From: a virus
DNA: 28,571 nucleotides
Virus record (IMG/VR): IMGVR_UViG_3300045988_100739
Coordinates: 1-28,571 of that record
Direction: 5' to 3' (one strand)
In this document: positions 1 to 28,571 of the stretch, one piece after another
Layout: the number at the start of each line of letters is the position of its first letter
How positions within the stretch are numbered: position 1 is the stretch's first letter
The notes under the pieces: model-generated
The model's input: the letters and a program-made list of their open reading frames with translations, nothing else
What the model was told of the DNA's origin: nothing
Database searches by the model: none
Translations under genes and position numbers: made by a program

Positions 1-123
1 CACCGGAGACGTGCCGCACATCTTGGCGAGCTGCTTCCGGCTCATGTCGTGCTCGACCGTGTAGCGGCGTCGTCTGCCGCAGAACGGGCACGGCTTCAAC
101 CCGTCAAGTTCCGGCTCATTCAT
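1..123 (-). CDS. N-terminal part of a small Lar-like Zn-ribbon/HTH_XRE fusion protein. The gene wraps across the window ends and continues at 28516..28403; full length 78 aa.
   Basis: ATG at 123..121. Translation is MNEPELDGLKPCPFCGRRRRYTVEHDMSRKQLAKMCGTSPV..., the same LKPCPFCG opening as the neighbouring Lar-like gene, followed by an HTH_XRE-like segment. The terminal 55-nt duplication shows the contig is circular. Confidence 0.5.
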   Translation of the reverse strand, partial: MNEPELDGLKPCPFCGRRRRYTVEHDMSRKQLAKMCGTSPV

Positions 124-394
124 GGTCAAACAACCCCTTCCAAAAGCCGTCGCAATTCTCGTTCCATTGCTCGATGACCTCTCTTGTCAACTGCACGTCG
201 CTCGGTCGCTCATCGTCGGTCGTGCCGTTGACGATATAGTGACGCTTCGCGAAGATGCGGCACTCCGTGCAGCAGACTTTGGCGGACAGTTCGTCGGGCA
301 GGTAGTCGTCTACGATCTCGATGTGCAGGTGCTCGGTCGAATGGCATCTGGGACACGGCTTCAACCCTTCGAGCAGCTTTCGCTCATCGTTCAT
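116..394 (-). CDS. Lar-family restriction alleviation protein (zinc-ribbon), 92 aa.
   Basis: ATG at 394 with AAGGAGGA 6 nt upstream. The N-terminus MNDERKLLEGLKPCPRCHS...CCTEC matches the Lar/PF14354 pattern. The track's longer 116..484 ORF is an unsupported N-terminal extension. Confidence 0.55.
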   Translation of the reverse strand: MNDERKLLEGLKPCPRCHSTEHLHIEIVDDYLPDELSAKVCCTECRIFAKRHYIVNGTTDDERPSDVQLTREVIEQWNENCDGFWKGLFDHE

Positions 395-662
395 GGTCGT
401 CCTCCTTGGAGATAGAGAGCGCCACGTATTTCTGTGCGAGACCCTCGAATCCATCGAGGATGTAGTCGATTCGGTAGACTGCACCGTTGAGCGGGTGCCT
501 TGCCGCTGCCCTGACGTCGTAGCCTTCGTTCGCCAAGACTTCGAATACGATTTTGTCTCCGACTTTGAATCCGCGGTCGTTCTTGCAAATCTCGAATGTC
601 TTGGTGCCGTTCACGATTGCGTCGGCGTATTTGGTAAGTACCTTGAGCGTATGCGTCGTCAT
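384..662 (-). CDS. DUF3850 (ASCH/PUA-like fold) domain protein, 92 aa.
   Basis: The motif KTFEICKNDRGFKVGDKIVFEV resembles the conserved FEIR-containing core of DUF3850. It overlaps the neighbouring genes by 4-11 nt in operon style. Confidence 0.45.
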   Translation of the reverse strand: MTTHTLKVLTKYADAIVNGTKTFEICKNDRGFKVGDKIVFEVLANEGYDVRAAARHPLNGAVYRIDYILDGFEGLAQKYVALSISKEDDHER

Positions 663-1048
663 TTGTCCTCACCCCTCAGCCGGCGGATGCGTTTCTTGAT
701 GTCTTTGAACACCGACGCCGTGCATCCGCATGTATCGCTGTCGGGTCTGGCGCATTTTGAGCAATCCCCTCCTCCCTTGTTGAAATACCGACAAGAGTTG
801 CTCTCCTCTATGCACCTGTCCAAGTCCTCTTCGAGCTTCTCCCAGCTGTCGGGCGGTGTGATGTAGAGGCACGAAGTGTAGTAGGTCAAAGTGTTTAACA
901 TAACCGCCTCCCACACGCGCTCCCGAATGCTCTGGCGCACCGAACAGAAATAACGAGACACTTCGAGCTCATTGCCGCACTCGTCATACAGCACTTTGGT
1001 ATCGAGCGGGATCACACAGCCATTAGCGTCCCTCGGTGGCTCAATCAT
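659..1048 (-). CDS. Cysteine-rich hypothetical protein (10 Cys; C-terminal CxxxxxxC..CxxC..CxC cluster), 129 aa.
   Basis: Intact ORF with operon-style overlaps. No family recognised. Confidence 0.45.
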   Translation of the reverse strand: MIEPPRDANGCVIPLDTKVLYDECGNELEVSRYFCSVRQSIRERVWEAVMLNTLTYYTSCLYITPPDSWEKLEEDLDRCIEESNSCRYFNKGGGDCSKCARPDSDTCGCTASVFKDIKKRIRRLRGEDK

Positions 1049-1284
1049 TCGTGTTGCTCCTTTACTCTCTCGTTTGCTATCTCAGCGTGCTCTTCGACTA
1101 TCTCGCATCCGATGAACGGAACACCAAGCTCGGCGCAGGCCACCGCCGTCGTACCGCTGCCGAGAAACGGGTCTATGACTCCGATCCCGACCACCGGGGT
1201 CAGTCCCGCGTAGGTCATGGCCTCGATACCCCCCCCCATGAGTTTCGGGCCGTCGCCCACGTAGACGCTGCCTATCTCCCGCAT
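1045..1284 (-). pseudogene. Orphan C-terminal fragment (79 aa) of a beta-class DNA amino-methyltransferase (motif I, SAM-binding). It contains a G9 homopolymer.
   Basis: VIDPFLGSGTTAVACAELGVPFIGCEIVEE matches the DPFxGSGTT...FIGxEI C-terminal motif I of N6A/N4C beta-class methylases. No DPPY catalytic motif lies upstream. It has its own ATG (1284) and an AGGGGA RBS. The G9 run is at 1221-1229. Confidence 0.5.
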
Positions 1285-1294
1285 CGTCGATCCC

Positions 1295-1804
1295 CTACTT
1301 GATGATGAGCGACTGCCGCGTGATTCGCTCTGCGCCCTTGATCGCGTCCGGCGTGCCGTCCTTCATCGCCTTGTCGATAGCAGCGCCGAGTTTCTTCTTG
1401 TCGATCTTCACGACCGTCTCGACCGTCTTGAACTCGTCAGGTACGAGCTTCTCGTCGGTTATCTCGGTGGTCGTGGACTTGCGGAAGCTCAGGCGTACCT
1501 TCGGCGTGTCGAGCTTCCTGTCGCCGTGCGCCTGCATCGAGAAGGCCAGGTATTCCTTCAGCTGCTCGACCCGGCGCTCCTTGGCCTTGCGGCGCTCGGT
1601 CAGCGCCTTCTCCTCTGCCTTGAATGCCGCGACCTCGGCGTTCAAGTCCTTGATGAACAGGCCGACGGCCTCCAACTTGGCCTCGCGGCTGGCCTCCAGT
1701 TCCTCGAGCTCGTCGCACGTGAAGACCTCGCCGGTCGACTCGTCCAACGCGAAACCGCTCTCGATGACCTGTGCGATCCGTCCGTCAATCTCGTAGAGGT
1801 GCAT
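1295..1804 (-). CDS. Siphovirus Gp157 family protein (PF05565), 169 aa.
   Basis: Coiled-coil N-terminal half. The matches are ERRKAKERRVEQLKEYL and VRLSFRKSTTTEITDEKLVPDEFKTVETVVKIDKKKL. AAGGAG RBS 7 nt upstream of ATG 1804. Confidence 0.65.
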   Translation of the reverse strand: MHLYEIDGRIAQVIESGFALDESTGEVFTCDELEELEASREAKLEAVGLFIKDLNAEVAAFKAEEKALTERRKAKERRVEQLKEYLAFSMQAHGDRKLDTPKVRLSFRKSTTTEITDEKLVPDEFKTVETVVKIDKKKLGAAIDKAMKDGTPDAIKGAERITRQSLIIK

Positions 1805-1813
1805 GTCTTCTCC

Positions 1814-2050
1814 TTAGTCCAGAAAGCTGTATTCGTGAATGCATCGGGCGATGGACGCTCTCGCGTCGTCCAAGCTCCCGAAGTGGATGTGCGCGTCGGT
1901 GTATCCGTCCGACCATTCGAGGTTTCCCATGCGTCCAGTGCGCGTGAACCCTGTGGCCTCAAGCCTCTTTACCGCGCTCGCCATGGTGCCGACCTCTCGG
2001 ATCTGGTGCAGCACCTTGTGGACGTTGACGGTTGCGTACTCGATGTACAT
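1814..2050 (-). CDS. Hypothetical protein, 78 aa.
   Basis: Intact ORF packed between neighbours in an operon. No homology recognised. Confidence 0.4.
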   Translation of the reverse strand: MYIEYATVNVHKVLHQIREVGTMASAVKRLEATGFTRTGRMGNLEWSDGYTDAHIHFGSLDDARASIARCIHEYSFLD

Positions 2051-2056
2051 GTCCGC

Positions 2057-2266
2057 CTACCCCTCGATGCCGAGCGCCTTGCGCACGTACGGGTTGCTCA
2101 GCGGGTGCCAGCCGGGACGCCATGCCGGGGAGATGCGCGAGGCGTCGAGGTTCGCGTCCCCGGTGGCCTTGCGTCCGGACCTCACGATGCCGTCGAGCGT
2201 CTTGGCCCTCGTCTTGAAAACCTTCTGCTTTGCGTCCTCGGTCTCTGCCCTGAACTTGCGAATCAT
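2057..2266 (-). CDS. Hypothetical basic protein, 69 aa. It is the first gene after promoter cassette P1.
   Basis: ATG 2266 preceded by AAAGGAG. Directly downstream of the P1 promoter-leader cassette. Confidence 0.45.
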   Translation of the reverse strand: MIRKFRAETEDAKQKVFKTRAKTLDGIVRSGRKATGDANLDASRISPAWRPGWHPLSNPYVRKALGIEG

Positions 2267-2295
2267 GTCAGGCTCCTTTCACTTGCCTTGGCTAT

Positions 2296-2324
2296 ATTCT
2301 ATAACGACTGTATCAACTTTGCAA
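2296..2324 (-). promoter_or_regulatory. Sigma70-like promoter P1 (minus strand): -35 TTGCAA (2319-2324), 17-nt spacer, -10 TAGAAT (2296-2301).
   Basis: Minus-strand read is TTGCAAagttgatacagtcgttaTAGAAT, followed by the conserved leader atagccaaggcaagtgaaaggagcc and ATG 2266. It belongs to a 4-member family (P1-P4). Confidence 0.6.
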
Positions 2325-2335
2325 CAACTTTATTC

Positions 2336-2359
2336 GAGAAAAAGGGACCGAAGTCCCAG
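2336..2359 (-). terminator. Intrinsic terminator T1 downstream of the MazG-like gene.
   Basis: Minus strand CTGGGACTTCGGTCCC followed by TTTTTC. It sits immediately 5' of P1. Confidence 0.6.
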
Positions 2360-2362
2360 TTT

Positions 2363-2662
2363 CTAGTACGGCTCATAGCGACCGCGCTCGATGTTGTTCG
2401 CGTACACCTTGCGGGCGGAGTCACGCAGTTCCGCGTCCGTCGTGCCGATGCTCTCCAAGAGGTTGACGCACGACTGAATCATGTCGAAGCACTCGTAGAC
2501 GATGTCCTCGCGCATCTCTGGAGTGATGGATCCCGCACCATCAATCCCGGACGCCTGCCACGCCCCGAACACCTCCGCGGCCTCCTCCAACGGTTTCAGC
2601 GCCTGAGCCTTCGGCTCTGTGAACTTCGTGAACGGCTCGACCTCTAGAACGTATGTCTTCAC
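2363..2662 (-). CDS. MazG-like nucleoside triphosphate pyrophosphohydrolase (small all-alpha NTP-PPase), about 99 aa.
   Basis: KPLEEAAEV and ECFDMIQSCVNLLESIG...KVYANNIERGRY resemble the EExxE and C-terminal helices of the MazG/HisE family. The likely GTG start at 2662 (GGAGGAGcaaGTG) overlaps the upstream stop as GTGA. The track's TTG at 2674 is less likely. Confidence 0.5.
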   Translation of the reverse strand: MKTYVLEVEPFTKFTEPKAQALKPLEEAAEVFGAWQASGIDGAGSITPEMREDIVYECFDMIQSCVNLLESIGTTDAELRDSARKVYANNIERGRYEPY

Positions 2663-2948
2663 TTGCTCCTCCAATGTCCAAACACCAACCGGTGCGCGTA
2701 GTTGTTCGCCTTGCCCAACTCCACGTCAATATCGTCCTTCTTGCCCGCCCGCAGGCAGTACCTGAGCACCTGCCCGAGGCTGTACGCCTTGTCAGGCGGC
2801 AGACCCTCGACGACCCTCTCGATTATGTCGATAGGCTCGACCTCGCCCGCGTACCACTCAGGGTCGTCACCTTCTCGCCCACGTTTAGGTAGGTGCCGTT
2901 CATGGCCAGACGGTCGACGACCTTGCGGTATGCCTCGCTGCGATCCAT
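2659..2948 (-). CDS. DUF3310-like protein with an apparent frameshift. ATG 2948 opens a 40-codon frame; the conserved domain lies in the -1 frame and ends at 2659.
   Basis: The -1 frame reads DDPEWYAGEVEPIDIIERVVEGLPPDKAYSLGQVLRYCLRAGKKDDIDVELGKANNYAHRLV, which fits the DUF3310 pattern (HPSHY..G.E.ID.I ... LGNALKY..RAGRK ... KA.WYL). No start codon exists in that frame. The ATG at 2948 overlaps the upstream stop as TGATG. Confidence 0.45.
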
Positions 2949-3190
2949 CAGTACTCCTCGAAGCCGGCGCGCTCGCACTCCTCGTCGTCCAGAACCGCGT
3001 AGTCCTCGAAGAACCTCAGCGCCTCGGTGCAGCTCACGGTGCCACGGTTCTCATCGACCCACTCGTCGTAGGCCAGACCGCAGACGCCGATTATGTCGGA
3101 GTTGAGGTACATGAAGTGCTTGCAGTAGCAGCACTGCTTTGGGCACTTCTCCGTGATGCCGTCCCTCATGGCGCTCTCGATGTTGTTCAT
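2948..3190 (-). CDS. Cys-rich hypothetical protein (CPKQCCYCKHF...VCG), 80 aa.
   Basis: AAGGAG RBS. Intact ORF. Possible zinc-binding protein. Confidence 0.45.
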   Translation of the reverse strand: MNNIESAMRDGITEKCPKQCCYCKHFMYLNSDIIGVCGLAYDEWVDENRGTVSCTEALRFFEDYAVLDDEECERAGFEEY

Positions 3191-3201
3191 TGCCTTCTCC
3201 T

Positions 3202-3377
3202 TTACTTCAACAGGGCCTTGACGTCGGCGCGTACGGTATCAGCGTCCTTACCGTAGATGAATACGATCATGTCGCGCATACCACACCACACGGCGTTGCG
3301 GATGATGAACTTCTCGGCGATGCCGAGAGCCTCGTAAATCTCCGCCGCCTCTTTGATTGCGTCCTCGTAAGTCTTCA
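3202..3377 (-). CDS. Hypothetical protein, 58 aa (MKTYEDAIKEAAEIYEALGIAEKF...). It is the first gene after promoter cassette P2.
   Basis: Below the track's 60-aa cut-off. ATG 3377 preceded by AAAGGAG in a leader identical to that of P1. Confidence 0.4.
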
Positions 3378-3407
3378 TTTCCGGCTCCTTTCACTTGCCT
3401 TGGCTAT

Positions 3408-3436
3408 ATGGTAAAACAACTGTATCAACTTTGCAA
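3408..3436 (-). promoter_or_regulatory. Sigma70-like promoter P2: -35 TTGCAA (3431-3436), 17-nt spacer, -10 TACCAT (3408-3413).
   Basis: About 60 bp around it are near-identical to P1, including the whole 25-nt leader and RBS. Confidence 0.55.
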
Positions 3437-3447
3437 CAACTTTTCGT

Positions 3448-3476
3448 AAAGAAAAGGGGAGCGCGAAGCTCCCCAG
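3448..3476 (-). terminator. Intrinsic terminator T2 ending the replication/recombination operon (downstream of ssb).
   Basis: Minus strand GGGGAGCTTCGCGCTCCCC followed by TTTTCTTT. Confidence 0.6.
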
Positions 3477-3536
3477 TCGCCCCAAATGTACCGAGCAGAG
3501 CGGCTTGTTCCATTTTAGGCGGTCTTACATACAAGC

Positions 3537-3602
3537 GCAATACGACTAATGCAATACGACTAATGCAATACGACTAATTAGTCCATTAGTTAGTCCATTA
3601 GT
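3537..3602. repeat. Tandem direct repeats: 3 x 14 bp (gcaatacgactaat, 3537-3578) then 2 x 12 bp (tagtccattagt, 3579-3602). The junction forms the palindrome GACTAATTAGTC.
   Basis: Seen directly in the sequence. Relatively AT-rich, immediately 3' of the ssb stop (3603) and before T2. Confidence 0.8.
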
Positions 3603-3983
3603 TTAGAACGGGATGTCCTCGTCGATGTCCTCGGGAACGGGTGCGCTTGCCGCCTCGCGTCGGCTCATCAACTCGATGTCGTCCACGATCACCTCGATTT
3701 TTGAACGTTTCTGCCCGCCCCTCTCCCAGCTCATGTAGCGGAGCTTGCCGAGGATGCAGACCTTGGTCCCCTTGGTCAGCATTCCCGCCAGCTTCTCGGC
3801 GCGGGTGCCGAACATGGTGCAGTCCACGAAGTTCGGGTAGTCCTCCCATTCGCCCGTCTGCTGGTTCCTCCTGCGGTCGTTCACCGCCACGCCGAAGCCC
3901 AGAATGGCCGTGCCGCCCGTAGTGCAGCGCAGCTCGGAATCGCGCGTGAGGTTTCCCGAGATATTAACGACGTTGATGCTCAT
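3603..3983 (-). CDS. ssb: Single-stranded DNA-binding protein (SSB, OB-fold) with an acidic C-terminal DIPF tail.
   Basis: MSINVVNISGNLTRDSELRCTTGGTAILGFGVAVNDRR...GEWEDYPNFVDCTMFGTRAEKLAGMLTKGTKVCILGKLRYMSWE...DIDEDIPF. AGGAGCAG RBS. Confidence 0.85.
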   Translation of the reverse strand: MSINVVNISGNLTRDSELRCTTGGTAILGFGVAVNDRRRNQQTGEWEDYPNFVDCTMFGTRAEKLAGMLTKGTKVCILGKLRYMSWERGGQKRSKIEVIVDDIELMSRREAASAPVPEDIDEDIPF

Positions 3984-3992
3984 AATCTGCTC

Positions 3993-4148
3993 CTAAAGTG
4001 TCTTGATGGCAAGTGCCGCAATAAGTGTGTAGATGATGTACGACGCGACGCGGACCCCGACGGGCCAGCGCTCGGCATCGACCAATAGGTAGCCGGTGCC
4101 GAGCCAAGCCCAGACGAGAATCACGCCCCGCAGCGCCTCGGCGCTCAT
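3993..4148 (-). CDS. Small hydrophobic (2-TM) protein of 51 aa between the Sak and SSB genes.
   Basis: MSAEALRGVILVWAWLGTGYLLVDAERWPVGVRVASYIIYTLIAALAIKTL. Its ATG overlaps the upstream stop as ATGA. It is preferred over the Arg-rich alternative frame 3964..4170. Confidence 0.35.
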   Translation of the reverse strand: MSAEALRGVILVWAWLGTGYLLVDAERWPVGVRVASYIIYTLIAALAIKTL

Positions 4149-4948
4149 CGCTCACCCGTGAGGCTGTCAACAGCGTCGCGGTTCTCGGCGGTCTTCCTCT
4201 TGATCCAAGATTCCACGACTGCCTGCGCCGTGGTGATTACTTTCGACGGCGCGTCCTTCCACTGGGTGAAGCCGGCGGCCTTGAGCGTCTTGGTCTTCTC
4301 GAGCGCGTCGAGGATGTCGGCCACCTCCCTGCCGGTCAGGAACGAGAACTCGTTGCAGGCGCCTTGGAAGGCCTCGACCTCGGCATCGGTGGCAGGTGGC
4401 TCTTGGACGCTCGCCGGTGCCTCTTGGCGCTTCACCGGCTTGCGGTCGATGGCCCAACGGTACACGACCTTGCGCGTCTTCTCGTTGGTGATGGTGAGCG
4501 CAGTGATCCTGCCGTTTACGACCTCCATCGCATCGACCGCGAACGTGTCGTAGCACTTGCCGTTCTGGATGTTGCAGTCCTCGGCCTTAATCCAGATGAA
4601 CGGAGCCGTGTACAGCTCGCGACCGATTCCCCAGAGGAACCCGGCACGTTTGAGCGCGTCGCTGCTCTCGCCCTTTTCGCTCTCCATGTTGCTCTCGGTT
4701 CCGGCGGCCTGCTTGTCAATCCAGATGTGCTTGTCCACGTCGTAGACGCTCAGCGTGCAGTTGAGGACGCCCTTTACCTCCTCGTACTCGCAGCGCCAGT
4801 CCATCGGGCCGAAAGTCTCGTCGAGCAGCGCCATGTCCGTGCGGCTCGTCTTGTACAGAAGCAGGGAAAGACCCTTGCCGCTCTTGGATACCTGGCCGAT
4901 TCTGCACTCGACCTCATCCGGGTAGAGGCCTCTCACCAATCCGCTCAT
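4145..4948 (-). CDS. Rad52/Sak/Erf-type single-strand annealing protein, 267 aa.
   Basis: SDALKRAGFLWGIGRELY is the hallmark motif of Rad52-like phage annealases. Likely ATG at 4948 (ATGA overlap with the upstream stop). The track's 325-aa version is an N-terminal over-extension. Confidence 0.55.
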   Translation of the reverse strand: MSGLVRGLYPDEVECRIGQVSKSGKGLSLLLYKTSRTDMALLDETFGPMDWRCEYEEVKGVLNCTLSVYDVDKHIWIDKQAAGTESNMESEKGESSDALKRAGFLWGIGRELYTAPFIWIKAEDCNIQNGKCYDTFAVDAMEVVNGRITALTITNEKTRKVVYRWAIDRKPVKRQEAPASVQEPPATDAEVEAFQGACNEFSFLTGREVADILDALEKTKTLKAAGFTQWKDAPSKVITTAQAVVESWIKRKTAENRDAVDSLTGER

Positions 4949-5130
4949 CGTTGCACCTTTCCCAAGTAGTACGTCCACACCGGGGACCCGGTGGACTTCT
5001 CCATGTCCGCGACCGCGCTTGAAAGCTCCGCATACGTCGAGCACCTGACCGTCTTGCGATGAATGGCCTTCATCTTGCCGGAGCAGAGCATATACCGTCC
5101 TGCCCCGTGCCAGTTGACGCACTTAGTCAT
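4945..5130 (-). CDS. Small Cys-containing hypothetical protein, 61 aa.
   Basis: Intact ORF, translationally coupled to both neighbours. Confidence 0.35.
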   Translation of the reverse strand: MTKCVNWHGAGRYMLCSGKMKAIHRKTVRCSTYAELSSAVADMEKSTGSPVWTYYLGKVQR

Positions 5131-5389
5131 CGCGGAGCGCCTCCTTCATATCCGACAAGGCCCTCGACAGCAGCGCGGCCCTGTCACCGGTTGGCCCGTG
5201 GTGCGTTTTCGCGAAGTCTGCATAGAACTCGACCGGGTGCTTAACGGCCGCCATGCGGTCGGAAACGCATCCGCAAAGTACAGTGACGAGCACGTCGTAC
5301 GACCTGTCAGCCTCCATCCCGAGGTTGCGCTTGAACTCCTTCATCGTGCTGCAACCGTCTGTCGCGTCGAGGAACCTGTCCAGATTCAT
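5123..5389 (-). CDS. Hypothetical protein, 88 aa.
   Basis: Intact ORF with operon-style overlaps. Confidence 0.4.
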   Translation of the reverse strand: MNLDRFLDATDGCSTMKEFKRNLGMEADRSYDVLVTVLCGCVSDRMAAVKHPVEFYADFAKTHHGPTGDRAALLSRALSDMKEALRDD

Positions 5390-5610
5390 CGGTAGACCTC
5401 CTCAAGACTGAAGTACTTCCCGCACTTCTCCGCATATGCGTCGCGCACCTTCAGCACCGTACGCGGCATCAGCCCGCACTTGCTGAAATCACCGTCGCAG
5501 ATGCGGTAGAGCATCGTGCGCTGGATCCCGCACGCCTCGGCCGCCTTGGACACTGAACCGCACGCGGATACCAGCTCCTTCGCGGCCTGCGATACGACCA
5601 GATACGACAT
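5386..5610 (-). CDS. Small HTH DNA-binding protein, about 74 aa.
   Basis: The probable start is MSYLVVSQ (ATG 5610, AAAGGAG RBS). VSACGSVSKAAEACGIQRTMLYRI is a helix-turn-helix pattern. Confidence 0.45.
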   Translation of the reverse strand: MSYLVVSQAAKELVSACGSVSKAAEACGIQRTMLYRICDGDFSKCGLMPRTVLKVRDAYAEKCGKYFSLEEVYR

Positions 5611-5638
5611 AGACAACTCCTTTCCGCTTCGTTGTGTA

Positions 5639-5992
5639 TCAGCATTGTAACACACGATAGCGGTGAACACCCGGGGAAACTTCGATGGATGCCAGCGCCG
5701 CCATGTTGACGCGATAGAACGTCCTCACGCCGGTCTCGCCCATCACGCCCTCAGTCTTCGTCTCGATGAGGCCGTGCCTCGATAGAAGCCTGAGTCTCGC
5801 CCGCAGCGTCGCCCTGCCGCCGCACCGCGCATCCCACAGGTCGCCCTCAACCACCGAATAATCGAACCGCGTCCATTCCCCATCCGACGAAGCCCCGTCG
5901 ATGAGGTATGCGAGCGTCACTGTGTCCGCGAGCGAGAACGGCGAGCCGTCCGGCAGCTCGACAAGTGTGCCGTTGTGTCCAACTGTAATCAT
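5639..5992 (-). CDS. Hypothetical protein, 117 aa, possibly with a winged-helix segment (RARLRLLSRHGLIE).
   Basis: Intact ORF preceded by a repeat-rich intergenic region (5993-6092). Confidence 0.4.
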   Translation of the reverse strand: MITVGHNGTLVELPDGSPFSLADTVTLAYLIDGASSDGEWTRFDYSVVEGDLWDARCGGRATLRARLRLLSRHGLIETKTEGVMGETGVRTFYRVNMAALASIEVSPGVHRYRVLQC

Positions 5993-6092
5993 ATGAGCCT
6001 CCCAAATCGTTTTTACGGTGCCGTTTCCCGGCTACCCTAGCGCCTACACCTAAAAGTCCGAAACATACCCTAGAAACCTATTCTGTTGCTTC

Positions 6093-6314
6093 CTAGGGCA
6101 TACCGTGCGCCTTGGCGTATTCCTCATCGCGTCTAGCCTTCTCGCGCTTGGCTACCGCCTTGCGGAACTCCGCCGCAGATTCCTCCGCGCTCTCGCGCCT
6201 CTTTGCCTCTATCGCGTCCAGCTCCTCGCGGGTGATGGAGTTCGCCACGTATATCTGGTCGACTGGCACCGGGACGCCGTAGGCCTTGATGGCGTCCCCG
6301 AGCGTCGGCCTCAT
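6093..6314 (-). CDS. Hypothetical charged/coiled protein, 73 aa.
   Basis: ATG immediately after the stop of the replication initiator gene. Confidence 0.4.
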   Translation of the reverse strand: MRPTLGDAIKAYGVPVPVDQIYVANSITREELDAIEAKRRESAEESAAEFRKAVAKREKARRDEEYAKAHGMP

Positions 6315-7187
6315 CTACGGCCTCGGGTTCCACGGGTACTTGGAGCGCGGGAACTGCCGCTCTGTTCCCCCGGCCGCGACCCACTCCTTGGTGAGCCTGT
6401 CGGCCTCGACGTATTCAGGGACCCCATTCTGGACGCACCAGTCGTAGTGGGCGCAACAAGAAGACGGGAACCCTCCCTTGCCCGTGGAGTTCATGTAGTC
6501 CTTGATGAGACGTTCGCGCGGTGACCTCTCCGCCGCACCGACGTATGCCTCCCCGACAGGGGCGGTGCAGGAGGCGTCGGACTTCACCGAGCCGGTCTGC
6601 TGGTCCTTCCTGATCCATTTCGAGATCGTGAGGCGGTAGTTCCTGTACAGCTTGCCGGACTGCTCGCAGTACTCGTCTACCTTGGTGATGTAGTCGCGCC
6701 AGAACCCGGGGAACTGCTCATCGAGTTTCGCCGCGTCATCATCCGACAGAAGCACGTGACCGAACTCGCCGAGCTTGTGCCTTCTATCTCTAGCATTATC
6801 ACTATTCTTATTACTAGTTATATCCCCTATATTATTGGGTGATGTTTCATCACCAGTTACTGGTGATGTTTCATCACCAGTCCGGTGATGTTTCATCACC
6901 AGTGATGTTTTATCACCGGTGATGTTTTTGCACACCCTGTAGGCGCAACCCTGACCCGTCCTGACCTTCTCGACGAGTCCCTTGTCCGTGAGTTTCTGGA
7001 GCACATTGATAGCGTTCCTGCGGGCGATTCCGCACCAGTCCGCGACGTACTGGGTGGAGCCGGTGAACCAGGACTCGCCGTCCTGCGAGAACCCGTAGAT
7101 GAGCGCGTATGCGACGAGTTCCGATCCCTTCAGGCCCAACTCCTCGACCATGAACGGCCTGAGAACGACATACGATTCCGTTTGCAT
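6315..7187 (-). CDS. Replication initiator / replisome organiser (lambda-O-like). It has an N-terminal winged-helix domain, a repeat-encoded linker and a C-terminal domain.
   Basis: The N-terminus ELGLKGSELVAYALIYGFSQDGESWFTGSTQYVADWCGIARRNAINVLQKLTDKGLVEK resembles phage replisome-organiser/DnaD-like DNA-binding domains. The linker TGDETSPVTGDETSP is encoded by DNA iterons. ATG 7187 with AAGGAG 6 nt upstream. Confidence 0.5.
   Translation of the reverse strand: MQTESYVVLRPFMVEELGLKGSELVAYALIYGFSQDGESWFTGSTQYVADWCGIARRNAINVLQKLTDKGLVEKVRTGQGCAYRVCKNITGDKTSLVMKHHRTGDETSPVTGDETSPNNIGDITSNKNSDNARDRRHKLGEFGHVLLSDDDAAKLDEQFPGFWRDYITKVDEYCEQSGKLYRNYRLTISKWIRKDQQTGSVKSDASCTAPVGEAYVGAAERSPRERLIKDYMNSTGKGGFPSSCCAHYDWCVQNGVPEYVEADRLTKEWVAAGGTERQFPRSKYPWNPRP
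6838..6929. repeat. Array of 4-5 palindromic iterons GGTGATGTTTCATCACC (starts 6838, 6862, 6884, 6902, 6918) inside the initiator gene, flanked at 6781-6840 by a strongly AT-rich tract. Putative origin of replication.
   Basis: Seen directly in the sequence. Each unit is a perfect 7-bp inverted repeat (GGTGATG/CATCACC) with a TTT spacer. The adjacent 60-bp AT-rich run is the lowest-GC patch in the genome. Confidence 0.65.
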
Positions 7188-7198
7188 GACCACTCCTT

Positions 7199-7245
7199 AA
7201 AACAACAAACCCGCCGGGTAGATTGCGCCTACCTGACGGGTTTGT
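7199..7245 (-). terminator. Intrinsic terminator-like hairpin plus T-run between the Hjc gene and the replication gene. It lies in the leader just upstream of the initiator RBS.
   Basis: Minus strand ACAAACCCGTCAGGTAGGCGCAATCTACCCGGCGGGTTTGTTGTTTT, then AAGGAGtggtcATG. Confidence 0.5.
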
Positions 7246-7329
7246 CACATCACCCTCCGCCTACCTAAACGGAGCTGTATTACAGACCTGCTGGGAAACA
7301 GGCGTGATAGCTATGTGCGGGCGCAATCC

Positions 7330-7338
7330 GCGTGTATC
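7330..7338 (-). promoter_or_regulatory. Extended -10 element TGATATAAT (minus strand), candidate promoter for the replication/recombination operon. An 8-bp perfect inverted repeat GGGCCGCG/CGCGGCCC (7358-7389) lies just upstream.
   Basis: TGnTATAAT matches the extended -10 consensus. No good -35 is present. The same 9-mer recurs at 25904-25912. Confidence 0.35.
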
Positions 7339-7415
7339 AATTATATCACACGGAGGCCCGTAGGGCTGGGCCGCGTGTGGTATGGGAGACTCGCGGCCCG
7401 TCTGTAAGTATAGCA

Positions 7416-7763
7416 TCAAATGAGGCCGAACTCGGTGAGGGCCAGAAGTTCCCAAGGACGTTTGCCGGTGCCTCGACGATTGAGGATGCGGTAGAACTCC
7501 ACGCCTCTCGTCTTGCCGTCGGGCCTCTTCGAGATAATCGGTTCGGCCCCGGCTTTCAGGCAGTAATCGAGGAACTCGTCCCATTCATTCGCGGAAATGG
7601 CCCCGTGGAGCTTGGCTTGGATGAAGTAGGCCTTGCCCCCACGGACGGCCCAGATGTCAGCCGGCGTCCTCGATGCGTACGACCGCATACACGTGAAGCC
7701 CTTGGCCTTCAGCGCCTTGATGGTCGAATACTCGAATGCTCGGCCCTTCTCGTACGGTGTCAT
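7416..7763 (-). CDS. Hjc-type Holliday junction resolvase (PD-(D/E)xK nuclease), 115 aa.
   Basis: GRAFEYSTIKALKAKGFTCMRSYASRTPADIWAVRGGKAYFIQAK shows the E...D...QxK catalytic arrangement of archaeal/phage Hjc resolvases. Confidence 0.55.
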   Translation of the reverse strand: MTPYEKGRAFEYSTIKALKAKGFTCMRSYASRTPADIWAVRGGKAYFIQAKLHGAISANEWDEFLDYCLKAGAEPIISKRPDGKTRGVEFYRILNRRGTGKRPWELLALTEFGLI

Positions 7764-8878
7764 TACTGCTCCTTAATCTTGAACGTGTACGCCGCCATGC
7801 GGTCGTAGCGCGTCCTGATTCCCGCTTTCCTGCTAGCCTGCTCGTATTGGGCTATCTTGCGGTCGAGCTGGGCCTGAAGCCTGTCGGTCGGCTGGCCCCC
7901 CGAGCGGAGGATGGACATAGCGCCCTTGATCCTGCGAACGTCGTTCTCCTGCGACCGCTGCCACTGGGTGAACTCGTAGGCGTTCAGCTCTCGCCCGCTC
8001 TTGAGCTTGAAACCCGTGGGCCTCGTGGCGGCGTCGCGGAACTCGCGGAGGCGCTGCTCGTCATAGGTGGTTCCAGCCCCCAAGATGCACGGCAGCACGT
8101 CGTGCTTGCAGTTGCAGCCCTCCCCGATGGGTCGCTCCAGACCGCCCTGAATCTGCTCGAACTTCGCCTTGGGGTACTCGCGGCCCTGATAGGGCAAATG
8201 GTCGGGAGCGCACATCATGTGGGCTGTAATCTCGACTCCGTCCGCGCCGAACAGCTCGCCCTGCGCCTGATTGAAATCGTTCGAGCTCTTGTGCAGGGCG
8301 TCTCGCACGTTCATCTCGACCGCGCTCCAAAGCTCGCGCGTCTGCCCGGACGTGTACATGACCTTGATGCCCTGACCGGCGAAGCGGTTCACCACGTCGG
8401 CGATGGCCTCTTGGGTGCCCATGACCGGAATCTTCGCGATGACCTCTTGGCACAGGTTAAGGTAGCCCTGCTTGAACGGCACCAAGTTGCCCTGATTGTC
8501 GTACAACATGAACACGGACGTGCGAAGACAATCGAGAATCGAGGCGTTGACGCGTGACTTGCCCGACTTGAGCACCCCGGCGAGAACCTCGTTCCCTGAG
8601 GTCTTGACCGGATCGAGTCCCTTCATGCGGTAGAACTTCGCGGCCCTGCGGTCTGCCTTCTCTGCGGCCTTCGTCACATCGACCGCCGCCTGCTCGCCCA
8701 AACCACCGCGAAGCGTCTTCAGCATCCGGTACACGACCGCCATGTCGAGCGCCGTCCATCTCGCCGCGTCCGCCGGGGTGGAGTCCTCGTCGGCGTCCCT
8801 CAGCCGCTGGGCCAAGAGGCAGAGCACCGCGACCTCGAATGCCAAGGTCGCGCGTCCGTAGAAGTCGTCGCTACTCAT
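7763..8878 (-). CDS. Head morphogenesis / minor capsid protein (Mu F-like, SPP1 gp7 family).
   Basis: The conserved ...TAHMMCAPDHLPYQGREY...PIGEGCNCKH block is typical of Phage_Mu_F. It sits immediately after the portal gene, with an 8-nt overlap. Confidence 0.65.
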   Translation of the reverse strand: MSSDDFYGRATLAFEVAVLCLLAQRLRDADEDSTPADAARWTALDMAVVYRMLKTLRGGLGEQAAVDVTKAAEKADRRAAKFYRMKGLDPVKTSGNEVLAGVLKSGKSRVNASILDCLRTSVFMLYDNQGNLVPFKQGYLNLCQEVIAKIPVMGTQEAIADVVNRFAGQGIKVMYTSGQTRELWSAVEMNVRDALHKSSNDFNQAQGELFGADGVEITAHMMCAPDHLPYQGREYPKAKFEQIQGGLERPIGEGCNCKHDVLPCILGAGTTYDEQRLREFRDAATRPTGFKLKSGRELNAYEFTQWQRSQENDVRRIKGAMSILRSGGQPTDRLQAQLDRKIAQYEQASRKAGIRTRYDRMAAYTFKIKEQ

Positions 8879-10268
8879 CGAGGCCGCCGATCAGCGTCCC
8901 GAGGTCGTCGGCGTTGTCTTCCTTGATTGCGGTGACGCGGTCTCTGGCGACCTCAGGCGTCTCGTTGAACACGAGCATACGGTAATCGACGGCATCGGAG
9001 CCGCCGAAAGCCTGACCCGCCACGATGGCGTTCAGCTGGTCGGAGAAGGTGTTGATGTAGTCGTTCGACCACTGGTACTCGACGTGGTACTCCCCAACGG
9101 CACCGATTCCGTAGTAGTTGAGCAGCGTGTCCCAACAGACCACAAGTTCGCTCAACATGCCCTCGGCCACGTTTCGCGCCGCATTGACGAAGGCTTGAGT
9201 CTTGCGCATGGACTTACGCACGTTGTCCACGTTCTCGTAGCCGGTGCTGTTGGGGTTGGAGAGGATGCCGTGCGAGATTCCGACGGCGTTCTCGACCTTA
9301 CGGTACTGCTCCTGCAAGCCGTCGAGGTACGGCTGGAGCTGGATGGAAGGCGCCCATTCCTTGAGCGTCGGGGCACCCCCGTCGGCGAGCGACTGGAAGA
9401 GGCGCTCCTTGCCCTTGGGCAAGTCCACGACAGCATCGACGATGTTGCCTTGGCCGTCACGCTTGTAGCGCTTATGGAACAGCGAGCGGTCGGCGAAGAC
9501 GGCCTTCTCGGAAAGCTCGAACTCGCTGTGCATCTGCGAATCCAAATAGTGAATCTCCTTGATGGGCTGCGACGCGCCGAAGCAGATGGGCGTTCCCTTC
9601 TGGGCGTTGGGGTTGCGCGGGTCGAGGGCGAACGAGCGGTAGCGGGCCACGAGCAATCGAGGCGTGTTCGGCACGACCCACTCGTCCTCGTTGTGCTCGG
9701 CCCAGTCTGGGAAGTCCGCGAGCGTGAGGCTCGACATCTGCTGGTCGCGCATGATGTATGTCTTGTAGCGCGTCGCCATGGCCTGCGTGCCGTCTACGGC
9801 CGTGTAGGGAACCAGCTCGACCTTGCGCATGAGCGTGTAGACGGTCGAGGTGTTCTTCATGGTCTTCTTGTCCACGACGTAGATTACGCTCGTTAGCTCG
9901 CGCCCGTTCGCGCCCAAGATGGCGAAGTTGCCAGAGTCAACGACGACATTGTCGAAGCCGTGCCCGTTCCAGCTCGGCACGATAATCGCGTCGCCGCTCA
10001 GGAAGGCCATGCTCATGGCGTTGGTGAAGTAGTTCAACACGAAGTCGCGCGCCGTCGCGTCCAGCTGGGCCGCACGCTGCCCTCCCACGACCGGCATACG
10101 GAAGTCCGACGTGACGAGCGTAGCCAAGGACTCGCAGATTTGGCTCTCGACCGAGCCGACCGTCCCCTTGTCCGCCGCGTCCGAGTATGCCTGCTGCGGT
10201 TGGACGCCCTGAATGCGCTTGCCGATGGCGGCCGCGAGCCGGTCGAGTGCGCTGTTGAGAAATCCCAT
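8871..10268 (-). CDS. Portal protein, 465 aa.
   Basis: Size and position fit (directly after the large terminase, before the MuF-like gene). GGGAGGT RBS. Confidence 0.6.
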   Translation of the reverse strand: MGFLNSALDRLAAAIGKRIQGVQPQQAYSDAADKGTVGSVESQICESLATLVTSDFRMPVVGGQRAAQLDATARDFVLNYFTNAMSMAFLSGDAIIVPSWNGHGFDNVVVDSGNFAILGANGRELTSVIYVVDKKTMKNTSTVYTLMRKVELVPYTAVDGTQAMATRYKTYIMRDQQMSSLTLADFPDWAEHNEDEWVVPNTPRLLVARYRSFALDPRNPNAQKGTPICFGASQPIKEIHYLDSQMHSEFELSEKAVFADRSLFHKRYKRDGQGNIVDAVVDLPKGKERLFQSLADGGAPTLKEWAPSIQLQPYLDGLQEQYRKVENAVGISHGILSNPNSTGYENVDNVRKSMRKTQAFVNAARNVAEGMLSELVVCWDTLLNYYGIGAVGEYHVEYQWSNDYINTFSDQLNAIVAGQAFGGSDAVDYRMLVFNETPEVARDRVTAIKEDNADDLGTLIGGLDE

Positions 10269-10297
10269 ATATACCTCCCGCTTAGGTGTCTATGCAA

Positions 10298-11503
10298 TTA
10301 TACGGTGCCGTCGAGCTGCTTGCGGTAGATTGTGCGGACGAAGTACCGGATCGCGTCCATGGCGTGGTCGTGCTCCTTGATGACCTTGGTCTCGGCGGTC
10401 GAGGAGTCCCAGACGTACTGCCCGAACTCCTCGACCGCCTCCTTGCACCGCTCGCAGACCTTGAGCCGGTCTAGCTGGATGAGGTTGTCCACGTTCTGGA
10501 TACCGGGCACGACCTCGTTGTCTGCCTGTATGACAGTGAACAGGCCGTCGGCGCGCATCTCCTCGATGAATGACGAGGCCGACGGGTCTACGACGATCGA
10601 CTCGACGTCGTAGCGCGAGATTTTGGCCTTCAGCTCCTTGTAGAGCATGGCGTCGGTCTTGCGGTAGCCCTTCTCGCGCGAGTCGAAGCTGTACTCGTCG
10701 AAGGCCACGACCGCGCCGCCCCTGACCGTCCAGAGAAGCGCAGCGAACGGGTTGGTGATGCCGTAGTCGATGCTCACCCACACCGGCGCGTGCTCGGGAA
10801 TCTCGAACAGCGGAATGTCCGGGATCACGGCCTGCTCGAGCGCGGTCTGGTAGACGAGGCCCTCGGCCTGCGTCCAAAGCCCCCGGATGTAGCGGTCATA
10901 GAAGACGCCCGTGTACTCTCGGCAGAGCTGCTCGACGTAGCTCTTCGGCAGATACGGGTTGTCGAAGATTGTGTAGTGCTGTCGGTAGATGTCGAGGTCC
11001 TTGCGGTCGATGAACTGCTTTAGCCAATGGCGAGGCCCTTCCGGGTTCAAGCCCGCGTGGCACTCCGAATACTCGAATGACAGGCGGGACTTGAGCATCT
11101 CGAAGACCTCCGGGTTGATTCCCGCCGCCTCGTCGATGTAGCAGAACTTCACAGCGGAGCCTTGGAGCTTACGTTTCTGCGTGGCCTTCTCCGCTCCAAG
11201 GCAGTAGCACCGCTGACCGAACAGGTTCACGGTGTTGTCGGGGCCTCCGATCGTCCCGACCACGCCCTCGCCGAACTGCTCGCGCATGGGAACCAGCACG
11301 TTGCGCTCGATGTTTCCGAGAGACACGCCCATTAGGAGGTTGATTCCGTCCAACCCCACACCGTGCAGTATCCGGTCGGGAATCGTGAAGTTGTTCGCCA
11401 GCCACGACTTGCCGGATCGCACCGCGCCCTCGGCGAAGTTCCACCGGTGATGGGCCTCGCGCACGTACTCCTTTTGCTTGTCCGTGAGGCTAAACGACGG
11501 CAC
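10298..11503 (-). CDS. terL: Terminase large subunit (ATPase plus nuclease).
   Basis: Walker A-like AEGAVRSGKSW. C-terminal nuclease motif VIKEHDHAMDAIRYF. Apparent GTG start overlapping the terS end. Confidence 0.85.
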   Translation of the reverse strand: MPSFSLTDKQKEYVREAHHRWNFAEGAVRSGKSWLANNFTIPDRILHGVGLDGINLLMGVSLGNIERNVLVPMREQFGEGVVGTIGGPDNTVNLFGQRCYCLGAEKATQKRKLQGSAVKFCYIDEAAGINPEVFEMLKSRLSFEYSECHAGLNPEGPRHWLKQFIDRKDLDIYRQHYTIFDNPYLPKSYVEQLCREYTGVFYDRYIRGLWTQAEGLVYQTALEQAVIPDIPLFEIPEHAPVWVSIDYGITNPFAALLWTVRGGAVVAFDEYSFDSREKGYRKTDAMLYKELKAKISRYDVESIVVDPSASSFIEEMRADGLFTVIQADNEVVPGIQNVDNLIQLDRLKVCERCKEAVEEFGQYVWDSSTAETKVIKEHDHAMDAIRYFVRTIYRKQLDGTV

Positions 11504-11906
11504 TGTCGCGCACCGCCTCTGTCATGTCCCTGATGGCCTTCAAAAGCTCCTCGTTGCCGTCCTCCGGCTTGCGCTGGCAGCGCCCGAATTCCTGCGGGTA
11601 TGCTCGCTCCAGATACCAGGCTGACGCCTGCCACTGCCCGTCGTTCGCGGCCCTCGTGATGTTCTGCAAATGGAAGGCCTTGCGCATCGCCTCGGCCCTG
11701 CGGTACTCGTGGGCGAACTTCACGTATTCCTCGTCGTCGTCTCGGCCCCGGATTCCGTCCTCGCCCCATGAAAGCCAATTGAAAAGCGTGGACGGATGGA
11801 TGCCGACCGCCTTCGCGACGTCCGTCGTCGAGAGGCCCGCGCGTACGAGCTTGATGATCTCGCGCCGGTTCTCTGCCGTGAACTTGGTATTCTTCTCCCG
11901 TGCCAT
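11490..11906 (-). CDS. terS: Terminase small subunit (HTH-containing).
   Basis: The N-terminal HTH IIKLVRAGLSTTDVAKAVGIHPSTLFNWL is typical of TerS. It lies directly upstream of terL. Confidence 0.65.
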   Translation of the reverse strand: MAREKNTKFTAENRREIIKLVRAGLSTTDVAKAVGIHPSTLFNWLSWGEDGIRGRDDDEEYVKFAHEYRRAEAMRKAFHLQNITRAANDGQWQASAWYLERAYPQEFGRCQRKPEDGNEELLKAIRDMTEAVRDSAVV

Positions 11907-11920
11907 GGCTCACTCCCCTT

Positions 11921-11949
11921 AAAGCAAAAGGGACGGCCTGAACCGTCCC
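11921..11949 (-). terminator. Intrinsic terminator immediately upstream of the terS RBS, with no intervening promoter.
   Basis: Minus strand GGGACGGTTCAGGCCGTCCC followed by TTTTGCTTT, then AAGGGGAGtgagccATG. Confidence 0.55.
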
Positions 11950-11984
11950 GATGTAGGTCTATTAGATTGTACCGTCTGAAGCCC

Positions 11985-12140
11985 TCAGATGCCGTTTTTA
12001 GCCCGCTTCACCGCTTTGGCGAGCAACCACACCGGGAGCGCGAGGAACGTGCAGATAACGCCGATGTAGGCGAGCAGCACGAAACGCAGCACTCCCCACC
12101 ACCAACCGATGAGAACCCAGTAAAGGCAGCCGTGCCGCAT
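11985..12140 (-). CDS. Small membrane protein (51 aa, Trp-rich TM: MRHGCLYWVLIGWWWGVLRFVLLAYIGVICTFLALPVWLL...).
   Basis: Its ATG overlaps the upstream stop (TGATG). Strongly hydrophobic. Lies downstream of the endolysin. Candidate holin/spanin-like or superinfection-exclusion protein. Confidence 0.4.
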   Translation of the reverse strand: MRHGCLYWVLIGWWWGVLRFVLLAYIGVICTFLALPVWLLAKAVKRAKNGI

Positions 12141-12307
12141 CAGTACATCACCTGCGTATAGTATGCCGAGGCATAGGCTAGGACGGTGAACGCCGCCCAT
12201 GCCGCCGTGACGCCGATGCTCTTCTTGTCCCATACCGACGTGAGCGCATTGCAGGCCCCGACGCACACCATCACGAGCGACGCGAGCTGAACCGTGAACT
12301 GCTCCAT
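12140..12307 (-). CDS. Small 2-TM membrane protein (55 aa: MEQFTVQLASLVMVCVGACNALTSVWDKKSIGVTAAWAAFTVLAYASAYYTQVMY).
   Basis: Its ATG overlaps the upstream stop. It sits inside a larger spurious track ORF (12140..12613). Confidence 0.4.
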   Translation of the reverse strand: MEQFTVQLASLVMVCVGACNALTSVWDKKSIGVTAAWAAFTVLAYASAYYTQVMY

Positions 12308-12579
12308 CAGTTTTCCTTCCCCGTGTAATAAGGCTTGCCGTCGACGAAGTAGTGGATGCCGTCCAGCTCTGACTTGAGCGCGTACCGGCCGCAGCTGTAG
12401 GCCTGCTCGACAGCCGCCGAGTAGACGCTGCGTGCGTAGCCGAAACGGTCGACGAGGTACACGCGCCCGGGGTCGGAAGGCGACTCGTACGTGGTCTGCC
12501 ACTGACTGCCGTTGAACAGCGCGCGGCCGTCCTCGCGGAAGTCCTCCACCTTGCGGTCGTTGACGTTGAATGCCTTCAT
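12307..12579 (-). CDS. Hypothetical protein, 90 aa (MKAFNVNDRK...), expressed from promoter cassette P3.
   Basis: ATG 12579 preceded by GGAGCA. The track's TTG start at 12591 is less likely. Confidence 0.4.
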   Translation of the reverse strand: MKAFNVNDRKVEDFREDGRALFNGSQWQTTYESPSDPGRVYLVDRFGYARSVYSAAVEQAYSCGRYALKSELDGIHYFVDGKPYYTGKEN

Positions 12580-12611
12580 TGGGTGCTCCAATCTCGATGT
12601 CCGACAAACTC

Positions 12612-12640
12612 ATAATACAACTACTGTATCAACTTTGCAA
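12612..12640 (-). promoter_or_regulatory. Sigma70-like promoter P3: -35 TTGCAA (12635-12640), 17-nt spacer, -10 TATTAT (12612-12617).
   Basis: TTGCAAagttgatacagtagttgTATTAT shares the -35 and the first 12 nt of the spacer with P1 and P2. Confidence 0.55.
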
Positions 12641-12644
12641 CACT

Positions 12645-12681
12645 AAACCGAAAACAACGCCCCCCGGCAGAACCGGAGGGC
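12645..12681 (-). terminator. Intrinsic terminator T3 downstream of the endolysin gene.
   Basis: Minus strand GCCCTCCGGttctgCCGGGGGGC followed by GTTGTTTTCGGTTT. Confidence 0.5.
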
Positions 12682-12746
12682 ATCGGAAAGGAGCAGCGCC
12701 GACGGCGAAAGGCACGCAGAAAGACCGCCGGCGCACTGGGATTGTA

Positions 12747-13706
12747 CTACTTCGCGTAGAGTCCCGCAGCCAGGGCCTTGCCGATGGCTACGTTTGTGTT
12801 CGGGCCGTTGTACCCGTCCGCGCCGTCAGGCCCGACCGAGATACCGTGCGCGATGAGCCACTGCTGGTGACGCTTGATTGTACCGCTGCTCATCTGGCGG
12901 GCCTGAACCCCGCAGAACTCGGGATAGATCTTGCAGCCGACCTTCTTCTGGAGCGCCAAAACCATATCGGAGCCGACGCCCTTGCCGGTCTTCGTGAACT
13001 CCACGCCGCCGTCGGTCGCCCAGAAGTAGGGCTTGTTGGAAAGCCACTGGCCCGACATGATTCCGTCAACCGTAGTTCCGAGCTGCCTCTGCAATGCCCT
13101 GTTGAACTTCGGCCCCCAATAGCGCGTGTCGCCCAAGTCGGGGTGAGTGTTGTCCTTGACCTCCGTGTTGGAGCCGTTGAGCACCTTCCCGTCAGACTTC
13201 CATACCAGTTTGCCGTTCCACGGGTAGCTGTAGTACGGCTTGATGTTGGACTCGCGCCCGTTCTGATCGCCCTTTGCGCCGGTGATGGTGCCGTTCTCGC
13301 TGATGCTGAACTGTGCCAGCAGGTCGCCGCGCGCCGATCCGTAGCCGGAGATACACACCGCCGTGTGGTGCACCTCGTTGAGGTAGATGTCGCCGCGCTT
13401 GGCGCTTGCCTTCCCCATGGCCTGCCAGACGAACAGGCCGGTCTTGAGAAGCTCGGACTTCATGTTGCCCGTGTAGGTGGCCCCGAACGTGTTCACGCCC
13501 ACCGCTCGGAGGGCCGTGATTACCGCCGAGCTACAGTCACGGTCGCCGCCCGCGATCGTCACGGTCGCACCGTCGGACAGACTTATGGTCTCCGTGGTTC
13601 CGTCACCCATGCGGTTATATTGCGAGTATCCGTGCCCCGTGCCGCCGTTGTGGGTGCAAAGGTGCTCCATGACTTGGGCGAATGCCTCGCGTTGAGTGAT
13701 TGCCAT
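12747..13706 (-). CDS. Endolysin: N-terminal peptidase/amidase-like catalytic domain plus C-terminal peptidoglycan-binding (PG_binding_1-like) repeats.
   Basis: Likely ATG 13706 (AAGGAGG RBS). The track's longer ORF is an over-extension. GHGYSQYNRMGDG...DCSS suggests a Cys-His peptidase. The C-terminus LQKKVG...VGPDGADGYNGPNTNVAIGKALAAG fits a PG-binding repeat. Confidence 0.6.
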   Translation of the reverse strand: MAITQREAFAQVMEHLCTHNGGTGHGYSQYNRMGDGTTETISLSDGATVTIAGGDRDCSSAVITALRAVGVNTFGATYTGNMKSELLKTGLFVWQAMGKASAKRGDIYLNEVHHTAVCISGYGSARGDLLAQFSISENGTITGAKGDQNGRESNIKPYYSYPWNGKLVWKSDGKVLNGSNTEVKDNTHPDLGDTRYWGPKFNRALQRQLGTTVDGIMSGQWLSNKPYFWATDGGVEFTKTGKGVGSDMVLALQKKVGCKIYPEFCGVQARQMSSGTIKRHQQWLIAHGISVGPDGADGYNGPNTNVAIGKALAAGLYAK

Positions 13707-13718
13707 AATTGCCTCCTT

Positions 13719-13750
13719 AAAGCAAAGGGCCGCAGGTTGCCCCGCGGCCC
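13719..13750 (-). terminator. Terminator-like hairpin plus TTTGCTTT between the holin and the endolysin RBS.
   Basis: Minus strand GGGCCGCGGGGCAACCTGCGGCCC followed by TTTGCTTT, then AAGGAGGcaattATG. Confidence 0.45.
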
Positions 13751-13809
13751 GGTCGGTGCCATGCCCCGCGTAACGGTCTCGCGGATGGGGCACCCGGAAC
13801 GACCACCCC

Positions 13810-14112
13810 CTAGCCGAGGTCGTCATACGTGAGCGCCCGCTCGGAATCTCCCACGCCCTTCGTGGTCGGGTCGGTCACGACGCCGAGGATTGCGAGGACC
13901 GCGAACAGCGCGTTGATGATCGCCGCGAGCTGTTGGTTCAACACGACGAAGTCCCACGTGTAGCCGAACGGTGCGGATACCGCCTGAACGAGCAACAACA
14001 CCGCCGGTATGAGCGTGAGCCAGAACGTCTTGTTCTTGATGCGAATCTGCCAGTTGATGTCGTGCTTCTCCGGCTTCTCTTTCTGGAACTCCGGGAAACC
14101 TCGGTCTGTCAT
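13810..14112 (-). CDS. Holin (2-3 TM; phiLC3/TIGR01598-like).
   Basis: NKTFWLTLIPAVLLLVQAVSAPFGYTW...AAIINALFAVLAILGVV. AGGAGGT RBS. Sits directly upstream of the endolysin. Confidence 0.55.
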   Translation of the reverse strand: MTDRGFPEFQKEKPEKHDINWQIRIKNKTFWLTLIPAVLLLVQAVSAPFGYTWDFVVLNQQLAAIINALFAVLAILGVVTDPTTKGVGDSERALTYDDLG

Positions 14113-14121
14113 GTTTACCTC

Positions 14122-14427
14122 CTAGAACGGGTGCAGGCCCAGTGCCCACACGATGTAGGCGAGCAACGCCGCCACGGTGCCGTTGATGAGCGTGTTCACG
14201 ATTGCGTCCCAACGCTTCGCGCCCTCTTGGGCTCGGGAATCGACGCGCTCGTACAGCTTCGCCACGTCGGCGCGGGTCTCCGAGCACGCGGTCTGGATCT
14301 GGGCCAAGATGACCGAATCGTGCTCGCGGCTCAATCGCAAGGCGTCAAGCTCCCTGCCGTGGGCCGTGACGCGCTTGTCGAGCGTCTCGATGATCTGCTT
14401 TATGTACTCGATTCCGGCTTCGTCCAT
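14122..14427 (-). CDS. XhlA-like lysis-associated protein: coiled-coil N-terminus plus C-terminal TM, about 101 aa.
   Basis: Likely ATG 14427 (AGGAGG RBS). MDEAGIEYIKQIIETLDKR...NGTVAALLAYIVWALGL. The architecture and its position before the holin resemble PBSX XhlA. Confidence 0.4.
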   Translation of the reverse strand: MDEAGIEYIKQIIETLDKRVTAHGRELDALRLSREHDSVILAQIQTACSETRADVAKLYERVDSRAQEGAKRWDAIVNTLINGTVAALLAYIVWALGLHPF

Positions 14428-14435
14428 GCTGCCTC

Positions 14436-15572
14436 CTACGTGTACGACTTGCCGACGTTCTTGTTGAGGCGCTGCATACGGGTTGGCGAGGCCGCCCCGA
14501 TGGTCACGCCGATCGATACGTCGGAGCCACTGTAGCTCTCGTTTACCTCGGTGATGACCTCGGTCCCAGTATAGCCGAGCACGTCGTACGCAACACGGTC
14601 GCCCAGATCCCACTTGGTCCTATAGTCCTCCGCGCTGACGTCGATGCTCATCGTCGGCGTCGAGTTGTAGTTGTACGAGCGCAGGGCCGCCGCCGCGTCG
14701 CAGGCTTCCTGCGTCGTCTCGTTGCCCATGAGGTCGCTGACGTCCTCGTTCCACTCGAAGGCGTAGGTCGTCTTCCATTTGTGGCCCGCGCACTTCGCAC
14801 TGCTCTCGCGTTTGGCCTCAGCGTTGAAACCCTTCAGCAATGACGCCTGAGTGCTCGTGTCGTGCTCGAAGTCCGCCGACAGCACGTTGCCGTTCGCCTC
14901 GGAGAACACGTAGCCCGTGTTGTCGTAGATGGCCTGCGTCTGTGGCATGAGCTGGTACAGTCCGTTCTCGGCCTTGAAGAGTGGCGCGCGAAACAGCCGG
15001 TCGTTCTTCTTGCACAGGTCGTAGATCGCATCCTCCATGACCGTCGGGGAGCCGAACGTGTACCGCGTGCGCCCTCCCCAGTTCTCGTACTCGAGCATTG
15101 TCTTCGTATATCTCGGGAGGCCCGTCATGTACTTGTCGCCCGTGCTGTTCAGCATGGAGCTGAGCACCTTCGTGCCGCTTGGCTGGTCGATATACCATCC
15201 GCCGTAGCTTGAGCCGGTGCCGCGAGTCGTGTTGGTGAAGCCCCAGATGCCCTCGCCGAACACGCCCGAAAGCTCCGTGTACTCGCCGTCGCTTCCCTTG
15301 TGCGTCTTTATCTTGAACACGACACCGATTTCGGGAGGCACGTGAGTGGTCGGAGCCGTCGCGATGCGGTCGGCTATCTCCACGAGGAGCTTGGTAGGCC
15401 ACAACTGTTCGACCAAGCCGGTCGGTATGCGCACCCTGAACGAGCCTGAATCGAACGCCTTACGCTTCCACTCGACGTAGAGGGCGTTGACTGCGACGAA
15501 CCTGGGCGAGATGTCCGTCGCCACCGGCGCGTTGTTGTCCGGTCCCGTCTCCTGATAGATGTTTATCAGCAT
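14436..15572 (-). CDS. Tail tip/Tal-like minor tail protein, about 379 aa.
   Basis: Position after the TMP and the Dit-like pair. No specific motif recognised. Likely ATG at 15572. Confidence 0.35.
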   Translation of the reverse strand: MLINIYQETGPDNNAPVATDISPRFVAVNALYVEWKRKAFDSGSFRVRIPTGLVEQLWPTKLLVEIADRIATAPTTHVPPEIGVVFKIKTHKGSDGEYTELSGVFGEGIWGFTNTTRGTGSSYGGWYIDQPSGTKVLSSMLNSTGDKYMTGLPRYTKTMLEYENWGGRTRYTFGSPTVMEDAIYDLCKKNDRLFRAPLFKAENGLYQLMPQTQAIYDNTGYVFSEANGNVLSADFEHDTSTQASLLKGFNAEAKRESSAKCAGHKWKTTYAFEWNEDVSDLMGNETTQEACDAAAALRSYNYNSTPTMSIDVSAEDYRTKWDLGDRVAYDVLGYTGTEVITEVNESYSGSDVSIGVTIGAASPTRMQRLNKNVGKSYT

Positions 15573-16015
15573 GATATGCCGAACCTTCTCTCCTTGACGC
15601 GCATGTACAGGGTCAGCGGCCCGGATGTGAATACGCTCCATTGCCCGGGTTCCAGATGGTCGGCCGAGAACATGGACAGCTCGATGTCCTGCGGGCGCTC
15701 CCCCCCCTTCAGGAAGTTGAGGTCGAAGTTCGCCTCGTTGAACACATCATCGGGTGCCACGCCGAACGCGAAGTACCTGCCGAACTGCCCCCATGCGAAA
15801 CTCCCCGGAGCCATGTGGCGGAGGTCGGCCAGGTTGATCCCGTAGTTGACCGCGATTGCCGGAAGGTACGAACCGTCCTTCACGAGCTGCACGCTGCCGA
15901 TGACCGCCCCCTGCTGCTGCGATACGACGATCTCGTCCCCGGTGTTCACCGCCACGAAGTCGAACGTAGCCGCCGCAGTCCCGCCCACCTCGAACGTGGC
16001 GGAACCGGACGGCAC
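15566..16015 (-). CDS. C-terminal half of a Dit-like distal tail protein (second ORF of a pair split at an A7 slippery site).
   Basis: Only a GTG is available as a start and there is no proper RBS. It lies in the -1 frame relative to the upstream ORF, and the junction sits on A_AAA_AAA. Confidence 0.45.
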   Translation of the reverse strand: MPSGSATFEVGGTAAATFDFVAVNTGDEIVVSQQQGAVIGSVQLVKDGSYLPAIAVNYGINLADLRHMAPGSFAWGQFGRYFAFGVAPDDVFNEANFDLNFLKGGERPQDIELSMFSADHLEPGQWSVFTSGPLTLYMRVKERRFGISC

Positions 16016-16467
16016 TACGATTTTTTTGCCTCCACCGCCTCGAAGGAGGGGTCGGGGAACGCGAACTCTGCGGTATACACCGGCTCGCTCGTCAGCTTCT
16101 TACGTTCGACCTTGAAGTTCTTCAGCCAGCAGTACTGCCACATCTGCTGACCGAACGCCACCACCGTGCATTTGAGCCTGCCGGCGGCGAGAACCTTCGC
16201 GACGTCACCCGGCTCGCGCTTGACCGGCTCGAACGTGATGGTGCGCGTCTTCATGGGCTTGCGCCGACCGATGTAGTACGAGCCGTCAGAGAACGCATAG
16301 TCCTGCGTGATAAGGTTGTAGTTCTCGCTCATAAAGTCGTCGAGTCCACCGGCCTGAAGGACGTAGCCAGCATCGTCGGCGACCTCGCCCAACGCCTTGA
16401 GGCCGCATATCTGCACGACGCCCCCGTCCGCGTTCTCGAACCTCAGCCCCATATCGTTAAACGCCAT
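16015..16467 (-). CDS. N-terminal half of a Dit-like distal tail protein, 150 aa, ending ...EAVEAKKS.
   Basis: Immediately downstream of the TMP. Its last codons are GCA AAA AAA TCG TAG, carrying an A7 tract at 16021-16027. Confidence 0.5.
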   Translation of the reverse strand: MAFNDMGLRFENADGGVVQICGLKALGEVADDAGYVLQAGGLDDFMSENYNLITQDYAFSDGSYYIGRRKPMKTRTITFEPVKREPGDVAKVLAAGRLKCTVVAFGQQMWQYCWLKNFKVERKKLTSEPVYTAEFAFPDPSFEAVEAKKS

Positions 16468-18550
16468 AGTCTGCCCCCACTCCGAAGGTGTTGTACTCGT
16501 GAACCGTCCTAGCCATGTCCGCAGGGTTGGCTACCGGCTGGTTGAAGTTGATGGTCTGGTTGACGGTCTGACCGCCACCGGCCCCCTGCTGGCTGACGAA
16601 CTGCGGCTGGAAGCTCCTCACGACGTTCGGGGAGAACGACGTCGAAAGCTCGCCGCCGTAGCCCTTGAGGTCGTCGTTGAAGTCTCCGATGCTCTTTTTA
16701 GTGTCCTCGAATCCATCGACGAGCCTCATGTTGAAGCCCTTCATGATGAGCGTACCGGCGGGCTGCAGGAGCTTCAGGTCGTAGCTGAGCGGTCCCTTGT
16801 GGCGCGCGATCCATCCCGCGATACTGCCGACGAACGACGTGACCCTGTTCCAGAAGGAGACGAGGCCGTTGTACAGGCCGATCATGATGTTTCGGCCTGC
16901 GTTGTACAGCAGTCTGCCGCCGTTTCCGATGGCCCTGACGATCTTGCCGGGAATATTCCCGACGAACGACGTGATGCCGCCCTCCTTGGATGCGATGCCG
17001 CTGAGGAACTTGCCGAACGCCTCCGCGCCCGATGCGAGCAGCGACGGGCCGAGCGTGACCAGCTTGCCGAGGATGTCGCCGACGAGTCCGGCCACGCTCA
17101 GGAGAATCTGCGGCAGCGCCTGACCGATTGCTCCGACGAGCTGTAGGAACAGCTCCGCGCCGCGCGACAGCATCTCCGGGCCGTGGTCGATGATGTACTG
17201 GAGCAGCTGCGCGATTCCCTGGCCGAGTGCCGTGAGAATCTGCGGCAGCGCCTGAATCAATCCGGTGACCATGTTCACGAAGAACGTAAGCGCCGTGTTG
17301 AGCAGCTGCGGGCCGTACATGATTATCAGGTTGAAGATGCCGGTGATGATGGTCGGCAGGTTCTGGATGATCATCATACCGAGCTGCCCCAACGCATCGA
17401 GCAGGAACGTGGCGAGGTTTACTATCATCCCGACGATTGCCGGCCCCTGCTCCGTGAGGAACGTGCCGACCGACTGGAAGAACGTCGGCAGGTTCGTCGA
17501 GATCGACTGCAGGACGGACTCGAACAGCTGCGGGATCGACATTCCCGTAGTCTCCTTGATCTTGTCGAAGACCTGCGGGATGGCCTGCTGGATAGCCTGA
17601 CCCACCTTCCCCATGAGGGATGGCAGCGTCGTTACTACCGTAGCCACGATCTGCGCGATTCTCGGCATGACGTTCTCGCCCACCGCCGTGACCGCCGTGA
17701 GCAGGTTCTCCGTGAGAGCGCCCATGTCTTGGTCTGGGTCGGCGAGGCCCTCGAGCCAGTTCTTCCAAGCGGCCTTGGTGGCGTTTACGGAACCCTCGAC
17801 GGTCTTCAGGGCCTCGTTCATCGATGTGCCCGCGATGCCCATATGGTTCTGCATGACGTCGATGGCGTTCACGATGTTGTCGAAGCTCATGCTGTTCGCA
17901 TCGACCGTGATGCCGAGGTCTTTCTGGATGTCCGTCATTGAGGCGGCGTCCTTGATTAGGCGCTGCATCTCCTGTTGGGTGCCGCCGTATCCGAGCCTCA
18001 GGTTGTCCAGCATCGTGTAGTTCTGCTTCGCGAAGCCCTGGTAGGCGTTCTGGATGTCCGTGATGTTCGTGCCGAACGTGTTGGCGTTGTCGGACATGTC
18101 CATGATGGCGCGGTTTGCGTATCCCGCGGCCTTCTGCGTGTCTCCTCCGAGCGAGCCGATGAGCGATGCCGAGAACGACGTGACCTGCTCCATGTACTCG
18201 TTGGACGATATCTGCGCGGTCCGCCATGCGTTCGCCGCACATCCCTGCACCGTCTGCCACGAGTCTCCGAACAGCTTCTGGATGCCGCCGATGTTCTGCT
18301 GGTAGCTCGAGAACTCCTCCAGCGCGCCCTTTGCGATTATGCCCGTGGCTGTCGTGCCCGCAGTCCCGATGGCGGCGAGCGCCTTGGTCGATGCCGAGAC
18401 GATGCCGGAAGCGAAGCCGCCGACCGCGCCTTTAGCCCTCTTCATGGTGGACTCGGCAGAACCAGCCGCCGACTGCGCCGCCTTCGTCGCCTGATTTACG
18501 GCCTTGTCGCCGTTGACCTCTAGGTCTACCTCGATAGTGCCGTCAGCCAT
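16457..18550 (-). CDS. Tail tape measure protein, 697 aa.
   Basis: Large Gly/Ala/Leu-rich protein with repeated amphipathic/hydrophobic segments. AAGGAGGTG RBS. Follows the G/T chaperone pair. Confidence 0.8.
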   Translation of the reverse strand: MADGTIEVDLEVNGDKAVNQATKAAQSAAGSAESTMKRAKGAVGGFASGIVSASTKALAAIGTAGTTATGIIAKGALEEFSSYQQNIGGIQKLFGDSWQTVQGCAANAWRTAQISSNEYMEQVTSFSASLIGSLGGDTQKAAGYANRAIMDMSDNANTFGTNITDIQNAYQGFAKQNYTMLDNLRLGYGGTQQEMQRLIKDAASMTDIQKDLGITVDANSMSFDNIVNAIDVMQNHMGIAGTSMNEALKTVEGSVNATKAAWKNWLEGLADPDQDMGALTENLLTAVTAVGENVMPRIAQIVATVVTTLPSLMGKVGQAIQQAIPQVFDKIKETTGMSIPQLFESVLQSISTNLPTFFQSVGTFLTEQGPAIVGMIVNLATFLLDALGQLGMMIIQNLPTIITGIFNLIIMYGPQLLNTALTFFVNMVTGLIQALPQILTALGQGIAQLLQYIIDHGPEMLSRGAELFLQLVGAIGQALPQILLSVAGLVGDILGKLVTLGPSLLASGAEAFGKFLSGIASKEGGITSFVGNIPGKIVRAIGNGGRLLYNAGRNIMIGLYNGLVSFWNRVTSFVGSIAGWIARHKGPLSYDLKLLQPAGTLIMKGFNMRLVDGFEDTKKSIGDFNDDLKGYGGELSTSFSPNVVRSFQPQFVSQQGAGGGQTVNQTINFNQPVANPADMARTVHEYNTFGVGADYGV

Positions 18551-18563
18551 TCAGTCACCTCCT

Positions 18564-19118
18564 TTACAGGTGGAGACGACCGAACGCCTCCTTCTGGACT
18601 TCGATTGCCCTCGCGTCCTCCGGCGTCCTGAGTGCCGGCAGCGCGTAGGCCCTTTTCATTTTAGACCAGTGCTGATGCTCGGCGTCCTTCTCCCGGCTTG
18701 GCTTGGTGTAGCCACGGTACTGCATGACCTTGCCAAGCGCCGTTCCGTCGGGAAGGTTGTCCAACAAGGCCCTGAACCGCCACCAGTGCATGTGGCAGTC
18801 GGTGAGGTCGATGCCGTAGCACTGCTGGAAAGCGGCCACGATGCGGCCTCCGTCCTCGATGTAGTCGAATACCCTCGGGCCGTTCGATGATAGGCCGTGC
18901 GGCGTCTCCGTCTTGCAGGCCGCGAACTCCGCCGCCGCCTCGACCCACCCATCATCGTCAGGCACGTCGCCGGTGAAGATGTATGACCCGGCCTTGCGCG
19001 CGGTCTGCGCGTCTACCGCCCATCGGATCCATACGCGGAAGTCAGTGTCTATGGGAAAGAAAAGCCCGCCGACCTCTAGGCCAACGGGCAGTCCCTCGTC
19101 TCTGAGGTCAATCATCAT
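18564..19118 (-). CDS. Tail assembly chaperone, T-like (Phage_Gp15 family).
   Basis: MMIDL...PVGLEVGGLFFPIDTDFRVWIRW matches the Gp15 N-terminal motif. Its ATG overlaps the stop of the upstream G-like gene (ATGA), in the -1 frame. Confidence 0.55.
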   Translation of the reverse strand: MMIDLRDEGLPVGLEVGGLFFPIDTDFRVWIRWAVDAQTARKAGSYIFTGDVPDDDGWVEAAAEFAACKTETPHGLSSNGPRVFDYIEDGGRIVAAFQQCYGIDLTDCHMHWWRFRALLDNLPDGTALGKVMQYRGYTKPSREKDAEHQHWSKMKRAYALPALRTPEDARAIEVQKEAFGRLHL

Positions 19119-19471
19119 TTCGCCTTGCCGCCCAGATCGACGACCTTGCCGATTTTGTCGATTGGAACCTTGTTCAGCGTGCGGGCGGTGCTGTTAATCT
19201 GGTCGTCGAAGATTACGGCCTGATACGCTCTGGTCGCGCGGCTGAAGCACAGCGCGAGCGCGGTCACGTCGCAGTCGTCGTAACCTGTGCAGTCGAAGGC
19301 CTTGTGGGCCGAGTCCTCGCCCATGAGCTTCACCATCATGTCGTACTGATTGCGGAACACCTCATCGGGCGCCTCGCCCTGAGCCACCGCGTCAATCTCG
19401 GCACTGAGCGCCGGTGTGAGCTTCGGCAGCGTGTGGACTACGTTCAAGTTGTCGGTGAATGTGATTTTCAT
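19115..19471 (-). CDS. Tail assembly chaperone, G-like, 118 aa.
   Basis: Position between the major tail and the Gp15-like/TMP genes. Confidence 0.45.
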   Translation of the reverse strand: MKITFTDNLNVVHTLPKLTPALSAEIDAVAQGEAPDEVFRNQYDMMVKLMGEDSAHKAFDCTGYDDCDVTALALCFSRATRAYQAVIFDDQINSTARTLNKVPIDKIGKVVDLGGKAK

Positions 19472-19491
19472 TTTCGGCCCTTTCTCTCGAT

Positions 19492-19529
19492 AAAGGAAAA
19501 GCGGGGCAAGGCTTCAACCCTCACCCCGC
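19492..19529 (-). terminator. Intrinsic terminator downstream of the major tail gene.
   Basis: Minus strand GCGGGGTGAGGGTTGAAGCCTTGCCCCGC (two G-U wobbles) followed by TTTTCCTTT. Confidence 0.5.
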
Positions 19530-19614
19530 ACGGCTCTATTTTACCGCCTTCGCGCCCTTCTTCACCGGAGAATCTTCCGCTTGAGCGGATGCGTCAGCCT
19601 GAGCCGAAGCTGCA

Positions 19615-20124
19615 CTAGCTAGTTTTTTTTGTCACCTTGATGGCATTGGTGCCTAGGCCGGTCACGCTGACGTCAACCGGGTCGCCGTTGAAGTCGAGGT
19701 GGAAGGAAAGCGTGCCGTCCACCGTGTTCAGCGTGTCGATGGTGATGAGCGTCTCGACCCAGACCTGACCCTCGGTCGTCCCGGTACCGGATGCGGGGAC
19801 CTCTGCGACGAGGCACGGGAAGGTGGTCTCTCCGCCGACTGGCATCCTGTGGCGCAGGTCGTTGATGAACTTGTACATCGGGTTGTCCTCGTAGAGGGCG
19901 ATCTCCTGATCCATTCCGGGCTGATAGCCGGTGTGGACGGTGAAATCGTTCTTGTAGCAGATGTAGGACGCAGTGTCGGTCTGCGCGTTGTACTCCATCT
20001 CGAATGTGGTCGAAAGGTCGATGGGGACCCACTTCGCGCCGGTGTCTGTACCGGTGCCCGTCCACGCTCCCGCCGTGTCGATGAGCGGGACGATGAGATT
20101 ACGTGTGATCTTGTTCACTGGCAT
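19615..20124 (-). CDS. Major tail protein, 169 aa.
   Basis: Position (after five small head-tail genes, before G/T/TMP) and size. GAGAGAGG RBS. The gene ends with an A8 tract (19623-19630). Confidence 0.55.
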   Translation of the reverse strand: MPVNKITRNLIVPLIDTAGAWTGTGTDTGAKWVPIDLSTTFEMEYNAQTDTASYICYKNDFTVHTGYQPGMDQEIALYEDNPMYKFINDLRHRMPVGGETTFPCLVAEVPASGTGTTEGQVWVETLITIDTLNTVDGTLSFHLDFNGDPVDVSVTGLGTNAIKVTKKTS

Positions 20125-20127
20125 TGT

Positions 20128-20547
20128 CTAACCTCTCTCTAGGTACCTAATCGAAGCCGCAACCGAGTAGCGCGCCGTGCCTTGGTCGACCTGCACGAGC
20201 TCTGACATGTTCTGTTGAGGCTCTATAGCCATAATTGTACAGTCTCCGCCGAAGTCCGGGACGTTGTGCGGGTACTGCTCGCTGACCCATTCGAGCCAGC
20301 CGTTCACCGCGTCCAAGGCCTCGTCGTTGATGTCGTCTCCATCGTCGCTCCACGGTAGGACATACTGCAATGAGAATAGCAGATCGCGCACCTCGGAGCC
20401 GTCGATGTACGTAACGACCGACTTATCCTGCGTGTTGAAGAAGATGGCCGAGTCGCCCATGTCGTTCACGATGGCGTTGGTCTTCAGCCCCTTGATTGCC
20501 GGGCACGTGAGCGCCCAAGCCTTGACCTCTTTGGCCTTCGTCCTCAT
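20128..20547 (-). CDS. Tail terminator / tail-tube-associated small protein, 139 aa.
   Basis: Position immediately upstream of the major tail gene. Confidence 0.3.
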   Translation of the reverse strand: MRTKAKEVKAWALTCPAIKGLKTNAIVNDMGDSAIFFNTQDKSVVTYIDGSEVRDLLFSLQYVLPWSDDGDDINDEALDAVNGWLEWVSEQYPHNVPDFGGDCTIMAIEPQQNMSELVQVDQGTARYSVAASIRYLERG

Positions 20548-20858
20548 CGTAACGCCGCCTTCCCCGCCGCCGCGATCTGCGCGATGTGTCGCTTAATGCC
20601 CTCGTCCCAGTGCGCCATCGTGCCCGGTGTCACGAAATGCAGCCCCTTGCCGTAGAACACCCTCCGCGCATACGGCAGCGGCCCCCAGGTGACCTTGAAC
20701 GGCGTGGCCTTGCCAGTCCCTCGCAGGTCACCGGTCTTCATCGGCACGTACTGATGGGCCACCGCCAAAGCCTTGGTAGCCATGGCCTGACCCATCGCCC
20801 GGTTGTGCGATATTGAGCTCACCTTGCCCGGAACCCCGCTCAAATTGACCTTCGTCAT
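20544..20858 (-). CDS. HK97 gp10-like tail completion/head-tail joining protein, 104 aa.
   Basis: ATKALAVAHQYVPMKTGDLRGTGKATPF...YARRVFYG fits the HK97 gp10 family pattern (...aP.dTG.Lr.S...Ya.yvE.G). Confidence 0.45.
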   Translation of the reverse strand: MTKVNLSGVPGKVSSISHNRAMGQAMATKALAVAHQYVPMKTGDLRGTGKATPFKVTWGPLPYARRVFYGKGLHFVTPGTMAHWDEGIKRHIAQIAAAGKAALR

Positions 20859-21202
20859 GATGTCACCTCAACCACGGAGCCGTAGGGATGCAACGCAGCC
20901 CCGAACCCGTCGCGCCTGTCCTTCACGCTCTTAATCTCGAAGGCGCGCCCCTCGTTCTGCGCCATGAGCAGCGCCTTCTTGGTAGGCGGGATTATCCCGT
21001 CTGAGATGAAGTCGCCCACGCTCGGGACGGTGTTCATATACTGCTCCGCTATCTGGCAGCGCCAAGTCTGGACTTTAGACACGGCAGGCCCCTCGCCCTT
21101 CGAGCCGTCACGGACGAGCACAGCCCGCTCGATGGTCTCGGGCCTGAATCCGTTGGCTTTGACGTACAGATAGACCTTGTGCTCGAATGGAACCGTCACC
21201 AT
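20855..21202 (-). CDS. Head-tail adaptor / head closure protein, 115 aa.
   Basis: Position and size only. Confidence 0.3.
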   Translation of the reverse strand: MVTVPFEHKVYLYVKANGFRPETIERAVLVRDGSKGEGPAVSKVQTWRCQIAEQYMNTVPSVGDFISDGIIPPTKKALLMAQNEGRAFEIKSVKDRRDGFGAALHPYGSVVEVTS

Positions 21203-21585
21203 GTGCCACCGACCCTAGATATTAGGTCGATGGGCAGGAAGGCGCGGATGTCGTCCATCGCCCGGGTCTCGGCCACGGTATAGGACCCGGCCGCGCCGTC
21301 CCTGAAGCTCATCGACGTTATGCCGTTGTTGAAGCTCGCCAACCCGCCGTTGTCGGACTGCTGGTTCTTGGCCTTCTCGATAGCCGGCTGTCGCTCCACT
21401 AGGAGCATCTGGGCGTCCTCGATGGCAGCACCGAACATGTCTTCCAGAAAGTGCCATTCCGGTAGTTGACGCCGGTGGCACGTAACCTCATCGAACAGGG
21501 GCATGACTGAGCCGAGCGCGCTCTGGAACTGCGTCTCAGTCAATGTGCCGCCTCGATTGAGGTATCCAGTGTAATCGAGCATCAT
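21196..21585 (-). CDS. Head-tail connector (gp6-like), 129 aa.
   Basis: Position and size only. Confidence 0.3.
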   Translation of the reverse strand: MMLDYTGYLNRGGTLTETQFQSALGSVMPLFDEVTCHRRQLPEWHFLEDMFGAAIEDAQMLLVERQPAIEKAKNQQSDNGGLASFNNGITSMSFRDGAAGSYTVAETRAMDDIRAFLPIDLISRVGGTW

Positions 21586-21905
21586 TCCTCCAACGTGCCG
21601 ATGCCGGAAGTCTCATCGCCGGTTCCGACCTCATGCCAGATCGTCCGGTCGATGTCGGGCGCGTTGCCCTGTTCGGCTGTCGTGTCGCGCATTGAGCGGT
21701 AGAGCTTGCCGATGTGGTTCACGCAGTCGCCGCAGAGGTACGACTCGCCGACTGTCCAGTCCTTATAGTATGCCGCCACGGAAAGCGCCTGCTCATCCGG
21801 TAGCAGTGCGGTCTGGATGAGCGTCTGCAAGGCCGTGGTCTTGGCTGCGGCCTGCGCGTCCTCCATCTGCCGCGTGAGGATGTCCACGTTATGTTCTAAC
21901 TTCAT
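21582..21905 (-). CDS. Small structural/neck protein, about 107 aa.
   Basis: Likely ATG 21905 with GGAGGA RBS. Confidence 0.3.
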   Translation of the reverse strand: MKLEHNVDILTRQMEDAQAAAKTTALQTLIQTALLPDEQALSVAAYYKDWTVGESYLCGDCVNHIGKLYRSMRDTTAEQGNAPDIDRTIWHEVGTGDETSGIGTLEE

Positions 21906-21993
21906 TGCGTCCTCCAAAGGCTCGAGTAGTACGCCCCCATTTTATGCGCTTGGATAGTCGGAGGGGCACGAGGCCCCTCCTAGATTAGCGAGA

Positions 21994-23493
21994 TTACGCG
22001 ATTGACAGGACGGGAAGGCAGGAATAGCTTCTCGCCGCGGTGACGCTGGTGACGGTGCCACTGTCATTGACTGTGCCATCGTTGGACGAGTACGCGAGGG
22101 CACGATTAGCAGAACGCATAAGCACGTAGCGAGCGACTTTGTTCGGGTCTCGTGCGATGAGCCATGCGCACGTCTGCCAGCCTGCAATGACGTCGGGATG
22201 GTTGTTCGCAGCAGCTACGGCCTTCCAGTAATCGAACACCACGCCCTCGGCCTTGAAGCCCTCGGTGCTCTGACTTAGGTAGCTGTTGAAGTAGTGCTCG
22301 ATGGAGCTCGGCAGGCGCACCATGTCCACCGTCTCGACGGGTGCAGCCCCGTCGGTCTGATGAGGCTCGGTCTTCACCTTCACCGATGCCAAGCCGTCGC
22401 GTAGGCTCTGCTCCAGTCCCGCCAAGAAACCGGGCTTGCCAGCCATGGGATGCTTGCGGGTGAATCGCGTGCGTCGAGAGTCCCAATCGGTCGAGTCGGA
22501 GTTGAGCCACGCACGCATCGCGGAGTCCTTCCAGAAGCTGGAACCCTCGCAACTTCGCGCCCAAGTGTTGAAGTCACCAGTTGCGAGCTCCGAGATTGTA
22601 CCGAGCGACGTGCCGGTGCTACCCGCTGCGACCGTGACGGTCTGGAGCAACGCGCCGTCGTACGGTGCGTAAATCTGAATCTGCGTGATGCCCGAGGAAT
22701 ATCCAGCGTCCCACAGCCACTGGGAATCTGCCGGAACGTCCTCGGCGAGCGTGAACGTGTACGGGAGCTGGCCGACGGTACTGAAGGCACCCGTTCCCCA
22801 TGTAGAGCTCACCGAGACCGTGAACGTGTACTGGCCCGCACTCATCAACTCGGGATTGTTGTAGAAGGCCTGCTTTAGCTCGAACGGGAACGAGATGGGC
22901 AGCGCGTCGATGAACTGCAAGTCCATGCAATTACCCGTGCGACCGTCCCCAAGCTCCTTGAGCGGGTGCGCGTCGTCCGCGCCCGTGTAATGGTGGGCCA
23001 CCGCCATGCGCATGGGATAGGTGGTTCCATTCCATGTCCAACCGGCTGTGATGAGGTCGCCTGGATAGAGAACCTTCGGCGCGTCTCCAGTTCTCACCAA
23101 CGCGCGCAACTGGGTGCCGGAGAGACCCGTGGCTGCAAGCTCGACGGCCTTTGCCGCCGCGTTCGCGGCATCCGCCGCGTCGTTGGCGTTCTTGGTTGCC
23201 TTGTCGGCTCGTTCCGCTGCCTCGGTCGCCGGGCGCTGAAGCTCCGCGATCTGGTCTTGCGTGAAGTCGTCATAGGTGAACGGGTCGCCCTTCATGCCAT
23301 GCTCACCCTTGGCGGCGAGCACTTCCCAGCCTTGGAGCGTGGCCGGCTCCGTGGTTGTGCCGTCCTGCACGCACATGTACGAAGAACCGTTCAACGTCAC
23401 CACGTCGAGGTTGTCGTAGGTTCCGGGAACCCAAGCCCCCTTGTTGTCGATTCGCACTCGTCCGAGATTCTGTTTAATTGTCGGCAATTTCAA
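21994..23493 (-). CDS. Large structural protein (499 aa) with an N-terminal CBM5/12-like carbohydrate-binding motif. Candidate receptor-binding, head-fibre or glycan-binding protein.
   Basis: AWVPGTYDNLDVVTLNGSSYMCVQDGTTTEP fits the W..G..Y..GD.V.YNG..Y.C pattern of CBM5/12. TTG start with GAGGA RBS. It is oddly placed between the capsid and head-tail genes. Confidence 0.4.
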   Translation of the reverse strand: MKLPTIKQNLGRVRIDNKGAWVPGTYDNLDVVTLNGSSYMCVQDGTTTEPATLQGWEVLAAKGEHGMKGDPFTYDDFTQDQIAELQRPATEAAERADKATKNANDAADAANAAAKAVELAATGLSGTQLRALVRTGDAPKVLYPGDLITAGWTWNGTTYPMRMAVAHHYTGADDAHPLKELGDGRTGNCMDLQFIDALPISFPFELKQAFYNNPELMSAGQYTFTVSVSSTWGTGAFSTVGQLPYTFTLAEDVPADSQWLWDAGYSSGITQIQIYAPYDGALLQTVTVAAGSTGTSLGTISELATGDFNTWARSCEGSSFWKDSAMRAWLNSDSTDWDSRRTRFTRKHPMAGKPGFLAGLEQSLRDGLASVKVKTEPHQTDGAAPVETVDMVRLPSSIEHYFNSYLSQSTEGFKAEGVVFDYWKAVAAANNHPDVIAGWQTCAWLIARDPNKVARYVLMRSANRALAYSSNDGTVNDSGTVTSVTAARSYSCLPVLSIA

Positions 23494-24133
23494 GCACCGT
23501 CCTCAGGTCGTTGCCGTCCATCTCGAACTTTACGGACGGCTTGTCGGTAGTGTAGTAGGCGTTGAGGTACCCGTCGTCGTCTATGTCCAAGATTCCGTAA
23601 TCGGCGTCGCCACGGTCGCCCTTCGGGATACCCAGACGGAGACATTGCGCACCGCCCTCGGGCACCAAGTTCGCGGTCGCGTCGCTGCCGGGATCCAACG
23701 CCTCGGCCTCCGCGTGGATGATTCTGGACTCCAAGGCCTTTGTCGTGGCGGCCTTCACATCGACGAGCGCCTGCTGGTATTCGCTCAGCGACGGGTCGGT
23801 AGGTTTCACGCCGTCGTCCGTATCCGAATCGACCACGACGAACGGCTTGTTCATCTTGGCATGGGCCAAGACGGCACCGTCTGCCAGTCCCACAGCGTAG
23901 GCCGTCACCTCGCCGGCCTGCTGCAAGACCTCCCACGGGACGATGCACGCGCCGTCCCTCACAGTCGGCGTGACCTTCTCGCCCGACCCCTCGAACGTCA
24001 GGTGAACAGTGAGGCCATTCCATTCATCATCGAGGACGAGCCTGCAAGTGTCCTCGTTCGCCGTGCCCCTCACCAAGAGACGGTCGTCGGTCGAGATGCC
24101 TCTCTCCGCGACAGTCAACACATGTGTTCGCAT
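23474..24133 (-). CDS. Hypothetical structural protein (about 219 aa), possibly capsid decoration or head fibre.
   Basis: Likely ATG 24133 (AGGAGG RBS) directly after the terminator that follows the MCP. Confidence 0.35.
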   Translation of the reverse strand: MRTHVLTVAERGISTDDRLLVRGTANEDTCRLVLDDEWNGLTVHLTFEGSGEKVTPTVRDGACIVPWEVLQQAGEVTAYAVGLADGAVLAHAKMNKPFVVVDSDTDDGVKPTDPSLSEYQQALVDVKAATTKALESRIIHAEAEALDPGSDATANLVPEGGAQCLRLGIPKGDRGDADYGILDIDDDGYLNAYYTTDKPSVKFEMDGNDLRTVLEIADN

Positions 24134-24142
24134 TTGACCTCC

Positions 24143-24173
24143 TAAAAGAAAGGGGAGAGCCGAAGCCCTCCCC
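24143..24173 (-). terminator. Intrinsic terminator downstream of the major capsid gene, directly abutting the next RBS.
   Basis: Minus strand GGGGAGGGCTTCGGCTCTCCCC followed by TTTCTTTT, then AGGAGGtcaaATG. Confidence 0.55.
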
Positions 24174-24246
24174 AAATAACCGGTTACGGATGTGTCTGCA
24201 GCGGCGTACCCGGCTCTGGCTGCTCTATCGGTTAGAGACTCCGAGC

Positions 24247-25116
24247 CTAGAAAGACACCTTGGCGTTGTAGACGCAGTCGGAGCGCAGAACCTTGGCACC
24301 GTAGACGTGGAGGCCCTTGACGGCGTCCTTGAAGGACTTCTCGGGACGGTATGCCTCAGTATTCAGAATCTGCTCGGCGTAGGTGCCGGACTGGTCGCAA
24401 CCGGCGATGACGTCGTAGACGGCCTGGTCGCCCTTGGAACCGCCAACATCCTCATGCGGTGCGTTGTTGGACACGTGAATCTCGAAGCCCGCGGACTTGT
24501 AGACGGTGCCCTCGGTGAGGCGCTCGTTGGAGTCGTTGGTTGCGACGGCGACGAATCGGGAGTCCTTGAGCATGAAGCCCTCGAATTCGGGCGGGACGAC
24601 GCAGATGCGGCCCGTGGTCGGGCAGTTATTGCGGTCGAGCGCGACCTTGAGGTCTACGAGCAGGTTGTAGGCGTCCTCGGGCTTTGCGTCCGTGATGCTC
24701 TTCGGCGCGTCCTTGGTGCCGATGGTGCCGCCGGTGCCGGTGACCAAGAGGGCGGCGAGGTACTGGTCGGTCACATCGCCGAAAGCGTAACCGGTCTGGG
24801 AAGAGGCGGACTCCAAGAGGTTAATCTTGGACTGGGCCGCGTCCACATCGTCGACGGCGATGTTGAAGTAATCAGCCTGGTCGATGGACAGCGTGGCGTC
24901 AGTCACTGTCACGTCGTCGGGCGCGGCGATGTCGGTGCCCTTGGTGTACTTCTTGACGGTGGGAGCGCCGACGAGGCCGATCTTGACGGTGTCGCCAGCG
25001 TCTCGAATCTCGCCCTCGTAATCGCGGTTGAAAAACTTGGTATAGACCAGCTGCTTCTCGAGCGCGGCGAGGATGCGGGCAGACCAGATTGTCGGGATGA
25101 ACTTGTCGGTAGACAT
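24247..25116 (-). CDS. Major capsid protein, 289 aa.
   Basis: The N-terminus MSTDKFIPTIWSARILAALEKQLVYTKFFNRDYEGEI is the characteristic start of a widespread phage major capsid family. It follows the scaffold gene and is followed by a terminator. Confidence 0.65.
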   Translation of the reverse strand: MSTDKFIPTIWSARILAALEKQLVYTKFFNRDYEGEIRDAGDTVKIGLVGAPTVKKYTKGTDIAAPDDVTVTDATLSIDQADYFNIAVDDVDAAQSKINLLESASSQTGYAFGDVTDQYLAALLVTGTGGTIGTKDAPKSITDAKPEDAYNLLVDLKVALDRNNCPTTGRICVVPPEFEGFMLKDSRFVAVATNDSNERLTEGTVYKSAGFEIHVSNNAPHEDVGGSKGDQAVYDVIAGCDQSGTYAEQILNTEAYRPEKSFKDAVKGLHVYGAKVLRSDCVYNAKVSF

Positions 25117-25130
25117 TCGTTACCTCTTTT

Positions 25131-25763
25131 CTACTGTTGGGCCAAGAGCTTTTGCACATCGGCCCAGTTCTTGTTGATGTCGTCGGGGGACATTGTCTTG
25201 AGCTGGTCGAGTGACGTGATGGGGGAGACTCCACCGGCTGCGCCGTCGGCTCCCGGCATCTTGTGCGGGTCGGTCTGCGGGTTCGCCCAGATTCCGGCCT
25301 CGTCCGGTGCGGCGAGCTTCAGGATGTCGGCGATGGGCATGTCGGCGTTGGCCTTGCGCAGCGCGTAGGCCTTCTCCGTCACGGCCTCCTTCACCACGCT
25401 GTTGGCGAATGCCTTCTTGCCGAGAGCCTCGCCGAGCTCATCGTCGAATGCCGCGCGCTTCTTGGCCTCCTCGTCGGCCTCGGTGCGCTTCTTGGCGGCC
25501 TCCTCGTATTCGGCGATCTTGGCCTTGAGGCCGTCCACGTCCGCCGCTTCTGCGGCCTTCTTGGCCTCGTCGAGCGCCTTGTTGGCGTTGTCCAGAGCGG
25601 CCTGAGTCTCGGTGAGCTTCTTGGCCTTCTGCTCGACCTCGGCGACGGTCTTGTAGTTCTCGCCGACTGCACTCGCGATAGCCTTGGCCGGATCGCCCTC
25701 GATTCCGTTCGCCTTCAGGATCTCCTCGATGTTCTGCAATGTCCTCAACCCTTCTAAAGTCAT
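25131..25763 (-). CDS. Scaffolding protein (Ala/Lys/Glu-rich coiled coil), about 210 aa.
   Basis: Likely ATG 25763. The long (A/E/K)-rich helical middle and its position before the MCP support the call. The track's N-terminal extension is not supported. Confidence 0.55.
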   Translation of the reverse strand: MTLEGLRTLQNIEEILKANGIEGDPAKAIASAVGENYKTVAEVEQKAKKLTETQAALDNANKALDEAKKAAEAADVDGLKAKIAEYEEAAKKRTEADEEAKKRAAFDDELGEALGKKAFANSVVKEAVTEKAYALRKANADMPIADILKLAAPDEAGIWANPQTDPHKMPGADGAAGGVSPITSLDQLKTMSPDDINKNWADVQKLLAQQ

Positions 25764-25831
25764 GATTAAGCTCGGCCTTCCCGAGCCGGATGGGTGCGCG
25801 GGTGAAGCCCCGCGCGGGCTGAGTGCATTAT

Positions 25832-25867
25832 AAAGCAAAAGGCCGACACTCCCAAAGAGCATCGGCC
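25832..25867 (-). terminator. Terminator-like hairpin plus T-run in the structured scaffold-gene leader.
   Basis: Minus strand GGCCGATGCTCTTTGGGAGTGTCGGCC followed by TTTTGCTTTATAATG. Confidence 0.4.
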
Positions 25868-25909
25868 TTCCATCGCCACTTTCGCAGCGTTGCCTGCGTC
25901 CTTATTATA

Positions 25910-26116
25910 TCAGATGGAGCGGACAGGTTCCAAACTTCGTCGGAGGTCGCCCATCCTGTACAGCTTGCCCCCGTCGTGGCCTACCGGCCTGAAATAGATT
26001 TGGTCGACAATCTCCACGCGCCCGAACTCGGTTGCCTCCAATGGGTCCTGACCGCAGACAACGCGCTGAACCTTTCCGTCTTCGTCCCTCACGACTAGGC
26101 TGATTTTGGTGTTCAT
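25910..26116 (-). CDS. Hypothetical protein, 68 aa.
   Basis: AGGAGG RBS 5 nt upstream of ATG 26116. Confidence 0.4.
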   Translation of the reverse strand: MNTKISLVVRDEDGKVQRVVCGQDPLEATEFGRVEIVDQIYFRPVGHDGGKLYRMGDLRRSLEPVRSI

Positions 26117-26126
26117 CGTCTACCTC

Positions 26127-26375
26127 CTAGAACTCAATCGTGTCGCACTGCTCGAGGTAATCGGCGGCCTCCTGCTCGATGACGTCGCGCCACCAAAACG
26201 TCTTGCCGGTCACGTTCTCTTCGAACTGAGCCTCATTCCAGACGCGGGACACCTTCCAGCCTTGGCAGCGAATCTCGTTGGCAGCGTCCCTCTTGCTGAT
26301 GAACTGCGACGTCTTGCAGAGCTTGATGTTCTTGATCTCGTCGTGGGCGCGGATGTAGTAGGTCTTGGTCTTCAT
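26127..26375 (-). CDS. Hypothetical protein, 82 aa. It is the first gene after promoter cassette P4.
   Basis: GGAAGGGAG RBS. Intact ORF. Confidence 0.4.
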   Translation of the reverse strand: MKTKTYYIRAHDEIKNIKLCKTSQFISKRDAANEIRCQGWKVSRVWNEAQFEENVTGKTFWWRDVIEQEAADYLEQCDTIEF

Positions 26376-26405
26376 CGGGGTCTCCCTTCCCTGTTCGTTG
26401 TCTCA

Positions 26406-26434
26406 ATTCTAATACAACTATTCGCGAAGGGCAA
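26406..26434 (-). promoter_or_regulatory. Sigma70-like promoter P4, a divergent family member: -35 TTGCCC (26429-26434), 17-nt spacer, -10 TAGAAT (26406-26411).
   Basis: TTGCCCttcgcgaatagttgtatTAGAAT. Like P1-P3 it is directly preceded by a terminator. Confidence 0.4.
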
Positions 26435-26455
26435 CGCTAAAATGCGCGGCAAATC

Positions 26456-26479
26456 AAAAAAGCCCCGGTTTCCCGAGGC
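26456..26479 (-). terminator. Intrinsic terminator T4 (possibly bidirectional).
   Basis: Minus strand GCCTCGGGAAACCGGGGC followed by TTTTTTG. The plus strand also carries a T-run after the hairpin. Confidence 0.55.
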
Positions 26480-26484
26480 CTTTT

Positions 26485-26610
26485 CTAAACTTGACTTAGT
26501 TTCGTAATTGCGTCGATATTGTCGCTGTCGTGCTGCCTGGCGTTGCCGTCGTAGGCCTTGAGGCTGTCCAGCGGTATGAGCTGCGCCTCCACGTCCCTCA
26601 ACTCGTTCAA
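26485..26610 (-). pseudogene. Truncated N-terminal remnant (41 codons, TTG start) resembling the ParB-like nuclease domain that opens ParB-methyltransferase fusion proteins.
   Basis: MNELRDVEAQLIPLDSLKAYDGNARQHDSDNIDAI compares with ...I.I..L.PY..NPR.H...QI..I of ParB/Sulfiredoxin-fold methylase N-termini. It stops after 41 aa. AGGAGAGAG RBS overlapping the HNH stop. Confidence 0.3.
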
Positions 26611-26619
26611 AGCTCTCTC

Positions 26620-27027
26620 CTAGCCTTCCTGACCGCGTAGCGGCCTCCATCCGTCCTCGACCTGCGAGGCCTCGAACTCGCGCATGGGTTCTGAAGTCTC
26701 CAAGACCTCCCAGTGACCGCCCCTGATCGTAGCGAAGCCGAAGCCCTGCGAGCAGTCCTTTACATCCGTGTCAACCCAGCGGAAGTGAAGTTTGTGCGCG
26801 TGGGCCTTGCCGTGGCACCCGCCCGTGTTCCCGCTCCCGCAAAGGGTGATGGTCGGTTTGGGCAGCTCGACCCCGTGACAGTCGTACATCTTCCCCGCCG
26901 AGCGCCTCACGATGTGGTGCTGGTTGAGCGGATAGGTAGCCCCGCACACCGCGCACCGGTTGAGCTTCACGCTGCAGCCCCTCATGAGCGGTCGCAGGTA
27001 AATCGGCATCGTGTCAACCTTAGCCAT
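26620..27027 (-). CDS. HNH endonuclease, about 135 aa.
   Basis: CAVCG...NQHHIVRRSAGKMYDCHGVELPKPTITLCGSGNTGGCHGKAH carries the HNH motif with a Zn-binding Cys pair. Likely ATG 27027. The track's 205-aa version is an over-extension. Confidence 0.65.
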   Translation of the reverse strand: MAKVDTMPIYLRPLMRGCSVKLNRCAVCGATYPLNQHHIVRRSAGKMYDCHGVELPKPTITLCGSGNTGGCHGKAHAHKLHFRWVDTDVKDCSQGFGFATIRGGHWEVLETSEPMREFEASQVEDGWRPLRGQEG

Positions 27028-27275
27028 TGTCAGTTCTTCCCTTCGATTAGGTCTGCCAGTTTTGCCCACATTCCCGGCCCCGAGCTGTCGAGGCTGCAGA
27101 GCGCGTCGTCGTTCCCGAACAGCGCCCTGCTCGCCCTGATACATCCGAGGCAACGCCAACAGTCTTGTATGCGCTGCCCTCGTCGGCGCACCTGTGAGTG
27201 CGCAGGAACTCGACGGCCTCGCGCTTATCCTTGGCACTATTCACCGAGAATCAGCCCCCCGCAGCGTGGACAATA

Positions 27276-27349
27276 ATTTGCATGTCCGTGTCTTTCAGAC
27301 CGAAAGCCATGTGGATTCTGTCGGTGAGTTGGCGGTCGGACATGCAAAT
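27276..27349. repeat. Perfect 13-bp inverted repeat ATTTGCATGTCCG / CGGACATGCAAAT separated by 48 bp. The spacer contains a nested CTTTC...GAAAG hairpin. It lies in a roughly 390-bp region (27028-27419) with no convincing gene.
   Basis: Seen directly in the sequence. It flanks the only long non-coding gap in an otherwise tightly packed genome. Confidence 0.8.
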
Positions 27350-27419
27350 ATCCGGCAGGATGTTACGCCAAAACCTTGCCTGACCGCGCAGTTCTTTAGC
27401 TATCTCGCGGTGCTCCTCT

Positions 27420-28406
27420 CTATAGCCCGTCTACTTCCTCGATGCGCTCTCCAAGCCAGCGCATGACGGGAACCGCCATCGAGTTGCCGATTGCCTTGTA
27501 CCTCGGACCGTCAGGACATTCCTCGGCAGGCTTGCCCTTCCACGATATTCTAGTGTGGTTGTCCGGGAAGCCCTGTAAGCGCTCGCACTCAAGTGGAGTA
27601 AGGCGGCGAAGGGGCGGCGTGGATGCATAGTCGCTCGTACAAACCTCGGTGCCGTACTGGGACAGAGCCGTGTTCGGCAACGACAAGACGGCAGGCGCAT
27701 GCCAGTCCGCGGTGAGCGTGTTTGCTTGCTCTGCCGCATATCCTATTGTGTTTGCTCGGGGCGCGGCGTTGTACTTGAAGCCTGCGCACGCAGCGCTGCG
27801 TCCAGCTCGGTTGGCAAGCTCCTTCCTCTTTTCACAGCTCGATTGAGGATTCCCTGACAGGCAGTCGGGCTCAAAGAGAACCTCTGCGGGGGATTCGGCT
27901 CCAAGATGTCCGACAAGAAACAGACGGCGGCGTCGCTGGGCCACTCCGAAGAACTGCGCGTCCAGAACTCGCCATGCGAGACAATACCCGAGTTCATCCA
28001 TCTCTCTGAGCAGTTGTCCGAAAGCTTCCCCATTCTCGCTTGTGAGCGCTCCCGGTACGTTCTCCCACAAAAACCAGCGAGGACGAAGTTCCTGAACGCA
28101 TCGAATGTACTCGAACATGAGGCCGGATGCTCCTTTGAGCCCTTCTCGCTTTCCCGCGACTGAGAATGACTGGCAGGGACTTCCTCCAACAACAAGGTCA
28201 ACTGCTCCATGAATCTCATTCTTCCAATCTACCTTTTTCCAATCTACCTTTGTGATGTCCCCAAGGTTGGGGACGTCTGGCCACCTCTCTGCAAGAACTG
28301 CGCACGGGAACGGCTCGATTTCCGAGAATGCCATCGGCTCCCAACGGAGTGGCTCCCAAGCGAGCGTCGCCGCCTCGACACCGGAAAAGATGCTTACGTA
28401 CCTCAT
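27420..28406 (-). CDS. dcm: DNA (cytosine-5)-methyltransferase, about 328 aa.
   Basis: Motif I FSGVEAATLA. Motif IV GGSPCQSFSVAG. ENV motif LWENVPG. C-terminal motif X QGFPDNHT...AIGNSMAVPV. ATG 28406 overlaps the upstream HTH stop (ATGA). The track's N-terminal extension to 28535 actually belongs to the upstream HTH gene in another frame. Confidence 0.9.
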   Translation of the reverse strand: MRYVSIFSGVEAATLAWEPLRWEPMAFSEIEPFPCAVLAERWPDVPNLGDITKVDWKKVDWKNEIHGAVDLVVGGSPCQSFSVAGKREGLKGASGLMFEYIRCVQELRPRWFLWENVPGALTSENGEAFGQLLREMDELGYCLAWRVLDAQFFGVAQRRRRLFLVGHLGAESPAEVLFEPDCLSGNPQSSCEKRKELANRAGRSAACAGFKYNAAPRANTIGYAAEQANTLTADWHAPAVLSLPNTALSQYGTEVCTSDYASTPPLRRLTPLECERLQGFPDNHTRISWKGKPAEECPDGPRYKAIGNSMAVPVMRWLGERIEEVDGL

Positions 28407-28571
28407 TCGTCCGCCTTCACAACCAGCTCGTTTACATCCATCTTCATGGCGTTCGCCATGTTGGACAGCACGCGCAGCGGCAGTTTGTAATGACCGTTGA
28501 GGTACCTGCTGAACGTCACCGGAGACGTGCCGCACATCTTGGCGAGCTGCTTCCGGCTCATGTCGTGCTCG
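28403..28571 (-). CDS. C-terminal (HTH_XRE) part of the wrapped Lar-like/HTH gene. See feature 1..123; 28517-28571 duplicates 1-55.
   Basis: Translation ...MSRKQLAKMCGTSPVTFSRYLNGHYKLPLRVLSNMANAMKMDVNELVVKADE*. The stop is TGA at 28405..28403. Confidence 0.5.
   Translation of the reverse strand, partial: EHDMSRKQLAKMCGTSPVTFSRYLNGHYKLPLRVLSNMANAMKMDVNELVVKADE
28517..28571. repeat. Exact 55-nt duplicate of positions 1-55: a circular-contig closure overlap. True genome length 28,516 bp.
   Basis: Identical strings at both window ends. An ORF reads through the junction without interruption. Confidence 0.9.

Follow-up and report, generated by a model that had tools for sequence, protein, structure and literature searches.

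Among the closest described counterparts of the locus analysed here are the operators of the lambdoid Cro and CI proteins (lambda OR/OL, 434, P22, N15), repeated 14-18-bp partial dyads that lie over the -35 or -10 elements of early promoters. The protein that binds these operators is a small HTH dimer whose gene is close by, and an autoregulated Cro-like gene lies beside one of the sites. Promoters may also carry a site for an activator, such as the MotA box of phage T4, which is centred at -30. In the SPO1 host-takeover module and in the early operons of T5 and T7, several strong host-type promoters drive short operons closed by terminators. Morons, in turn, are promoter-gene-terminator insertions in lambdoid prophages and are defined by their expression from the prophage. 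Repeated intergenic motifs have also been described in actinobacteriophages. Cluster O phages carry a repeated 17-bp dyad, TGTTCGGNNNCCGAACA, whose binding factor is unknown there (PMC4351075), and the stoperators of Cluster A are asymmetric, monomer-bound sites that block elongation (PMC9283540, PMC6550527). Both motifs occur in 20-35 copies per genome, mostly away from promoters (PMC4351075, PMC9283540, PMC6550527).

The window, that is, the whole stretch of 28,571 nt that was analysed, begins and ends with the same sequence (Table 1) and hence represents a circular, complete assembly of 28,516 bp. The virus is a small uncultivated siphovirus of the human gut, probably with Collinsella as its host, and its lifestyle is apparently lytic. 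The closest matches in genome collections are contigs binned with uncultured Collinsella (capsid identity of 97% and 91%), and the metagenome matches originate from the human gut. Metagenomes contain many members of the capsid family, for the most part on contigs of 28-33 kb, and the related contigs, about 28-31 kb in size, are circular genomes in free form. Similarity to cultured phages, searched with the whole window, is limited to a tape-measure segment of Microbacterium phages (76-81%), and a literature search on Collinsella siphoviruses returned nothing relevant. Rfam and tRNA scans of the window gave no matches. The whole gene set, as well as the four promoter sites discussed below, lies on the minus strand; gene order and functions (Table 1) were taken from PHROGs and Pfam scans. 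Among about 50 ORFs these scans found no integrase, immunity repressor, RNA polymerase or sigma factor, and transcription relies on the host polymerase, given the lack of a polymerase or sigma match. T7-like or MotA/AsiA-type promoters were considered unlikely, as no such phage factor appeared in the PHROGs and Pfam scans, although small uncharacterised proteins could still be MotA/AsiA-like factors.

Table 1. Coordinates and composition of the features of the window.
Feature	Position	Strand	Description
Terminal overlap	1-55 = 28517-28571		55 nt identical
P1 promoter	2324->2296	minus	TTGCAA-17-TAGAAT
P1 18-mer	2309..2326	minus	invariant TGTTGCAAAGTTGATACA; includes -35 TTGCAA at 2324->2319
P1 -10	2296..2301	minus	TAGAAT, 17 nt past the -35
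P1 leader	2267..2295	minus	Shine-Dalgarno AAAGGAG; ATG at 2266
P2 promoter	3436->3408	minus	TTGCAA-17-TACCAT; part spans 3408..3438
P2 elements	18-mer 3438->3421; -35 3436->3431; -10 3413->3408	minus	ATG 3378
P3 promoter	12640->12612	minus	TTGCAA-17-TATTAT; part spans 12612..12642
P3 elements	18-mer 12642->12625; -10 12617->12612	minus	leader of its own; ATG 12579
P4 promoter	26434->26406	minus	TTGCCC-17-TAGAAT; part spans 26399..26434; ATG 26375
Loose 18-mer variant at P4 (suggestive)	26416->26399	minus	TGTATTAGAATTGAGACA; overlaps -10 and +1
Fourth 18-mer copy (5652)	5635..5652	minus	TGTTACAATGCTGATACA; 24 nt upstream of g5610 start
Loose 18-mer variant at 7350 (suggestive)	7333..7350	minus	TGTGATATAATTGATACA; extended -10 TGaTATAAT (7345->7337)
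Terminator T1	2335..2357	minus	GGGAC-UUCG-GUCCC then UUUUUCUCG; -12.8 kcal/mol; closes P2 unit
Terminator T2	3447..3474	minus	GGGGAGC-UUCGC-GCUCCCC then UUUUCUUU; -16.3 kcal/mol; behind SSB gene
Terminator T3	12645..12685	minus	14-bp stem then UUUUCGGUUU; -30.8 kcal/mol, z -4.6; behind endolysin gene
Terminator T4	26456..26485	minus	AAAAGGCCUCGGG-AAA-CCGGGGCUUUUUU; -22.5 kcal/mol, z -3.3; behind HNH gene
P3-unit terminator	11930..11949	minus	closes three-gene unit, just upstream of small terminase gene
g5610	5386..5610	minus	74 aa; candidate Cro-like HTH; motif SVSKAAEACGIQRTMLYRI
XRE-type HTH gene, 5' part	1..123	minus	ATG at 123
XRE-type HTH gene, 3' part	28403..28571 (28516->28403)	minus	Pfam HTH_3, E 6.5e-8; crosses circular junction
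Unit 1		minus	P4, two small genes, terminator
Unit 2			TATAAT promoter and structured leader; scaffold, major capsid, connectors, tail, tape measure, holin, endolysin; T3
Unit 3			P3, three small genes (two membrane-protein-like), terminator
Unit 4			TerS, TerL, portal, MuF-like, Hjc-like
Unit 5			promoter at 7350; replication initiator and further genes to Rad52-like annealase and SSB; T2
Unit 6			P2, four small genes, T1
Unit 7, first part			P1, two small genes, Gp157-like, methylase fragment, ASCH
Unit 7, rest			Lar-like, XRE-HTH, C5-methylase, HNH, T4

A sequence-only reading of this DNA had described a family of four near-identical promoter cassettes, each directly preceded by an intrinsic terminator. 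The hexamers and the exact 17-nt spacers were borne out at all four sites, and a GC-rich hairpin, located downstream of a stop codon and directly followed by a U-run, stands ahead of each of them with the folding energies given in Table 1. The T1 hairpin is kept in 12 relatives and that of T2 in relatives as well, each with one GC<->AU compensatory pair, while the terminator loops vary across cassette variants. P1-P3 display the -35-like hexamer, 17-nt spacer and -10 TAnnnT of a sigma-70/SigA promoter, with TTGCAA matching the consensus at 4 of 6 positions. Scans with the sigma-70 consensus gave 3 sites where shuffles predicted 4.5, and 5 where they predicted 2.5, which is no excess; since sigma-70 likeness is not enriched over shuffles, promoter status is judged from position, context and conservation. 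By these marks, the P1-P3 and P4 sites are very probably promoters preceded by terminators.

Near-identity is confined to three of the sites, as a profile derived from the family returns 56-61 bits for P1-P3 but -9.9 for P4. P4 has in common with the others only GTTGC and a loose TGT..TTGAGACA likeness, and its -35 is not kept in relatives, in which the conserved block starts exactly at the 5' edge of the 18-mer variant; P4 was rejected as a fourth family member on its profile score and its unconserved -35. P1, P2 and P3 do open their spacers with AGTTGATACAGT, and P1 and P2 do share an identical 25-nt leader, ATAGCCAAGGCAAGTGAAAGGAGCC, both as claimed; together P1 and P2 form an 84-nt repeat of 85% identity. 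The 18-mer TTGCAAAGTTGATACAGT occurs three times in the window, against an expectation of 0.00. On the other hand, the idea of a shared translational control by the leader found no support, as nothing was seen past a strong Shine-Dalgarno sequence and P3 and P4 have leaders that differ from each other and from that of P1/P2.

The cassettes do head transcription units, but the claim that each heads a group of small unknown genes fails for P1, whose unit of about 4.3 kb also takes in the Gp157-like, ASCH, Lar-like, XRE-HTH, C5-methylase and HNH genes. Pfam and PHROGs assigned no function to the genes directly behind each cassette, and the sole match behind them is a sub-threshold HPIP_like one to the second gene of the P2 unit. 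The P2, P3 and P4 units consist of a promoter, 2-4 small genes and a terminator, with first genes that are present or absent among relatives. Such units resemble morons in being autonomous and inserted between conserved genes (the P3 unit between lysin and terminase, the P4 unit between HNH and scaffold) with variable content, and differ from them in that no lysogeny module was found and that a common cassette takes the place of signals proper to each unit. The moron-like label accordingly holds for structure and variable gene content and not for prophage expression, of which there is no sign because neither an integrase nor an immunity repressor was found among the approximately 50 ORFs. Four equivalent, insulated, moron-like cassettes, co-regulated through a spacer site or a translational leader, would account for the terminator followed by a 17-nt-spacer promoter at all four sites and for the small variable units behind P2, P3 and P4. 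This reading is nevertheless very improbable: P4 stands outside the family, the leaders differ between P1/P2, P3 and P4, the P1 unit is an operon of core early functions, and the defining feature of morons is left unsupported by the lack of lysogeny genes. A further resemblance is to SPO1, T5 and T7, in that host-type promoters each drive a short, terminator-closed operon of small uncharacterised genes; in those phages, however, the promoters are not near-identical outside the hexamers and are clustered at one genome end, whereas here they are spread around the genome.

The conservation of the cassettes was followed among close relatives. A first sample, obtained by searching for the 18-mer, gave 17 true sites in 10 related IMG/VR contigs; variation was searched at up to 5 mismatches in loci fetched via the Gp157-like protein, and 33 distinct cassettes from about 14 related contigs were compared (24 of the P1/P2 type and 9 of the P3 type). 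In all 33, TGTTGCAAAGTTGATACA, whose span takes in the -35 together with the 10 distal nucleotides of the spacer, is unchanged at 18 of 18 positions. The spacer bases next to the -10 are variable at 7 of 7 positions, the -10 is constant only as TA..AT (TAGAAT, TAAGAT, TACCAT, TACTAT and TATTAT), and the upstream linker varies as well. Because this sample had been seeded on the 18-mer itself, a second one was drawn from metagenome contigs via the leader/RBS pattern, and it contained the intact 18-mer in 11 of 11 cases together with six proximal-spacer alleles. The 17-nt spacing and TA..AT are constant in the resulting 44 cassette variants, and the spacing is also kept, with a TAnnnT-type -10, in five distant lineages. 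The proposed search of other phage genomes for the cassette thus led to related IMG/VR contigs, which carry the 18-mer; it led to no cultured phage with the cassette, which gives only chance 21-nt matches there.

As judged from these alignments, an invariant -35, constant spacing and a fixed A2 and T6 of the -10 are the pattern of a real promoter. RNA polymerase normally imposes no selection on spacer bases of this kind, and by the same comparison ten of them appear to be selected beyond what a promoter needs. Copies of the 18-mer lie across core elements of more than one promoter, and their conservation exceeds what a promoter requires, as would be expected of a repressor operator of the Cro/CI type. 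The suggestion of a dedicated regulator site fits the conserved spacer and was misplaced in its limits, as the block is TGTTGCAAAGTTGATACA (-37 to -20) and not AGTTGATACAGT, whose last two bases (GT) vary among relatives.

With moderate confidence, we favour the interpretation that P1-P3 are host-sigma promoters, probably early ones, with an embedded operator and that the 18-mer is the site of a trans-acting repressor. According to this model, P1-P3 would be three copies of one portable expression cassette, composed of an intrinsic terminator for the preceding unit, an A/T-rich linker that, with the T-run, may serve as an UP element, a promoter of the host sigma-A/sigma-70 type (TTGCAA-17 nt-TAnnAT) and a leader of 25-35 nt with a strong Shine-Dalgarno sequence. 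The 18-bp element inside the promoter, at about -37 to -20 with its centre near -28.5 and partial dyad symmetry, would be the operator for a phage-encoded HTH protein. Once bound, this protein would block RNA polymerase, so that the three promoters would go off together, either as an early shut-off or as autoregulation.

The close relatives are very alike (capsids 88-97% identical), and part of the invariance of the 18-mer could come from recent spread and gene conversion between copies. It may even be asked whether P1-P3 are no more than duplicates of an ordinary host-type promoter that lacks a regulator of its own, their young copies having been homogenised by frequent homologous recombination or gene conversion, both inside single phages and among co-circulating ones. 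In keeping with this possibility, the cassettes lie exactly at mosaic junctions with different genes downstream, the -10-proximal spacer and the -10 come in separate allelic forms that are reshuffled between P1 and P2, a Rad52-like annealase and a Gp157-like protein are among the phage's gene products, and the close relatives all come from similar human-gut samples. Neutral homogenisation leaves unexplained, however, the absence of any change in 18 bases beside 7 hypervariable ones in 44 cassettes, the conservation of the 5652 copy, which has no promoter -10, and the fact that in distant lineages, too, conservation extends over the -35 plus distal spacer and leaves out the proximal one. On balance we consider this explanation unlikely.

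The 5652 copy of the 18-mer has 3 mismatches in the window and 2 in some relatives, against 0.00 such copies expected. It contains an extended -10, TGnTACAAT, and shares bases with the stop codon of the preceding gene; no TAnnAT lies 17 nt downstream of it, the position that this hexamer occupies in P1-P3. This copy is kept in all close relatives, and at sites of its type the homology between relatives starts exactly at the 5' edge of the 18-mer. A looser variant is found at 7350, within the 228-nt intergenic region (7188-7415) that precedes the replication initiator gene. TTGATACA has 4 exact occurrences in the window where 0.2 are expected, the 7350 site being the fourth, and the dyad TGTNNCAANNTTGNNACA has 6 matches with at most 2 mismatches where 0.39 are expected. 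All six lie at promoter-like sites, namely P1, P2, P3, 5652, TGTGATATAATTGATACA at 7350 and TGTATTAGAATTGAGACA at P4, the last two with 2 mismatches each. Conservation at 7350 is uninformative, because the flanks are equally conserved, and the loose variants at 7350 and P4 are only suggestive as copies of the element. In the dyad TGTnnCAA-nn-TTGnnACA, 6 of 9 positions pair, and the symmetry alone is not significant. Under the repressor model, the extended -10 promoter of g5610, which overlaps the fourth 18-mer, would be the autoregulated promoter of the regulator, and the looser variants overlap the -10/+1 of the replication-gene (7350) and P4 promoters.

The arrangement of these copies also bears on whether the 18-mer might instead be an activator box, MotA-like or class II, with P1-P3 as middle promoters that an early phage protein would turn on and those at 7350 and 5652 as the true early ones. 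The element lies at -37 to -20, as a MotA box would, promoters of the extended -10 type (TRTGnTAnnnT), which do not require a -35, stand before the replication and HTH genes, and TTGCAA reaches only 4 of 6 consensus positions. Yet every lineage keeps a TTG-type -35 exactly 17 nt from a good -10, an arrangement that looks self-sufficient, PHROGs and Pfam detected no MotA/AsiA-like or sigma-like protein, and a copy of the box across -10/+1 at the 5652 promoter is easier to reconcile with repression than with activation. An activating role is thus quite improbable, and repression remains the favoured reading of the element.

The extended -10 of the 7350 promoter is a perfect one, and the leader downstream of it, of about 135 nt, is structured (-58.5 kcal/mol, z -2.8), has no Rfam match and ends in a strong terminator-like hairpin and UGUUUU just before the Shine-Dalgarno sequence of the replication gene. 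It could act as an attenuator or a small RNA.

In more distant relatives, with capsid identities of 60-72%, a terminator, TTGnnn-17-TAnnnT, a short leader and a strong Shine-Dalgarno sequence stand at the same places, in 2-3 mutually similar cassette copies per genome. Each lineage has distal spacers of its own (TGTTGCAnnAGTGGCACA, GTTGTATTATTGCCAC and TTCACAAACGGGAACA): the distal motif is TGTTGCA(nn)AGTGGCACA in L033 and L029, GTTGTATTA(T/A)TGCCAC in L042 and L032, and TTCACAAACGGGAACA.. in L043. Within each distant genome the cassette is best conserved over the -35 plus distal spacer, which agrees with the window. One L033 cassette carries a symmetric change (CAA..TTG to CAC..GTG), and in the same genome both promoter classes end in GCACA, not ATACA. 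On this sequence comparison, the sites evolve in concert within a genome, which fits a co-evolving phage factor. A search for more phages with the L033-type motif TGTTNCANNAGTGGCACA gave 78 IMG/VR matches, of which all but the known L029 lack a -10 context and were set aside as chance.

This behaviour is reminiscent of the Cluster O and Cluster A motifs, as in both cases a short, invariant intergenic motif is conserved within a cluster and variable between lineages, in agreement with co-evolution with a phage DNA-binding protein. Unlike those motifs, the present element has 3-4 strict copies (6 with the loose variants), all of them fused to promoters. A stoperator of the Cluster A type (asymmetric, 13-14 bp, 20-30 copies in one orientation, within operons) was rejected on the same count, as only 3-4 strict copies occur and all are at promoters.

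A pair of 85-nt terminator-promoter cassettes was also seen in L043 (470-554 and 7765-7849), with TTCACA-17-TATCAT and a TGT ahead of the -10 as in an extended -10. Their spacer contains the palindrome AACAyATsTGTT (ACACATGTGT in one copy), which is likely another operator within a promoter.

Two genes of the window come into consideration as the source of the predicted repressor. The first, g5610, has an evident helix-turn-helix and lies beside the fourth 18-mer copy. Its homolog search gave only near-identical proteins, so that no deep alignment was available for structure prediction, and a single-sequence AF2 model reached a pLDDT of 71 (low confidence). The top PDB matches of this model are the N15, Xfaso and 434 Cro proteins, all weak (E 0.3, TM about 0.45-0.5). 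Homologs of g5610 occur in distant lineages, with a helix ERTMFNRI where the sites share TG(G/C)CAC and QRTMLYRI in the TGATAC lineage; the recognition helix is identical in the M2 lineages (AGTGGCACA spacers of L033/L029) and the M3 lineages (TGCCAC spacers of L042/L032) despite their different motifs. The second is the XRE-type HTH gene, which belongs to the P1 unit and is present in all relatives. That the type of this HTH tracks the lineage spacer motif was ruled out, as L029 and L032 share the HTH type and not the motif. Neither HTH follows the lineage motifs cleanly, and the XRE types ignore the M2/M3 split. Since its recognition helices go with site types, g5610 is the better candidate, although as the regulator acting on the 18-mer it is at most a doubtful assignment, with the XRE-HTH of the P1 unit as the alternative. 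Among host regulators, CRP and FNR gave no convincing match to the element, as judged by eye.

With repeated partial dyads that overlap promoters and a Cro-like gene at one of the sites, the layout is similar to that of lambdoid operators, binding being predicted in the present case. It departs from the tandem triplets of OR/OL in having one site per promoter and no divergent promoters, and from lambdoid phages in that no CI or integrase was found and that the sites are distributed across three distant cassettes.

The cassettes coincide with mosaic junctions. The first genes after P2-type cassettes differ among relatives (MKTYE.., MNNIE.., MFA.. and MKY..), as do those after P3-type cassettes (MKAFN.., MEQFT.. 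and MKVKV..), and terminator type and downstream gene are found in new combinations. As the same cassette precedes different genes and homology edges fall at the 18-mer, the cassettes are places of module exchange, which is probably a consequence of their identity. An identical cassette at several places and in many phages would offer a crossover point through which downstream genes are gained, lost or swapped. A broader and more tentative possibility is that of an expression socket, in which the site and a lineage-specific factor would co-evolve, the site being copied to every early unit so that all are timed by one protein, and the same identity would make the cassette a preferred crossover for accessory early genes. 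If this were true, regulation and mosaic evolution would be coupled via one element.

Operators embedded in repeated early promoters are a commonplace of phage biology, and no new principle is involved. What the analysis provides is a concrete, putatively regulatory motif, together with two candidate regulators, for a phage family that is widespread in the human gut and lacks a cultured member, as well as a marker of the sites of gene exchange in these genomes. The cassette, with its terminator, promoter, putative operator and strong RBS, could also be reused as a genetic part in Coriobacteriia.

Several further observations were made on the window and its relatives. The early/replication region of this phage, like that of its nearer relatives, sits between TerS-TerL-portal-MuF-like-Hjc and scaffold/capsid, and more distant relatives (L043, L044 and L045 were compared) have the usual contiguous TerS..MuF-scaffold-capsid order. 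A 79-aa ORF at 1045-1284 (minus strand) is similar to an N6/N4 DNA methylase only across the C-terminal ~40 residues of the latter; in relative L034 a methylase of 206 aa is encoded at this position, and the ORF looks like a truncated remnant. In the P3 unit, whose first gene is absent in some relatives, genes 2 and 3 (11985-12307, minus strand; 55 and 51 aa) are two-pass membrane-protein-like and lie between endolysin and small terminase; their products could be involved in superinfection exclusion or be accessory to lysis.

Inside the replication-initiator gene (7187->6315; HTH_36/DnaD-like), four palindromes GGTGATGTTTCATCACC form an array at 6832-6923, spaced 17-24 nt apart, with a weaker copy at 7014-7042. 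The array is suggestive of an iteron-bearing origin located within the gene of the initiator, as in lambda O. A terminator-like hairpin with a U-run at 19064-19089 (minus strand) falls within the 5' end of a Gp15-like ORF (19118->18564), at the junction of the two genes in the tail-chaperone position. The segment 25760-25935 (minus strand), ahead of the scaffold gene, contains two TATAAT boxes separated by a terminator hairpin (25872-25836), and the scaffold leader forms two hairpins, with GGAAGG in the loop of the last one (-67.4 kcal/mol, z -3.5). The same layout is present in L032, L033 and L042, and this segment is probably the control region of the late operon.

Follow-up and report, generated by a model that had tools for sequence, protein, structure and literature searches.

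A probable replication origin with palindromic iterons inside the initiator gene of a small phage from the human gut

We propose that positions 6781-6936 of the window, by which we mean the whole analysed stretch of 28,571 nucleotides, are very likely the vegetative (theta-type) origin of a circular phage genome of about 28.5 kb, and that this origin sits within the initiator gene, in DNA that codes for a linker. We favour this reading because selection acts at the DNA level, the repeats and the DNA-binding domain of the initiator co-vary, the arrangement recurs across a large family and the least stable duplex adjoins the repeats. A preliminary description of this DNA, made from the letters alone, had compared the region to the lambda origin within the O gene. 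The elements do occur in the same order, and the comparison gains from the DNA-level constraint, the co-variation and the family-wide recurrence described below.

The end of the window repeats its start as an exact direct repeat of 55 bp, and we therefore regard it as a circular assembly and a complete genome. PHROG and Pfam scans revealed the gene content of a small siphovirus-like phage, with every identified gene on the minus strand. Apart from the genes in Table 1, these include genes for a DNA methyltransferase, an HNH endonuclease, a scaffold protein, head-tail and tail proteins, an endolysin, TerL, a portal protein and a minor head protein. The Hjc gene, which also matched the NCBIfam model Hol_resolv_Hjc under that model's cut-off (E-value of 1.8e-5), is the last gene ahead of the initiator leader, and four small ORFs are listed between the initiator gene and the Rad52/Erf-like gene. 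No isolated phages with DNA-level similarity to this genome were found. Dozens of initiators that are 85-100% identical originate from human-gut metagenomes, and two copies of the initiator were binned into Collinsella MAGs, a weak hint of the host that agrees with the 60% GC. Going by MAG binning only, the host is probably Collinsella, an actinobacterium.

Table 1. Positions of the predicted origin elements, the initiator and other genes in the window.
Feature	Position	Strand	Description or basis
Gam-like protein	1295-1804	-	PHROG/Pfam scans
SSB	3603-3983	-	Pfam SSB 1.1e-24
Rad52/Erf-like single-strand annealing protein	4145-5122	-	Pfam Rad52_Rad22 27.1 bits vs cut-off 20.3; phrog_1097 1e-22
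Predicted replication initiator gene, 290 aa	6315-7187	-	Pfam HTH_36, PHROG families
Cys/His-containing C-terminal tail, residues 201-290, lineage-specific	6318-6587	-	low-confidence, helical in model
Conserved central domain, residues 136-200	6588-6782	-	beta-hairpin and 3 helices, AF2 pLDDT 80-91
AT-rich tract, proposed DNA-unwinding element, ~55 bp	6781-6837		encodes second part of disordered linker
Iteron 1, perfect GGTGATGTTTCATCACC, adjoins AT tract	6838-6854		read as GDETSP
Iteron 2, perfect GGTGATGTTTCATCACC	6862-6878		read as GDETSP
Iteron 3, perfect GGTGATGTTTCATCACC	6884-6900		other frame, read as LVMKHH
Iteron 4, 2 mismatches, AGTGATGTTTTATCACC	6901-6917		read as GDKTSL
Iteron 5, half/degenerate, GGTGATGTTTTTGCACACC	6918-6936		good half-site GGTGATG on + strand, other arm degenerate
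N-terminal winged-helix DNA-binding domain, residues 1-88	6924-7187	-	AF2 pLDDT 80-96
Conserved leader upstream of initiator	7188-7415	-	-10-like element and hairpin
Hjc-type Holliday-junction resolvase, 115 aa	7416-7763	-	Pfam Hjc 25.3 bits vs cut-off 21.1
Small terminase (TerS)	11490-11906	-	PHROG/Pfam scans
Tape measure	16457-18550	-	PHROG/Pfam scans
Major capsid protein	24247-25116	-	PHROG/Pfam scans

The iterons are units of 17 bp repeated in tandem, each with internal dyad symmetry, and their starts are 24, 22, 17 and 17 bases apart. Four to five perfect palindromes had been announced for positions 6781-6930. Their location stands, but three copies are perfect, one is imperfect and one is a half-site, and this last half or degenerate copy runs six bases further, to 6936. 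To call the repeats inverted and not direct, as had been done, draws a false contrast, since they are tandem units with an internal dyad in each, as are the 19-bp iterons of lambda (PMC7466680). With a TRF score of 109, the array outranks every other tandem repeat of the window, and it is the single cluster in this genome that matches the initiator's sites. When up to three mismatches were allowed, there were seven matches on the two strands (equivalent to four sites) against 0.06 expected from shuffles, and none of 100 shuffles reached the observed number. Chance does not account for the array. Among relatives, the sole invariant part of the unit is GGTGA-N7-TCACC. A search for 'origin-only' hijacker elements, using the exact iteron, returned no multi-copy matches in viral contigs outside the phage's own relatives; the single matches were judged compatible with chance from a rough, uncomputed estimate, and this candidate was set aside. 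A lone GGTGATG half-site at 7248-7254, by the leader hairpin, was considered as an autoregulatory operator and rejected, as it is absent from most window-type relatives.

The AT-rich tract next to the array stands out from a genome with a mean GC content of 60%, as had been noted from its composition. GC content at 6795-6834 is 23%, the lowest of any 40 bp in the genome, and no other 50-bp duplex of the window is as unstable as 6785-6834 (-53.5 kcal/mol, compared to a mean of -76.9 and an sd of 4.3), which lies 5.4 sd under the genome mean. Iterons and tract both fall inside the initiator ORF, in the part that codes for the linker between two domains. Along the coding strand, the DNA-binding domain comes first, then the iterons, the AT tract and the C-terminal domain. 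In an AlphaFold2 model of the initiator, built with an alignment of 54 sequences, residues 92-132 (nt 6792-6914) are predicted to be disordered (pLDDT <50) and sit between two confidently folded domains. These residues coincide with iterons 1-4 and the AT tract, consistent with the placement of the repeats and the tract in linker-coding DNA that the preliminary description had made. Other types of origin signal gave little guidance. No DnaA boxes were found in the whole genome, nor other host-factor sites, and Rfam identified no known RNA family in the window. A break in cumulative GC skew had been put forward as a check on the origin; the skew has a negative slope almost throughout the window and no extremum at 6.85 kb. 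As all identified genes are on one strand and the skew tracks the coding strand, it is uninformative about the position of the origin.

Several profile searches point to a replication initiator. HTH_36 (PF13730) matched residues 18-72 at a borderline 25.2 bits against a gathering threshold of 25.0, and for many close relatives the precomputed annotation agrees with an HTH_36-type initiator. PHROG replication-initiation families 270, 428, 8540, 678 and 186 matched at 1e-6 to 8e-8, and close relatives in nr bear the name 'Replication initiator protein A (RepA) N-terminus'. The best Foldseek matches of the N-terminal domain in the PDB were the RepA_N plasmid initiators 4pt7, 4pql and 5kbj (E-values of 4.6e-4 to 1.5e-3) and DnaD-N 2v79; MarR-type winged helices came next. 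The RepA_N model (PF06970) had no Pfam match to the window protein, so this kinship is at the level of the fold only, and a weak Pfam match to DnaD_N remained under the cut-off (E-value of 0.0028). Likewise, the lambda O family (Pfam Phage_rep_O) had no match, and PHROG 'O-like' families matched at about 1e-6 over the HTH only. We classify the protein as an HTH_36/DnaD-like winged-helix initiator. It would work like those of lambda, SPP1 and pSK41, and by sequence it falls outside the lambda O and RepA_N families.

The remainder of the protein is less familiar. The central domain carries the motif HKxGEFGHVLLSD...VDEYCEQSGKxYxNYxLTIxxW and is proposed to be a partner-recruiting module. Searches of Pfam (E<=1), NCBIfam and PDB-sequence profiles, as well as Foldseek with a stand-alone model (pLDDT 59), returned nothing meaningful on the identity of the C-terminal half. 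Similarity to the C-terminal domain of the pSK41 protein, or to DnaD, whose C-terminal part is of the DDBH2 type (Pfam DnaB_2), did not emerge from these searches, in which the stand-alone model was a poor one. A second, word-indexed protein search found few relatives, and the C-terminal tail was covered by just four cluster representatives, including the query's own cluster. At the other end of the gene, translation probably starts at the ATG at 7187 and not at a GTG at 7193, because the ribosome-binding site AAGGAG precedes the ATG. The leader contains an extended -10-like element, TGATATAAT, at about 7341-7349, and a hairpin at 7205-7245 followed by a U-run directly ahead of the ribosome-binding site; a consensus promoter scan had no match in 7188-7415.

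In lambdoid phages, the N-terminal domain and the iterons are exchanged together among relatives. Relatives of the window phage differ in iteron copy number, which results in proteins of 278-297 aa. In one lineage, most or all copies (3/4 to 4/4 in the tabulated proteins) read TGGTGAAAAAACATCACC. All 14 proteins of this lineage have the substitution A55T, directly before the helix predicted to recognise the DNA (residues 56-68) or at its N-cap, compared to none of the 39 others. With sites less than 150 nt apart, A55T and the concerted TG-to-AA change in the iterons probably represent a single event, and their association is only suggestive.

Replacements of the whole domain were also found. 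In L004-L008 and L023-L026, the C-terminal half is 81-88% identical and the N-terminal winged helix is unrelated, with a weak match to PadR. In this PadR-like group the AT tract is still present, and other repeats occupy the same position in the linker (CCATTTGCC, GGCAAATGG or TCAAATGG). On its downstream side, the swap has its junction inside the last window-type iteron, where the CATCACC half-site persists. The low-GC relatives L011-L017, with an N-terminal domain that is 44% identical, carry GTATCA-AAAAT-TGATAC, a palindrome of 17 bp that has the 6-5-6 geometry of the window's units and different arms. It is used in two reading frames, and the palindromes are followed by CAATAATAAAG..., an AT tract. 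Further away, in L028-L040 and the isolated Enterococcus phage vB_ElaS_B1578, what is shared is confined to the central domain, and each protein has an N-terminal domain and repeats of its own. In most of these, an AT-rich or purine-rich tract comes after the repeats, just upstream of the conserved domain, and in L036 and L038 the repeats at this place are direct and non-palindromic. Together, these comparisons indicate that the repeats co-vary with the DNA-binding domain of the initiator.

The diversity of these repeats bears on whether the palindromes could instead fold into hairpins or cruciforms, at the level of mRNA or DNA, that cause a translational pause, affect RNA stability or serve as a signal for single-strand initiation or packaging. 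A 7-bp stem is possible in each unit, and a terminator scan picked up 6884-6900. However, GEK-type relatives change two inner positions of the stem (TG to AA) with no compensation in the other arm, and the repeats of L036 and L038 at this place are not palindromes. The small terminase gene, moreover, is located elsewhere in the genome. We consider this explanation very unlikely.

A disordered linker, such as the origin encodes, would otherwise be expected to drift fast. Among 10 close relatives, diversity at third codon positions was 0.096 in the origin and 0.064 in its AT tract, compared to 0.195-0.217 in three flanking coding segments. In sliding windows, third-position diversity reached its minimum at the origin, and diversity at codon positions 1 and 2 was no lower there than elsewhere. 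Across the array, the CATCACC half-site is translated in all three frames (the unit as GDETSP or GDKTSL in the first and LVMKHH in the second, and the half-site of iteron 5 as NIT in the third), and a peptide repeat therefore cannot account for it. Relatives keep the GGTGA and TCACC arms fixed, and the substitutions within their repeats, which adjoin the centre of the palindrome (arm-adjacent positions, left arm), alter the encoded residues from E to K or from DE to EK. Selection thus targets the DNA of the repeats and the AT tract, not the peptide that they encode.

The same data speak to the idea that slippage in a low-complexity linker gave rise to the iterons incidentally, as a peptide repeat such as TGDETSP, and that they lack a function at the DNA level. 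The variable copy number among relatives and the predicted disorder of the encoded segment would fit such an origin. Slippage does not explain, on the other hand, why one DNA unit occurs in three frames, why substitutions change the peptide and spare the arms, why third-position diversity is halved, or why unrelated N-terminal domains are accompanied by unrelated repeats at the same place, and we regard it as extremely unlikely.

A different possibility is that the initiator, or some other protein with a winged helix, does bind the iterons, as operator or handcuffing sites that control expression or copy number, and that replication starts elsewhere, for example at 3537-3602 downstream of ssb. 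Iterons often serve as control sites too, and SPP1 possesses two origins (PMC6316719). The AT-rich intergenic segment 3537-3603 contains three copies of the 14-mer GCAATACGACTAAT and 2.2 copies of the 12-mer TTAGTCCATTAG and ranks second in the genome for duplex instability. Yet these repeats have no motif in common with the initiator's sites, and they are identical in relatives with either type of N-terminal domain (L003, L005), degenerate in L001 and missing from the corresponding intergenic region after ssb in L008. Next to them are also a promoter-like site and a terminator, as would suit a role in transcription. A pure operator, furthermore, would need no AT tract, and one lies alongside the in-gene repeats across distant relatives. 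We conclude that 3537-3602 appears to serve regulation or to be bound by some other protein, and consider it unlikely that the in-gene iterons are control sites only. As an alternative origin, which the preliminary description had offered, 3537-3602 is a poor candidate for this initiator, and we also discarded it as a second origin for the same protein: it shares no motif with the iterons, does not follow the DNA-binding domain and is missing in one lineage.

The predicted origin at 6781-6936 resembles several known systems. In lambda, the origin is in the middle of O, with an AT tract after iterons that are imperfect inverted repeats of 19 bp; between lambda and the Stx phages, the number of iterons varies, and protein length with it (PMC7466680). 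As in lambda O and ori-lambda, the order in the window is N-terminal DNA-binding domain, dyad iterons (four to six in lambda-type origins), AT tract and C-terminal domain, which binds partners in lambda O and is proposed to do so here, and as in the lambdoid and Stx phages, iteron number varies among the relatives and changes the length of the protein. Among the differences, the iterons, at 17 bp, are shorter than the 19-bp units of lambda, the phage has no gene for a P-like helicase loader, the protein does not match the Pfam lambda O family and the probable host is an actinobacterium (Collinsella).

A second parallel is with plasmids. In pSK41, the Rep boxes are central within rep, the linker that the origin encodes is dispensable and the C-terminal domain contacts host DnaG (PMC5703833). 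In pPR9, a pfam13730 (HTH_36) N-terminal domain and its origin replace the RepA_N domain and origin on a constant C-terminal domain (PMC5703833). The relatives of the window protein show the same kind of swap of N-terminal domain and origin, for which pPR9 is a direct precedent. The fold of the N-terminal domain (4pt7, 4pql, 5kbj) and the central repeats inside the gene are also as in RepA_N initiators such as pSK41 Rep and pAD1 RepA. In contrast to these plasmid proteins, the window protein is encoded by a phage, and there is no sign of control by an antisense RNA.

Replisome organizers of Firmicutes phages are a third point of comparison. In SPP1 and 80alpha, the organizer gene itself contains the origin, which consists of repeats and an AT-rich unwinding element (PMC6316719; PMC5499656); for SPP1 oriL, this is gene 38 (PMC6316719). 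SPP1 G38P, the lactococcal Phage_rep_org_N proteins and 80alpha ORF20 share with the window the in-gene origin and a nearby annealing protein and SSB. Whereas SPP1 and 80alpha carry their own loader beside the organizer, and SPP1 a helicase as well, the window phage has neither. The repeats of SPP1 are direct and those of the window palindromic, and SPP1 has two origins compared to the one iteron cluster here.

From these elements we propose the following course of replication. The winged-helix N-terminal domain of the 290-aa initiator would bind the four to five 17-bp iterons, probably as dimers. With the help of transcription and supercoiling, this complex of protein and DNA may then open the adjacent 55-bp AT-rich tract. 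The central and C-terminal parts of the initiator are assumed to bring in the replicative helicase or primosome of the host, because PHROG, Pfam and NCBIfam scans of essentially all ORFs found no helicase, helicase loader, primase or polymerase gene. These scans agree with the combination that had been described, in which a helicase and loader are lacking and Rad52/Sak, SSB and Hjc are present. Later, replication may shift from theta to concatemers, aided by the Rad52-like protein, SSB, the Gam-like protein and Hjc, and the formation and resolution of concatemers by these four would precede packaging. A theta start followed by recombination-assisted concatemers is the model proposed for SPP1 and 80alpha (PMC6316719; PMC5499656). 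The preliminary description had inferred initiator-primed replication from the same genes, for which we found no support; helicase recruitment for a theta start, followed by concatemers, appears to be the better supported course.

An origin inside an initiator gene is already well known from lambda, SPP1 and pSK41 or the staphylococcal plasmids, and conceptually the window adds nothing to that paradigm. For an abundant group of phages from the human gut, as yet uncultured, it does provide a precise predicted origin and an initiator specificity. The 150-bp origin and the initiator gene could also seed a shuttle replicon for Collinsella, for which few genetic tools exist. The more interesting remainder is the large, unannotated family of the central domain and the cassette-like exchange of DNA-binding domain and iterons. 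We identified the central domain in 1333 cluster representatives (E<=0.001), and none of the Pfam or NCBIfam models matches it. It is combined with six N-terminal families (DUF6291, HTH_36, Phage_rep_org_N, Lin1244_N, DnaD_N and RepA_N); in a sample of 71 central-domain proteins, nine had a Phage_rep_org_N N-terminus and one a RepA_N N-terminus. Of 15 loci that encode this domain, 11 had their highest repeat density in the 200 nt upstream of it, and no control window equalled that stretch.

These features suggest a family-wide rule, usable for the automatic annotation of origins in metagenomic phages, that the repeats and AT tract lie immediately upstream of the HKxGEFxHVLLxD...VDEYCEQSGKxYKNY domain. 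More tentatively, the central domain may define a very large, unrecognised class of self-contained 'initiator plus origin' cassettes, in which DNA-binding domain and iterons would be exchanged as units and the constant domain would recruit the host helicase with no phage loader; we consider this less likely than not. In the lineage of the window, such an exchange would apparently have come about by an insertion that is linked to an HNH endonuclease gene. To our knowledge, an actinobacterial host does not have the DnaD/DnaB/DnaI machinery. If true, the cassette reading would allow the origins of thousands of uncultured phages, and the specificity of their replication, to be predicted by rule, and it would indicate a new route of helicase recruitment that also operates in an actinobacterial host.

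The initiator contains a 65-residue central domain (residues 136-200, nt 6588-6782) for which we found no Pfam or NCBIfam model. Searching with this domain retrieved 1333 cluster representatives at E≤0.001, and the N-termini fused to it belong to six or more distinct DNA-binding families. We consider that the domain could merit being defined as a new family. Several relatives (P0062, P0121-P0124) have the initiator called as two separate proteins, with 161 aa in the N-half and 136-146 aa in the C-half; these calls may reflect frameshifts, assembly errors or genuinely split genes.

Upstream of the initiator gene, the conserved leader (see the table for all features) had no Rfam match over 7188-7415, and its RNA fold scored z = -3.1. 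Within its strong hairpin, relatives carry a compensatory change from A-T to C-G. The leader may be an attenuator governing initiator expression. The hairpin loop, GGCGCAATC, could also pair with GGATTGCGCC further upstream.

The two repeat arrays following ssb have a common core, GACTAAT, oriented one way in one array and the opposite way in the other. They are kept in relatives whichever type of initiator is present; locus L008, from a relative with the alternative N-domain, is without them.

Features identified in the window and in the relative locus L005
Feature	Position	Strand	Remarks
Terminator	3456-3474		beyond the two arrays
Promoter-like TTGCAA-N17-TAGAAT (in relatives)			beyond the two arrays, with the terminator
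Two tandem arrays, GCAATACGACTAAT (3 copies) and TTAGTCCATTAG (2.2 copies)	3537-3603		intergenic, directly after ssb
Initiator leader	7188-7415	minus	strongly conserved among relatives
Extended -10-like TGATATAAT	within 7188-7415	minus	in the leader
Strong hairpin	7205-7245	minus	U-run next, directly 5' of the ribosome-binding site
Full methyltransferase	27420-28535		371 aa
Perfect tandem repeat TTCCAATCTACCTTT	28222-28251		2 x 15 bp; locally AT-rich, inside the methyltransferase gene region
HNH_3 endonuclease ORF	L005 2203-2610		135 aa

The window has an exact 55-bp terminal repeat and thus represents a circular assembly. Its gene order is unusual, with the whole early/replication region lying between TerS-TerL-portal-minor head-Hjc and scaffold-capsid-tail-lysis, everything in this order being encoded on a single strand. 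We recognised neither an integrase nor a repressor. Besides the full methyltransferase, a 79-aa ORF (1045-1284) aligns with DNA methyltransferase families over their C-terminal part alone; it could be a fragment of a gene or belong to one that is split.

In relatives that carry the alternative N-domain, a remnant of the window-type initiator persists upstream, truncated to codons 1-64 and 95-98% identical. Next to the remnant comes the HNH_3 endonuclease ORF and, after it, the new initiator gene, which has repeats of its own. This remnant and HNH arrangement spans 1779-3546 in L005 and occurs likewise in L006, L007 and L024, as well as in L004 and L009, which are both ends of one contig. In loci L008 and L026 the replacement is clean, with neither the remnant nor the HNH gene. 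The old initiator gene thus looks like the insertion target of an HNH-associated cassette that carries a DNA-binding domain together with its iterons.

Follow-up and report, generated by a model that had tools for sequence, protein, structure and literature searches.

A candidate programmed −1 frameshift site in the gene following the tape measure gene of a human-gut Coriobacteriia siphovirus

The gene directly downstream of the tape measure gene in a siphovirus of human-gut Coriobacteriia ends in the slippery heptamer A_AAA_AAA, built of rare codons and placed in the register required for tandem slippage. A second open reading frame follows in the −1 frame, and a stable hairpin is predicted immediately 3′ of the heptamer. 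These elements are conserved among relatives. As judged from the sequence, a programmed −1 frameshift probably yields a short and a long form of the protein encoded at this position, which is that of the distal tail protein (Dit). Both forms would be expected to enter the virion. A second poly-A tract of this kind was found at the end of the major tail protein gene.

Results

Gene order around the junction

The window, which is the whole 28,571-nt stretch of DNA that was analysed (IMG/VR record IMGVR_UViG_3300045988_100739), is a complete siphovirus genome of ~28.5 kb from a clade of human-gut Coriobacteriia phages binned with Collinsella. It comes from sample SAMEA3541504 and has a 55-nt terminal repeat typical of circular short-read assembly. 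All identified genes and strong terminators lie on the minus strand; no tRNA genes were found, and the Rfam search gave no family match. The genes flanking the junction are as follows.

16457..18550, minus strand: tape measure protein gene, 697 aa (phrog_58, E 1.1e-76, and 12 other tape measure PHROGs)
16015..16467, minus strand: ORF A, from the list of open reading frames, 150 aa, the zero-frame product and putative short form at the Dit position, C-terminus ...FEAVEAKKS followed by the stop
15566..16021, minus strand: ORF B, from its translation, −1 frame coding region and would-be C-terminal half of a 300-aa fusion
14436..15572, minus strand: tail-tip (Tal-like) gene, 378 aa, ATG at 15572 (Pfam Sipho_Gp37, E 2.1e-9, and phrog_538, minor tail protein)

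The end of the tape measure gene overlaps the start of ORF A, with its ATG, by 11 nt. ORF B comprises 151 codons when counted from the ATC that would be read after a slip, or 149 aa when counted from the GTG at 16015, and its stop overlaps the ATG of the Tal-like gene (ATGCTGA), which was also called at 378 aa in the source assembly.

The slippery heptamer

The junction itself contains the following elements.

16027..16021, minus strand: slippery heptamer A_AAA_AAA, read GC(A AAA AAA), in the X_XXY_YYZ register of ORF A
16017..16015, minus strand: zero-frame TAG stop of ORF A, its G shared with the GTG of ORF B (16015..16013) in a TAGTG overlap

On the minus strand the letters are ...GAG GCA AAA AAA TCG TAG TGC CGT CC..., as the first-pass annotation had described in giving the end of ORF A as GCA AAA AAA TCG TAG, and the heptamer lies two codons before the stop. 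In the −1 frame, translation would continue as ATC GTA GTG CCG..., or IVVPSGSATFEV..., which is open to the stop at 15568..15566 and was likewise open in every relative whose locus extends to the ORF B stop. The placing of ORF B in the −1 frame and the claim that a slip would give a fusion of ~300 aa were also borne out: the predicted product joins 149 aa and 151 aa into 300 aa (...FEAVEAKK-IVVPSGSATFEV..., that is, ...AKK-IVVPSG...), and its predicted junction peptide is ...FEAVEAK/K-IVVPSGSATFEVGGTAAATFDFVAVNTGDEIVVSQQQGAVIGSVQLVK.

The 28.5 kb contain only two runs of seven or more A; each lies on the coding strand, two to three codons before the stop of a tail gene. Across the 22 genes, in-frame A_AAA_AAA heptamers are likewise limited to two, both near the stops of tail genes. 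The phage uses AAA for 12% of Lys, GCA for 13% of Ala and ACA for 10% of Thr codons. Because AAA and GCA are this rare, the probability of Ala-Lys-Lys being spelled GCA AAA AAA was ~0.002. The heptamer goes beyond chance and, from its sequence context, looks selected.

A predicted hairpin 3′ of the heptamer

Folding of the mRNA strand predicted a structure immediately downstream.

15965..16019, minus strand: predicted stimulatory RNA hairpin, 22 pairs, 7-nt loop, two one-base bulges and a 2-nt internal loop

The predicted stability of this hairpin was −33.7 kcal/mol (z −3.72), which was equalled in 0 of 200 shuffles. Among 59-nt folds of the coding strand it ranks third in stability, with 10 of 9505 such segments reaching its value (top 0.1%); when the same peptide was recoded synonymously 2000 times, 10 recodings (0.5%) folded as stably. 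Weak basal pairs begin 1 nt past the heptamer, followed at 7 nt by the main 18-bp helix; a 3′ structure at the spacing of a −1 frameshift signal (~5–9 nt) is therefore present in prediction. The GTG of ORF B sits within the 5′ arm.

The hairpin was predicted in all 11 haplotypes (ΔG −30.7 to −34.4). In the hairpin alignment 97.5% of cells were paired, and substitutions in the stem were mostly to G.U. The covariation test found no double changes among these sequences, which are more than 90% identical and thus too similar for the test to be informative.

Conservation of the junction and selection on both frames

The first-pass annotation had offered, as the alternative to a programmed frameshift, a homopolymer error that splits one gene. 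Comparison with relatives refuted this. Of 22 related loci, 19 had both the A7 run and the stop; these came from at least 15 independent samples and were mostly short-read assemblies, and the TAGTG overlap of stop and GTG was kept in all relatives. ORF A belongs to a 90% cluster with 246 distinct members, nearly all 150 aa long; of the 14 other members that were read, 13 ended in ...KKS, 12 of them at 150 aa and one, which starts later, at 145 aa. For ORF B the cluster comprises 154 members, and all 15 that were listed are 149 aa long. The A7 run and stop are retained in practically all of these hundreds of members. Variable sites were distributed over the three codon positions as 12/7/68 in ORF A and 20/15/68 in ORF B, each counted in its own frame. 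By this pattern, purifying selection acts on each ORF in its own frame, the two frames differing by −1.

Conservation extends beyond the protein to the A7 run and the hairpin, without compensatory covariation. Variability in sliding segments was low at the junction and no lower than in two other stretches. A scan of IMG/VR for run-length variants at the junction found A7 alone, and ORF A and ORF B fused in frame were not found in any relative examined. An A6 run was seen in three contigs only (ERR4563710-12); this apparent variant (P0134) was rejected as a homopolymer error, since contigs of those runs differ only by 1-nt homopolymer deletions.

That a single Dit gene has been broken here, whether through a miscalled homopolymer or through a deletion that recently inactivated it, is the least credible of the explanations considered and can practically be set aside. 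Runs of A7 are classic sites of indel error, and three contigs carry A6, but those contigs come from data in which contigs differ from one another by homopolymer deletions only, and the same A7 is found across hundreds of distinct variants and at least 15 samples. Purifying selection is evident in both halves, the in-frame G8 run within ORF B was correctly read, and the terminal repeat points to a circular short-read assembly.

Identity of the ORF A and ORF B proteins

ORF A and ORF B had been annotated as Dit-like. The part of this claim that stood is their position, after the tape measure gene (16457..18550) and before the gene for the Sipho_Gp37 protein (14436..15572), and the label Dit is applied to them here solely by that position. 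Neither a family nor a remote homologue was found. Searches of Pfam (including Sipho_tail and SPP1_Dit), PHROGs and NCBIfam gave no family match for either ORF, a PDB profile search gave no sequence match, and tblastn against phage records found nothing. An exhaustive HMMER search of 1.84 billion representatives with the fusion returned near-identical fragments only; an empty word-indexed search with the fusion was a false negative, as exact look-up found both ORFs in that collection. The homologues found were ~90% or more identical, with one full-length match (P0001) at 89%, and because the searches gave no distant homologue, a distant fused or split ancestor is not evidenced. AlphaFold2 without an alignment gave models with pLDDT 32.4 (fusion) and 32.8 (ORF B), both unusable.

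In related phages the tape measure gene is followed by a single ORF, which is 289 or 301 aa long or, in Eggerthella phage PMBT5, 817 aa. The 289-aa protein has a weak match to the SPP1_Dit C-domain. Profile and pairwise comparisons with the same-position proteins of locus L010, a Bifidobacterium prophage family, PMBT5 and locus L025 gave no significant similarity; alignments collinear across the junction (E 0.28 and 88) were too weak and were dismissed as evidence.

The start of ORF B

One further element at the junction bears on how ORF B might be translated.

16029..16033, minus strand: GGAGG, a Shine-Dalgarno-like pentamer, 1 nt before A7 and 13 nt before the GTG, polymorphic

The first-pass annotation had credited ORF B with a GTG and no proper ribosome-binding site. 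The GTG is indeed there, the only such start among 15 neighbouring genes, and the Shine-Dalgarno-like motif is too distant, at 13 nt as against 4–8 nt for most genes of this phage; a GGAGG does nevertheless exist. The pentamer is replaced by GCAGG in many relatives, among them L007 and the 6 of 14 ORF A cluster members that read ...AVQAKKS. Shine-Dalgarno sequence at a functional spacing is thus lacking, and re-initiation could still proceed without one.

A second poly-A site at the end of the major tail gene

The other A-run of the window lies in the major tail region.

19615..20124, minus strand: major tail protein gene, 169 aa, ending ACA AAA AAA ACT AGC TAG (similarity to PMBT5)
19623..19630, minus strand: second slippery tract, A8 here, its 5′ end in the A_AAA_AAA register (from the letters)
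19536..19622, minus strand: C-terminal extension of the major tail protein, 28 codons, LASAASAQADASAQAEDSPVKKGAKAVK followed by the stop (from in-frame ORFs of relatives)
19501..19529, minus strand: hairpin and T-run resembling an intrinsic terminator, directly after the extension stop, 11 pairs of which 8 are G-C, then TTTTCCTTTA

The encoded protein is 49% identical to the major tail protein of PMBT5, which was confirmed by mass spectrometry. Among relatives the tract is A7, A8, A9 or A11 long, and the frame of the extension relative to the major tail gene is +1 here (A8), −1 in the A9 relatives, and the same in the A7 and A11 relatives. In-frame ORFs of 191 and 195 aa comprising major tail protein and extension were found in four relatives (L009, L044, L050 and L053). 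The extension segment, of 22–29 codons, has no start codon. On the evidence of the in-frame relatives it is coding, and since this startless extension is fused in frame in four relatives, poly-A slippage sites join coding segments in this clade. No 3′ structure was found at the tract (z −1.2 to +0.7).

Discussion

Proposed mechanism

A programmed frameshift, the other branch of the first-pass annotation, was favoured at the sequence level by all that was tested, namely the register, the rare codons, the open −1 frame, the conserved hairpin and the parallel at the major tail gene. Under this proposal most ribosomes would read ORF A to the TAG and release the 150-aa protein. A fraction would pause on A_AAA_AAA with two lysyl-tRNAs because the mRNA entry channel would be obstructed by the stable hairpin 1–7 nt downstream. 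The two tRNAs could then re-pair one base back, with a perfect match on A7, and reading would resume at ATC GTA GTG CCG... and run through ORF B to give the 300-aa protein. The outcome would be a bare and a C-terminally extended form of one tail-tip subunit in a fixed ratio. Counting against a frameshift, A_AAA_AAA is less shift-prone than A_AAA_AAG in E. coli (PMC5009743), and ORF A and ORF B are fused in frame in none of the relatives examined, in contrast to the major-tail site.

Alternative explanations

The TAGTG overlap and the conserved GTG also fit a pair of coupled genes, and this is the main rival, which we regard as unlikely though deserving of consideration. It holds that ORF A stops at the TAG and that the same ribosome re-initiates at the overlapping GTG, making two separate proteins and no fusion. 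The hairpin, with the GTG inside its 5′ arm, could mask that start such that ORF B is translated only with ORF A, and the A-run would be an unstructured, A-rich leader. Both the overlap and the GTG are found in all relatives, gene finders give ORF B as a separate 149-aa gene, and the neighbouring tail genes likewise have short overlaps and distant Shine-Dalgarno motifs (11–12 nt). Phage lambda likewise has two small genes, M and L, downstream of its tape measure gene. Coupling nevertheless leaves unexplained the exact X_XXY_YYZ register, the three rare A-ending codons (p ~0.002) and the fact that the major tail gene, which has no restart codon there, ends in the same motif. It would also make ORF B the sole gene of the 15 to start with GTG, the Shine-Dalgarno-like motif is missing in many variants, and a poly-A leader is seen at no other gene start here.

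A 300-aa protein could also arise if RNA polymerase added one A on the A7 run and the resulting mRNA were translated in the ordinary way. Poly-A before a stop has been proven to act in this manner in tssM1 of Citrobacter rodentium, which belongs to a phage-tail-like machine and gives two length variants from a run directly before the stop (PMC4256274), and runs of 9 A or T are known slippage sites (PMC5009743). That case involves A11, RNA polymerase slippage and no 3′ hairpin, whereas the site at the Dit position has A7 and a hairpin; its closer analogue here is the major-tail site, with A7–A11 and no structure, where the variation among A7, A8, A9 and A11 and a needed shift of +1, −1 or 0 fit insertion as well as deletion. 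At the Dit position the tract is fixed at 7, below the ~9 for efficient slippage by bacterial RNA polymerase (PMC5009743). Slippage of that kind calls for at least ~9 A/T, or for fewer if a hairpin lies 5′ of the run; this A7 falls outside that range and the A7–A11 of the major-tail site falls partly within it. A 3′ structure is a stimulator of ribosomal shifting, and transcriptional slippage would not need the exact ribosomal register. Stimulators of transcriptional slippage reportedly lie 5′ of the run, as Penno et al. are said to have found in 2015. We consider this explanation improbable for the Dit position. Still harder to sustain is an antisense reading, in which the hairpin and T7 run form an intrinsic terminator on the plus strand inside the coding region. 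On that strand the stem is indeed followed by one base and then TTTTTTT, but the fold is weaker than that of the mRNA strand (−27.6 vs −33.7; z −2.1 on the plus strand), the U-run is taken up in pairing, and three G.U pairs become A-C mismatches. The site was not flagged in the terminator scan, and this reading, at odds with strong terminators and identified genes that are all on the minus strand, was rejected on the weaker plus-strand fold and the scan.

Comparison with known systems

A frameshift thus remains our preferred explanation, and several known cases resemble it. Frameshift-made extensions of virion proteins include gene 10A/10B of T3/T7, the capsid of Lactobacillus phage A2, capsid and tail-shaft genes of Listeria A118, A500 and PSA, SPP1 gp17.1* and TpeX of lactococcal 936 phages. 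As in those cases, a structural gene here has its slippery site a few codons ahead of the stop, and a minority shift would give short and long forms. The direction of the shift, and even the in-frame state, varies among relatives there (PMC5009743, PMC6669499), as it does at the major-tail site. Those proteins are capsid or tail-tube proteins, whereas the main site here belongs to the gene that follows the tape measure gene. The ORF B addition, at 151 aa, matches the 149-aa core in size, and the major-tail extension of 22–29 aa is not an Ig-like domain. The first-pass annotation had called the location unusual for a tail frameshift; in agreement with this, the searched literature gave no description of a frameshift site at the Dit position, directly downstream of the tape measure gene.

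In E. coli dnaX, A_AAA_AAG with a 3′ stem-loop and a 5′ Shine-Dalgarno sequence gives two products from one gene (PMC5009743). The tandem lysine heptamer and the stable hairpin a few nucleotides downstream are shared with the present site. The heptamer here ends in A rather than G, the Shine-Dalgarno-like GGAGG is 1 nt upstream and not conserved as against ~10 nt in dnaX, and the shift would give a longer product, whereas in dnaX it leads to an immediate stop and a shorter one. In the G/GT tail assembly chaperone, ribosomes that slip by −1 close to where a tail-module gene ends read on into the next ORF and yield a fusion (PMC5009743); in phage Loki the sequence AAAAAAC lies beside the stop (PMC5313236). 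A −1 slip near the end of a gene that joins the following ORF is the shared feature. The G/GT site, however, precedes the tape measure gene, and the proteins made from it do not form part of the virion; the present site lies downstream and so outside the G/GT location. In the window, the chaperone position is taken by 19471..19115 and 19118..18564, a pair with its own ATG, an ATGA overlap and no heptamer in frame.

The Dits SPP1 gp19.1, those of TP901-1 and p2, T5 pb9 and PMBT5 gp25 occupy the same slot between tape measure and Tal-like genes. ORF A and ORF B have no detectable sequence similarity to them, and their summed length of 300 aa is close to that of the single-chain same-position proteins of related phages (289 and 301 aa). 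To our knowledge, known Dit proteins are all single polypeptides.

Implications

A broader and more tentative idea, to which we give somewhat less than even weight, is that this clade uses poly-A slippage to adjust its tail surface in two places. In the distal ring, the fixed A7 with its hairpin would set a constant ratio of the 150-aa to the 300-aa form; along the tail tube, the hypervariable A7–A11 tract might switch a short charged extension heritably, or mix it in at the RNA level. If true, this would be the first programmed frameshifting in a Dit, and the extended subunits would perhaps resolve the six-fold/three-fold mismatch of the tail tip or display a sub-stoichiometric host-binding domain. 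With variants of the major-tail site in all three frame relations, the clade offers a convenient natural experiment in which ribosomal, transcriptional and mutational slippage might be told apart.

If there were no fusion, the junction would be an ordinary coupled gene pair with a striking frameshift-like signal. If the fusion is real, two supposedly unrelated hypothetical proteins would be one gene with two products, and automated annotation would be giving a wrong picture of the tail tip in a widespread set of Coriobacteriia phages of the human gut. The set of recoded phage virion genes would then extend to the distal tail protein, the hub for receptor-binding devices, and these phages would have a simple genetic means of setting the copy number of a peripheral domain.

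The junction downstream of the tape measure gene

The 150-aa gene directly after the tape measure gene (ORF A) ended at an A7 run, beyond which a second ORF (ORF B) continued in the −1 frame. Reading of the minus strand confirmed the coordinates and register of the slippery heptamer that the first-pass annotation had placed at the junction of the two.

Features of the junction region
16457..18550, minus strand: tape measure gene (phrog_58, E 1e-76), overlapping the start of ORF A
ATG at 16467, stop at 16017..16015, minus strand: ORF A, 150 aa, 3′ end GAG GCA AAA AAA TCG TAG
16027..16021, minus strand: A7 heptamer of the form X_XXY_YYZ, register GC[A AAA AAA]
16019..15965, minus strand: predicted hairpin directly 3′ of the heptamer, 22 pairs with a 7-nt loop
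Open to TGA at 15568..15566, minus strand: ORF B in the −1 frame, reading ATC GTA GTG CCG TCC (IVVPSGSATFEV)
ATG at 15572, minus strand: Sipho_Gp37/minor-tail protein gene, 378 aa, downstream of ORF B and overlapping its stop

The −1 frame being open as far as this TGA, a tandem −1 slip on A7 would therefore yield a 300-aa product, as had been proposed. Variable sites concentrated on the third codon position of each ORF's own frame (positions 1/2/3: 12/7/68 in ORF A and 20/15/68 in ORF B), which indicates that both are real coding sequence. A G8 run within ORF B (15700..15707, minus strand) forms an in-frame G_GGG_GGG encoding Lys-Gly-Gly-Glu; relatives have Gly-Ser, Gly-Glu or Gly-Ala at this position, and because the run is not conserved it is probably incidental.

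The phage genome and the identity of ORF A and ORF B

The window corresponds to ENA ERZ28659298 scaffold_898. Its terminal 55 nt (1..55 and 28517..28571) are identical, as is characteristic of circular contigs from de Bruijn-graph assembly, and because the assembly is circular the window represents an entire phage genome of ~28.5 kb. A second assembly, ERZ1745053 NODE_948, is equal to it in length. The G+C content is 61%, and all identified genes lie on the minus strand: terminase, scaffold, capsid, head-tail connectors, major tail protein, two chaperone-position genes, tape measure, A, B, Tal-like protein, holin and endolysin. Four copies of the palindrome GGTGATGTTTCATCACC, 17-24 nt apart at 6832..6923 (plus coordinates), lie inside or adjoining the ORF 6315..7193 (minus strand) and may be an operator or iterons for a repressor or replication protein. 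Among cultured phages the closest relative is Eggerthella lenta phage PMBT5 (major tail proteins 49% identical), and a Collinsella genome bin includes one relative; the clade is one of uncultured but widespread gut phages.

ORF A/B can be called a distal tail protein (Dit) only by gene position. Neither half nor the fusion matched Pfam, PHROG, NCBIfam or PDB sequences, no homologues beyond near-identical pieces emerged when 1.84 billion representatives were searched exhaustively, and profile and pairwise comparison with three related phage groups found no similarity to the same-position proteins. AlphaFold2 without an alignment gave unusable models in two runs, with pLDDT ~32. The related groups carry a single ORF at that position, of 301, 289 or 817 aa, the 289-aa ORF with a sub-threshold match to the SPP1_Dit C-terminal domain. 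Of the earlier argument from a Dit-like size of ~300 aa, the length thus fits the 301- and 289-aa ORFs, but a Dit family match was not found, and the agreement in size is circumstantial.

Run length among related loci

The alternative that a homopolymer error had split one gene was not borne out. The junction was compared in 22 related loci from IMG/VR, a GTDB genome bin, ENA assemblies and Logan assemblies, of which 19, the window included, carried exactly A7 followed by TC(G/A) TAG TG (at least 15 samples); an IMG/VR pattern scan allowing 5-10 bases at the run found only A7. The ORF A 90%-identity cluster had 246 distinct members, and 13 of the 14 others read ended in ...KKS (12 of 150 aa and one of 145 aa that starts later). 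In the ORF B cluster of 154 members, all 15 listed were 149 aa.

The other three loci (L041-L043), all from Logan runs ERR4563710-12, had A6 at the junction and A8 at a second site, in the major tail gene. Their contigs, from one phage strain, differed from one another in nothing but single-base deletions within short homopolymers, and two contigs from these runs were identical across 5.5 kb but for three such deletions. Because the differences were confined to homopolymer deletions, a platform error is the best reading of the A6; homopolymer errors make these assemblies unfit for inferring run-length variation. Given the recurrence of A7 across samples and the codon-position variability of both ORFs, an artefact or dead gene at the junction is scarcely credible.

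Codon choice and the predicted hairpin

In codon usage taken from 22 genes of the phage genome, AAA supplied 12% of Lys, GCA 13% of Ala and ACA 10% of Thr codons; because AAA and GCA are rare among their own codons, GCA AAA AAA for Ala-Lys-Lys has p ~0.002. In-frame A_AAA_AAA heptamers occur just twice in the genome, which has no other runs of A≥7; the two lie two and three codons upstream of the stops of two tail genes.

The main helix of the predicted hairpin (18 bp) starts 7 nt downstream of the A7 run. Its free energy of −33.7 kcal mol-1 (z = −3.72 against dinucleotide shuffles) makes it the third most stable 59-nt fold of the whole coding strand, where 10 of 9505 windows reach −33.7, and equally stable folds arose in 10 of 2000 recodings with the peptide fixed and codons redrawn from phage usage. 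Stability was −30.7 to −34.4 kcal mol-1 in 11/11 haplotypes. Substitutions in the stem comprised four pairing-neutral changes (three creating G.U), two in a bulge and two that break pairs; no compensatory changes were found among the haplotypes, and the conservation is without covariation because the sequences are too similar. The hairpin includes three G.U pairs, and the opposite strand folds ~6 kcal mol-1 more weakly, which argues that it acts in mRNA; the same difference counts against an antisense terminator formed by this region, which is very unlikely. The junction motif looks selected, not accidental.

The genome's most stable local RNA fold (10381..10439, minus strand; −40.7 kcal mol-1), a near-perfect 20-bp stem, sits towards the 3′ end of the large terminase gene, a short distance upstream of the portal-position gene.

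A second poly-A site in the major tail gene

Features of the major-tail site
20124..19615, minus strand: major tail gene, 3′ end ACA AAA AAA ACT AGC TAG
19536..19630, minus strand: tract and extension, A8 in the window, 5′ end in the A_AAA_AAA register

The extension has 22-29 codons in a frame other than the tail protein's, ends in ...SAQAEDSPVKK..AVK*, and is followed directly by an intrinsic-terminator-like hairpin. In four relatives it is in frame with the tail protein, through A7 in L044, L050 and L053 (195 aa) and A11 in L009 (191 aa). With A9 (13 loci) it would be reached by a −1 shift on A_AAA_AAA/A_AAA_AAC directly before TAG, and with A8 (the window and one error-prone contig) it would need a +1 or −2 shift. 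Because the peptide is conserved, lacks a usable start codon and forms in-frame fusions in these four relatives, comparison of the loci indicates that poly-A tracts at tail-gene 3′ ends do connect stretches of coding sequence in this clade. No 3′ RNA structure was found at the major-tail site. Its tract varies in length (A7, A8, A9, A11), whereas the post-tape-measure run is fixed, and it has the look of a hypervariable site of slippage or phase variation. Tract and extension are both absent in more distant relatives (46-52% G+C, PMBT5 included). By analogy, the major-tail site strengthens the case for a frameshift at the junction.

Expression of ORF B

The main rival to a fusion is that A and B are separate proteins, translationally coupled through the stop/start TAGTG. 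The hairpin contains the GTG and could enforce coupling, and genes A and Tal likewise overlap their neighbours with long Shine-Dalgarno spacers (12 and 11 nt). Among 15 consecutive called genes, however, ORF B is the sole one with a GTG start, the other 14 beginning with ATG. That ORF B has only this GTG was correctly annotated; that it lacks a proper ribosome-binding site holds in part, since a GGAGG exists but lies 13 nt upstream, compared with 4-8 nt in most genes, and L007 and 6 of 14 cluster members have GCAGG in its place (Glu to Gln). The GTG-only start and the distant, variable GGAGG weaken the coupled-pair reading, which we consider unlikely. The fusion might instead arise by transcriptional slippage, proven in tssM on a poly-A tract upstream of a stop (PMC4256274); this would suit the major-tail tract, with its variable length, better than the A7 run, which is fixed, and we hold it improbable.

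A fusion made by programmed −1 ribosomal frameshifting is the probable reading of the junction, and the earlier judgement was sound: the heptamer in register, spacer and predicted stable stem-loop are the three parts of the textbook bacterial −1 signal, as in dnaX. Ribosomes would slip −1 in tandem on A7 and continue in the ORF B frame.

The chaperone-position genes upstream of the tape measure gene (18564..19471, minus strand) encode proteins of 118 aa and 184 aa, the latter matching Pfam Phage_Gp15. Their frames are offset by −1 and they overlap at ATGA, the downstream gene starting at an ATG of its own. No in-frame X_XXY_YYZ heptamer was found in the first, and this pair seems to lack the canonical G/GT frameshift signal.

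A limited literature search turned up no account of frameshifting within a Dit gene or following one. The junction finding is real and well specified, a known recoding type at an unusual gene. In frameshift-made capsid and tail-tube variants, relatives differ in the direction of the shift and even in whether the parts are fused in frame (PMC5009743; PMC6669499). The proposed outcome here would be a core protein and a C-terminally extended form, the same as for the capsid and tail-tube variants of T3/T7, A2, Listeria phages, SPP1 and the 936 group.
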